Positions 1-64,000 of a DNA stretch of 64,000 bases are shown in pieces (positions within the stretch are counted from its first letter, which is position 1; every line of letters starts with the position of its first letter). The position numbers were made by a program, and so were the translations under genes. Below the pieces are notes generated by a model. That model had not been told where the DNA came from, did not search any database, and worked only from the letters and a program-made list of their open reading frames with translations. Origin of the DNA: Welwitschia mirabilis (lineage: Eukaryota); the NCBI GenBank assembly GCA_051453625.1, contig JBOZIK010000001.1, positions 47,009,378 to 47,073,377 of the forward strand. The letters run 5' to 3'.

Positions 1-386
1 ATGTCAGATATCGAGTTGGAATGCCATTAATTGGAGTTGTAATGTCCTATTATATTAGTTTGGTATTATTCTTAAAATTTATCCATGTATGTTGACAATA
101 AATTTACATCTCCTTAACTATACGTAAGATATTTTTTATGTGATGAAAAACTAGGAAGAAATAAAGGACACAAACTTATGACATCGCTATTATTTGTGAA
201 CTAAAATAATCTAGAAATGAATTACAAATAAATATATAATAATAATATGATTTTCTTAGAATATAGAAATTTTAATAAAGGAGTAAGTAGAATTTGGTCC
301 TAGGTTCTATTATGTCTATTAAGTAAAAATATTAAAGAAGAAAAAAAATAATGCTTAATTAGGTTAAGAAAAAATAGGGTATTACA
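1..386 (+). repeat. 3' end of an LTR (5' LTR of a Tekay/Del-like Gypsy element; start lies outside the window)
   Basis: Aligns by eye with ~7950-8292. Ends ...GGGTATTACA (386) and is followed by AAT and the PBS-like TGGTATTAGAGC. Confidence 0.8.
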
Positions 387-389
387 AAT

Positions 390-401
390 TGGTATTAGAG
401 C
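390..401 (+). promoter_or_regulatory. Primer-binding site (tRNA-iMet type, decayed TGGTATCAGAGC)
   Basis: TGGTATTAGAGC lies 3 nt after the LTR-terminal CA, with one C>T change from the canonical plant PBS. Confidence 0.8.
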
Positions 402-1839
402 TCTAGATTAAATAATACTTATGTTAAGCACTTATAAATATATAAGAATATAAATCAAATTACAGTTTTAACAACCTTCCTCCTTAATAATTATAAAGTT
501 AGTGGTAACTATAAAAACCTTAATTCTTGATAGCTATAAAGTTGGTTATATCCCTAATAATCTTAAACCATGAGTAAAATCAATTTTATCCTTGATAATA
601 CTAGAGTTCAAGATAACTTTAACTACTAGATAATCACGAATTTAATTATATCTTCTAATACTTATGAATTCCATTAAATCTATAATTTTCCTACTATCTA
701 AATATATACCAAATTATATTTATGTTAATTCTAATAATTATAAATATTACACTAATCATAATTTAGCACCCTAATAATCCTAAAAGTCGATGATATTTGT
801 GATAGCTCTAAAGTATTCACAAGATAACTATAATCCCAACCCCTAGGTGATCATCATGCTAATCATATTTATGGTAATTCTAAATCCCTAAACAAATTAA
901 AAAGGATGATGAATTCAAGTCATTAAAGACTCTATTACCTTATAGCTACAGATGATACTTACTTAGAAGAATTTTAATTATATTAATAATTTAGGATAAT
1001 GACCTTATATAATTTCTTAAAGAGCTTAATATTTTACAAAAAATATAAAACTACATAAATAATACCTTATAATCAGAAACCCTTGGAAGTAATCAAACAT
1101 CCAACTAAGTTATTAATCTTAGAAGAGAGGTTTGGTTCCTTCTTTGTCTGTCTTTATTTGTATTCATATTATATGGAAGTGGGTACTGTTTTAATTGGGA
1201 TATATACCTATTCAAATAGGTACATATCACAATTATAATAGTACATAATTCCCATTAATATGGTCACATAACTTTATAGTAAAAGCCCATATTTATAACT
1301 TGTAAACCTTATTTATTGAAAATAAAGAAAGCAGATAAACCTGATCATGTACTTTAAAATATAAATAAGGACTCATCACATCATAATGATAATTATGTCC
1401 TTTCTAAATTATAAAATTATTTCTAAGTTTAACTTTTAATAACTTCTATCCTATTTCTAGATATAATCTAATGAAAATTTCCCCTTCTTTCAGATGCCTC
1501 ATCATTAGTTAAATCTTAAACCCAAGTCAGTTTCATCAAGTAATTAAAATCAATAGAATTCAAAAAAGAATTAGTAATATAATGTGTATTTCATTTACCT
1601 CGGTTCATTGGTAGGTACCTCGCCACCGTTAGTTCACAGGTTCACTTGATAGTTTCCATTACCATATGCAGAAGTTTAAGAAGCACATTCTATCAAAATT
1701 AAGCCTCATTCAACCTTGATCCAAAAGCGTTAATGAATACCTTCATGTAGTTCTTATCACAAATAGTATATCAAGGTCAAAACCCATAAGTAAATAATGG
1801 TATCAATCAACCTAAGGAAGTAGATATAAAAAAATTAAT

Positions 1840-2260
1840 TTAAATATTTATTAAGATATATCCACAAAAGTTTATAGATGGTTTAGATCTTTCCAAAGTA
1901 GAAGCATGACTAAGTGATGTTAAAAAAGTTATAGGTATCTTAGGATGTGATGAATATGAAAAGACTTTCTTAGATATTTATATGTTATAGTGAGAAGCTA
2001 ATATATGGTGTAAAATAGAAATGACTAAGTTAGGAGATCTAGAACTTTCATGGAGAGAATTTGAGCATATATTTAAGGAGACGTACATCAATAAGTTCTA
2101 TATTCACCAGAAGTTTTCAGAATTCTACAATCTAAGATAAGCCCATAATGTGACCATAGCATCTCATGAGTGCAAATTTATAGAATTATTAAGATATGTG
2201 TTACATATGCATCTAGATGAAGCAGCTAAATCAAATCTCTTTATTAATATTTTTATCCTT
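1840..2260 (+). pseudogene. Decayed Gypsy (chromovirus Tekay/Del-like) gag, Retrotrans_gag-type domain
   Basis: Reads ...KVEA*LSDVKKVIGILGCDEYEK...EANIW...LSWREFEHIFKETY...FSEFYNLR*AHNVTIASHECKFIELLRY. This matches the Tekay gag pattern (W..F...F...Y; F..L.QG..TV..YE.KF.EL.RY) with several premature stops. Confidence 0.75.
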
Positions 2261-5200
2261 CTATTACTTCCAAAGTATCCATGTTTCAACTTAAGATCTA
2301 GAAAAGGCTATAAAAAAGATATGGATAGCAGAATAGAACTATACTTTATTTATAAGTAGGGGAGATTTCTAGATACAATCAATTACTATTGATTTAGAAA
2401 AATACAACATTATTTTGAATATGAGTTGATTAATGTAAAATAGAGCAATAATAAATTATGAAAAGTCAATGCCCAAAACTTTTTTCTTATATTATGTAGT
2501 TAGGTGTTTTTAAGCTATTTATGTATGTTTATTTCCAAGAGGGAATCAATCTAAGTGTGGAAGAATGTCATATCCCATATTTTATAAGCCTTATTTACTT
2601 AAATATTAAGTATATTAATCTTTTAGTCAAATGATTGATTATCCTTATTTAAGTTCATTATAAAATAGGATGTCATTTTAAAATTAACATTAGTTTGTAA
2701 TATTTATAATTTATTATAAAAATTATAAAATTTATATTAAAAAGTTTTTACAAGAAAATCTATCTAAAAATTTAAAATTAGATAATTCCATTATGTGAGG
2801 AAATAAAATCACATGATAAAACTAATAAGTTAGAAGTCTTAGGAGGACATAATAATATATTTTGCATCTTATTTATTCATTTAGATTCTTGGTAAATGTG
2901 ATAATTATACTATATTACGAATAAATATTTTCTTTCTTGTGTTACGTAATTGATATATTTTATGCATTCTGAAATAAATGAGCATTTGAACATGTACATG
3001 TACTATTACCTAAAACCAAGAATGATAAATAAATAGATTTACTCTACCATGACTTTTATGTTCTTGAGATGTGTAAGGGCACTTGGTTCATATCATATTC
3101 ATTTTTTCATTCATTGGAATGAAGAGTTTGTCTTATTGTGTGATATGATAATTTTTANNNNNNNNNNNNNNNNNNNNNNNNNNNNNNNNNNNNNNNNNNN
3201 NNNNNNNNNNNNNNNNNNNNNNNNNNNNNNNNNNNNNNNNNNNNNNNNNNNNNNNNNTCACTCTAAATGGGGGAGAATGTCATATCCCATATTTTGTAAA
3301 CCTTATTTACTTAAATGTTAAGCATATTAAACCTTTAGTTAAATGATTAATTATTCTTATTTAAATTCCTTATCAAACTAAGATGTTATTTTAAATTAAC
3401 CTTAGTTTGTAACATTTATAGTTTATTATAAAAATGATAAAAATTATGTTAAAAGATCTTTATTAAAAAAAATCTATCTAAAAATTCAAAATTAGATAAT
3501 TCCATTATGTGAGGAATTAAAATCACGTGATAAGACAATTAGAAGTTTCAAGAGTACATAACAATATATTTTGCATTTTTTTTGTTCATTTAAACTCTTG
3601 GTAAATGTGATAGATGTACTATATTATGAATAAATATTTTCTTCCTTATGTTATGTGATTGATAGATTTTATATATTTTAAAATAAAAGAGAATTTAAAT
3701 AAGTATATGCACTTTTACCTAGAACCAGGAATGACAAATGAGTAGGTTTAATCTATCATGACTTTTATGTTCTTAAGATGTGTAAGGGCACTTTGTTCAT
3801 AACATACTCATTGCTTATTTAGTGGAATTAAAAAAGTTTATCTCATTATTCCACCTCTCAATTTTGAGATTTGTGCATTTATTCTTTTGGTGCATGTCTT
3901 GGATGAATTAAGCTTACTTATGAGCCTATGAAGGGTTAAAGGGCTACAATGAGGAAATGATGCATGTAATTAAGCTTACTAATTAAAGCAAGAAGATTAC
4001 TCATCCTAGTTAGGTTTATTAGTCATAAATATAATCTTTTTTTATACTCTAATGTCACTTATTATTCATTCCACTTATCAATACTAAATCATGTGATCTT
4101 GTGATCTTGAACTATGTGCTTTTGTTTATCTATATATAGAGGTCTCTTTCCCTCTTATAATAGGAGATACTTTTCTTTTATTTCATACAATATCTTTTTC
4201 TTTTTATCTCTTTCTTTTATTCTCTTACTTGTGGATCTTGAAACTTGGAAGCTTAGAGCTAAGAAACTTAAGATTGAATCTTCATCAATCTTCAACTATC
4301 AATGCCTTATTAATCTTCAAAAGTAAGATCTTTACTTATCTTGTTGATATGATTTCTTTTTCTATTGGAATCATGTGATATTTTATTAGGAAATTATTTA
4401 TGGCTTTTATGCAATTATATTATAAAATATTATTCTCTTTCATTGACTCCCATGAAGATGTTATAGTAAGATATGAGGGGTTTCTAGTATTTGATAGTGG
4501 AGGATTTCTAATGGATGATCATGGTCAAGTGACTAGGGGGTTTACTATTAGAAAAGAAAAAAAAATTGGGCAATCATGTTTATTCTAGCATTATATATTT
4601 TTTGAATCTATTATGCATTAGAACCATCTTATTAGGAGCAAATATTGATCCTTAAAAATCTCTTCAGTTTAGTGCTCTTTCATGAAAAATCCAAAGAGTC
4701 ATGGTAAATGATTTTTTTAATTAATTTGATTTTTCTTTTTATAATTATTTTTATTTTCATAATTGATTTTCCATTTTATAAGTAATTAGTTAGTATATCC
4801 ATTATTTTAGTGATCTAAGTTATTGTTGCAGCATGTATTTGTACAAGCTTTTACATTTAAAGAGATCCTATTATTTATAACCAAAATAGATATCTTACAC
4901 AATACATCACACTATTAAAATGGAAGTTAATTCAAAATGTTGTATCCACATTGAAGTCTATAAGTATGAGACTTAGGTTGCTTTGCCAAATAATAGAAAC
5001 CAGAAAATAAATAACAATGCAAGGAAATAAAGATACAATGAAAAATGTAAAATGCAACTAATCTAACATTCAAAGCAAATAATCCTAATACTACTTGCTT
5101 TTAGCCTAAACAAATGATATCTTTGATGATTTATGTCACCCAAGAAATTTTCAACAGATCAAAGGCAATCATAAACCATAAAAATAATCAGAAAACCTAA

Positions 5201-7949
5201 GATGTAAACATGAAAAGAAAACCAAGTTTTATATTAAAAGAGTAATAGCATTTAGGTTACCAAATAGCTAGGTCTTAATGGAGGATACATAGCCATTCAC
5301 TAAGTGCATGCCCTTCTGTAACATACGCATATGGATCTCCCACCCTTTGACCTCCTGTCACGAGAATTTCCAATGTAACAAAGATGAGAAGGAGAATCGA
5401 AGAAGGGTTTATTTGTAACAACTCATAGCAAAAAAAGACAAACGATAGGTGCAGTTATGTATAGTTATAAATGAAACAAACGAAANNNNNNNNNNNNNNN
5501 NNNNNNNNNNNNNNNNNNNNNNNNNNNNNNNNNNNNNNNNNNNNNNNNNNNNNNNNNNNNNNNNNNNNNNNNNNNNNNNNNNNNNNNNNNNNNNNNNNNN
5601 NNNNNNNNNNNNNNNNNNNNNNNNNNNNNNNNNNNNNNNNNNNNNNNNNNNNNNNNNNNNNNNNNNNNNNNNNNNNNNNNNNNNNNNNNNNNNNNNNNNN
5701 NNNNNNNNNNNNNNNNNNNNNNNNNNNNNNNNNNNNNNNNNNNNNNNNNNNNNNNNNNNNNNNNNNNNNNNNNNNNNNNNNNNNNNNNNNNNNNNNNNNN
5801 NNNNNNNNNNNNNNNNNNNNNGAAGGAGAATCTAAGAAGGGTTTATTTTTAACAACTCATAGCAAAAAAAGACAAACGATAGGTGCAGTTATGTATAGTT
5901 ATAAATGAAACAAACGAAACGGTTAAAGGTCGCTATCAGAGTCAGTTACATATCAGTGTCGTCCAGATGATAGTCTAGACGATAATAAGGATGACAATAC
6001 ATTATAAAATATGACTTAGATTGATGACTCATCGATGATTTAGTGATCCATATTAGCAATCGTCGTTCTGCCTATCATGAGAACAACAAAGTGGATGATG
6101 ATCTTCTTTTGATCATTTTATTAAAGAGAACTTAGCATTTTTATCATTAATCCTTCTTAAAGCTCTGTGCATCAGAAAGTGCCTTTAATACATTAAATTT
6201 GGATAAGAATTGCANNNNNNNNNNAGATTTCCTTTTATATCTCCAAAATCTTTAGAATTGCATCTAAACCTGTATAAAAGTCTTGCAAAATAACTCATAA
6301 AACCCCATCAAATAACCTTAAATTGGCAGCGCAATAGTTATTGTTTAACTAGTTGTAAAAACCTTATCATATTTTTGTTATGATAAAAATTAAATTTCCA
6401 AAATAGAGGTATATCATAAAATATCATAGCTCATCAGTTAGTATGTATAAATTAGTGAAATTTTTCATGTAAGTCTAAGTTTGTGTTATTAACATGGAAA
6501 TGTAAAAACAATAAATTTTCTGATGGGTAACTATTTTTAAAAAATTATTTATTAAAATATATTAGAAAATAAATGCAAATAATAGTAAGCAAGTAATTTA
6601 CGTTTCTATACCTATTTGCCAACACATTTGTAAACTTGAGCATTCTAAGTTGTAGGAAATTAAATAATCATTTCAAATATGTTAAATCATTTAAAAACAC
6701 AAAGTACTTTGAAAGTTATGATCATTTTAGTGATGTGGTAGGACTATAATTTTAAAAAGTTTAATAGTTTTTAGCCTTGAAGATAACATTAGAAATAATA
6801 TTTTTAAAATTCAAAGATTTTTTTAAGTTAGATTTTAATGAACTTATTATGTGTCTAGCTTTTGAAAAACTACTATAATTTATCTTTATTATTAATTAAT
6901 TAATTATTAATTTTTAACCACGATGTCTCCTTAAAGCCTAAAAATGTTATAATTAATGTTGAAAATTATAGAAGAATTAGTACACAAAATTTTATAGGGA
7001 AATTAAGTATATAAAATATGTTTTTATCAATAGATTTAGTTAAATTATTCATAAGGGTATTTATTTGTAGAAATACCTCTTTTACCCTTTTTCTTTAACT
7101 TACTTTGAATGTGCATGCTTATAAGAGTTTTTACCTTAATATTTTAAGTGACATAAGTAGTCTCCAGCTTATTACTTATTTTTATTAGATTATCATACAA
7201 CTATATGAAATCTTGAATAAATACTTATATCTTAATAACTATGCTTGAGCTATACTTTTTTTTGTTTACCTTTTTTGCACCAATTTATGAAGATTGTTAT
7301 ATGAGCATGGAAGAACGTTTTTAGGATAAGCATAGCTTCTGGTATGTTTTAATTTTTTTAAGTACATTATTTTATATTTTTATTATTATTAAAATAAGAA
7401 GAAAAGAATATTTCCTTTATTTAGATAGAAAATAAAAGAATATTTCCTTTATCTATATTTTTATTATTATAATCTTGAAAAAAAGAAATATTCTTGTATT
7501 CTTGCTTTCTTTTTATAATTGTTTCTATAAAATGTACTAAATAATGATTAGAATTATTATAACTAGGTAAACAATTTAGTAAATATCCACATTAATTAGA
7601 ATTTTTTTCATGCATTTGTATGGTGTATTCATTGAATAGGACTAGATCAAGATAATTTTAATAATATTTATCCCCATATTTGGATTTCATCACTAGGGTG
7701 GATTTCATCACTCTCCTATCTCATCCATGTTTAAACTTACTCCAACTTAATATCTTGAGTTGATGGATCATGTTGCACCATCCGGAGATGCTTCAATAAA
7801 GTAGGGGTCATTTGTAAGCATGCATCCACCTCATGTGTTACCTGTCACTTATATTAGGGGTATATTAAGGTGAAGTGAAATCCTATAGATTGAGTCTATC
7901 CATCTTTGTATAGTTTAGAATCTAAAATAGAGCCAACTCATGCTTAAAA

Positions 7950-8292
7950 AATGGTTGGATGTCAAGTTGGAATGTCATTAATTGGAGTTACAACCTCCTA
8001 TTACATTAATTAGTTATTATCCTTAAAATTTATCCATGTATGTTGGCAACAAGTTTACATCTCCTTAACTATATTCAAGATATCTTTTATATGATGAAAA
8101 ACTAGGAAGAAATGAAGAACACAAACTTATGACATCGCTATTGTTTGTGAATGATTTATCTTTCCTAGAATATATAAATTCTAATAAAAAAAAGTAGAAT
8201 TTGGTCTTAAGTATCATTGTATCTATTAAGTAAAAGTATTAAAGAAGGGAAAAATAATGCTTAATTAGGGTAAGAGAAAAGAGGGTGTCACA
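7950..8292 (+). repeat. 3' end of a second copy of the same LTR
   Basis: Diverged copy of 1-386 ending in CA at 8292. No PBS follows and Gypsy pol sequence resumes, as expected for a 3' LTR. Confidence 0.8.
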
Positions 8293-11110
8293 GATGTTAA
8301 GTAAGCAAAATGAAGAAAAGTATGAAGAAGAAAGTTTAACATCTTAAAAAATAGAAAAGCCTTCACTTAAGGAAGGATTAGAGTGTATTGAATTAGCTCT
8401 AAATAGGCCTTTAATTATAAAGAATTTTTTAACTCATTCTTAGAAAAGGAAGCTTAAAAGAATGTTGATCAGAAGAAAAAGATCTTTTGCCTAAGATCAT
8501 ATTGATATTAAGGAAATAAATCTAAAAATATGTAAATATGGAATTTATTTAAACACTTCTATTAAATCAACTAGGTAGTCAGAAATAAGATGTAATCCAC
8601 ATATGTAAGAAATAATTAAATAAGAAATCACTAAACCCTTTAGATGTTAGATTCACCTATTCTATATTTGATTCAAAATGTCTTAGTTCTATTACAGTGG
8701 TACCCAAGAAAGAAAATAAATGAAGAGTATGTATAGATTTTAGAATGTTAAATACAACAACTTATAAAAATCATTTTCCTTTCTATTTGTAGATCAAGTT
8801 TTAGAAAGAGTATCAAGGCATTAGTACTATAGCTTTCTTAATGGATATAGTGAATATTATTAGGTTCTAATAGCTTTTAAGAATCAAGCTAAAATAACTT
8901 TTAAAAAAAGTATTATTATTTGGATTATGTAATACCCCTACGACCTTTCAAAGATTAGTAAGTAGTATTTTTTTAAGATATGATAGGAAGATCTATTAAA
9001 GTATTTATATATAATTTCTCAACTTTTGGAAATAATTTTGATGAGTCACTTAACATATTGAAAAGAGTTTTAGAAAGATGTAAAGGGAAACGCCTAAAAC
9101 TTATCTGGCCAAAAAGTCATCTTATAGTGACAGAAGACATAGTTTTAGGACATAAAATATCTCAAAAAGGAACTGAGATTAATGAATAAAAAATTAAAGT
9201 TATAAAACATGTTTTACCCCCAATCAAACTAAAACAATTAAGATCTTTCTTAGAACATGTTGAATATTATAGAAAATTTATATCTAGCTTTAGTAAAATT
9301 ACTAAATCCCTAAGTAACCTTTCATAGAAGGAGGTGGAATATAATTAAACTAATGAATGTCAAAGTACCTACCAAACTTTAAAAAATAAACTTTTATCAG
9401 CATCCATTTTACAGTGACCTAATTGGACAAGAACATTCCACATTATTATCGATGCATCTAGTCATGCTATGGGAGCTATTTTAGGGTAAAAATATGAAAA
9501 CAATAAATCATACACTATTATCTATATTAGTAAAGACTTTAAACTTGCTCAATAAAATTACATAGTAATTGAGAGAGATTTGTTAGCAATAGTAATTGCA
9601 TTAGAAAAATTCAAAGATTATATTTTAGGTTACAAAGTAAAAGTTCATAAAGACCATAGTGCTATTAGATTTTTAATAAATAAAAAAAAAGCTAATTCAA
9701 GAATTATGAGATTAATATTATTAATGTAAAAATTTAACTTAAAAAATGTTAATAGAAGAGGAATAGAAAATGTCGTAATAGATCATCCCTCAAGATTAGA
9801 ATTTTTTGATGAAGAACAAATAAATATAAGAGATGAATCTCTAGATAAACATCTGTTTCAAGTAAAAACTAGTCTATGGTATACTAACATAGGAAATTTT
9901 ATTGTAAGAAAGAAATTATCATCTTTTATAAATTATTATGAAACAACTAAGAGAGTCTAGATAATATATATGGCATGATAAGATTGTATTTAAAAGATGT
10001 AGAGGTCCTATTATTACAAGATGTGTAGAATAAAATTTATATAAAGTAATCCTGAAGAAAGCTCACAAGGGAGAAGAAAAAGGACATTATAATGCAAGAA
10101 GGATAGGGATAAAAATTCTTCATATGGGATATTATTGGCCCATAATATTCAAATATTCAAATGCTTATGTCCAGAGTTGTAATAAGTATCAAAGAGAGAT
10201 GTCATATAACAAAAAATTAGAAATTCCACAATAATGGATGTAGTTAATTGAACCTTTTGATGTCTAAGGAATATATTTCATTAGACCTATGAATCCTTCC
10301 TATTATAGAAAAAATATATTTTGGTCTACATTGATTATTTCACTAAGTGGGTTAAGACTGAAATTGTATGTGAGTGTTCTTCCCAAACTATTGTTACCTT
10401 TTTCCTTAAGAATATTATCTATTGGTTTGAATCCTCTCAAAGTCTTATATCTAATAGAGAAACTAATTTTACTAGTGAAATTTTTAATAAACCTTTAACT
10501 AAACACAAAATCCATTACAAACTCTTTATTTCCTATCATCCTCAATGTAATAGCCAAGATAAAGTGACTAATAGAGAAATTAATAAAGTATTAACAAGAG
10601 TCATAAATATTAAGAAAATAAATGGGGTTAAAAAATTAAATGAAGCTTTATGGGATTATGAAATAACTTAGAAATACAGCATAGGATTTACACTATATGA
10701 ATTGGTCTAGGGAAAAAGAGTTATTTTGTCAATTGAATTTAGAATAAAGATCTTTAAATTGGATAAAGAACTAAAGTATAATTTGGATACAACTCAATAA
10801 AAATGAATAGAAAACATGAATATTTTAGATGAAAACCAAAAAAAATCTCTTTTTCATAAAGAACTTATATAATAGAAAAATAAAATATATCATGATAATG
10901 AAATTAAAAAAGTCAATTTTAATATAGGAGATTCTGTACTACTTTATGACCTTAAAAAGATTCATTCAAAATAAAAATATGAATAAAATTAGCTAGGGAC
11001 TTATACCATAACAAAAATTTTGGGAAATGGAACCATAGAGGTATATGATCCTGATGAAAAGATAACCTACTAAGTAAATGGACAAAGAATAAAAATGTAT
11101 TATAATCATA
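8293..11110 (+). pseudogene. Decayed non-chromovirus Gypsy (Athila-like) pol: RT, RNase H, integrase
   Basis: RT: RMCIDFRMLNTTTYKNHFP, VLERCK...IVLGHKIS. RNase H: IIIDASSHAMGAILG, LLAIVIALEKF. Integrase: IDYFTKWVKTE, SYHPQCNSQ, LNEALW. C-terminus ...NGTIEV...VNGQRIKMYY. Confidence 0.9.
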
Positions 11111-11527
11111 TATCTTTACTTCATTATTTAAGGAACCCTAATAGGATGAAAAGAATGCTTTCACTCTACTTATAAAATAAAAATTTTAGATTAGACATGT
11201 CATTTCTTTAAAGCTTATTCAAGCTATCAATTTATTAAGTTATTCAAGATAGATTTAATGATTCTAAAACAAGAAGCTAACTTGGTAGGTCTTCAATGGG
11301 AGATAGTGCATTATCCTTATTAATAAGATTAAGGAAACATATTTCATCAAATGATAGAATATCTTTTGATGAATATATATATTAAATGAAAAAAAACAAA
11401 ATGCTCTATTACAAGTGCACCAGAGCAAATATTTCTGAGAGGAGCCTTTGGTATTGCAATATGATAGCTATGAGAACTCCACCGAGGTGTCAATTGGTCA
11501 TAATCTAGATTTTGAAAATATTTTAGA

Positions 11528-13053
11528 TGATGGGATTCAGAACCCTAGGGGGTAAAGAGGTTCTTAAAAAAATCGACAGATATTCTGAATGAAATCAATC
11601 TAAAATATAACTTGCGTACACAAATAAACTGTTTTAGAAAGTGGACAATATGAGAAAATGCTGAAAGTAAAGAATCAAAAACTAAAATTAAAGCACAAAA
11701 ATACCACTTAGATGCAAGCCAGATTTATAGTGGTCCGGGAAACCCCCTACTCTGCTCTCAACAATCAACTTATCCTCAAGCTAAATCTTGGATCTTCATT
11801 ACTCCACCAGGTATTCCAGGTTCACCTGTAACCTTTACAAATGGAATATTTTAGGCTTAGTCTTAACCTTTAGAATGGACTTTTTAGGGCTTAGTCTCAA
11901 CCTTCAGAACAAACTTTTCAAGGCTTAGTCTCAACTTTTAGAACAAACTTTTCAAGGCTTAGTCTTAACCTTTAGAATGAATGTTTCAAGGCTTAGTCTC
12001 AACCTTTAGAATGGAATTTTTAAGGCTTAGTCTCAGCATTTAGAATGGACTTTTCAAGGCTTAGTCTCAACCTTTAGAATATGGGGTAGTGATGTAATGA
12101 TGCCTTAAAAGCACAAGTATCACTCATTCTAAAATCAATACATTTAATGGAGCTCTCCTCCTGTAGAAGTATAATCAATGAAGCTCTAGATCTGACCTTG
12201 AAATGTAGAATGTATGCTAATAGTAGATCTCCTCGAGTCAGATACAATGATGTTAAGGTACAACAGTGATGATCATACAAATCCAAATCTTAATTCTTTA
12301 GATACAATAGATTTAACCAAATAAGTGTGTTTCCAAAAGATCCTATTATCATCTATGGCTTGGCTATTGATAATAGAAGGCTTTTAGGGTTTATTACATT
12401 TGAAATGCACCTCCAATGGCTATAAATGGCTAGAAGAGGACTACTTAATGACTACATAATGAATACATAACATTTAGAAAAATTTCATTTCCACTCTGTC
12501 CGATCAATCCCACAAAAATCCATTCGACCCATGTGGTGCTGTGAGTTACATAGGTAGCTCATGAGAGAAATTTGGTTGCCTTGATTTCTTACAGCTTCCT
12601 ATCTAGTTGACCCCATTTGGATTTAGTCAACCCTAGTCTGATCTCCTACTATTCATCTAGTCACCCACTCTTCTGATAAAATTTCTTTCCTGTTTCCTGC
12701 ATTGAGTCCGATCAACCCTATCATAGGTTTGATTAATCCTATGACGATCGGCTCAGGCGTATCAGCTACACAGTGCTCAGGTCCAATCGACCCCTTCATA
12801 GGTCTGGTCAAATGCTTGTTATTTAGTTCAGGGATACTGTCTGTCAAGTCCTCAAATTTGATCGACCCCATACAGGTCTAGTTGATCCCATCTTGAGGGT
12901 AAATGAACTAATAGGTTTCGAAGCTCAAAAGTTGTCCATTTTTTATTCCATCTTTCAACTTGTGAGTAATTTAATATCTTCTACACAAAATACATAAAAT
13001 TTGCTATACAAAAAACATTAGTTTAACATCAATTGACAAAACATAATCCAATA
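11528..13053 (-). repeat. Sirevirus 3' LTR
   Basis: Starts TGATGGGATT on +, homologous to 18240 onward, and abuts the PPT at 13054. Confidence 0.85.
11852..12080. repeat. 34-bp tandem repeat, 7 copies, inside the LTR
   Basis: Unit AAGGCTTAGTCTCAACCTTTAGAATGGACTTTTC at 11852, 11886, 11920, 11954, 11988, 12022 and 12056. Confidence 0.9.
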
Positions 13054-13671
13054 ATCTTCCCCTTTGATATTGATGGTAAACAATACTTAATTATGACAAA
13101 TTAGAATACATAGAAAAACTCCCTCTAATAAAATGCTTATTTGTAAAATAATATTCCAATTTAAAACAAGTTAAGGCATTTTGAATAAAGGAATTTTGTG
13201 CTTTGAATGAAACTAATATAATATGCATATTTGAGAGTTTAAAGGGCACAAATTTATGATAGACATAGTGTGATTATGAACACTTATTTAACATTTAATC
13301 AGATGTCATAAATTTTTGGTTCATTTCCAGATGTTATAAAGACTTTAAGCTTTTCAAGTTAAGTATACATGATATCATAAGAAAACATATTGGATATATA
13401 TAATTTAAAAAGCACAACAAGTTTTAAGATACCAAATGACATAATATTTTATGCTAAAATAGATAATTGCATTTCATTAAAGATAAGTAAAACATTACAT
13501 GATAATTGCATTTCATTAAAGATAATTTAAAAGTGCTTATTAAGAGCATACAACTAGACTTACAAAAAAAATTTATTAACATAACTAATTCTCCCACTTT
13601 TGACATCAATGGCAAAAGAGAGAACACAAAACATAATTTAAAAAATTTTAATTAGACTCCTCCTCTTCTTC

Positions 13672-14660
13672 TTATTCTTCTTCTTTTGAGTCTTCTTCTG
13701 ATTCTTCTTCATCACCTCCTGTGCATGCTGAACTAGTTGCTTCTACCAAGGTGTTAGCAATATTATATCTAGCTACAATAAGAGCTTCTTTCATACGTCT
13801 GATACAGGAGTCAATCCATCTCAGATATGAGAAGGTATCATCAGGTGAGGCTTCCTTTGGAGAAGGAGATTTTGAATATTTCTTAGAGAAGAAAAAAAAA
13901 TGCATGCCAGACAAGATCACATGCCCAATGGGTGCCATATGCTGAAGAGTTTCCAACTTTAGATAAAAAGTAACTCAACAATGGTGACAAGTAAGGCCCT
14001 AGATCTATGATACTCTAGCTGTGAGACCATATTATTCACTATTATGGCAAGAGTATTAATAGAATACTTAGTTCTTACTAAATACATCAGATAAACTCGA
14101 TAGCAGGAGGCCTCATCACAATGGCCAGCCAAGGGTAAAAAGTTATATGTGAAAATTAAATAAAGAAAGCGATATTTTGGAGTTAACAAAGAGGTAGACA
14201 AAGTGTGCTTCCAAGTTTACAACTTATCATAAAGCTCTCTGTTAACTACAGATTTGTCTTTCATGTTGTCCTGAAGAGGCCAAAACTCTTCATAGTCCCC
14301 CTTTAGAAGATTAGTCAGCTCTGAAATAAGATTGTCTATCACTCTTATCTGCTTCCCCAAAATAAGGGTTTCAAGGGTTCTGGTGTCACGATCAAAAGAA
14401 ACATTACAATAAAAAATTCTAGTAAGAAAGGGATAAGCCAAACTAGAAAAATCTAAGAAATGGTTAAGATCCTAATCTCTCAGGAGTTAGATGAATTCCC
14501 TAAGTTCTGAAGTAATTACACACCACTCCTGGCACACGGCCTTCTTCTCAAACTTGTTAGAAAACTTATCAATCTCCTCTGCTGACATTCCTTGGTATAA
14601 TAGAGCAAGATCCCTAGAGGAAGCCTCCTTTACTATTCTTCTGAATGAGCTTTTAGCCAT
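13672..14660 (-). pseudogene. Sirevirus extra (env-like) ORF, decayed
   Basis: ATG at 14660 (MAKSSFRRIVKEASSRDL...). Continues through ORF-track fragments 14217-14441 (AYPFLTRIFYCNV), 13959-14201 and 13672-13956 (acidic tail), between the pol remnant and the PPTs. Confidence 0.65.
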
Positions 14661-15189
14661 TTCTAGTCTCTTGCAAGTAAAAGGGCTAAGAAATCATTAG
14701 ATCTGAAAGCAAACCTCTGGTTCTTGAAAGAAAGGCACTAGATCTAAGAGCTAGAGAGGGCTAGAACACAAAGAAATCAATTTAGAACTCTCTCTCTTTT
14801 ATAGACTATGAGAAATAGGATGAAATAAAGAAAAAAATTAGGTCCACCAATGGTACTTTCCCACTGTGATCCGTCAGGTCCGGTCAACCACTTGAGGTTC
14901 CAGTTGACTTATTGAGATGCGGGTCTATAGTACCGAAAGGGGTCTGGGCGACTAGGCTTTCAGGCTGGTTGACAACCACATCCAGTTGATGGAATTATAG
15001 ATCTAGTCGACCGCCCTATAATCAGTCAACGAATGATGAATAAATCCTCAAATACTTTTCATGATTGAAAATTAAATTATAGACATAGGATGTTACATCA
15101 AAATTTACCAAAAGACATTTAGTTTCATCAAGATTTATCCTAACATCATAATTTTCATGAAATGACTAGTCAATTAATTTAGAATCTAC

Positions 15190-18170
15190 TCTATAAACAT
15201 TATTCACTTGTTTTATAGAAAAGATAGAAATATTTATTTTCTCATCTATAACTTCATATTTTGATTTTTTAAAAATTACTTTGTGACCTTTGTCACATAA
15301 TTAACTCACACTCAATAAATTATGTTTCAATCCATTTACATAAAGCACATGAATAAGTTTAGTCAATTTACCTTCCTTGATGCATTGTGTACCTTCTATC
15401 TTTTCCTTTTTATTATTTCCAAAAATAACTTCTCCTCCATTTGTTCTCTTTAAGTACTGAAAGCTCAATTTTTCTCCTGACATATGCCTTGAGCAATCAC
15501 TGTCTAGATACCAACTGTTCATACATGATCCTCTGAGAGCTATTTATGTTATAAAACTTTGAAGATTGTTAGGTCTAACCCACTTAGTCTTATTAGACTT
15601 AGGTGGTACACTTTTCTTAGGAATAAATTTTAAAAGGTAATTTACTTAAAGTTTCTTAAAACAAGTATTAACTATTTAGTTCTGCAAAAGACTTTAAATG
15701 ATCAAATTTACCACAAAAATTACATGAAAGATTAGAAGCATACTTACTCTTCCAGTTTACCTAATTTTGAGATTTTTATGAACTAAAGCCAATACTTGAT
15801 CCATCTCTAGTAAGTTTTTGTACTTCAAGCATCTGTTCCAATTTAAAAGAGCTACTATAGAATTTATTAATAAAAAAAGGAAAGATATTTTACCTGATTC
15901 ATTAGGTTAATGTTGTTAAATTTTAGCACATTATATTTCTCTTTCAATTCCTCCTTTTATTTGGTGATAGTCTTCATTATTTTGTTCAACTCATTTATCC
16001 TCTTAGCTAGCTTTTTACATTACTTATATAACTCCTAACATGTATCTCCTAATTCATCCCCTTCTTCATTGGTTATATCCAAATCATTAGGCATTGATGT
16101 GCTAACATGTTTGAGTGATGATACAAATGTCACAGAGAATAACCCTCTATCTTTGTCTTATTTTTAATCTGAACATCTTTTATCATCATCATGATCATTA
16201 TCCCATGTAGTAATGAATGAGGGATTCTTTGATTTTTTATTATCTTTCCTTATGTTAGGGCACTCATTTTCCATATTATCAAATCCTTTACATGAGTAGA
16301 ATTGGATCTCTTTACTGTTTTCTTACTCCTTTTTAGATAACTCCTTTTTTTATTTCTACTTGATTATCCTTCCTTTTTCTTTCTATGAAAAAATTTTCTA
16401 AATCTTCTGGCTAGAAGAGTTACTTTATCATCATTCAAGTTATCATTTGATATATCAGTTCTATAGTCTTCCTGCATAAATTTTAAATTAATACCTTTCT
16501 TTCTATCTTCAATAAATTTAAGATCATAGATTTGCAAATTATCTTAAAGTTCTTCCAATGCCATTGCATTAATGTTTTTTGCTCTCGTCGATGGCTATGA
16601 TCTTCAGATTGAATCTTTTAGGTAGGGATCTCAAGACTTTCCTTACCACTTTTCTTTCCTCTATGCATTCTCCAAGGCTTATCATTGAGTTTACAATATC
16701 AGTAAGTCTAGTAAAAGATTCATGTAATGTCTCTTCTTCATCCATATGGATATCTTTAAATTTTGAAATAAGCATCTAAAGTTTTACTTATTTTATAGTT
16801 GAGNNNNNNNNNNNNNNNNNNNNNNNNNNNNNNNNNNNNNNNNNNNNNNNNNNNNNNNNNNNNNNNNNNNNNNNNNNNNNNNNNNNNNNNNNNNNNNNNN
16901 NNNAGGTTAATGTTGTTAAATTTTAGCACATTATATTTCTCTTTCAATTCCTCCTTTTATTTGGTGATAGTCTTCACTATTTTGTTTAACTAATTTATCC
17001 TCTTAGGTAGTTTTTCACACTCTTCATACAACTCCTGACGTGTGTCTTCTAACTCATCCTCTTCTTCATTAATCATATCCAAATCGTTAGGCATTGATAT
17101 GCTAGGAACATCTTTGAGTGATGGCATAAAAGCCATGAAAGACAACCTTTTATCTCTGTATGAGAATTGACCTGAATAGCTTTTTATCATCATCATTATC
17201 TTCATTATCTGAAGTAGTCATGAATGAGGGATTTTTTGACTTTCTATTATCTTTTCTTGTGTTAGAGCACTCATTTGCTATATGTCCAAATCCTTCGCAT
17301 GAGTAGCATTAGATCTCTTTCCCCTTATCTTGCTTCTTTCTTTGTTTTAAATGACTTATTTTTGCATTTTTACTTGATTCTCCTTCCTTTTTCTTCTTAT
17401 GAAGAAATTTTCTGAATCTTCTAGCTAGAAGAGCTACTTTATCATCATCAAATTCCTCATCTGATCTGCCAGATCTATAGTCTTCTTGCACACATTTTAA
17501 AGTAATACTTTTCTTCTTATCTCTAATAAATTTAAGCTCATAGGTTTGTAAATTACCTTGAAGTCCTTCCAGTGCCACTGCATTAATGTTTTTGCTCTTT
17601 TCGATGAATGTGACTTTTGATTTGAATCTCTTAAGTAGGGGTCTCAAGACTTTTCTTACCACTTTTCTTTCCTCCAACATTCTCCAAGGTTTGCCATTGT
17701 GTTTATAATATCAGTAAGTCTAGTAAAAAATTCCTGCAATGTCTCTTCTTCATCGATATGGATATCTTCAAATTTTAAAACAAGCATCTGAAGTTTTGCT
17801 TGTTATACTGTTGAGATTTCTTTATGTACTACTTCAAGAACATCCCATACTTCCTTGTCATGGTTATAGTTTAATATGTAATTAAATTCATCTACACATA
17901 CTTCACAAAATATGGCATTAAGAGCACAACATCTATGGTGGATTTTGACTTATCAATGGTTGTCCATTGGTCTTAGGATTTAGGAACTAGGATAGTGTTG
18001 TCAATTACATTAGTTTGGATTAACATAGACATAGTGTAACCTTTGTAGATGACTTCCTCTATGTTGGCATTTAATGATATAAGAAATATTCTCATCTAGC
18101 TTTCTAATAAGTACAATTTGATCCATCGAATATAGGTGGATGACTAGTGGAAAAATTATCAAATGGATTA
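15190..18170 (-). pseudogene. Sirevirus gag (present twice, either side of a gap) and aspartic protease
   Basis: N-terminus PPIFDGSN..Y*KARMRIFL. UBN2-type RKVVRKVLRSLPKRF occurs twice (~16600-16650 and ~17620-17670). CCHC CYSCEGFGHIANEC at ~17265-17306. Protease WYLDSDCSRHMSGEK...VLYVNGLKHNLLSVS at 15301-15522. Confidence 0.88.
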
Positions 18171-18239
18171 ATTATTTTAGGGTTCTAAGGTCAAGATTAC
18201 TTAAAATCTAACATAACTTAACTTATCTCTAATACCAAA

Positions 18240-19722
18240 TGATAGGATTAAGAACCCTAGGGAAAAGGGGAAGGGGATGAATAGGATCTTAAAAAAATTT
18301 GACAGATATTCTAAATGAAATCAATTTAAAACATAACTTGCATACACAAATAAACTATTCTAAAAAGTAAACAATATGAGAAAATATTGAAAGTAAAGAA
18401 TTAAAAATTGAAAGCACAAAAATACCACTTAAATCCAAGCCAAATTTATAGTGGTTTAGTAAGCCCCATACTCTACTCTTGACGATCAGCTTATTCTCAA
18501 GCTAGATCTCGAACCTTCATTACTCTACCAGGTATTCTTAGTTCACCTGTAACCTTTACAAATGGATTTTTCTAGGGTTAGTCTCAACCTTTAGAATGGA
18601 CTTTTCAAGACTTAGTCTCAACATTTAGAATGAACTTGTTAAGGCTTAGTATTAACCTTCAGAATGTACTTTTCAACGCTTAGTATCAACCTTTAGAATA
18701 GAGTTTTCAAGTCTTAGTCTTAACTTTTAGAACATACTTTTCAAGGCTTAGTCTCAACCTTTAGAACATGGGGTAGTGATATAATGATGCCTTAAAAACA
18801 CAGGTATCACTCGTTCTGGAATTAGTACATTTGATGGAGCTCTCCTCTTGTAAAACTACAACCCATAAAGCTCTAGATCCGATCTTAAAATGTAGAATAT
18901 ATGTTAATAGTAGATCTCCTTCAGTTAGACACAATGATGCTAAGATACAATAGTGATGATCATTTAAATCCTAGGCTTAATCCTTTAAATCCAATAGATT
19001 TGACTAAATGAGTGAGTTTCCAAAAGATCCTATTGTCATCTATGACTTAGCTATTTATAATGGAATGCTTTTAGGGTTTATTACATTTAAAATGTGTCTC
19101 TAATGACTATAAACAGCTAGAAAATGGCTACTTAATAGCTACATAATAAATACATAACATTTAGAAAAATTTCATTTCCACTCCATCTGGTTAACTCCAT
19201 AAAAATTCGGTCAACCCCATTTGGTATCATGAGTTACACAGATTACTCATGAGAGAAATTTAGTTGCCTTGATTTCTTACGCTTCCTATCCAGTCGACCC
19301 CATCTAGGTCCAGTTGACCCCAGTCTGGTTACCCGCTATTCATTCGGTCACCTACTCTTCTAATAAAATTTGTTTCCTGTTTCCTGCATTAAGTCAGCTT
19401 GACCCCATCATAGGTCCAATCGACCCCATGATGATTGGCTCAGGTGTACCAGCTACATAGTTCTCAGGTCCAGTTGACTTCATTATAGGTCTGGTCAACC
19501 CCTTATCATTTAGTCTAGGGATACTATCTGTCAGGTTCTCAAATTCGGTTGACCTCATACAGGTCTGATCGACCCCTTTCCATTTGGTTTAGGGACACTG
19601 GTTCTCGAGGTTACAGTCCAATTGACCCCATTAGAATTCAGTCAACCCCTCTAGATGCAGCTCATGTTTCTGTCTGCTTTAGGTGTAGTCTACCCCTTAA
19701 AAATTTAGTCGATCCCATCTTG
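18240..19722 (-). repeat. Sirevirus 5' LTR (truncated by N gap)
   Basis: Homologous to 11528-12895 and adjacent to the PBS. Carries 6 copies of the 34-bp unit (18573-18770), a minus-strand TATA (TTATAAATAG ~19051-19060) and GTCGAC-like palindromic motifs. Confidence 0.85.
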
Positions 19723-20429
19723 NNNNNNNNNNNNNNNNNNNNNNNNNNNNNNNNNNNNNNNNNNNNNNNNNNNNNNNNNNNNNNNNNNNNNNNNNNNNNN
19801 NNNNNNNNNNNNNNNNNNNNNNTAAAATTGATATCAAAATGTATTACATAGTTTAGAAACTCTATTAATTAAAGCTTACAAAATGTGGGTTATAACATTG
19901 TGCTCTCTTCATTATGGTTAAAAATTTAAGTTATGACAATAAACGTTGAGACAATTATTCCCCATGAATAATTGAGACATAGCTAGTGACTAATATATCA
20001 TAACTTATACATTAAAAAAAAAAATTATTCTAGTATGTGATGGAATGTGAATCTAAAGATCTTCTATTAAATATTGTGTATAATTATTACATTTTATTTT
20101 GACAAAGAATAAAGATACATAATTTTAAAATCATTTGAAATTATCTTATCAATTTAATAAGTTATTTAGGATGAATTTCTTTTAATGAAATTGATATGAC
20201 CATAGGCAAATAAAAATATTAATGAGACGAGGATTTGGTGGATCTAGAGTGTAAGAAGAAATGAGGGCTTGGAAGACCTCAAATCAACAAGGCTAGTTTT
20301 GATTCCTGGTCATGACACAGGGGGTGATTTGGCCACCAGATAGTCTATCTATGGGTAAGTTGTGAAATTTTTTGAAATATCTGTTTTGATCCACTTTACA
20401 AATTCTTTCAAGGGACTCGTTCCCCAAAA

Positions 20430-21530
20430 TGGAGATGACTTAGTTCTCCAGGGAATAACAAAACCCTAGTTTTAGATATTGATGAAGGTTCTTGCTTTAA
20501 AATTGAGAATAAACTCTAGTACAATTTAATTAAAAAGTTCATTTCATTTGATATAAGAAGTAGGCTAGATCAGATCAGAGGATAGGTGACAACTAAATGG
20601 ACAGGAATCAATAAAGTTAAAGTTATTACTATGCTAGAAGAACTGGTGATTTTTGAGTTCGATAATAAACTAGATCGGGATGAGATAATCTCAAGAGGAT
20701 CTTGGTTCTTTAGCATGAGGGGTCTTGCCTTAGCCAAATGAATGCTAGGGATACAATCGGACTCGAATCTATTTAGAAAGTTACCTATATGGATTCGCAT
20801 TCATAAGTTTCCCTTAAAGTTTTGGGATGAATATATATTGAGGAAAATTGTATTCTAGTTTTATGAACTGATCAAGCTTGATAGAATTACCATCAAATAG
20901 ATGAGACTGGTCTTGGCTAAGTTCTATGTTTAGATGATTCTAGAGGATACAAAGGAGATACAATCCATAAAATTTAGATCTAAATGGAGTATCTGTGATT
21001 TTAAAGTTACTTATGAGAAACTTCCAGTTTCATGTAATGTTTGTGGAAAATAAGGATACCTTTTCGAGAGATGTGTTTCTTCTGAAAAGAAATGCTCTCA
21101 TTATGGTAGAATGGGCCATTTAAGAGAAGAATGTAAAAAACAATTAGTTGATAGTGAAGAAAAAAAAAGGAAATTTGTACTTTTTGTGGGAAGACCAAAT
21201 ATAATTAGAGCATATATTAGCATAAACAAAAAAAAAAAACTTAGTGAAAAGTACTATGGCTTTCCCCAAGGAAACTAAGAAAAGTAAGAAAAGGAAGCTG
21301 TAGGAGATGAAGTACAACCCCTTTCAACCTCTTATAGATGAAGAGGACTCTCAGCAATCTTAAAATCCACTAAATACTAATGAGCCTAATAATGTGAAAA
21401 TTTAGATGAGAGGAAGGCCTAGCAATAGAACCCTTTGAGAAAGGGAAACAATAGAGAATGTGGTCAATAGCTCCCAAGCTACCATTAAAGATATACTCAA
21501 AAAAGGTTAAGCACCTAGAAAGGGGTAAAA
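20430..21530 (+). pseudogene. LINE ORF1 (DUF4283-like + zinc knuckle)
   Basis: VIFEFDNKLDRDEIISRGSWFF...LPIWIRIHKFPLKFWDE and YEKLPVSCNVCGK*GYLFERC (~21012-21075). Confidence 0.85.
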
Positions 21531-21539
21531 ATAGACTCA

Positions 21540-24500
21540 ATGAATTGTCTTTCATGGAATTGCAGGGGATTAGGGTCCTCTTACAAGAAAAAGAAACTAA
21601 TAAATCTTATTATTTAAATTAATTTTTATTTAGTTTGTTTACAAAAAAAAAAAAAAAAAAAAGGTGATATGAAAATAGAGATTCTAGGAAAGCAGTGAAA
21701 TTTTTTTAACCTATGTAGCCCAAGATAACTCAGGACTCTTCATGATTTTTTTAAAAAAAGAAGGCAGATTTAATTAATAGCAATAAGGACCACATATAAT
21801 CTTTCTTAAGGAAGAAAGCTGAACTATAACAAATATCTATAGTCCTCAAAATAATCAAGATATAGCTTTTATCTTGGAGGAATTACAGTAGATAGTGATA
21901 GATAAATCTAAATGGCTCATTATGAAGGACTTCAATTAATGTCTACATCATTAATTAAAGTCAAAGGGTAATAACTGGAATTCTAAGAGAGCTTCAATCC
22001 TCAAAGAGTTTTTAGCACAGAATACTCTTATAGATATCATTATTTCTAGATGCAAATACACCTGGTCTAATAGAAGGATAGGCAACAATTTAATCATGTT
22101 TAAGATTGATAGAATCCTTGTTGGAAAGGAATTAGTTAAGATCCTAATTGAAGCCTGTGATCTAAATAGAATAGCTTCAGATCACCATCCTATCAGACTT
22201 AGAGTGGGGATGATTAGACCCTGAAAAACTTTGTTTTACATGGAACGGTATTGGATTAATTAGACAAAAACTAGAATGTTGATGAAAAAAAAATCTAGGC
22301 CCAGTATGATGGGACACAACTCTTAACCTGTTTTTACAGAGGCCTTAATACCTTAAAATCCTATATAAAGGACTAGAAAAAGAAAGATAAAGAAAGGTTT
22401 GATTTCAAAGTAGATCTTAAAGAAGAAATCTAAAGAATTCAGGCTGAGAAAGAAGAGGAAAAAGACTAAGATAGACTCTGTAATAAGAAATATTAGTCCC
22501 TATTGGAACTCCAAGAAATAAATGCTGATGAGAAAAATTATTAGAGAGAATGATCAAGGATAAAATTACTTAAATAAAGGGAAAAGCATACCAGGTTTTT
22601 CTTCCAGTAAGTTAATCAATATAGATCAGACAATAGGATTAAAAGGCTTACAATCAGAGGCCATATAACTGAAAACAAACAGGACATAGCTAAGGAAATG
22701 TTGGCCCACCTTATAAGAATTTAGGAATAAAACAATATCATCTCTCGCCTCATTTCAGAAAATAGGAGGACTTCAAATGAGAACAATTTCCAACTTATTA
22801 AATCCTTAAGCAGAGATAAAGTTCTGTCAGTTGTGACGTCTATGAAGAATAATAGAGTTCTCGAGTCAGACAGGTGACATGTTAAACTTTTCAAATCTCA
22901 CTTTTTCATATTACGAGATAATCTTTAGGACATTATGCAGGATGTCTTTCATAATAAATAAATTCCTAGGAAAATGAATAGAGCCAGGATGCTTCTTATC
23001 CCTAAAAAAAGGAACTTTAATAAACTAGAGGAATTTAGATCTTAGATATATATATTGTTATTTATATAATATTTGTGAAAATCATGGTTGGATGTATCAT
23101 CCCGTTATTGCCCAAGGTAATTTTAGAGAATTAACTAGCTTCATTCGATCTAGGTATATCTGGGACCAAATTATCTTGACTCACAAGACCATTCATTTTG
23201 TTAAAAAACATAAATTTCTTTTTCTTATTGCTAAAATGGATATTATTAAAGCATACGACTCTGTTAGTTGACAAGTGTTAGAAAGTATCCTCAGGAAAAC
23301 TGGTTTTCATCAAGACATCATTAATCTTTAGCTAATTATACAAGCATCAGCTAGATTTAGTGTGGAGGTTAACAATCACAAGTCCAAATTTTTTTAGTAG
23401 GTCAAGGATTAAGATAGGAGGACCTTCTATTCTCATATCTTTTCTGTTTTGTGATGAATGTTTTAAAGGTCTTCTTAAAGAGTCATGAAGTTACAGGAAT
23501 TAGAATTAGAGGTTAAAATTTCATCAATAATCACCATGCAGATGATACTATCATTATGATCAAGGCATTATATTAGCAATAAAGAGCTATCAATAATTCC
23601 ATTAACCTTTTTGTGGTAGCTACAGGTCTCCATACTAAGTGGAACAATTCAATAATCTATACCTTGGATAAAAACAGTATCAGAGGGGTCAAAATTGCTA
23701 GAATCCTAAACACTAAACTAGGAGACTTGCAAGATATCTACCTTGGAATTCCCCTCGGAATTGGTATAATACCCTTACTTGGAACTACATCCTTAAGTTT
23801 ATTCAAAGATAATGCAACTCTTGGTAAAATAATTTTCTCTCATCTAAAGTAAAGATTGTTCTGACAAATTTGTGTCTAATCTCTTCTTTCAGATATATAG
23901 CTTCCATTATCGCCTCCCCGTAGAACATCATGCAAAGAATTAATAGAATCTTGAAGGAATTCATATGGTTTAAAGATAAAGACCAAAACCATATTCACCT
24001 TTGTAAATGGAAGATAATAGCTTATCCAAGGGAATCAGGAAGATGGGGGATTCAGAGACCAGAGGACTGTCTCCTTACAGGAGCTTACTAGATCTTCAAA
24101 AGAATATCTGAGGGAGGATAACCTTGGAGTAATTTAATTAATTACAAATAATTAAATTGGAGAACCAATTAGGGAGATTCCTACTTGAGGAAACATTTTA
24201 GCAGAGCTTGAAGACATCTGTTAGACTTAAACATTTGTCATATAAATTCAGCCAAATAAATCTTTCTAAAGAAATATGGGAAAGATGACTCCTATAAGAA
24301 TTTCTAGAAAGGCCAAATTCTGGAAAACATTAAAGTATTCTGTTGGCTGAAGGATCATCATAAAGTACTCACTTGAGATTAACTATGTAAGATGGGTTTT
24401 CAAGTGGAAATAGCCTATTCTATTTGATAGTCTTGTCTTAAAACTACATACCACTTATTTCATCAATGCACTTAAAGAGTTAATGATAATTATGAAGAAG

Positions 24501-25080
24501 TACTACTAGACCTATAACATATTTGACACCTACTTAAATGACGGGACTCATTTGACTTATTGACAAATTTGGAGAATAAAAAATAATTTTATTTTCAGTA
24601 GTGTCTCCTTATCATTTCCTTTAAATACTACTAGGAGGATCAAACATTACCACTCTCAAATTAGAATTGTAATGGAAGCTACACCCACTATCGAGTGATT
24701 TGATTCTTGTCTTTTTAAAGGTTGTCCAAACTTGTGAGAGAAAGTGCAGGTTCTGGGATGGGTAACGCTCTTGTACATCCTTAAAAGGGAGCCAAGGGCT
24801 AATATTACCCCTTTTTACAGATGTTAGAGAGGGCAGCACACAATCTTTAGAAGAATTCCCATTGAAATAACTAAAGATTCTCTCTTAAAACTTCTGAAAA
24901 TTCCTACATCAGAAGAAAGGATTCCCCTTGGAAGCCTAGGGCAATGAGAGATGCTTCATTTCTTTCTCAGTGATGTCCCTAAGTTTGCTAGTGGACACAT
25001 CAGTCGGAAGGCACTACCTCCACCATAGGGCTTAGGGGCTAAATTAGTCGATCAATATTTCATTCAATTTGGTTGTTCCT
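21540..25080 (+). pseudogene. LINE ORF2 (APE endonuclease, RT, zf-RVT, RNase H-like)
   Basis: Starts MNCLSWNCRGLG at 21540. Endonuclease motifs YTWSNRR, KIDRIL and ASDHHPI. RT motifs KMDIIKAYDSVSW, HADDTII (23535-23555, YADD equivalent) and YLGIPL. The C-terminal part is weaker. Confidence 0.85.
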
Positions 25081-25675
25081 CTAAGCTCTAAGGAATTCAC
25101 TTCACATTTCTCAAATCTCTAGACCTAGGACTCTAAGTGAATTTACCTTTCTTCTTTATTCAATCCCTTTGACAAAAATATACAACTAGATATTTTGGAT
25201 TCATTTTAATGCTTTGATGAGTTACTAATGAGATTAGGGTAAGAAAGGCCCCTTCTTCACCCAGGTGACGCCACCTATAATAGACATCTCTAAGGAGAAC
25301 ATTTAAAATAAGAGCCACCACTAAAGAAAGCCCTCAATCTGAGGAGAATGTTGCATAGAGTAGTCCCAGTCAATAAGAGATGACTCTACCCTTAGACCCC
25401 CAGATAGAGGAGTCAAATTCACCTCCAACATAGAAGGAGAAAGCCTAGAGACAGCTTAAAAGATAGTTAAGGAGATAACTCAGGAGCATACTAAATACTA
25501 GGAGTAAGGGAATCAAGGCTAAGCCTATACTCAGTTCGAAAAAAGCCCCAGTCTTACATAGAATTCAACCACAGAATCCTTTTTAGCAGAAAGGTAGCAT
25601 AACCCATAGGAGGATATAGATATGGACACTACAAAATGGAAGGTCATGCTTGCAACAATGCATGGGCTGAAGAGA

Positions 25676-25831
25676 TACCCCTTCCTTATCTTATAAATCT
25701 ACCATAGAATCCTTTCATAAGCTATCAAATCTAGTTATAGAAAGAAAGTGCTTAGATTAACTCTACATAAAAATTAAATAGGTGCTGAAGAATTCAATAA
25801 GGTAAATTAAGCTTTTGAGATGTTATCTAAT
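25676..25831 (+). pseudogene. DnaJ/J-domain-like reading frame inside the LINE 3' region (decayed)
   Basis: YPFLIL*IYHRILS*AIKSSYRKKVLRLTLHKN*IGAEEFNKVN*AFEMLSN. Spacing matches the J-domain consensus, all four stops are TAA (consistent with CAA>TAA), and the HPD position reads TLH. Confidence 0.6.
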
Positions 25832-28800
25832 GAAATGGGCCACTTATTACTAGAACATAATCATGACAATTTCTTCCCTTTTTGTAGAGGACACTAGTCC
25901 TCCATACTTTAGGTCATTACTCTAGCCTAATTTCAATTTCTATTAGTTCTAGCATTATGGAGTGTTTTCGCCCCTAGTTTTATTAGTTAGTAGTTTGTTC
26001 CAGCATTTGATGCAGAATGCTCTTTAAGATAGTCAGTTTCCCATTCTTCGTTTGTTTTCCTAAGAGCATTTTCACCCCTATTTTCATCTCTGAATTCCTC
26101 ATATAATGTTCTCCCTTTCTCCAAATAGTTAACTTTTCTTGTCAATTTAGGGCATTTTCGCCTCCTTAATGTAAATTTTCTAGTTTAATATACTCCATTC
26201 TTGTTTTAAAAAAAAAAAGGTAATGAAATAAATTTATTTAAAATAAAATAATAAATAAAAATTTTATTAGATAAAGGAATCTCTTACATCATTACTCAAA
26301 AACATGACAGAAGCCTTACTTAAACTACCTAGAGTGAAAAAATTAGATTACTTTGCTAAAGTAATTTAATTCTTGAAAATGCTAAAGAACTTGTTCTTTT
26401 TATTGGAACACCTGGTTTTAGATGACCCTACAAAACTCTTACCTAAGGGTAGTAGGTGCATTTCACTTAATAATTCTAACAGCATGTTGATGTTTTCTGG
26501 GTGAGCTCACCAAAAGCTCTTGTAAAGCTTTGCATTCTATATTATTTTTTTTTATATTCTCCTTATCAAAGCTGAGTGTAAGTAGACTAAATGCAAGATT
26601 TATATCTTAAAGTTGATTCATTTATTTTCTAATACATGCATCTGTCTAGCTAGTTTACCTTAGAACACATTGTAAGTCAAGTCTCCTTGATTACATTGCC
26701 AATGTAATTCTTATATCCTAACCCTTAGATACTTAGCCACCAAATGATGCACCATGGGATTAAAACTTGGAGGAATAACCCCATTTTCATAGCATTCTCT
26801 ACTAGCTTTAGTAATGAAGGTATTCAATGTATCTAAGACCTTAGCAATTGATTTATAACTAGAATATAATGAGTATTACACCTCATTCTTAGGCCTAATA
26901 GAAATTTAAGGCAATTGGGGTTCTACAGTTCTAACACACATATCAATTTGTGTAGAACCTAAGTCACAAAGGAAACACTTCATCTTCTTAACACCTAAAG
27001 AAGCAATGAAAGAGTAAGGGGCAGTAGATGCCATAAGGGTTCAACAGAAAGGAATAATAAGGATTGAATAGGATTAAGTAAAGAAACTCTAAGACTCAAT
27101 ATGGAGAATAATGAATAGTTAGCATAAAGGAATGAAGTTTATAGCATAAGTATTACTTAATCTAGTTGACAAGTGTGATTTATCTTAAGATACTCAGTGC
27201 ACATGTGTTCAGTAATGAAGCAACTACATACTTGTTCTATCCAACATCCAAGATATGCCAATTGTACAACAATGATCTTCATATTAAGATAGAATTCATG
27301 GAATTTCAAACTAACCAAGTTTCAACTTGAAGCTGGAACTTTAGCTCAATTTATGATCAGCTCATTTTTTTTCCAAGTTGCAAGTCTTTACAGGGATCCA
27401 CTAGATTTAGTTATCATTGTCAATTTCCAAGTGATTAATTTAAATCCAAAAATTTTTAAAATTAAGAAAAACATTTAGATAATATTATGAAAACATGATT
27501 AGTGGTATAAAAAAATTATATATTTTTAGAGGAGAATAAAAAGATAAATGTTACTTGTATTGTTCCTTTGATAGCACAGTATCATAAGCTAAAACTTTAG
27601 AATAAGTTTATTTAGTTGATTGACACTAACTTAAAGTTAAAACTTTAAATAAGATTTTAAATTAAGTTGATAAATGTAAAAATTTATTCTTCTAAATTTC
27701 ATATTGCTTAAGCCTACATAAATCAATATCACTTAATTGACTAACATGAACTTCAAGTTAAAACTTTGAGTCAAATTTCCAACCAAACCATTACGCTGTA
27801 AGCTCAGAAAGTTAACAGACACTAGTTCAAAGTCAAAAATTGAGTCAGATTTCAAGTCAACTAATTTCTATTAAAATAAGAGACCTACTACTAAAGAGTG
27901 GTTTTCTTTTCTTGATGATCCTTATTGACTTTTTAATATATCTTCTGTCCATGACTACACTTCTTTATTTTATTTCATTTACTTATATTTAAGTGGGTAT
28001 GATTCAAAGGATCTTATCAAGAACTTTTAGGTTCTCAACAATTTCCTTTGAATCCTTTGCTTACTTCACAATGGATTTAACGACCCTTGTTGAGAACTTG
28101 AGGGTTCTCGATGATTCTCGTTGAATCCTTTTATAGGTGAAGAGTGGCAACCAATTAAATATGATACTTTATTTGTCTAATGTATCACTTAAAACCAAAC
28201 TCAATAACCCCCTTCGCATTCTTGATGACCCCCATCGAAAATTAGCAAATGACTTATTTTCATGTTACCTAATCCATGCAGGCTCCATAATATCCATTTC
28301 ACATCAACTAATTTCATTATTATTCTCTTTGCCACCATGTCATTCATTTTCCACATAAACACCCATGTAGGAATGATTACTATATTTTGGTAAAAGGTTT
28401 TACTATCTTTAAATGTGTGAATTAAATGCAATAGTAGGTATAAGTTTTTACCTATTTTAAGTAGCAAATAGATATGTAATTTTACTTTTACTTATGCATT
28501 TTGCTTTCTTGTGCTTGAGTTCTTATAGCATTATGGAAGAAAAACTTTACATAAATAATTCATATTCATCATTGTTTCTGGTATTTTTATTTTTAAGCAT
28601 TCCGGAGTATGTAAATATTTAACTTAAGGGGTAGAATGAACAACAAAATTTTGTAATAAGAAAATGCTGGTAAAGTGTAAATTCTTTTAGGGTGATATTT
28701 TCATGAGATTTTCTATTTGATGACATTTTATATATTCTTTTGATGCCTACTTAATGAGTGTGAAAGTATTTCTCAAACATTATTACTTGATTAGTTTTTA

Positions 28801-31800
28801 AAAATGTTTTTCAAATAAGGTTTTGAATGACATTATTTAGTTCAAACAATTATAACAATTTGACAAGACGCAAAATCCTTTCTTCCTTGAATTTTGTGAG
28901 TGTATTTTCAAATCCTTATTTAGCATCTTTTAAATAATGTATCATTGAATTAGGCTAGTATGAGTAGCTAATAATAAATGAAAGATTTACTTTAAAATTT
29001 ATTTACAAATTTTATAAGAATTTGAGGTTTAATGAGAAGAAGAATGTGCTAGAAATAATTGTTAAGAATAAGAGAATATCCATTAGATAAAAAGAAATCA
29101 GAGAAATGGTGCATTTGCCATCTAGAGGTAAATCTATTGAGGATACAAGTAGGAAAGAAGATACGAATTTAAGCATGAGTCTATTAGAGAGGGTGGTAGT
29201 GCAAAATAGAATACTTGTAAATAAAGGTTTAGAACTAACATTGTTTACTATTTCAAGAATTATGGGTAGTAATTTAGTATCGGTCATTTTCTAACAAAGC
29301 AATAAAAAAAGCAAAAAACAAAAAGGGAAAAATATGAGCTCTATGAAAAAATTTTAATATAAAAATAAATTAAAAAAAGAACATAGGTGTTAAATATAAA
29401 ATAAGAAATCAACAATAGGTAGCAACAAGGGTCAACTAGATGATTTATGTCTCTACGCACATTGGTAGAAATATCAATATATACCTAATTTTTTATACTC
29501 TTATGAAGCTAGTTATTCTCTCATGTAGTACTCTTTTTTCATATTACTCTAAGAATCTTATACTATAGTGTTTTCCATTACACCTTTTTAATGCACTATT
29601 ACGATCTAGACTCTTGAAATTTTATTAGACTTTTACCACCAGTAGAACTCCCAAAGTACACATGTGAGGAAAAAGTAACCTATTTATTCTAGTGTTTTCT
29701 AAATTAGTATCAAGAGTTCTAACTTTTAATAACTTATTTAAAATCAATAGCTTAAGAATTAAATTAATCAACATTTAGGACATCCATAAATGTGTGATTT
29801 TCATGCATTTTCAAGTTCCTTTTGAACAACATTATGGTTTCTAGTCATATTAGCATGACTTGTGGATATTGGGTAAATTCATATGTTTTACCATACCATC
29901 CCCATCATATCCATTATTACATTTAACTATTAATTATTCATCTATGTTCTTCACATTAATGTTCATTTATTTAACTATTCTCTAAAACATTTTTTGAATT
30001 GATCATTTTTCAAGGAACTAGAAAATCTCAGGAAGGGGATATATTATGACTTTTTAATGTATTTTAGATTTAGTCTTCATGGATGTTGAATGTGCAGTCT
30101 GCATCTTACTAGACAAATATTAAATAGTTTCTAGTACTCCACTATCATCACTAAGTAAATGAAGTGAACTAATACTAAGAAATAACATTTCATATCATAA
30201 CAAGCCATCCCCTTAATTAAAAACCTTCTTGAAGAATCTATCATAACTCTATTACATTTATAACCAAGCATAAGAGCCTAGATTTTCTAGCAAAAGTATT
30301 TCAATACTAGAGGAACATTATTTATTGAGAGAAATTCTATGTTTTAGACATTAATTCCATGGTTTACTAAGATTTATAAAGATTAAATGTTAAACCTTTT
30401 AGACAAAACTGATATGATACATCATTTCATTATGTATTTTAGTTTATATAATACTCAAAAGAAGGATCTCCTTCTTATGTGATGAATGTAAGGTTAAAAC
30501 CCAATGTCTAGAATAGGATGAATCTATTTAAAAATCAAATCATTAGATTAAGAATAAGCTCCAAATATTTAGTTTATTGATGGGAGTTAAATTTTAAATG
30601 ATTAATTACATTAACAAGTATTCTTAAGAACTATGCACATCTTACCAGCTTATGGTTACATTTTCTTCTTTGATCATCTACTAGTAGCTATCATGAAATG
30701 TGCTTAGAACCTAATAATAATAACAATATACATTCATGAGTTCGTAAAGAACTTAACGCATCTCTTATTAAACTAAATGAGAAAACAACTTATATGATTT
30801 AAGATTGGTGAATGTTCATTAGCATCAACTACTTATATTTCTATAGAAACATGTAGAACTCATGAAAATTTTAATCTAAGGAAATTTATGGTTTTCTATA
30901 TAAGACCTAGGGAGTTAAGTATAGATAACTAGATAAGAAATAATTCATGAATTATAGATTAAGAAACTAGCCATCTAAATGTTCTTATATAGGCTATAAT
31001 TTACCTTGACTAATGAAAAGAACATGACATAGTTATTAGTAGTGCATTCTTCCCTTGAATATGTCTTTATACATATAATGTAACATGCAATCATGCATGT
31101 AAATAAAATGTATGCATAGAAAAATTATGATACATAAAATTCAAACATTAAGTTCAATGAACTTAAGCATTTACATTAAATTTAAAATGTAACAAGGGAT
31201 TGTAATAATATAAGAAGTGGATTGTGATAGTTGTTAAAATTTACCATCTAAAAGTATACTTTTTAATTCATTTTCTATGAAACTCAGATGGCATATATAA
31301 TATTTTATCATTAAAAGGATATCTGATAAATAAAATATGTTTAAGTAAAACCAAATGTTGTTATTAGAGACTTAAACATATTTTTTATTTTCTTCTTTTA
31401 TTAAAATCCTATTGCATAGATTGATTGCAATAAAGGTATTTAATAGTCGTTTGTCCTAAAGCTAGGTTACTATGATTTGATAAGCTAGCAATAAGTCAAT
31501 AATAAGTATTTGACTATGTTACTATCTTATAGTTAAGACATAGGTGTGAAATAAGGAATAGGAACTTTTTATCACTTAAAATATAATAGAAAAAATATAT
31601 GATCAAGTTGAAATAGTTTGTAGCCCATCAATAATGAAATACATGTTGTAAAAATTTATCATGTAGTCTTNNNNNNNNNNNNNNNNNNNNNNNNNNNNNN
31701 NNNNNNNNNNNNNNNNNNNNNNNNNNNNNNNNNNNNNNNNNNNNNNNNNNNNNNNNNNNNNNNNNNNNNNTAAAAATTTATCATGTAGTCTTAAGATGTG

Positions 31801-32919
31801 ATAAAGATAGTTATCAATGAGTGAGAATGTAAAAACACATACTTCAATTATCTAAGTTTATCACATAATGATGAGGTAGATTGTTAGTAAAAGATCATAG
31901 TTAACCCTACTTATCATGATGTAAGAGAATTATAAACTATAATAAACATGCAATAAATAAGAAGCATTTATTACATTTGAGAAATTGGTAATAAAACATT
32001 ATATAAGCTTTTTAAAAATGATAATAAGAAGTGAAAGGGAAAAACTAGTGTTAAATTAAATCTTATTCCAAATATGACCTACACAAATCTGGTTTGACAT
32101 TAATCACATTTGTAATTTTCTTTGTTTACCTTAATAATTACCTAATAAATATAATCCTTTTCCACTAGAAAAAAGAGTTGAATTATTGATTTCATTTGGA
32201 GAATTCATTCTAGCATTACTTATAATTCAATTTTCTTTATCATAAAGCTTGAGTTTTATTTTTACATATTTGATTTGGTTTTTTGACATGAAATCAATTT
32301 AGGGTTTTCTTATTAAAATGCTATTAAAATATGTTTAAACTAGGCAACTTAATTATTTGTTTTTTTTCTTTTATTTTTGTCTTTTATTTTTTNNNNNNNN
32401 NNNNNNNNNNNNNNNNNNNNNNNAAAGTTAATTAGAATACAAGAGTGTCTCCTGGGTTGTACAGGTTTATTTTACTTCATTTCACTCATTTATTTATAAT
32501 CTGTATTAACGTATTATGCATTTAACTAGTTAAGAGATTATTGATTCATAGTGTAAATTGTATTTTATCTATTATTGTATAACCTGATATGCATTTAGTC
32601 CTTTAATCAAGAAATAATTTACAATAAATTATAATTTTTACTTTAATGCATCACTAATAGAGTAATATACTATTAACATTATAGAATTGATGCGTTCATC
32701 TTTCTGTGAGGTGGATGTGAATGTTAAAGCTAATTGTATTTTTTTGCTTTATTTTTTGTGATAACTTTTCAATTTTATTTAAGTTATTTTTATTCCCTAG
32801 ATAGGATGTGAAACTAGTTGCATATGACTAGCTTAATTTTAGTTTTTATTATTTTGAATCCACATGCAAAGCTTCGATGGAATACAATCGATAGTTCATT
32901 GATTATCTTAACTAGTTTT

Positions 32920-34760
32920 TAAACATAATGATATCATCTTTGATGAAATAGCTAAAATTAATAACCCTATTTTCTTTACATCTTTTGATAATCTAATTTC
33001 AAGCAAGGGAGAGATAATAGAATCTCTAGATGATGCTATAACATAAGACGTAGATGAAGTATATTTACGTAATCAAATTTAGATTCTTAAATTTTAAGAA
33101 TAAATTATCATCCTAATAGTGAAAGAGAAAAATGTTCCTACTGCATGTAATAGTGATGAACTAGACTCAAGTCATCCCATGAAATACAAAATTTATGTTA
33201 GGTAAGAGAAATCATGATTTAATGTATGATAATGAGAGAAGTCTAATGGAAGAGGATATAAACAAGACCATACAAAATGAAAATGAATTCATTTTAACAT
33301 TAAATCAAATAAATGATATGAAGCTAGCTAGTGTAAAAGTAGTTTCTAAAAATCCAAAATAAAGAAAAGTGATGTAAAAATAAGATTACACGCTCATGAA
33401 TAATAAAACTTATGAATTCGTTAAAGTAATCAAAAGCTAATCGACATGAAATAGGTGTTTCATATTAAATATAATGAAGATGGTATAATCAATAAATACA
33501 TGACCTAATCAATTATCAAAGGTTTTACATGAAAGAAAAGAATCAATTACAGTGAATATTTATGTCTATATAAAAATCCATGTCATACAAACTATTCTAT
33601 TCTTATTCGTTTAATATGATTGGACTTTAAATGAAGGTCTTGAGGAAGAACTATACATAACCCAACTTGATTGTTTTCAAATAAACGCCATAGAAAAAAG
33701 TTTACATATTAAAGAAAAAGTCTTTTATGAATCAAGATAAGCTTTCTTAACATGGTTTTAAAAAATTACTAAATTTCTCATACATATTAGTTTCAAAAAG
33801 TTACCCATAAATGACAATCTTTACATAAAAACACATGAAAAATACAAAAGAGCTATAATGCTATTAATTTATGTTAATAATATAATATTAATAAGGAAGC
33901 ACAAAAAATAAATTATGTATGTAAGATATGCCCTTATTTAAAAATGTATAATTTTAGAACTTGGAGTTCTTAAGTATTTTCTAGAATTTTAAATAGTAAA
34001 AAAGAGAAAAAATTAATTTTTTTCCAACCAAAATAGGTCAATGGTATATAATAAAAGTTTAAAAAATTATGAATAACAAAGCAGTCTTATAGAGTAAGGC
34101 ATGAAGCTAACATCAAACAGAACATAAAAAAGGATATAAATTATGAATTTTTAGAAATTAATTGAAAAATTTATATATCTATTAAAAACTAAACTAAATA
34201 TCACACTCGCCATTAATAATATTATAGGATTCACACATTATCAAAATGAAGCATATATGAATTTAGTAAGTAACATACTAAGATATCTTATTAAAACAAT
34301 AAAACATAGGATAATTTTCAAAAAAAGTGAAAAAAATTAATTGACTACATAGATTTAGATTAGGCTAGAGTTGAAGATGAAAGATTAACTATAGGCTATT
34401 TCATTTACTTTCTTGGAGGGACTATTTTATGCCTAAGTCAAAAATAAAAGACAACCATGCTTTCTTTTGCTAAAGTAGAATAAACTATAGTAGCAATATT
34501 GTATTTTGAATTAAATTGGATCCATCAAATCTTAAGAGATCTTAGCAAAGATGTTTATATTCCAATTCACATATATTTTGAAAATTCAAGAATTAAAAAA
34601 TCTTGTATATCATGAAATAATTAAACATATTTAAGTAAATTTCCACTAGATTATAAAACTCTACTTAGAAGAAGTCATCAGATCAAGCTACATCAACATA
34701 AAATGGCAAATAGCAAATGGATTCATGATACCACTTAGAGGAAGTAAATTTTAGTAAGTC
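32920..34760 (+). pseudogene. Decayed Copia pol (integrase end, RT, RNase H)
   Basis: DIIFDE at ~32930. VFHIKYNEDGIINKY...KGFT*KKRINYSE corresponds to the RT motif WVFKIK...KARLVAKGFTQ..GIDYSE. DYIDLD*A...LTIGYF...LSFAKVE corresponds to RNase H (YSDADWA...SSAEAEY). Ends QIANGFMIPL. Confidence 0.8.
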
Positions 34761-34963
34761 TCTCTATATATCAAAAATGAAGATTTATATGTTTGACAAA
34801 ACATAAAATAGATGAAATACAAATATAAAAAAATTATGTTTTATCTTCATTTTTAATAAAATGTGTTTCATCAAGATGAAGAGAATTCCCAAAATGTTTA
34901 AAATATCAAATTAAATTATATGAAAATTGATTAAATTATTGATAATTATTTTGTGAAAGTCAT

Positions 34964-36299
34964 TATTAACATGTAAAAATTGACATTCTAATTAAGTTAA
35001 TAGACCAGTTTATCCTAATAGAAGAAATTAATATAATTGATTTTATTGTAAGAACATGTTTTTTATTAATTTTCTATAATAACTAATAGTTTGCCTATGA
35101 CATTTTCAAGACATTTACTGTACTTTGAAGGACATGCTTAAAATTAAAGATAATCTAGCTTAAAATGTTGGTGTCGCTATTCAAGTCATCTAGTGCCATA
35201 AGTCTTTCCAAGTAAAATTCCTTAATTCTCACATTCTTGACTTATCATACAAAATTTAAACAAATGAAGTTATACGCTTAATCAAATTTTACCTTAGAAA
35301 TAACTTGCATCTTTAACAAAATGTGGTGGTGATGACGATGACACATAGAAGTGACACGTGACATTTCTAAGTAAGATAATAATGGAAACACATGATGACA
35401 ACAACAATTAGTAGTAGCAACAGCATTTAAGAGCCAACTATTGGTCTCATCATGGTGATATCTACCTAAATAAAGATGAAAAACATCCTACCTAATTTCA
35501 TCATTGTGTAAACACTCACTTAATGCTACAAGATAAAGGGTCGTAACCACTCCCACATACATACTTACCTATAAAAGAACTTGAAGTCCTTCATTGTAAT
35601 ATCTTTCATTTTAGTAAAAGATTAAACCTTTCAAGTGTCAATTCGCAATGGTCTTATAAACACTTCTTTAGTGAGTAACCTTGCCTTCAAGGATAGCTTG
35701 AGAAGTTATACCATCATCCATCTTCCTTTGATGTAATGTATTTACTTTAATACATAAAAGTTGTTTTGCTTTTGACTTTAAGTCATGAGATACTTTGTAC
35801 TTGGAACACTTAGATAATAACTTAACTATCATGTTTCATTTTTATTTTAGGAATTCCTTAATCACTTGGTCTAAGTCTTTGTGATTTTAGAGATTCTTAT
35901 TACCTAGGATTCTTACTTTTCATTTTCATTACAAGCTGTGAATAATCAAGTGGCAATTGAGTTCACTAATCTTCATATGATGAATTAGATTATCTCATCA
36001 TAACTCAAGCTAATATACTTGATAGTTTGAAGTGTGTTATAGGAAAAGCATAGAATATTATTAGAGTTAATAATTCTTAGTAAAAAAGTCAGTGAAAACT
36101 TAAAGATTATTTACTTCTCTACTTTTTGAAGTCAAAGCTTCAAAACTACTACTGTCAACTCTTTCATATTCTTTTCTGTTACTTGTAACTTACAAGAAGC
36201 AGAAGCATCGAGTTCTAAAGACCTACCTTAGATATCCTTGTTGAAAGAATTATACTAATGTTGACTTAATTAAATTTAATTCATTATACAAAATAAATA
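34964..36299 (+). repeat. Athila-type LTR copy 1
   Basis: TATTAACATGTAAA (decayed TG start), colinear with 44758-46107. TATA-like CCTATAAAAG at ~35568. Confidence 0.8.
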
Positions 36300-38329
36300 T
36301 ATTTTGACATTATTACTAAGGATAGTGGCACAGTAGCTACTCAGAAAGAGCACAAATTTTCTTTTTAGCAAGCTTTTTAATTAGTTTTTATTTTTCTATT
36401 GGTGGGTACTAGTCCACTCCAATGGTACCAAAATTAATTCTCTTTTTCCTTATTTTCTGTATCTTTTTCTTTTAGTGGTTTATACAAGTTATTCTAGTGA
36501 AATTAAAACTGATTTAATTTTACATTTTCTTTAAGTTTTTTTCTAACATGATTTGTGTTGTAAGTCTAACAATGTATTTACAAGTAACAATAGGCCTAGA
36601 AAACTAAAAAATTTAACTGGCATGCTTTCTGTGTTTTAATTTTGGTTTTAATTTTTTATGTAAGATTGCTATTATAACCATTAAAAATCTAAAATAAAGT
36701 TATGATTTCATTAAAATTGGGTTCATGTACACTAGCATTCTTCATTCTTGTTATGTTTTTCTATGACCTCGAGACATCAATTACTTCACGAGATCTATGT
36801 AAACCTTTATGATTTTTCTATAACCAAGGCTTGTAATTGAACTAATATTTCCTCCTTCCCTAACTAGTATCAATAGCTATCTTACATCAAAGACTTTAAA
36901 ACTTTGTTTGTAATCTTTATAAAAACCTAGAAACCCTTTTGTCATTTGGGCTTTATCAAAAATCTTTCTGAAACTTGTCTAAAACCCTTCATGGCTTGAA
37001 TCTGTGATGAGTTAAGAATATTAACTAAAGATCCCTTAAATAAAATGGATCACTTTTTTGAATAGAAAAACACATAATGAAATCAATCCCATGATGACAC
37101 ACAAAGGGAAAAATCCTCCACCTCTCAAGGAAAACCAAACAACAATCAAAGAGAATAAGGATTCTCATCTTAATAACAATAAAATCTAAATGATTTACTT
37201 AATTAATGATTTCCCTTTAATGAATCATTATTAAATTAGAATATAATAGACCAATTAACTATCTACTACCTTGCCTAAGAGGTGACCAAAGCTCAAGCTA
37301 ATGCAACCTACAATAATCAACCTAGGTAAACTCTTTATGGTTACCTTCAATTGCAATACGTAGGAATACCTTCATGTATAGTGCAATCACCCATAAACCA
37401 AAGGTTATAATTCAAGCCTTCCACCATCCAACTTTTGTCTTACTTCCATGGTTTAGAATCTGAGGACTCATANNNNNNNNNNNNNNNNNNNNNNNNNNNN
37501 NNNNNNNNNNNNNNNNNNNNNNNNNNNNNNNNNNNNNNNNNNNNNNNNNNNNNNNNNNNNNNNNNNNNNNNNGGATAAAACCTAAGAACTAAAAATTTAA
37601 CTTGTATTGTGTATTTTTCTTTATCTACTATGATTTCAATTTGGTTTTTAATCTTCTATACTATGTATTTACTTCATGATAAAATATTAAAGTTATCTTT
37701 TAAAAAATTTCATGCTCTTGTTAAGAATTGGCTATAAATGCTTATATTATTCATTTTTTTAAAAATTTTTTATGATCACGATACATTAATACACTTTTGA
37801 GGCATCTGCAAAGCACTATATTCCTCTTGCAAATTTAACTCACATTTAAACTGGCACAACTGCCTATGTTAATAATTGTCAATATCTTTTGTAATCCTTA
37901 CACTTTGAGATTTTGTCTAAGTACTCTTTGTAAATCCAAAAATCATTAAGCCTTATAACCTGTATAAAAAACTAATTTGAAACCTATTTAAAATATCTTA
38001 AACCTAACTTTATAGCTCTTGGATCTATGATGAATCTAAAAGATTAATTAGAAACTGTTTGCAAAAAATGAAACCCTTTTCTAGATTTAAAAAACCCATA
38101 GCAAAACCAACCTCTTGATGACATCCAAAGGGCATAAGCCTCTACCTCTCAAGAAAATCCAAATAACAATCAAAGAGAACAAAACTTTCATCTTAATAAT
38201 AATAAAATCTAAATGACTTACTTAAATTTTTATTTTTCTTTTATGGACCATTATCAAATTAAGATATGATAGACTAATTAACTGTATATTACCTTGCCTA
38301 AGAGGTGGTTAAACAGTAAGCTACTACAA

Positions 38330-41300
38330 CCAATGATAACCTACCTATGCAAACTCTTTGTGATTACCTTCAATCACAATGCTTAAGAACACCTTCATGT
38401 ATAGTGCAACTGCCCATAAATCAAAGATTCGAATGTAAACGTTCTACCATCCAACTTTTGTCTTACTTCCATGGTTTAGAATCTGAGGACTCATATCTAC
38501 ACCTTAAGGAGTTTTGAGCTTGTATTTTCAACTATGCCCCAGTATTAGAACACATACAACACACTTAAGACTCATCTTATTCCCATTTTCCTTAAAAGGA
38601 AAGGTAAAATCATGGTTCTACACCCTCAAACCCTTTTGCATCAAAACTTGACTCAATCTAAATAAGGCCTTCATCTCTAAATTCTTTTCAAAACATAATA
38701 TGAATGCCTTGAGAAGAAAGGTAATGAACTATCAGCAAAAAAACCATGAAACATTTTCCAAGCCCTAGAAAGATTTAAGGACTTATTACAAAAATTCCCC
38801 TAGCATGGTTTTAAGCCAAGGAGGAAAATAAGTTTCTTTTATACTAGGTTTTCCATGAATAATAGATAACTAGTTGAGATGATGAGTAGGAGAAATTTTC
38901 TTGTCATGCCCTTAGAGAAAGTTGAGAATTATCTTGAAATCATAGCTAAAGAGTCCTAAAATTGGGAGAAACCTAGTGAACATTTTAGATCCCATCATCT
39001 TGTTAGATTCACTAGTGTATTTAAAGTCCTTGAAATTTTTAAAACTAATAATAGGATAAATGAATTAGCAAGAAGAGTAAAATATCTAACCACCTCATCC
39101 TTACCTTTACCTTTAATCATTAAATTAGAGTACCTACTTTTTTGCATAAATATTCATGAAATAGCTGAGTTTCTATTCATCCCTTTATTTCAAAACACAG
39201 TAAAGTAAATGAGTAAGTTAATGTGGTATGACATCATGAAAAAACTAGAAAAATAACTTGTATGCAACTACATACAACCCTGGGTGGAGGAATCACCCTA
39301 ACTTTTCTTGGAAATTGGATAATTTATATAGTCAAAATCAAATCAACCAATCAAAAAACTCATTCCCTTCATCATTCTCTTATCCCTTCCAATCTAATTA
39401 CCAAAAATCATCTTCATCTATCCCCTTTGAGGAATTAGTAAGAAAGTTCATGAAAACCAAAGTCTAACTCAATCATAATCATAAAAAAATACTAAAGTAA
39501 CATTCTTTCTCATTAAGAAATCTTGACTAGAACACTTAATCCATCACTCAATTTCTCCAATAACTTTAACAAACTTAAACCTAAATTTTTTCTACCTCAA
39601 ATCAAAGGAAAATGGGTAAAATTTCCATGAGATCTTAATCAAATCTAAAGGAAGTTAGGTTTTCAAAAAAGTAGAATTGATGTACTTCGAAGAAACTAAG
39701 TCCATTCACCTTATGGGTGGAAAAGAATTAGATAATCCACTTATGTAGAATAAAACCAAAGAAAAACCAACCCCCACCAAAAATCAAGAAAAGGATAAAA
39801 TAATAGAGGAATTCTTGCCTATATAAAAAGAACCCTTACCTTTTATCTAATAACTTAGGAAGGATAATATTATGAAAAAACAATTAGAGTATTTAGAGAT
39901 CTATAAGAAATTTAAGATAAATATCCCTCATTTGGAAGCTATTAAGTAAATGCCTTCCTATGAAAAATTCCTCAAAGACATGTGCACTTTGAAAAGACGC
40001 ATGAATATAAAGAGCAAAGTCTTTTTAGTGCAAAATATAAGTGTAATCTTTTAGAATTAATTTCCACCCTAGTATAAAGGCCCTAAATGCCCTACAATCG
40101 TAATCACCATAGGAAATATGCAACTTAACCAAGCCTTATTGGACTTAAAATCCAGTGTAAACTTGCTTCCTTATAATACATATAAACAATTAGGCTTGGA
40201 AGGGTAGCATAGAAATACAAAAATATAACTCTAGCTACTTGATAATTCTATAAAAATACATTAGAAATTATATAGGACATATTATTAGGGTTTATAGATA
40301 TTATTTCCTAGTGGTTTTTGTAGTTTTGGACATGGACAACACAACAAACCAATTAGTACCCCTCATCTTAGGAAGACCTTGCCTAGTGACTTGAAATGCC
40401 TTAATCAACTGTAGGAATGATTTGATGAAAGTTTCCATTGATATTATGACATTAAAATTGAATGTTTTCAATACTGTGAAATTTTCATCTAATTATAAAG
40501 GGGTAGAACATATGGATAGGATAGGAAGCCTCTTATAAGACTAAGAGTCCTCCACTCATGTTTCTAGAAATGATTACTTAGACTCTTCTCAAAAATCATG
40601 CCCTATCACTCAGGATGAAACCTTTCTTAAAGTTAAGATTCTACCGAATAACCTCAAACATGCTTTCTCATGAGAAATTCCACCTTTCTAGTAGCTATCA
40701 ATTCTTTCTTAATCTTATCCCAAGAAACTAAGTTACTAAACTTTTTAAGGAAGCATAAGCAAGTAATGGAATGGATTCTTCTGGACATTAAGAGTATTAA
40801 TCTTAGCATCTACATGCATTACATTTGCTTAGAAGAGAATGAAAAGCCATTTGTAAAAGCCCAAACAAGGATAAACCAACCCCTAAAGAAAGTGATAAAA
40901 AAATGAGTTGATCAAACTCTTAGACAATGGAATTATCTATCCCATCTCATATAGGAAATGGGTAAGTCCTACCCAAACTGTAGTAAAGAAATTTAGAATT
41001 ATTCTAATTCCAAATGAACATAATGAGCTCATCCCCACCAAACCTACAATAAAATGGAGAATGTAAATAAATTATAGAAAATTAAATGCCATATTTAGAA
41101 AAGATCACTTTGCGCTCCAATTTTCTAATTAAATCTTAGATCAACTTATAAGACATCCTTTTTATTACTTTTTAAATGGGTATTCAGGGTATAAACAAAT
41201 AGAAATTACCCCTAAAAACCAACATAAAACCACCTTCACCTTTCCTTATGAATTCCTTGCTTATAAAAGAATGCATGTTGGTTATGCAATTCGCTTGCCA

Positions 41301-43430
41301 CATTTCAATGTTACATGATTGGAATTTTTTCTGATTTATTAGACTAATGCATTAAAATATTTAAGGTTGATTTCTCTATCTATGAGATCTCTTTCAATCA
41401 TTATCTGCATAACTTATACTTTATTATTGTGTGACTTAATTGGGAAAAATGTAACTTTATGGTTAATAAAGGTATAGTGTTATGACACATTATCTCCTCT
41501 AAAGGCATTCAAGTAGATCCCATGAAATTGTTTCTAATCGCATACCTATCGATGCTACAAAAATACAAATACATTGGACCCTTTTTAAGACATGCAAAAT
41601 ATTATAGGAAATTCATTAAATATTTTAGCAAATTCTCTAAACCATTGTCTAACCTCCTAAGCAAAGATACCTTTTTCAATTGAATCCTCGAGTGTCAACT
41701 AGATTTTGGACAACTTAAGGAAAAACTTACTTCCATTCCCATCATTTAATCACCCAATTGGAGGTTACTCTTTAAATGTATGTGTAATGATAATGATTAT
41801 ACAATTTGAGCCATGCTAGAATAAAGCATAGATAGAAAACCAGTCATAATATATTACATTAGTAAAACATTAAATGACACTTAATTCAACTACAGCATTA
41901 TGGAAAAAGAGCTATTGGCCATAGTCTTTCTCTTAGAGAAATTAGGCAACATCTGTTAGGTTCTAAGATGATTATCTATATAGATCACTCATCCCTTAGA
42001 TATTTATTCTCCAAAAAGGATTTAAAACCTAGATTAATTAGATGGATTCTACTTTTATAGGAGTTTGACTTAGAAATTAAAGACAAAAAGGGCTTTGATA
42101 ATTTTGTTGTGGATCACCTTTTATGAATAACTTAAGAGAATCCATAAAAATCCCTTTTTCATTAATGATACCTTCCCTGATGGACATATCTTCTTAATTG
42201 AGGAAATACCTTGGTTCACGGATATTACAAACTACTTAGTTTCCAAGACCACTGCCTCTCACTAGACTATTAATAATAGAAAGAGATTCTTAAATCATGC
42301 TAAATACTTACTTTGGAATAGTCCATATTTATTTAGGTATTACCTAGATTAATTCTTCTATAAATGTATGCTCTAAACTAAAATACATGATATTCTTAAG
42401 CATTTTCTTTCTGAGGCCTATAGGAGCCATTATTAGACTAAGAAACCTACTACAAAAGTTCTTCAATCTAGTTTCTATTTATTGTCCATTTTAAAATACT
42501 CCTACCTCTATTAAAAATCTTGTGATAATTGTAAAGAATTAGTAAATATTTCGTGAAGGCGTATGATATTCTTGGACTCCATTCTCATCATTCAACCCTT
42601 TGATATTTGGGGAATCAATTTTCAAGATTCATATCCACCCTTAAACAAGCATTAGTATATTCTTATCCATGTTGGTTATATGACTAAATGGATAGAGGCA
42701 TATGCATGTTGATCAAAAAATGTTTAAATAATGATGAAATTCTTTAAGAAAAATATCTTAATGTGATTTGTTTTTTTCACAATTTTTTATTTTTAAGAGA
42801 GGAATACATTACTACAGTAGAATGTTTAACAACCTTATAAAGTATAAACATCTTACCAACCCCAAACTAGTAGTTAAGTTAAGGTTATAAATAGGGAAAC
42901 AAAAAAAATTCTACAAAAAGTAGTAAACTTAAAAGAAAATACTAGTCTTTTAAGCTTAATGACATTTTATGAACCTATCGCATAGCTTATAAAACACTCT
43001 TAGAAATGTATTTGTTTAGATTGCTCTATTAAAAAACTTGTAATTTACCTATACAACTAGGACACATGGCATATTAGGTAATTAAAAATATAAACTTAGG
43101 TTTGGAGGTAACAAGGAAGAAAAGGGCCATACAACTTAAAGAATTATATGAAATTAGGAATGATGCCTATGAAAACATGAAGATCAACAAAGAAAGGATA
43201 AAAAATTTCAATGAGCAAAACATCCTTAGGAAAACATTTCAAGAAGAAAAACTAGTTTTACTTTATAACTCATGATTACATCTATTCCCAGGCAAACTAG
43301 CCGCTAGGTGGAAAAGTTCATTTTTAATTTAAAAAAGGTTTTGTTTAATGGAGTATTTCTCATTAAAAACACCAAAAACCATTAATAATTCAAAGTTAAT
43401 GGACATCACCTTAAATATTATCATTCATCT
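38330..43430 (+). pseudogene. Athila-type gag-pol (gag, protease, RT, RNase H, integrase), decayed
   Basis: Gag: FHGLESEDSYLHLKEF, TYNPGWRNHPNFSW. Protease: ALLDLKSSVNLLP. RT: NYRKLNAIFRKDHF, LNWEKCNFMV. RNase [20 protein letters not shown]. Integrase: FDIWGINF, RNDAYEN, RLHLFPGKL, KVNGHHLKYY. Confidence 0.9.
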
Positions 43431-44757
43431 ATCCCATAGACTTATGAATTTATGAGACTTATAGACCCAAGTTAATGGACTTTAACATAAATCACTAATA
43501 AGTGATCTCGTTATCACCTAAGTAGCAAATATGACTAAGTATAGTTATAAGTTTTTTAAAGAAAAGTTACTCTCATTTTGAGTTTGATTATTTAAAGAAC
43601 ATTCTATTAAGGTATTCAATTTTGATAAATCATGGCTGAAAAAAGTATGATCTATCTTTATATTATGCTTCTTAGATTTTAATGGGAACAAGATTTATCT
43701 TGATTAGGCTATTGAGAAAATGAATCCTCTTATGTGCATAAAAAATGAATATAAAAAGATGAATAAAAGAAGAATATATCTTCTCCAAATGTACATCTTA
43801 TTAATTACTAAATTGGGTTTAGTTAACTATATTAAGGCTATGGACGTTTACTAGCAATGTAGCTCTAATAATCTAATTATGACATAACCCACCACATTGG
43901 AGCTATGAATGCTCACTGGAAATGTAGCATTGATTTCTTCACAAAATAACATGCTTATCTCTATTAAAAGAAAACGTTGCAATACTGGATGCTCAATTTG
44001 ATTCAAAGGCTTAAAACAAAGGACATATATATTGATCGAAAGAAAAAATAAAGGAAAGAAAAAGATGGATAGTTAAGGACTTCTACAATCTATCATTTTT
44101 TCACTTTCATACTTAAGATTTGCTATGACTTCTTGAATTTTTATAAGTTACTTGATCAAGACCACACTTAGTTGATATTGAGATCCACTTAAAAACTATA
44201 AAAATATAATAAGAGTTATTAACTTAGGAAGGTTTACTTATTTATTTATTAGTTTTATGATTTAGTTCATTGATGCATTTTCGTTTTCCATCTCCATCAT
44301 CCACTTCACTTTACCCTTGTTTAATGAGAAATAAATCATAAGACATAAACCACTTTTTATGGGTTGGATTTTCACTTAGCATTTAATAAAATGGTCATTT
44401 TACATTTAGTTAGTTTTTCCTTTTTATAGCTTAGTCACATCACTTTACATTGCTTTTAATAAAAGGGCTTGTTAAGATTTCTCTAAGGTTATGTTCTCAA
44501 ATGATTTAAACACTTTTTATCATACAACTTTAAGGACAAAGTTCAGTTTGGTTAAGGGTTATAATATCCAATTTTCATGTTACTTTTCACCAAATTTTTT
44601 ATTTTGATGCCTTAATAATAGAAAGTTAGTTATAAAATTTCTTAGAGTTACATGATTTTTAGACTTGAGCACTTTGACTTAGAAAATTTTCCCATGTTTA
44701 ATTGTTTCATTATTAACTTTTTGCTAAGGATCTTGGTAAAAGTCTAGTTAGAGGATG

Positions 44758-46107
44758 TGTTAACATGTAAAATTTGACATTTCAATCAAGTTAATTAATC
44801 AATTTATCTTAATAGAAGACATTAATATAAATAATTTTATCAAAAAAATGTCTTCTATTGGTTTTCTATAATAATTATAAACTTATCATTTGCTCATGAC
44901 ATTTTTAGGATACTTACTGCACATTGAAGGACGTGCTTAAAATTAAAAATAATATAGCTTAAAACACCAGAACCACTATTCAGGTCACTTGGTGTCGTTG
45001 ATTCTTCTAAGAAAAATGCCTTATGTCTCATGTTCCTGACTTGTCATGAAAAATTTAGTCAAATAGAGTTATGGGATTAATCAAATTTATCCTTGGAAGT
45101 AACTTGAATTTTTGATGATACATGATGATGATGATGATGATAACACGTAGAAGTGACAGGTGGTATTGACAAGTAGGATAATGATGGAAACACAAGTGAC
45201 AATAGTGTTTAGGAGTAGTAGAAACACCCAAGAGCCAAGTGTTAGCCTCGTGATGATGATCTCTACTTAATGAAAGATGACAAACACCCTACCTAATGCC
45301 ATCATTTTGTAACTATTCACCTAATGCTATAAGCCAAAGGCTTCTAACCACTCCCACCCCCCGTCCTTGTCTATAAAAAGGGCCTAAAACCCTTCATTAT
45401 AATATCTTTCATTTTGGCAAATGATTGAACCTTTGAAAAGCATCAAGTTATGATGGCCTTCTAAGCACTTACTTAGGGAATGAACTTGTCTTCAAGGATA
45501 TCTTGAGGAGTTCTACTAGCATCCATCTTCCTTTGATGTAATGTATTTTCTTTAATATATAAAAGTATTTTGATTTAGATTTTAATTCACAAGTCACTTT
45601 GTACTTGGAATACTTAGATAACAAGTTAACTATCATGTTTTATTTTCATTTGAGTGAATTCCTTAATCATTTGGTCTAATTCTTTATAATTTTAGGGATT
45701 CTGAGTACCTAGGGTTCTTACTTTCCATTTTTATTGCAAGGCTATAAAGAATCAAGTAGAAATTGAGTTCGCCAATCTTCATATGGTGAATAAGGTTATG
45801 TTACATTAACCCAAGCTAATATACTTAATAGTTTTAAGTATGTTATAGGAAAAGCATAGGATATTAACAGAGTAAAGGATTACTAGTGCACAAGTCAATA
45901 AGAACTTAGAGCTTGTTTATTTCCCTTCTTTTTTAAAGTTAAAGTTTCAAAACTATAACTCTGAACTCTTACATTTTTATTTCTCTTAATTGTAACTTGT
46001 AAGAAACAAGAGCATGTAACTTCTAAAAACCTACTTAATTATCCCTATAAAGAGAATAATACTAAGTATTAACTCAGTTAAATCTGGTTCATTGTATGTA
46101 ATAAATA
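44758..46107 (+). repeat. Athila-type LTR copy 2 (PPT upstream, PBS downstream)
   Basis: Starts TGTTAACATG right after TTGCTAAGGATCTTGGTAAAAGTCTAGTTAGAGGATG and is colinear with copy 1. Confidence 0.82.
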
Positions 46108-47679
46108 GATTTTGACATTATTAAGATAATGGCATAGTATCTATTCAAAAAGAGCATAACTTTTCTTTTTTGTGAGCATTTTAGTTATTTTTTTATTTTC
46201 TAATGGAGGCTATTATCCACTTCAGTGATATTTGAACTAGTTCTTTTTTTCTTTCTTTTGTGTATCTTTTCTTTTCTATGGTTACACAGGTCATTCTAGC
46301 AAAATTTAAGCTAGTCTGGTTTTACATTTTCTTTAATTTTTTCCTCTAAGATGATTTGTGTTGTAGGTCTAATAGTGTGTTTACAAGTTGCAATAGGTGT
46401 AAAAAAATAAAAAAATTAACTTGCATGTTGTTTGTGTTTTAATTTATATTTTACTTTTCTGTACAAGTCTACTATAATAAACCTTAAAAATTTAAAAAAG
46501 ATTTTATAATTTCATTAAAATTGCATTCATATGTGCTCACATCCTTTGTTATTATTACATTTTTCTATGACTTAGGTATGTCAATCACTGCGTGAGGTCT
46601 GTGCGAACCTCTATGATTTTTTTGTAATCAAGACTTGCAATTGAACTGGTGCCATTAACTATCTTGCACTAAAGACTCTGAAACTTTATCTGTGACCTCT
46701 ATGAAAACCCAGAAATCATTTTGTCATTTAGGCTTTGTCAAAAACCTTTGTGAAACTTGTTTAAAACTTATTTTATACCTTGCATGTTTTAAATCCATGA
46801 CAAGTCAACAAGATTAATTATGAATTCCTTTAACAAAATGGATCTGTTTTCTAAATAGAGAAACATACAATAAAATCAATCCCATGATGACACCTAAAGG
46901 AAACAAGCCTCACTTATCTCAACAAAAAAAAAAAAAGAAAAGAAATCTAAATAACTTACTTAATTCTCAATTTTCCTTTAATGAGTCATTGTTAAATTAG
47001 GATATAATGGGCTAATTAACTACCTACTACCTTGCCTAAGAGGTGATCAAAACCCAAGCTAACATAGTTCATAATAACTAACCTAAGCAAACTCTTCATG
47101 ATTACCTTCAACCCTAATGCTTAGGAATACCTTCATGTATAGTGCAATCACCCATAAACCAAAGGTTATAATTCAAGCCTTCTACCACCCAAATTTTGCC
47201 TTACTTCCATGGTTTAAAATCAGAGGGCTTATAACTACACTGTAAGAAATTTGAATGTGTATTGCCAATTGTACCCCAGTAGTAGAACACAAATGACACA
47301 CTTAGGATTATCTTATTCCTTTATTTCTTAAAAGAGAAGGAAAAATCATGGCTCTACACCCTCAAGCCCTTTTCCATCAGAAGTTGATCCAATCTAAATA
47401 AGGTCTTCATCCCCAAATTATTTCCAAATTATAAGACAAATACTTTGAGAAGACGGATAATGATCTATTAGAAAAAAGATCATGAAACATTTTCCCAAGA
47501 CCTATAAAGATTTAAGGACTTGTTACAAAAATGCTTCCAACATGAATTTGAGCTAGGGATGGAAATAAGTTTCTTTTATAGTGGGTTGTCCACGTACAAT
47601 AAACAACTGGTTAAGATGATGAGTAGGGGAAATTTCCTTAGTATGTCCTTAGACAAAGTTAGGGAATATCTTAAAGCTT

Positions 47680-49590
47680 GGGATTATTTGATCTCAAGGT
47701 TTTTATTTTGTGGCTTATTTGTATTTTTGCCTAGACTTTGAATCTCTTTAAATATTTTAAGACTTGTATTCTGTGAAGTAAATGATACATAGTCAAGAGT
47801 AATCATCAATGAATATGATAAAATGCCTATTTTAATTTAAAATTGTTGTTCTCATAAAGCCATAAATATTTATATGTATAAAAATGAGTAGAGTTGATTT
47901 GTAATGATCATTAAGTGGAAATGAAATTCTTATTTATTTTCCTTAAATACATATATCACAAGAATGATTTGGAGACATGTTTGAATGTGGAAATCCTCTG
48001 AACAAATTTTGTTTTAACATCATCTCCATGTGCATAGGTGAAGCATGTCTCAATCTATTATTCCATGTGGTAAAAGTGTCCTCATTCATAATTGCTATCA
48101 AAAATTATGTTTTATAAGTTTGAATTTGTAGAGATTGTTTAATGACCTTGAGATAATAACTTTTTATCTTGCCTTTTCTACCCAAGCATTTGTTATTTGA
48201 AAATTCAACTTTGTATCCATTTGATTATAGTTGTCTAATATCGATCAAGTTACCATTAAGTTGAGGGACATAATAAACATATTTAATCTTTATTTCATTG
48301 TTACTCTCATCTAAGATAATAATATTTTCTATTCCTTCTACTTATTCCTTTTGATCATCTTAAACTTAATTCTAGGGTCTTTGATGTTTTCATGTTCTAA
48401 AACAAAATTTTTCGCCATGACATATGTTGGGAACACCCACTATTTAAATGTCAAGCAGTTATGCTATGAATAACCAATGCTTTAATGTACTTATTTTTAG
48501 GTGAAAGTCATATTTTAAAGAAGGATCTTATTTTAAACAAGGCTACAAACCCTCTAACTTCTACATTTTCATGATTTTATTAGTTTATTGTTGTATCCAT
48601 GTAAACATTTCTATCTCTAAGTCTTCTTTTATAATATCTTGCTATATGATATTTCTAGTTTAAGTAATAACTTATGCAATTATAATTTATTAATATAGTT
48701 TTTTCATTTGATTCTTCATGTAAATCTTGTGGGTTTTTTGGAAGTCATTACTTATATCTTCTTCTACCTTCACTTAACTTGTTGTTGGTTGTATTACTTG
48801 TATTGTAATTTGTAGAGTTATATGTATTGTGAGATTGCCTTCTTTAATTATTGCCTCCTCTTTGGGTGTAGTTCCTACCTCCTCTTGTTTTGTTGAAGAT
48901 TGTTCCTTCTCTTTGATTTTTAAACTTCTTATTCTATCTCTAAAATAATTAATAGATTCATTGATTAAAGTTCTAAAATAATTTAAATCATTTTCCTCTG
49001 TTCCTTTAAGTTTCATCTCATGTAAAGTTAGCCTATCCACTAGTTAACCAATTGTCATGATCTTCAAATCATCAAAATTTTTAATTGTAAAAGATATTTA
49101 ATCAAATTTTCTTGTGAGTGTTCTTATAATTTTAAGATTTTAATCTTTCTTACTAATAGTGGTGCCTTGAATATTGATTTCTTTAGTCAAAAATCTACTT
49201 ATTGCACTTAACTTTAAACATCCTCTTCTTTTGTTATTTGCAAGTTGGCACATTGTGTTTAAGGTTTTAGAGTTTGACTTATTTAATTCTATTATAATGT
49301 TGGTAAATGATGTCTAAACCTCGTCATAACTTATATTAAGATATATAGGCCTAATATTTCCTCATTTTGTCATTTGGAATGCTAGCATAGATCACTGTAA
49401 TTACATTGCTATCATCTTATTCAACCTTATGTTTTGCTCTCTTTGTAGCTTCGTTTATTGGTAGAGTAAATGTTTTAACATCATTTTTAACTATACACCA
49501 TAAAACTTAGGCCTTGATGTACTTCTTCATTCTAATTTTCCAATGGTTCTAGAAGTTATTTTCAAACATAGGTAGCAACCCTTTTGTCAT
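47680..49590 (-). pseudogene. Decayed Copia gag-protease-integrase N-terminal remnant
   Basis: MTKGLLPMFENNF*NHWKIRMKKYIKA from 49590. *HLNSGCSQHM protease at ~48421-48453, then YVPQLNGNLI. WNNRLRH...CDIC (HHCC), FIIFIDDYS and KTLRSNN, ending abruptly at ~47682. Confidence 0.85.
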
Positions 49591-52500
49591 GGTGGCAAAC
49601 TGACAACAATTTCCTTGTTTATTAATGAAATGTTAATTTAAATAATAATTAAACTTAATTCCTATGATTTTCAAAAGAAATAATCATAAGATAAAACCCA
49701 ACTCTAAAACTCCATATGAAACAGAGGCTTCTTTTTTTTTGAATTTTTAACTTGAAATTTTGAGTTTTAGATTTTCAAAAGCTTGACTTCAACTACTATT
49801 TAAAATTTAACTTTTAATTTCATGATAAATATATCTTTGGCTTTTTTATTTCACTAATTTTAAAAAATATTATATTATAGTTTTATAGCAAAAAAATCAA
49901 ACCTCTATTTCTTCTTCATTATGAAACTAATTTTAAAGTTTTTAGAATTTTTATTTTCTTGCTTCTAAAGTTCTCATTCTTCTACATTTTTTGCAACTTT
50001 GGCTTTATAACAAGATTTTACATCCTACTTTATTTCATGATGTAACATTATTTTATAATGAAACATTATTTCAAAAATCTAGATTTTTGTTTCCATGAAC
50101 TAGTTGATTTTGACTTTGTTACAAGACCTATTATTTTAGAAATTTCTAGTTTCTTCTTTTCTTCATCATCATCCTTGAACCTAGGATTTTGTTATATTTA
50201 TCTTTAACATCCTAGAACTACAACCTTGAGATTTAATACCATTTTAGAATATAGAATATGTATGCTTTGAAATCATATTCATAGATGTGCAGAAGTGTTT
50301 TATAAATAAAACATTAATAATAATTAAACATTAATATTAATGTATAAAATTTATTTCATACTGGCTTTATGTAATCTACGAAAATCATGTGTCTAGAAGA
50401 CACTTTTCATTTGGGATCATTTCTTAATAAAACACTCTAACGGATATTCTAATGAACGGGTGATGGATGATTATTAAATAGTTTCATTCTTCATTAGTAC
50501 ATGTTAGTCAAAGGTTATTACACATGACATGTATCTTTTCATTTGAAACCATTTACCTTGACTAATATTAATCAATGGTTTTTTATCATTTAATATAGTT
50601 ATATGCTTTGTACAAAACACACATTTATTATTCTTTTATTTAAGGATTATTACTTGTACTAATTAATCCTTTTATTTTTTGATGCCCTATCAATCAAGGT
50701 ATAGGTAGCAATTTCGAGGAGGAAAAAAGCTAGGGCCTCTATTCTAGTATAGGTAACCATAATTGTCATTTTCTTTGTCATTCTCTTATAAGGACTATAA
50801 AGGTATTCTAGAGGTTACAAAAACGAGCAAATGTTTCAAAAATATATTTAGAGTATAAGGAGGATCTAAAAAGAAATTAAGAGAAGTAATTTATTAATTT
50901 AATATCTCCTCTTAAGAATTAAGAATAATTGTTCGTAAGGTAATTTTTCACACAAACCTCAGTCTAGTAAGAGATATTTAACTAAGTACAACTTGGTTTC
51001 CTAGATAGGTATAAATTATTTTTCTATAGATTTTGAATGTAAAGAAAATACAATTATGGATTATTACATCTTATAATGAAATGTAGGAAAACACTAGGAT
51101 AGTATGAAAGTTATCATCTACTAAAGTGTCTATCATTTAAAACATTAAAGGCTTAATTCTCCTAAATAAGTATAAAGGAATATTCAAAAATGTTATTGCA
51201 TAATTAATAATCTTAATTGAATTAGAGATAGAAAAGTAAAGTAAATCTAACTCANNNNNNNNNNAGTGTATTCGCTAATAATTCAACCACGATACAAATT
51301 ACCACATCATAGAACAAGTCTAAGGTAAGATTATAGAATAATCATTTTCTCCTACCCTGCAAGGAAGAAAGGAGGCTTAGAAGCTCACGATAAGACAAAC
51401 CCTCGTAATAGCCATTAGAATTCTAAAAATGATAGAATTTCTATAGGGAATCATAAATGGTACTTTGATGAAGGTAAACTCCAAGATTCACTATCCACCA
51501 TGGATAATGAATGGAGGGTGAAGATGAAGATGTCTAGCCCTTAAGGTAACCTAGTTTTTTATAGCTATCCTTAGGGGTAAAGTTATTCGTTTGGTATGTC
51601 TTTATTATTAATCGATAGAAGTGACAAATCTTCTTACATAACAAGAAATAGACATCTGGTGTTTAGTCTTCATAAACTAGTTTAGCACTAGGTTGTAAAC
51701 TTAATCTACCACCTTAGCACTTCATTTGTTTGTCTTACTTTGTAAAACCTACTTTGCTTCATAAAGTTAATGGTGTTAGAGGTTTAAATGATGGCACTAA
51801 TACCATTAGCTAGTTCAACTTTAGTGAAGGTTGGGAAACTTGAATTATCTTCTAGATAAAATACTAAAACTTGGTCTTTTTTAATGATAGTTTTGGTAAT
51901 TAATGAATAAACATTATTAGTAATAAAGTAATTACAAATGTGGTATATATAGTCTTAAAAATACATTAATCCACTAAATTTTAGAAATTTCAAATATAAA
52001 AATTTAAGTCTAAACAAGTTCTAGAAGGATTTAAGAGGGCTTGAGAATGAATGAAAGTTCCAAAAACCATGCTTTAGAACATGTTTTTAAGTTAGTTTTA
52101 AAACCAAGTTGGATGGCATCATAGTGATATTCAAATTTTTCAACATTGATTTTTCATGTAATTATACTCATATAGTTATCTTCTAAGTATAACTTTATCT
52201 TAAAACTGCATATGTGAAATTAAATACTTCATAATATGTGAAAAATTAATAACTTTAACCTCATTGAAAGGCCAAAAATCAACATAACTAAATCCTAAAA
52301 GCCATCGATCATATTTAGAGAACCTAGTACATTATAGACATCATATAACCTCATTCAAAGTCATCTCAATTACATAGAAGTACCTGTTAAAAGTCCCAAT
52401 GACCATAAAAGTCACTGTTAAAAGCAATACTAGATTGCTAGCAATGTTTATATCGCATGATCAATGCTCATTGTCAAGATCACATGTAGCCATATGATAA

Positions 52501-55500
52501 CTTATGTAATGATCTCTAGAATCTTCAACTCTTTACGATATCGTTTTTGCATCATTTCTTTAGTCCATCATTATTAGAGCTAGTCACAATCATCTTTCTC
52601 ATCATTAAAAGATGTTTCAAAAGTGTCAAAATAATCACAAATCCACCATTTTCATGATCATCCAATCAAGTACGTAAAATGTAACAAAATACATTTAAGT
52701 GTAGCATACAGTGTCAAGAACCAAATGAAATTATGATAGATTTACTGAATTTTGGTCAAAAGACGAGCATCATCACTATGGTTCCTATTCGTGTATTCAA
52801 GCCACACTTAGGTGCAAGCTTCAATGCCTTAGGTATGAATCATAGATTAGACATTGACAAGTTAAATCCTAAATAGGCAGGGGCTACATAACCAAACAAA
52901 CTAATGACCTTGGAGAATGTGGGATTACTTCCTCTGAATTAACTTAATTAAAAAATAAATAAATAATTTTAATTCTTAATAGAGTATTTGTAATGTCATT
53001 TACAAGTTTAGCTTCTCATCATTGAATATAGACTTTATTAGTTTCGTATTAAGTATCTATCATATATCTTAAATGTTATACTACCTAGAAAAGCTTATAA
53101 AGAGTGAAGATGATAATCCATACCCTCTAGTGTAAAGTATGCCTAAAAGAATCATAAAAACATTCACATTTTAAGAAGACCACTTAAGCATCATTACAAC
53201 CTTTTACTTCAAATAAAAAATAAAAACATATCTATACAACTTGTCCCCATTAAAGCACAGAGACATTTACTTGTCTAGTCTTAAACCTCTTCTTGGGTAT
53301 ACCCTACTATTGGCCATGCAACAAGCTTCACCAATAGCTGTGCCATTGCCTATGAACACTTTACTCACTTTAGCTAGCATTGCAAAGCGTAGTAAAACCA
53401 AGGAAAGTCTTGCATTTGTGAAGAGGTACCCTACTTTTGACTGAAGAGGGAGGCACACATCTGTTACAAGGTTGCCATCATGTCTTCAAGCATGTGGTCA
53501 TTGTCTGTCTATACAAACATGCAAGCAAGGAGATGTGTGATGTGTCGCATTATGATTGGGTGATAACGACCAAGACATGCTTGAACACGTGGACCCTCCA
53601 CATGTTAAAGGCAAAGACATGCATAGAACAAGTCTTGAGGGGATTTTGTAGGCACGAGGCATGAGAAACTGTGTTGATAATGTATATCTTTAAAGAAGAG
53701 TACAAAAACAAGGAATATGAAATTCGGTAGGAAGAGCTAACAAAAGTGGGATACGCATTACAAGCCTCGTATGATTCTTTTTGGAAAGTAAACGAAACGC
53801 AGGAAAAGGGGGTAGACAAAGACTTCCACCACTGTCTCGTAACCATGGCCCACCACCCCATGTGTGAGAGGTGAAACGTCATGTTTGTCTCTCTCCACCC
53901 GCGCTCTTACGTTTCGTCCTCCCTTTATCAATTTACTTATAAGTTCGTGCATTTAATGGAGTATTTTAATCAAAGGGCTATGGCGTTTTCCATGGTTGGG
54001 TAAGATTTATAACCCCTCACTGTTAATCTACTTTTTGGCCAATGGTGAGCACTCCACCGTCCATGGAGACCATTAATGGGGTAATTCTACTTTCGATTTT
54101 CAAATAAATAAGTTGTAGAGGTTATCATTTACTTTGAAAAGCAGAGGCCAGCAGCCGACCACTTGTCTTTTGCATAAACATTTAATTAAGAAGCATCTAC
54201 CTGCTAATTAAAGAGATCCATGCCATGGATTAGTGGTTTCCTCTGAGTGTTTTGAGATTCCTTAATTTAAAAGTTTGCTTGTTATATAATATACTTTAGA
54301 TGTAAAATTTACTTATTGTTGCCTTTTTCTTCTCCTTTTAGTATTTGTATTTTTAAGTTTTTTGAGGGAAACTTTTTTCTTTTTTATTTTTCAAGATGTT
54401 AACCCAATAAGGAAATTTATGATAAACATTTAAAGAATACAATGCAATGAAACTTTAATGAAATGGTTTTGGTGCTTATAGAATCTAAAGGTTTTAATAG
54501 GTTGGTATTTTCCTTCTTTCCCATAAGGAAGGATTACCCCCCTAGTAATAGCTAGAACTATGTTAAGTCATTGTAAGAAAAAAAAGATATTGTTATTTGT
54601 TTAAAAAGTCTAATAACAACTACATTAACATGCCTAACTAAAACCCTTTAGGTAGTCATTTTTTAAAAAGTTAATTAATAGAAAATCATAAATAAAAACC
54701 TATATGATTATTAAATTAGAAGCTAACCACCAAGCATCTAGGTTTTGCTTACTTACCACTTTTAAAAATGGATCAAACTTGTTGGGTTTCAAAACCACAA
54801 CTTAATGGATTAGGCTCTATATAATTTGGCTTTAACAAATGAATGTTTACATTTGCATGTTAAACTATCAAATGTAGAATTAACATTAATATCAAAGTTA
54901 CATACTCAACTACAAAAAGAAAACGTTGCTCAAAGGAAAGAAAAAGTTGAGGCTTATTAGATTTTAACCTGTAAGCACTTAAATGAAATATGTATCTAAG
55001 TGATGTACGAAAGTTCCAAGCTATTATAAGTTCTAAATGTGTGTTCAAGTAATAGTAACTTGTACTAATTAAACCTTATGTCACCATCATCATTATTATT
55101 ATAATAAACATAGGAACAAACATTGTGATCAATATCAAACTATATATTTTTTCTCCAAAAGAAGGTAATATTTATAATGTAGTAATAAATTGTGTTTCAC
55201 TTGTCTTAATTTCTTTCTATGCATAAAAGTTTGATGTGTTTTAAATATATTTTCGTAATTCCATAGAAAGGATTGACTTCATTTTCAGATCTCTCTTCCT
55301 TGAATGAAATTGTATATTGTTATAATGAACACAACTCTTGTTGGTTATATTCATTAAAAATTTTCTCTTCTTACCTCTTATATAATGTAACATATAATTA
55401 TAAATATTTTAAGAGTTTTCACTATTATGGGATGTAGATATAAAACAAAGTCTACATCTTATGGTAGTTTTAAAGTCATTTGATATTATGAAGAAATAAT

Positions 55501-55679
55501 TCTAAACTAAATTGTTTTAAGAAGTAAACATGTGTATATAATAAGAATGACAATGAGATATAAAATATTACTTGTATATTTCCTCAAGGTTACATTTAGA
55601 ACTATGAAATAAAAAGAAAAAACATGAATAAGAAAAATCATGAGGGTTGTAAAACCCAAAACTCAGATAGCCATACCTT

Positions 55680-55860
55680 CTTTTAAAAGTACAACACCAC
55701 AATTGCTCAAATGATTGATTTAATTATTCCTATGGCCTTATATTATGTAAAGGCATCCAAAAGTTCAAACCCCCAACCTCATAAAGGCAGGACAGGGTTG
55801 AGGGGGGAGGGTGGAAAGAAAGGGGCTTTATCCCACTAATTAGACCACTACCCCTTTGGC
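55680..55860 (-). mobile_element. Possible tRNA-derived SINE-like repeat; partial second copy at ~56310-56415
   Basis: The minus strand shows A-box-like TGGTCTAATTAGTGG and B-box-like GGGTTTGAACTT. The body (CACCACAATTGC...ATTGATTTAATTAT...GGCCTTAT...GTTCAAAC...CAACCTC on +) recurs ~630 bp downstream. Confidence 0.35.
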
Positions 55861-57336
55861 ATATGTATAAGAAAGATAGCTTCATAAGTAAAATTTTCAT
55901 ATGCTTAACTGTCATAAAAAATCAATAATATTATTATTAGATAATTTTTTGGTAAATAGGGATTAGCTTTATTCAAATAACTATTGGTTTTTATATCCTT
56001 ATGCTCTTATGTGTATCTTTGTAAACTCAAAATGTCTTGCATAGTAACAATATCATCAAGAAAATTTTATGGCAAATACACTTATGTCACTAAATTCATC
56101 CTATACTAGTAACATTCAAGCATAAAATTCAAATGGGTTATTTAAGAAACTATATATGTAGTAAGAACATTCCATATTAAACTTTTATTATCTAAGATAA
56201 TGTCAAGTTAATGATTTCTTAAGCAATATATTTTCATACATTTGAATTAAAACAAAGAATTTATTTAGGGGAGGAATATTAAAGCTTTTTAGTGACCACA
56301 CCTCTTTCCCTCAAAACTAAAACCACCACAATTGCCCAAACAATTGATTTAATTATACCATGGGCCTTATAGCATGCCAAACAAAATATCTAATTGTTCA
56401 AACTTGCAACCTCCTACATGGAAGTTGAGTGTCCCATTAGTTTGTTTGCTACCACATTAACAAAATAATTTATTTAGTGAAATAGATACTTTTAGATATA
56501 GTATAACATTATAAAACCTTTTAGTAATTTTTGGATTTCCTAAAATGAAACTGCAACTAATATTTAATTACATCTAGAAAAAGCCCCAAAGAATCTATTA
56601 GATAGTTTGAGTGTACATTTCAAGGATCCCAAGGATTGATTGAAGAAAGTGTCCTAACATATCAGCTGGTGGTTGGAAGAAGTGTTACAAGTTACACATT
56701 GAATTATTCCATTTGGATTCACATGATAATTATAAAAGGCAATAAACAAGAACATGTTCCTTATTTTCAACAAAATTTAATAATAATGTTGTAGTTACAA
56801 TCTTCTCAGGGAATGTTGTCAATTCTTAAGTGATGAAAGCTCAGTCTGAACATGTTGATCAGTATAATAATGAGACACCTACAGCTTAATGAAGATTGCA
56901 TAGATATATTTTAGTATTATGCATGCCACTCTTGCAAATAAATATGGTAGAATTATAGTAATTTTATTTCCAAAATCATAAGGAAAAGATCACTAGTTTC
57001 ATGACATTTTTAGATATACAACTCTCTTCAAGTAGATGCCATAAAAGTGCATGATGAGAATTTCATTCTTTAGTTCTTTCAATTAAGTTTTGTGTTTTAC
57101 TATTTAATTCTTTTTGTTATTTTCATTTTTTTATACATTAAAAGCATTATAATTACGAGACAAAGAAGATCAAAGATGAAAGGATTAAAAAAAGAAAGAA
57201 AAACATTAAGTCCTTTATGCTATTTAGTATGCTACATTTTTTTCTATATCTACTTAACTATTCTTCCAATCACTATCATAGTCTAAACTAAAGATTTAAT
57301 TACATTCTAGAACTATAGTGACCACTATCACTAAAA

Positions 57337-57808
57337 CAAATGAATATGTTGGCCTCACGGAATGCTAAGCAAGGTAGTTAAAAGTTAGAACCCAAAACCT
57401 CTTAAATGAAAGACTAGTGGCATTGGAACCTACAAAGCAACTAAGATCTTTCAAACAAAATAGAATGCTAAGCAAGTATCTAAAGTTTAGAAAGCAGAAC
57501 CTCATAAATGAAAGACTGATGGCATTGAAACCCATGAGTATAGAGACTACAATCTCTCAAACAAATGAATAGTTTGGTCTCACTAGTGATTAGAATCCAC
57601 AACCTCTTAAATGAAAGACTAGTGGCATTGGAACCCACAAGGCGCAAGTATCTAAAAGTTAGAACGCAAAACCTCTGAAATGAAAGAATGATGGTGTTCA
57701 AATCCATAGGTATACAGACTACAATCTCTCAAACAAATGAATAAGTTGGTTTTGTTAGTGAGATTGGAATCCACAACCTCTTAAATGAAAGACTGATAGC
57801 ATTAGACT
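57337..57808. repeat. Irregular tandem repeat, five copies of the core AACCTCTTAAATGAAAGACTAGTGGCATTGGAACC
   Basis: Cores at ~57397, 57499, 57601, 57670 and 57775 with shared linker segments. Confidence 0.85.
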
Positions 57809-59444
57809 AAACATATAGAAGCATGTGTTAAGACATAGGCACATGAAAGGTGGGCTCATGCATGAACAACGTATTAACCTAAAAGACACCCAGCAATGAG
57901 GGAGGAACAAGATTCCATCAGCAATTGAAAANNNNNNNNNNNNCCTAAAATAAGCCTCTCATTCAAGAGCCCATGGCTGCTCCGTGACAACAGACGTAAA
58001 TGTGAGTGTTAACGCCTTTCACTTGTTGCATTTCTTTCAGATTTCCAAATCCAACCAACCCAAGAAAACGAGTGTTCGGTCTCCGAATCAGAACAAAGGC
58101 GCCTGCGAGTCATGTCAAATACCATTTGCTTTAAATGGCAAAACGGGAGGGCAAGCGGATCCAAGTACATGTGGTACAGTTATTCGCAGGCCGCTTAATT
58201 GCCGTCCACCATCGAGACGCAATTTCAGACGGCAGAGATTCTCTTAATGCAAATAGGGACTCCCTCAGTACCGCCTTAACAGAGGCATCTATCTAACGCG
58301 CTTTATTTTGACTGAAAGCTCTGCGTATTCAAAGTGCAAGCCATTATTAAACAGGCAAACTACTTTTCCAATCACAGGTTTGGATGCCATATTTCCTCAT
58401 TATGGAATGCCCGATTTGTTAAGCAAGCAACTTGACTTCCCGCAGATTGTAAAATTGTTATCTGTGGCAGCGGGGAGGGAATGAATCAGAGCACCTGCTG
58501 CCTATGACCGCAAGATTCCAGTGGGATTGGCATTTGCGATATCCTCTTCGAAAAAGCACCCAAATCGGACAATGCCGTCCACTTGAGTATTTTATGCCGG
58601 TCCGTCCGTACCGCGTACGCCAGCCCTTCGCGGCCTTCAATACGGTTTCGCGACGTGGTTTTCAGGGGCAGTGACAGTCAGCCACCGTCACGACACTTGA
58701 TGGCGACGTGACTGCGTTGAAGTGGATGCAAAAGATGTTGTGTTGGTTGTCAACGTTTTCCGGCACGCAGTGATGGGTGGTTTCCCGAGCAGCATTAAAG
58801 GAATGTCAGGTGAGACGGGCAACTGTTCGGCTGTGGTTTGCCCTCAGGTTCCTGTATCTGCAGAATCTTCATTTTTTTTAATGCGTCTCTGCTAAACGAA
58901 GTGGTCGACTGACTGTCATTGCCGTTTATCTCTTTCTGATTTAAATAAAAAGGCGTTTGCCCTTGACGGATCTCGGATATGTCCTAGTGGGGTGCCCTCG
59001 GACTGTGACTCCTGTCTGATTTTTAAGATAATATTATAGAGATACAAAGTAAAGGCGAGAGCAAGAAGGTTCTGCGTTTCTGACTCAGCCGCGCACTAAT
59101 CCTGTAAATAAATCGAATTGCGAGATGAGGGTGAAGGAGCAATTCAGAGATTAGCGGAGAATGTTGGGTCATGTTGATTGTCGACGATGATGATGCATGC
59201 GTTGAGTTTCCTCAAATTCCTGCTGTAGAGAAAAGAATTCGTACAGAGGCCGTGCACTAGGACGCTTCTTTCATTATCTCTCTCACTGTGCTGGATATTT
59301 TAATCGTTTTTTAGCTTTCTGGTTTGCGTGCTCGACGGCATTCCACTTCCACTTCCACGGTCTTCCTTATTTCAGTTTGGCTGATAACAACCGCGGATGC
59401 CGCACCATTGACACCTTCTGGAGCATCTTATCGTGTGTCATTGC

Positions 59445-59451
59445 TATATAA
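59445..59451 (+). promoter_or_regulatory. Probable TATA box of the ALMT gene
   Basis: TATATAA (context CTATATAA) about 70 bp upstream of the ATG at 59520. Confidence 0.55.
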
Positions 59452-59519
59452 CCACGCCTTCCCTGCCCAAAACTCTCATTCGGTCCCCCCATCCAATCGC
59501 GTTTGGGTGGACTTTCGCA

Positions 59520-61733
59520 ATGGCTATGGCTATGGCCGCTTCCACTGCAACTTCTAGTGCTGTATCTCCATCTCCCCCTACCACCAAGAACGTCCACAAC
59601 AATAGCAACAAAAACAACATCGAATGGAAGATCAACGTTCCAGAGGACGCCTCTATTAAGATCATCCCTCTTAGAAAACCAAAGATTGTGACTGTAATGG
59701 ACTCTGCTAAGAAATGGGTGTTGGGTCTGTTGCAGATGCTGTGGAAACTGGGCACAGATGATCCAAGAAGGATCTATCACTCAATCAAAGTCGGCGTTGC
59801 CCTGACGCTCGTCTCGCTCTTTTATTTCATGCACCCGCTGTATGTCAGCGTGGGAGGCATGGCTACCTGGGCTGTGATGACCGTCGTTGTGATCTTTGAA
59901 TTCACTGCCGGTAAATGTTCTCGCGACTTCAATCCGTGTTCATGTTTCGATCCTCGCCAATCATCAATTTAGCGGCAAAGCAATTCGTAATCTAAACCTT
60001 TGTTGTTTGCACTCAGGCGGTACTTTGAGTAAAGGATTGAACAGAATGGCTGCCACTCTGTTGGGCGGTCTGTTAGCTGTAGCGACCAATTTTGTTGCAG
60101 ATGTCGCAGGCCGAAGGAAGGAGCTGGCTGAGCCTGTTCTGCTTGGCGTAGGAGTCTTCATCGTTGGTAAGAAACTCGTTACTTGGCATACTCTTTGTCC
60201 GTTCGTGGGTTGTCGTTGGAGATTTGCTAAAAACATTAAATGCATCGTTATTGGGTATGAAATGCGCAGGCGCAGCGGCAACCTTTGTTCGCTTTGTGCC
60301 GAAGATGAAACAACGGTACGATTATGGGGTACTGATATTCATATTGACGTACAGCTTCATGACGGTTTCCGGTTTCAGAGAGCAGAAGCTGTTTGCGATG
60401 GCGTGTCAGCGTCTTGCCACCATCATCATCGGCTGCGTTCTGTGCATAATCGTCAGTATCGTCTTCTGCCCCATCTGGGCCGGCGAAGATCTCCATTTTC
60501 TTCTCATTAACAACACGAAATCCCTCGCCTTCTCCCTCGAGGGTGCGTAAAGTCGTAAACCAATTCCTTAATTTAATTAACAAATGCAAACGCAGGTGAT
60601 TACTTCTCGTTCTATTGGAATTACATTAAATTACATGCGTCCCAAACGTGGTCTCACAGGCTGCGTTGCTCAATACTTTGCTGAGGAGGAGGAAGAAACT
60701 CTGGATGAAGAGACAGAGAAGGCCTGCAACGGCTACAAATGTGTGCTTAACTCGAAGGCCTCCGAGGAATCACTGGTGTGTCTGCTGCCCTTCATTCGTT
60801 ATAATTTTGTTCGCAGGACGGTCTCTGATGCACCCCTTTCAATTGTCAAATCGGCAGGCAAATTTTGCAAGATGGGAACCACCACACGGCAAATTCAGTT
60901 TCAGATACCCATGGAAGCAATACGTCAAGATTGGAGCAAGGTTACGCTACTGTGCTTACTGTGTCGAGGCTCTCAACGGCTGCCTCAATTCCGAGATCCA
61001 GGTTCGTAGTATTTACTTGGACATGGACCCCTTTGGCACAATAGCTAAAAAGCAAGAGCAACAGAAGCTTTTTAACTCGCTTTCGCTTTGCGCTATAATA
61101 TATTTGCAGACTCCACGCTTTTTGAGAGAACAGCTGAAGGCACCATGCATGAGCATAGCGGCAGAGTCGTGCAGGGTTCTGTTAGATCTGTCAGAATGCC
61201 TTCGCAGCATGAGCACTTGCCCGGAGCCACGCCTTATGATGGCCCGCGTCAACAAGGCCGCTCAGTCTCTTCACAACTGCTTGGCTTCGCAACGGGATCT
61301 GCTCCTAGGCAGCAGCAACAGGTGGAAGCTCGAAAACCCCGAAACTAAAACATCTGACCACAAAACCTCTCCCAACAACACAAACGCAGAATCGATGGGA
61401 GGTCGGGTGACGGTAACGATGGCGTTCATGGACACGCTTCCTTTGGCCACTGTTGCGTGTCTTCTTACTGAGATCGTTGCCAGACTCGAAACCGTCGTCG
61501 TCGAAGTCCACGAACTCGGTAGACGCGCTTCATTCGCAAAGCTTCTCGTCGATTCTCATCATAAAACCCAGCGAGTCCATAACAATCCCATTTCCAGCAT
61601 GAATACGAATTCCAGTGTTTCTGAAACCGCTGCACGCTCTCATTCGAACGCTCCAACGATCGGTGAGGCGAACACGACAACAAGCGCGACAGTTACAGCC
61701 CACCGACAACACGACGCCAACATCTCCTCCTGA
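59520..61733 (+). CDS. ALMT: Aluminium-activated malate transporter family anion channel, 565 aa; exons 59520-59910, 60017-60166, 60270-60542, 60660-60775, 60858-61001, 61110-61733
   Basis: All five introns are GT-AG with compatible phases (1,1,1,0,0), and the spliced length is 1698 nt. Family motifs: [92 protein letters not shown] and [10 protein letters not shown]. Clade or ortholog not assigned. Confidence 0.95.
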
Positions 61734-61909
61734 GTGCCCACATTTCTCCAAAATTCCTCACACGCACACATACATTAACAGATTAAAGCAAAGTATAGGC
61801 TACTGTGATCTGAGGGCTTCGGAGCACTCCCAAACACTTCTATGTTCAGGAAAACTATTCCTAATCTGCTACTTATTACTAAATCTACTTTAATTCATCA
61901 GTACCCAAT

Positions 61910-61957
61910 CATATATACATATATATAATACATATTTTGTATATATATGTATATATG
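61910..61957. repeat. Imperfect (AT)n microsatellite
   Basis: ATATATACATATATATAATACATATTTTGTATATATATGTATATATG. Confidence 0.7.
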
Positions 61958-63060
61958 TGGTGTGTGTGATTTTCCAGCTATAACCGAGAGCCCTTCCTGC
62001 AATTCCATCCACCTACTTATCTCCTGCACTTTCACCCAGCACATGAAGATGATGAAGAAAAAGAAAAGGAAAGGCATTCGCCATCCCAGAGGCGAGTGAA
62101 AGCTCCAGATGTTATCGTCAATAAAATGTGTGAATGACATCACGCTTGTTTGCTTTGTTTCTTTCTTATTCTGCTTTGCTTTCCGCACAGGCTACGGGCC
62201 GGCCACCGAAGGACTACAATTCTGCAACCCAACCCAGCCCAGCTCAGCCAAGTACAGTCTCACTTCTCCGAGCATTCATCCCAAAACGCCATTTCAAACG
62301 CGCAACGTAATCCTTTTCTTAAGGCAAGTATACGGACCGGCTCCAGTTTTGTTCTTCTCTGTTGTTTTAGTTGCCAACCTTGGCTGCAAGTGATTTCTGA
62401 AGAAAGTGTCGACACGGCAGATACAGAGACTGTAGAGACGCCAGTGACGGAAGATACCCATTGGAGAAACTTCCAGAAACGGTTAAAGCAATCCCACTGC
62501 AAAGTGAGCTTGCAGAGTTACTGCCCTCTGAAATATTAAAATCGTAGTCAAGTCGTAATAATAAATAAACAAAGAAACACGCGCGTCTGAGAATGGTTAC
62601 CATTGGAAAATATGTGCGGCCACTTGGAAAATCTTCTGAAAATCTTGTATATCAACTGATATAACGTTAATGGCTGAATTTGCTTTGCTCGAAGAAATCA
62701 TTGGTTTTGCATTCGACTAATTTGGTTCGACCACTTCTTTTCCACGCACTACCTAAGTTAAATCAAAATCCGCATCACCACTGATATCATTTGACCATTA
62801 TTAAAATATTAAATATATAAATATAAAATTCTCCTCATTGTTACATCATCCTTTTATTATGTATTTTTGATTCTTGTCCCGGAGGAGCTCCCTCACCAAT
62901 ATCAACTTTGATACTTAGAATATACTCAACTTTAGCCTTGCAAATAAAAACAATGTTGGATATACTGTAAATAGTAATTTGATATGAATGTTTTATCAAA
63001 AACTTCTATAATACATGTTTTATCAAAAACTTCTAAAATACATACAGTAGGGGATCTCCT

Positions 63061-63915
63061 TTGACAAGACAAGATTTAAGAAAACGACAAAGTACATCGT
63101 AAAAGTAATAATGCAAAATCTGTTTTGATCTTTTTGACAAGAAGATTTAAGAAAACAACAAAGTACATTAGTAAAGTAATAATGCAAAATTTACTTTTGA
63201 TCTTTCTTTGACAAGAAGATTTAAGAAAACAACAAAAGTAATAATGCAAAATTTACTTTTTAACATACTTCATAACAAGAATTGTTTTCCATTTCTAACT
63301 ATTATTTTTTAGTTAATTTTTAATTTATAATTTATATGGATAAGAATAATTAATTAAAAGTAACTTTATTAACCAAACTTGAAAATAACTAATCTTAAGA
63401 AGAGAACAAAATTTCCAATCTTAGAAATATGAGTCTTCTCTGATTTTGTTTTAGGTTTCTTTCTGTTTCTCCATTAACATAAATGACTACAAAATTTCCA
63501 ATCTTAGAAATATGAGTCTTCTCTTGATTTTGTTTTAGGTTATGCTTTATGTTTCTCCATTAACATAAATGATCATAAATTACAATATAAATTAACCTTG
63601 ATGCAAAAGTAAAGCCTGTAAACTAATATTGTAGTAGAACCTAATATTGTCATAGAATGTACTTCAAATTATAGAATTCATATTACTAATTCATGAGAGT
63701 AACCTTTTCATCAGTATTTTGAAATAGATATTAAAGGAGGAAAAGAAACTATGAAATAAAGAGAATTTTTTTTGCTCCTCTTGAATTAACTAATAATAAT
63801 TAAATAAACCTTTTCATCAGTAATTTGAAATAGATATTAAAGGAGGAAAAGAAACTATGAAATAAAGAGTAATTTTTTTGCTCCTCTTGAATTAACTAAT
63901 AATAATTAAATAATA
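63061..63915. repeat. Three adjacent short tandem duplications (~73 bp x3, ~82 bp x2, ~106 bp x2)
   Basis: TTGACAAGA..GATTTAAGAAAAC at ~63061, 63134 and 63207. CAAAATTTCCAATCTTAGAAATATGAG at ~63407 and 63490. AACCTTTTCATCAGTA..TTGAAATAGATATT at ~63701 and 63807. Confidence 0.9.
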
Positions 63916-64000
63916 ATTAAACCAATAAATGAAGATTATAAATCATCTTCCCATTAACAGATTCATGTTCCTCTTGAATGAAAGTAAATTGGGGAAATTC

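Follow-up and report, generated by a model that had tools for sequence, protein, structure and literature searches.

The window, the whole 64-kb stretch of Welwitschia mirabilis DNA that was analysed, was found to contain a decayed full-length L1-type LINE which, together with everything up to its poly(A), occupies positions 20192–26218 of the forward (+) strand. It is surrounded by the sequence of a very AT-rich, deamination-eroded gymnosperm genome. ORF1 includes a DUF4283 domain (Pfam PF14111; 20565–20927, +; E 9.5e-19, 67.8 bits, above the cut-off) and two CCHC-type zinc knuckles (21033–21134, +), which were recognised by eye in the translation and have no reported profile match. A region of ORF2 at 21549–22200 (+) carries motifs, seen by eye, that suggest an endonuclease-like (APE-type) region; an A20 run (21643–21662) lies inside it, and no Pfam match to Exo_endo_phos was obtained there at E ≤ 10. 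The reverse transcriptase core (23128–23560, +) was identified from a match to RVT_1 (23128–23379; E 0.0042, 17.3 bits) and an ADD box found by eye, and has the deepest read coverage of the stretch (360–490). The last detectable domain of ORF2 is zf-RVT (PF13966; 24257–24472, +; E 0.0019, 19.2 bits). The RVT_1 and zf-RVT matches are below their own cut-offs yet occur in the correct order on one strand, and the low scores can be attributed to decay and frameshifts. These matches, led by that to DUF4283, agree with the original prediction of an L1-type plant LINE on the + strand.

Beyond zf-RVT, the LINE 3′ region extends from 24473 to 25255 (+) with no recognisable domain, at a read depth of 49–240 overall and 97–127 in its last three bins. 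An RNase H-like end of ORF2 had been placed here, near 25080. However, a search of 24400–25300 in all three sense frames, with E values allowed up to 10, gave no match to RVT_3, and no other unrelated Pfam family gave better than E 0.02 in the same frames. Since no ORF2 domain can be detected beyond 24472, ~1.7 kb of sequence precede the poly(A), and not the extra ~0.8 kb first described. The repeat unit does terminate at the expected position, in a poly(A) of 11 A (26208–26218, +), and 44 X1 contigs turn unlike right behind 26218, where the agreement is only 0.45, indicating that the 3′ end of the family lies at the poly(A). An exact 9-mer found by script at 20183–20191 and again at 26221–26229 is a weak candidate for a target-site duplication (TSD), with a rough chance estimate of ~0.1. 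If this TSD is real, the sequence from 20192 to 26218 is a composite unit, consistent with its one-strand domain order and poly(A) end. Searches of the 64-kb window revealed no second copy of the LINE or of the J-like stretch described below (blastn, tblastn and nhmmer), and no Rfam family (0 across the whole window).

Read depths were available from three individuals (runs X13, X14 and X15; summed over both orientations in X13), and the depth of the LINE body is ~50–490. Immediately following the LINE 3′ region is a low-copy, GC-richer (42%) segment of ~290 bp (25256–25544, +), with a depth of 8–10 over 25256–25537 versus 127 before and 156 after it. Depth drops ~12-fold at 25255/25256, where there is no A-run, and rises ~15-fold at the A6 run (25539–25544) in which the segment ends, one of only three runs of A≥6 in 24400–26300. 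The remainder, up to the poly(A), is a high-copy unit (25545–26207, +) that carries a reading frame (25622–25897, +) resembling the J domain of DnaJ co-chaperones; X13 depth is 135–156 over 25538–25960, 28 over 25961–26101 and 100 over 26102–26242. For the J segment (25538–25960) the individual values are 156, 148 and 135 in X13, 158–169 in X14 and 124–147 in X15, roughly matching the end of the LINE 3′ region. The absence of this segment from other copies, which the original prediction had named as evidence against itself, is contradicted by this similar depth in three individuals. Reads at least 99% alike were few (9 of 9089, 20 of 9486 and 7 of 9104 in the three runs), and by our own arithmetic this gives a single-copy coverage of roughly 0.25–0.7x, from which a few hundred copies of the J segment would be present. 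The J-bearing sequence of ~0.67 kb (25545–26218) has thus been multiplied, its copies numbering no fewer than a couple of hundred.

The low-depth segment is possibly a later nested insertion, or possibly this LINE copy's own rare 3′ end. GC content was considered as the cause of the dip and discarded, as the trend is only weak (Spearman −0.32, p 0.09) and depths of 49–157 occur in other bins with the same GC. A repeat at the borders of the segment was also discarded as a TSD, as its similarity lacks significance, with 25% of shuffled sequences scoring as high. No tRNA or SINE head was detected near 25460–25545, and no 3′ tail common to the LINE or low-depth segment and the J unit exceeded shuffled sequences. 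One X1 contig matches on both sides of the segment (joint 25262 to 25607, with 53 letters on the shorter side); 0 raw reads cross this joint in each of the three runs. Collinear contigs also occur at other depth dips (24685 to 24835, 25835 to 26168, 23583 to 23702 and 26491 to 26621).

The reading that we favour, at about even chances, is that the J-bearing sequence is this LINE family's own 3′ region and that the piece at 25256–25544 is a later insertion or a variable stretch. The J relic would derive from a host-type J domain, closest among solved structures to those of class A/B Hsp40 proteins. A piece of a host J-protein gene would have been captured by read-through (3′ transduction) or template switching and would then have spread with the LINE by LINE-type retroposition, the segment at 25256–25544 having been inserted afterwards or having varied. 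We infer the host origin, the capture mechanism and the linkage to the LINE in other copies. In favour of linkage, the depths flanking the low-depth segment are similar (127 versus 156), the relic is on the same strand as the LINE, no poly(A) is present at 25255, and the candidate 9-bp TSD brackets 20192–26218. In addition, the low-depth segment is GC-richer and has a terminal A6, as a younger retro-insertion would. Against linkage, the support consists of one contig and of similar depths, which the unrelated flank beyond the poly(A) also shows (27–190), and the 15-fold step falls exactly at A6 25539–25544, like a boundary between two separately retroposed units.

It is possible, on the doubtful side, that this boundary is what it resembles. 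The LINE would then end at the A6 run with a rare, subfamily-specific 3′ UTR, and 25545–26218 would be a poly(A) retroposon of another kind, which entered the LINE tail or was co-inserted there, in which case the adjacency says nothing about the LINE family. A small J-protein mRNA might have given rise to such a retroposon as a non-autonomous element, or it might be some other element, copied with its 5′ part truncated. The change in depth from 8 to 156 within ~20 bases of an A-run of a kind found just three times in 24400–26300 fits such an origin, as does the mRNA-like layout of the unit, in which 77 bases precede the ATG and the 92-codon frame is followed by 310 bases and the poly(A). Retro-insertions in the same orientation preferentially target LINE tails, no raw read joins the LINE to the J unit, and neither the LINE 3′ region nor the low-depth segment is similar to the tail of the J unit. 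However, a separate unit requires a second, 12-fold step at 25255/25256 that has no A-run and stays unexplained, makes the equal depth on either side of the low-depth segment a coincidence, and leaves the bridging X1 contig without an explanation. Among the best-supported rows listed, there is also no pile of at least 33 contig ends at the 5′ border, compared with the 44 at the 3′ border. Processed pseudogenes of a single plant gene usually reach far fewer than hundreds of copies. Here, a poly(A) and an mRNA-like layout are present, but the copy number runs to hundreds instead of being low, and no separate TSD is discernible.

The translation of the J-like frame reported in the original prediction was reproduced exactly from the ATG at 25622, giving 92 codons interrupted by TAA at four sites and closed by TAG (25895–25897). 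In the majority of family reads, position 25892 is T and position 25897 is A, and the terminal codon is therefore TAA in most copies. When the profile search that had been proposed was performed with TAA restored to Q, PF00226 was matched with E 5.2e-6 (26.9 bits; 53 of 63 profile positions), and with X at the stops E was 1.5e-4 (22.3 bits). The stretch matched by the Pfam profile is 25685–25834 (+), profile positions 4–56 of 63, and the ATG precedes it by 19 codons. The score is narrowly under the PF00226 gathering cut-off of 27.8 bits and far better than any decoy. In a control Pfam search of 9009 residues from other frames and regions, translated likewise, E was never better than 0.09, and among a further ~3200 residues the best match to an unrelated family had E 0.018. 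A PDB phmmer search with the J-like frame returned 2och_A, the J domain of Caenorhabditis elegans DNJ-12, as the best match (E 1.2e-5), and 17 of 24 among the PDB matches listed carry DnaJ, HSP40, Sis1 or Ydj1 names, while the best PDB E of three decoy frames from the same 276 bases was 0.58–0.88.

An AT-rich, Lys/Leu-rich and helical-looking frame could come to resemble a J domain by chance once its stops are read through, and several points are in keeping with this. The score falls short of the Pfam cut-off, the HPD motif is missing, and the frame was chosen by eye with its four stops read as the most favourable residue. An AlphaFold2 single-sequence model of the frame, with three long helices, is uninformative (pLDDT 51.8, pTM 0.28) and too poor for a fold search. 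However, the match persists with X at the stops and covers most of the profile, many different J proteins were matched independently, and neither the ~12000 decoy residues nor the three decoy frames yielded anything comparable; chance is therefore improbable. The lack of any profile match, the other outcome that the original prediction had named as evidence against itself, was not observed, although the match is just under the Pfam cut-off, and the resemblance of the decayed frame to a J domain, as judged from sequence comparison, is probably real.

The window copy of the J relic is non-functional and as decayed as the LINE. It has four stops, all within a 54-codon core, and no uninterrupted coding frame is left, stops being about as frequent here (4 in 91 codons) as in the other five frames (5–13). 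At the position of HPD, set by alignment with 2och_A, the codons at 25760–25768 (+) read TLH, as originally noted. The observed/expected CpG ratio is 0 in the J segment and 0–0.28 in the LINE, and the similarly low values suggest that the J relic is of the same age as the LINE.

An alternative genetic code (table 6, in which TAA and TAG encode Gln) was considered, since all four stops are TAA and the frames lengthen under table 6. It was rejected as the exons of an ALMT-type gene in the window stay open over long distances when read with the standard code, in one case for 367 codons, the ALMT-type exon is 64–67% identical to gymnosperm proteins, and TGA and frameshifts also break the LINE frames. 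As the host is a gymnosperm with the standard code, TAA and TAG in the J-like frame are taken as decay and not as recoding. Old repeats in this genome are heavily eroded by cytosine deamination. A general caution is that TAA/TAG-rich frames in deamination-eroded genomes are relics and not recoded genes.

According to the original prediction, a functional J-domain protein that recruits or decoys host Hsp70 may be encoded by the LINE family, either as an ORF3 or as an extension of ORF2, with the window holding a decayed copy. This is unlikely. The sense orientation of the relic, with an ATG 19 codons ahead of the J match, a J score (26.9 bits) that beats those of the RT (17.3) and zf-RVT (19.2) of the same copy, an abundance like that of the LINE 3′ region, and a stop in most copies where the frame of the window copy ends all speak for it. 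However, there is no open frame here, and HPD, which is required to stimulate Hsp70, reads TLH. The polar linker predicted to connect ORF2 to the J domain (25230–25620) is neither coding-like, with 7–9 stops per 95–96 codons in every sense frame, nor family-wide, being the rarest part in the reads, and the RNase H domain described as preceding it was not detected. No related open protein was found when 25223–25897 was compared by phmmer with a library of 1.84 billion representative proteins (0 matches at E ≤ 1e-3). A word-index protein search with the J region gave no candidate, and one with the RT piece gave 1184 candidates, none of which scored. Two degenerate J-core patterns, each matching the window once, gave 0 and 0 matches in two scans of metagenome contigs, collections that probably lack the DNA of this plant. 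A literature search found no description of a LINE carrying a J domain. No evidence was found that the J relic ever worked for the LINE, and recruitment or decoy of Hsp70 by a LINE J domain would be purely conjectural. Taken to its full extent, this reading would have the J domain of a host enter a gymnosperm L1 lineage in the form of a short 3′ reading frame, running from its ATG through the J domain to a stop and followed by a UTR of ~300 bases and the poly(A). The lineage would have retained this frame while spreading to hundreds of copies, either to bring Hsp70 onto its own ribonucleoprotein or to interfere with transposon silencing that depends on J proteins, as with SILENZIO, and the copy in the window would be a deaminated fossil; we consider such a history improbable.

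A one-off event, in which a DnaJ pseudogene exists once only or this one LINE copy alone acquired its 3′ transduction, would account for the lack of a second copy within the 64-kb window, but is contradicted by a J-segment depth of 124–169 in three individuals when single-copy depth is below ~1, and is highly improbable.

LINEs seldom gain new protein domains, the well-supported cases being RNase H, helicase and methyltransferase, and each of these gains revealed something of the dealings between mobile elements and their hosts. If true, a J domain in a LINE would link a retrotransposon with the Hsp70 system or with silencing that depends on chaperones. The more modest result shown here, a probable fragment of a host chaperone domain copied hundreds of times by retroposition, is a clear case of gene-fragment amplification.

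Among known systems, the J domains of class A/B Hsp40 proteins are the closest in sequence. The relic is ~41% identical to 2och_A over 44 residues (counted from the alignment), a stretch that takes in the basic helix II, KN behind the loop and the pattern of helix III, and has human DNAJA1 (2m6y_A and 2lo1_A) as its further best solved matches. It differs in having TLH for HPD, four in-frame stops and a sub-cut-off score, and in not being followed by a G/F region, a zinc finger or a C-terminal domain; at this score, assignment to class A/B is only a lead. Chimeras formed by mammalian L1 via 3′ transduction or template switching share the order of LINE body, short internal A-run, foreign sequence and new poly(A), possibly within one TSD. 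However, L1 3′ transductions are normally private or low-copy, whereas the foreign piece here is in hundreds of copies and includes a recognisable domain relic.

Retrotransposons that have gained domains include R1 LINEs of insects, which have a viral-type helicase at the C terminus (PMC4686597), elements with a DNMT (PMC5890265) and an orchid Ty3/Gypsy element with an m6A demethylase domain (PMC9289625). As in the reading favoured here, a host or viral domain follows the enzymes of the element in sense orientation and is carried along as the family multiplies, but those cases rest on intact conserved frames and the present one on a decayed relic only. An L1 ORF1 interactome paper mentions a DnaJ homolog in passing only and has no bearing here (PMC3753637). 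Viral J domains, known from the polyomavirus T antigens, show that a mobile element can gain from a J domain; the window copy differs in that the required HPD is absent. In plants, the J protein SILENZIO represses transposons with MBD5/6, according to a review (PMC8616336), and thus a J protein takes part in transposon silencing; either parallel would offer a conceivable rationale for the capture of a J domain by a LINE.

The reading frame at 25622–25897 on the plus strand (the J frame) proved to be as described in the original prediction, with ATG at 25622, 92 codons, four internal TAA codons, and TAG at 25895–25897. When TAA was read as Gln, the frame matched the Pfam DnaJ profile at E 5.2e-6, with frame residues 22–71 aligned to profile positions 4–56 of 63, and replacing the stops with X still gave E 1.5e-4 (22.3 bits). 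Decoys were far weaker, but the score of 26.9 bits for the Gln reading is below the curated Pfam cut-off of 27.8 bits, and the proposed J-domain likeness was thus upheld at a sub-threshold level. When the whole PDB was searched with phmmer, 24 sequences matched at E<=10, 17 of them with DnaJ, HSP40, Sis1 or Ydj1 names, two with uninformative names and five unrelated; the best were the J domain of DNJ-12 (E 1.2e-5) and DNAJA1 (E 0.0024). As controls, 9009 residues of reverse frames and downstream flank read in the same way gave a best E of 0.09, ~3200 residues of sub-frames of the adjoining LINE gave a best unrelated E of 0.018, and three alternative readings of the 276 bases of the J frame, two sense and one antisense, gave best PDB values of E 0.58–0.88. 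As these controls gave nothing comparable, and the J match outscored the LINE's own reverse transcriptase and zf-RVT in this copy, the likeness very probably reflects real homology, and a chance resemblance to a J domain is improbable.

This J copy is not a gene. The HPD position reads TLH (25760–25768), and the frame contains 4 stops in 91 codons, where the five alternative frames have 5–13. Downstream of the frame there is no G/F region, zinc finger or DnaJ C-terminal domain, and a single-sequence AlphaFold model was uninformative (pLDDT 51.8). As this copy scores below the cut-off, lacks HPD and is not open, the relic lies outside the functional J-protein family.

A heavily decayed L1-type plant LINE was found upstream of the J frame on the same strand. 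Its ORF1 includes DUF4283 at 20565–20927 (E 9.5e-19) and two CCHC knuckles recognised by eye. An endonuclease-like stretch, seen by eye only, had no Pfam match at E<=10, the reverse transcriptase at 23128–23379 reaches only E 0.0042, and zf-RVT was found at 24257–24472 (E 0.0019). An RNase H-like end had been placed at ~25080, but none was found in the three sense frames of 24400–25300, and the last ~1.7 kb before the 11-base poly(A) at 26208–26218 is free of domains. A 9-base repeat at 20183–20191 and 26221–26229, for which the rough chance estimate is ~0.1, is a candidate target-site duplication for a unit of 6.0 kb (20192–26218). Within the LINE there are an A12 run (21228–21239) and, in the endonuclease region, an A20 run (21643–21662), the latter probably an expanded A-rich codon stretch and not an element boundary. 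A further A11 run (20014–20024), ~170 bases upstream of the presumed 5' end of the LINE, may be the tail of a neighbouring retroposed element.

The window also includes a multi-exon ALMT (aluminium-activated malate transporter)-type gene at 59400–61733 on the plus strand (47% GC), the long exons of which are open in the standard code. One exon shares 64–67% identity with ALMT proteins of Cryptomeria, Ginkgo, Pinus taeda and Taxus, and its best matches, barring one multi-domain composite entry, were gymnosperm ALMT proteins. A ciliate-type code, considered as all internal stops of the J frame are TAA, was rejected in favour of the standard code because the ALMT exons are open and the LINE frames also hold TGA and frameshifts. 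The repeats are 23–36% GC and nearly devoid of CpG, with observed/expected values of 0–0.28 for the LINE and 0 for the J segment (25538–25960). On these grounds, the window is gymnosperm nuclear DNA using the standard code, with old repeats eroded by C>T/G>A change. Window-wide, CpG observed/expected in repeats is ~0.2, consistent with long-term deamination. The genome size estimated roughly from reads is 3–7 Gb. The window is a gapped scaffold with ten N runs (899 bases in total, five exactly 100 long), and a 133-codon open frame at 17309–17710 on the minus strand resembles, by eye, a Ty1/copia-type gag relic.

Public reads were placed on 23000–27200 at >=80% likeness; they came from three whole-genome runs with the same species label (X13, X14 and X15; ~1.94 Gb of each), together with contigs of a fourth (X1). 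Reads >=99% alike numbered only 9 of 9089, 20 of 9486 and 7 of 9104, and single-copy coverage is therefore well below 1. With both orientations summed, X13 depth was 360–490 over the reverse transcriptase core, 166–240 at 24128–24691, 49 at 24692–24832, 97–127 at 24833–25255, 10 and 8 at 25256–25537, 156, 148 and 135 across the J segment, 28 at 25961–26101 and 100 at 26102–26242. X14 and X15 were concordant (J segment 158–169 and 124–147; low segment 6–11). The J segment, at a depth of 124–169 in the three runs, is present beyond this locus and numbers at least a couple of hundred copies, which removes a private transduction or unrelated single insertion, the outcome named in the original prediction as a refutation. 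In most copies, T at 25892 and A at 25897 make the terminal codon TAA. As 44 X1 contigs become unrelated sequence just past 26218 (agreement 0.45), the poly(A) is the 3' end of a repeat family. Essentially the whole 4.2 kb examined with reads is repetitive, and the DNA past the poly(A) (26243–27200) is itself a different high-copy repeat (depth 27–190).

The chance is about even that the J relic is part of this LINE family's own 3' region, gained by read-through or template switching. Depth is alike on either side of the low-depth segment X (25256–25544), at 127 versus 156, and one X1 contig is collinear with both of its flanks (joint 25262->25607). Collinear contigs were likewise found at every other depth dip (23583->23702, 24685->24835, 25835->26168 and 26491->26621), indicating that a dip usually falls within a single unit. 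Segment X (~290 bp, 42% GC, with an A6 run at its end) is ~15x rarer in reads than both neighbours and may be a small, younger nested retro-insertion, an assumption that on its own accounts for both depth steps. The polar linker of the original prediction was not borne out, being the rarest part of the stretch in reads, with many stops in all sense frames.

It is possible, but doubtful, that the J unit (25545–26207) is instead a separate poly(A) retroposon at the tail of the LINE. The depth steps from 8 to 156 within ~20 bases of the A6 run at 25539–25544, one of only three A>=6 runs in 24400–26300, and a junction between two units that retroposed independently would look the same. Equal depth is weak evidence for the LINE link, as the unrelated flank past the poly(A) has similar depths (27–190). 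The similarity of the two borders of segment X is not significant, GC content fails to explain the dip, and the LINE 3' region (24473–25255) and the tail of the J unit share no sequence. The 25262->25607 joint appears in no raw read of the three runs, but ~88% of placed reads match over part of their length only, so split reads are easily missed and little weight attaches to their absence. Other arrangements take up the remaining probability.

A passive mechanism is favoured, in which a fragment of a host J-protein gene, with start codon and J domain, would have joined a retroposing transcript and been amplified by the LINE machinery, with deamination since then eroding it as fast as the LINE. 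It is unlikely that the sequence encoded a functional ORF3-type J protein, whether to recruit Hsp70, as originally predicted, or to interfere with J-protein-dependent silencing, a pathway that exists in Arabidopsis according to a passage on SILENZIO in a review (PMC8616336). The J region had no relatives at E<=1e-3 in a library of 1.84 billion proteins and no candidate in a word-index search; the assemblies and transcriptomes behind these collections have yielded no predicted intact family protein, although short frames may have gone uncalled. Two scans of metagenome contigs for the J core also gave no match, with patterns that do match the window, but such collections probably contain no DNA of this plant. 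No sign was found that the J sequence ever served the element.

Phenomena suitable for comparison include 3' transduction, chimeric retrocopies and viral J domains. A full-text literature search found no account of J domains in LINEs or other retrotransposons. Retrotransposon domain gain is described for a helicase in insect R1 (PMC4686597), DNMTs (PMC5890265) and an m6A demethylase (PMC9289625). The J relic is best seen as a fragment of a host gene that LINE-type retroposition has amplified.
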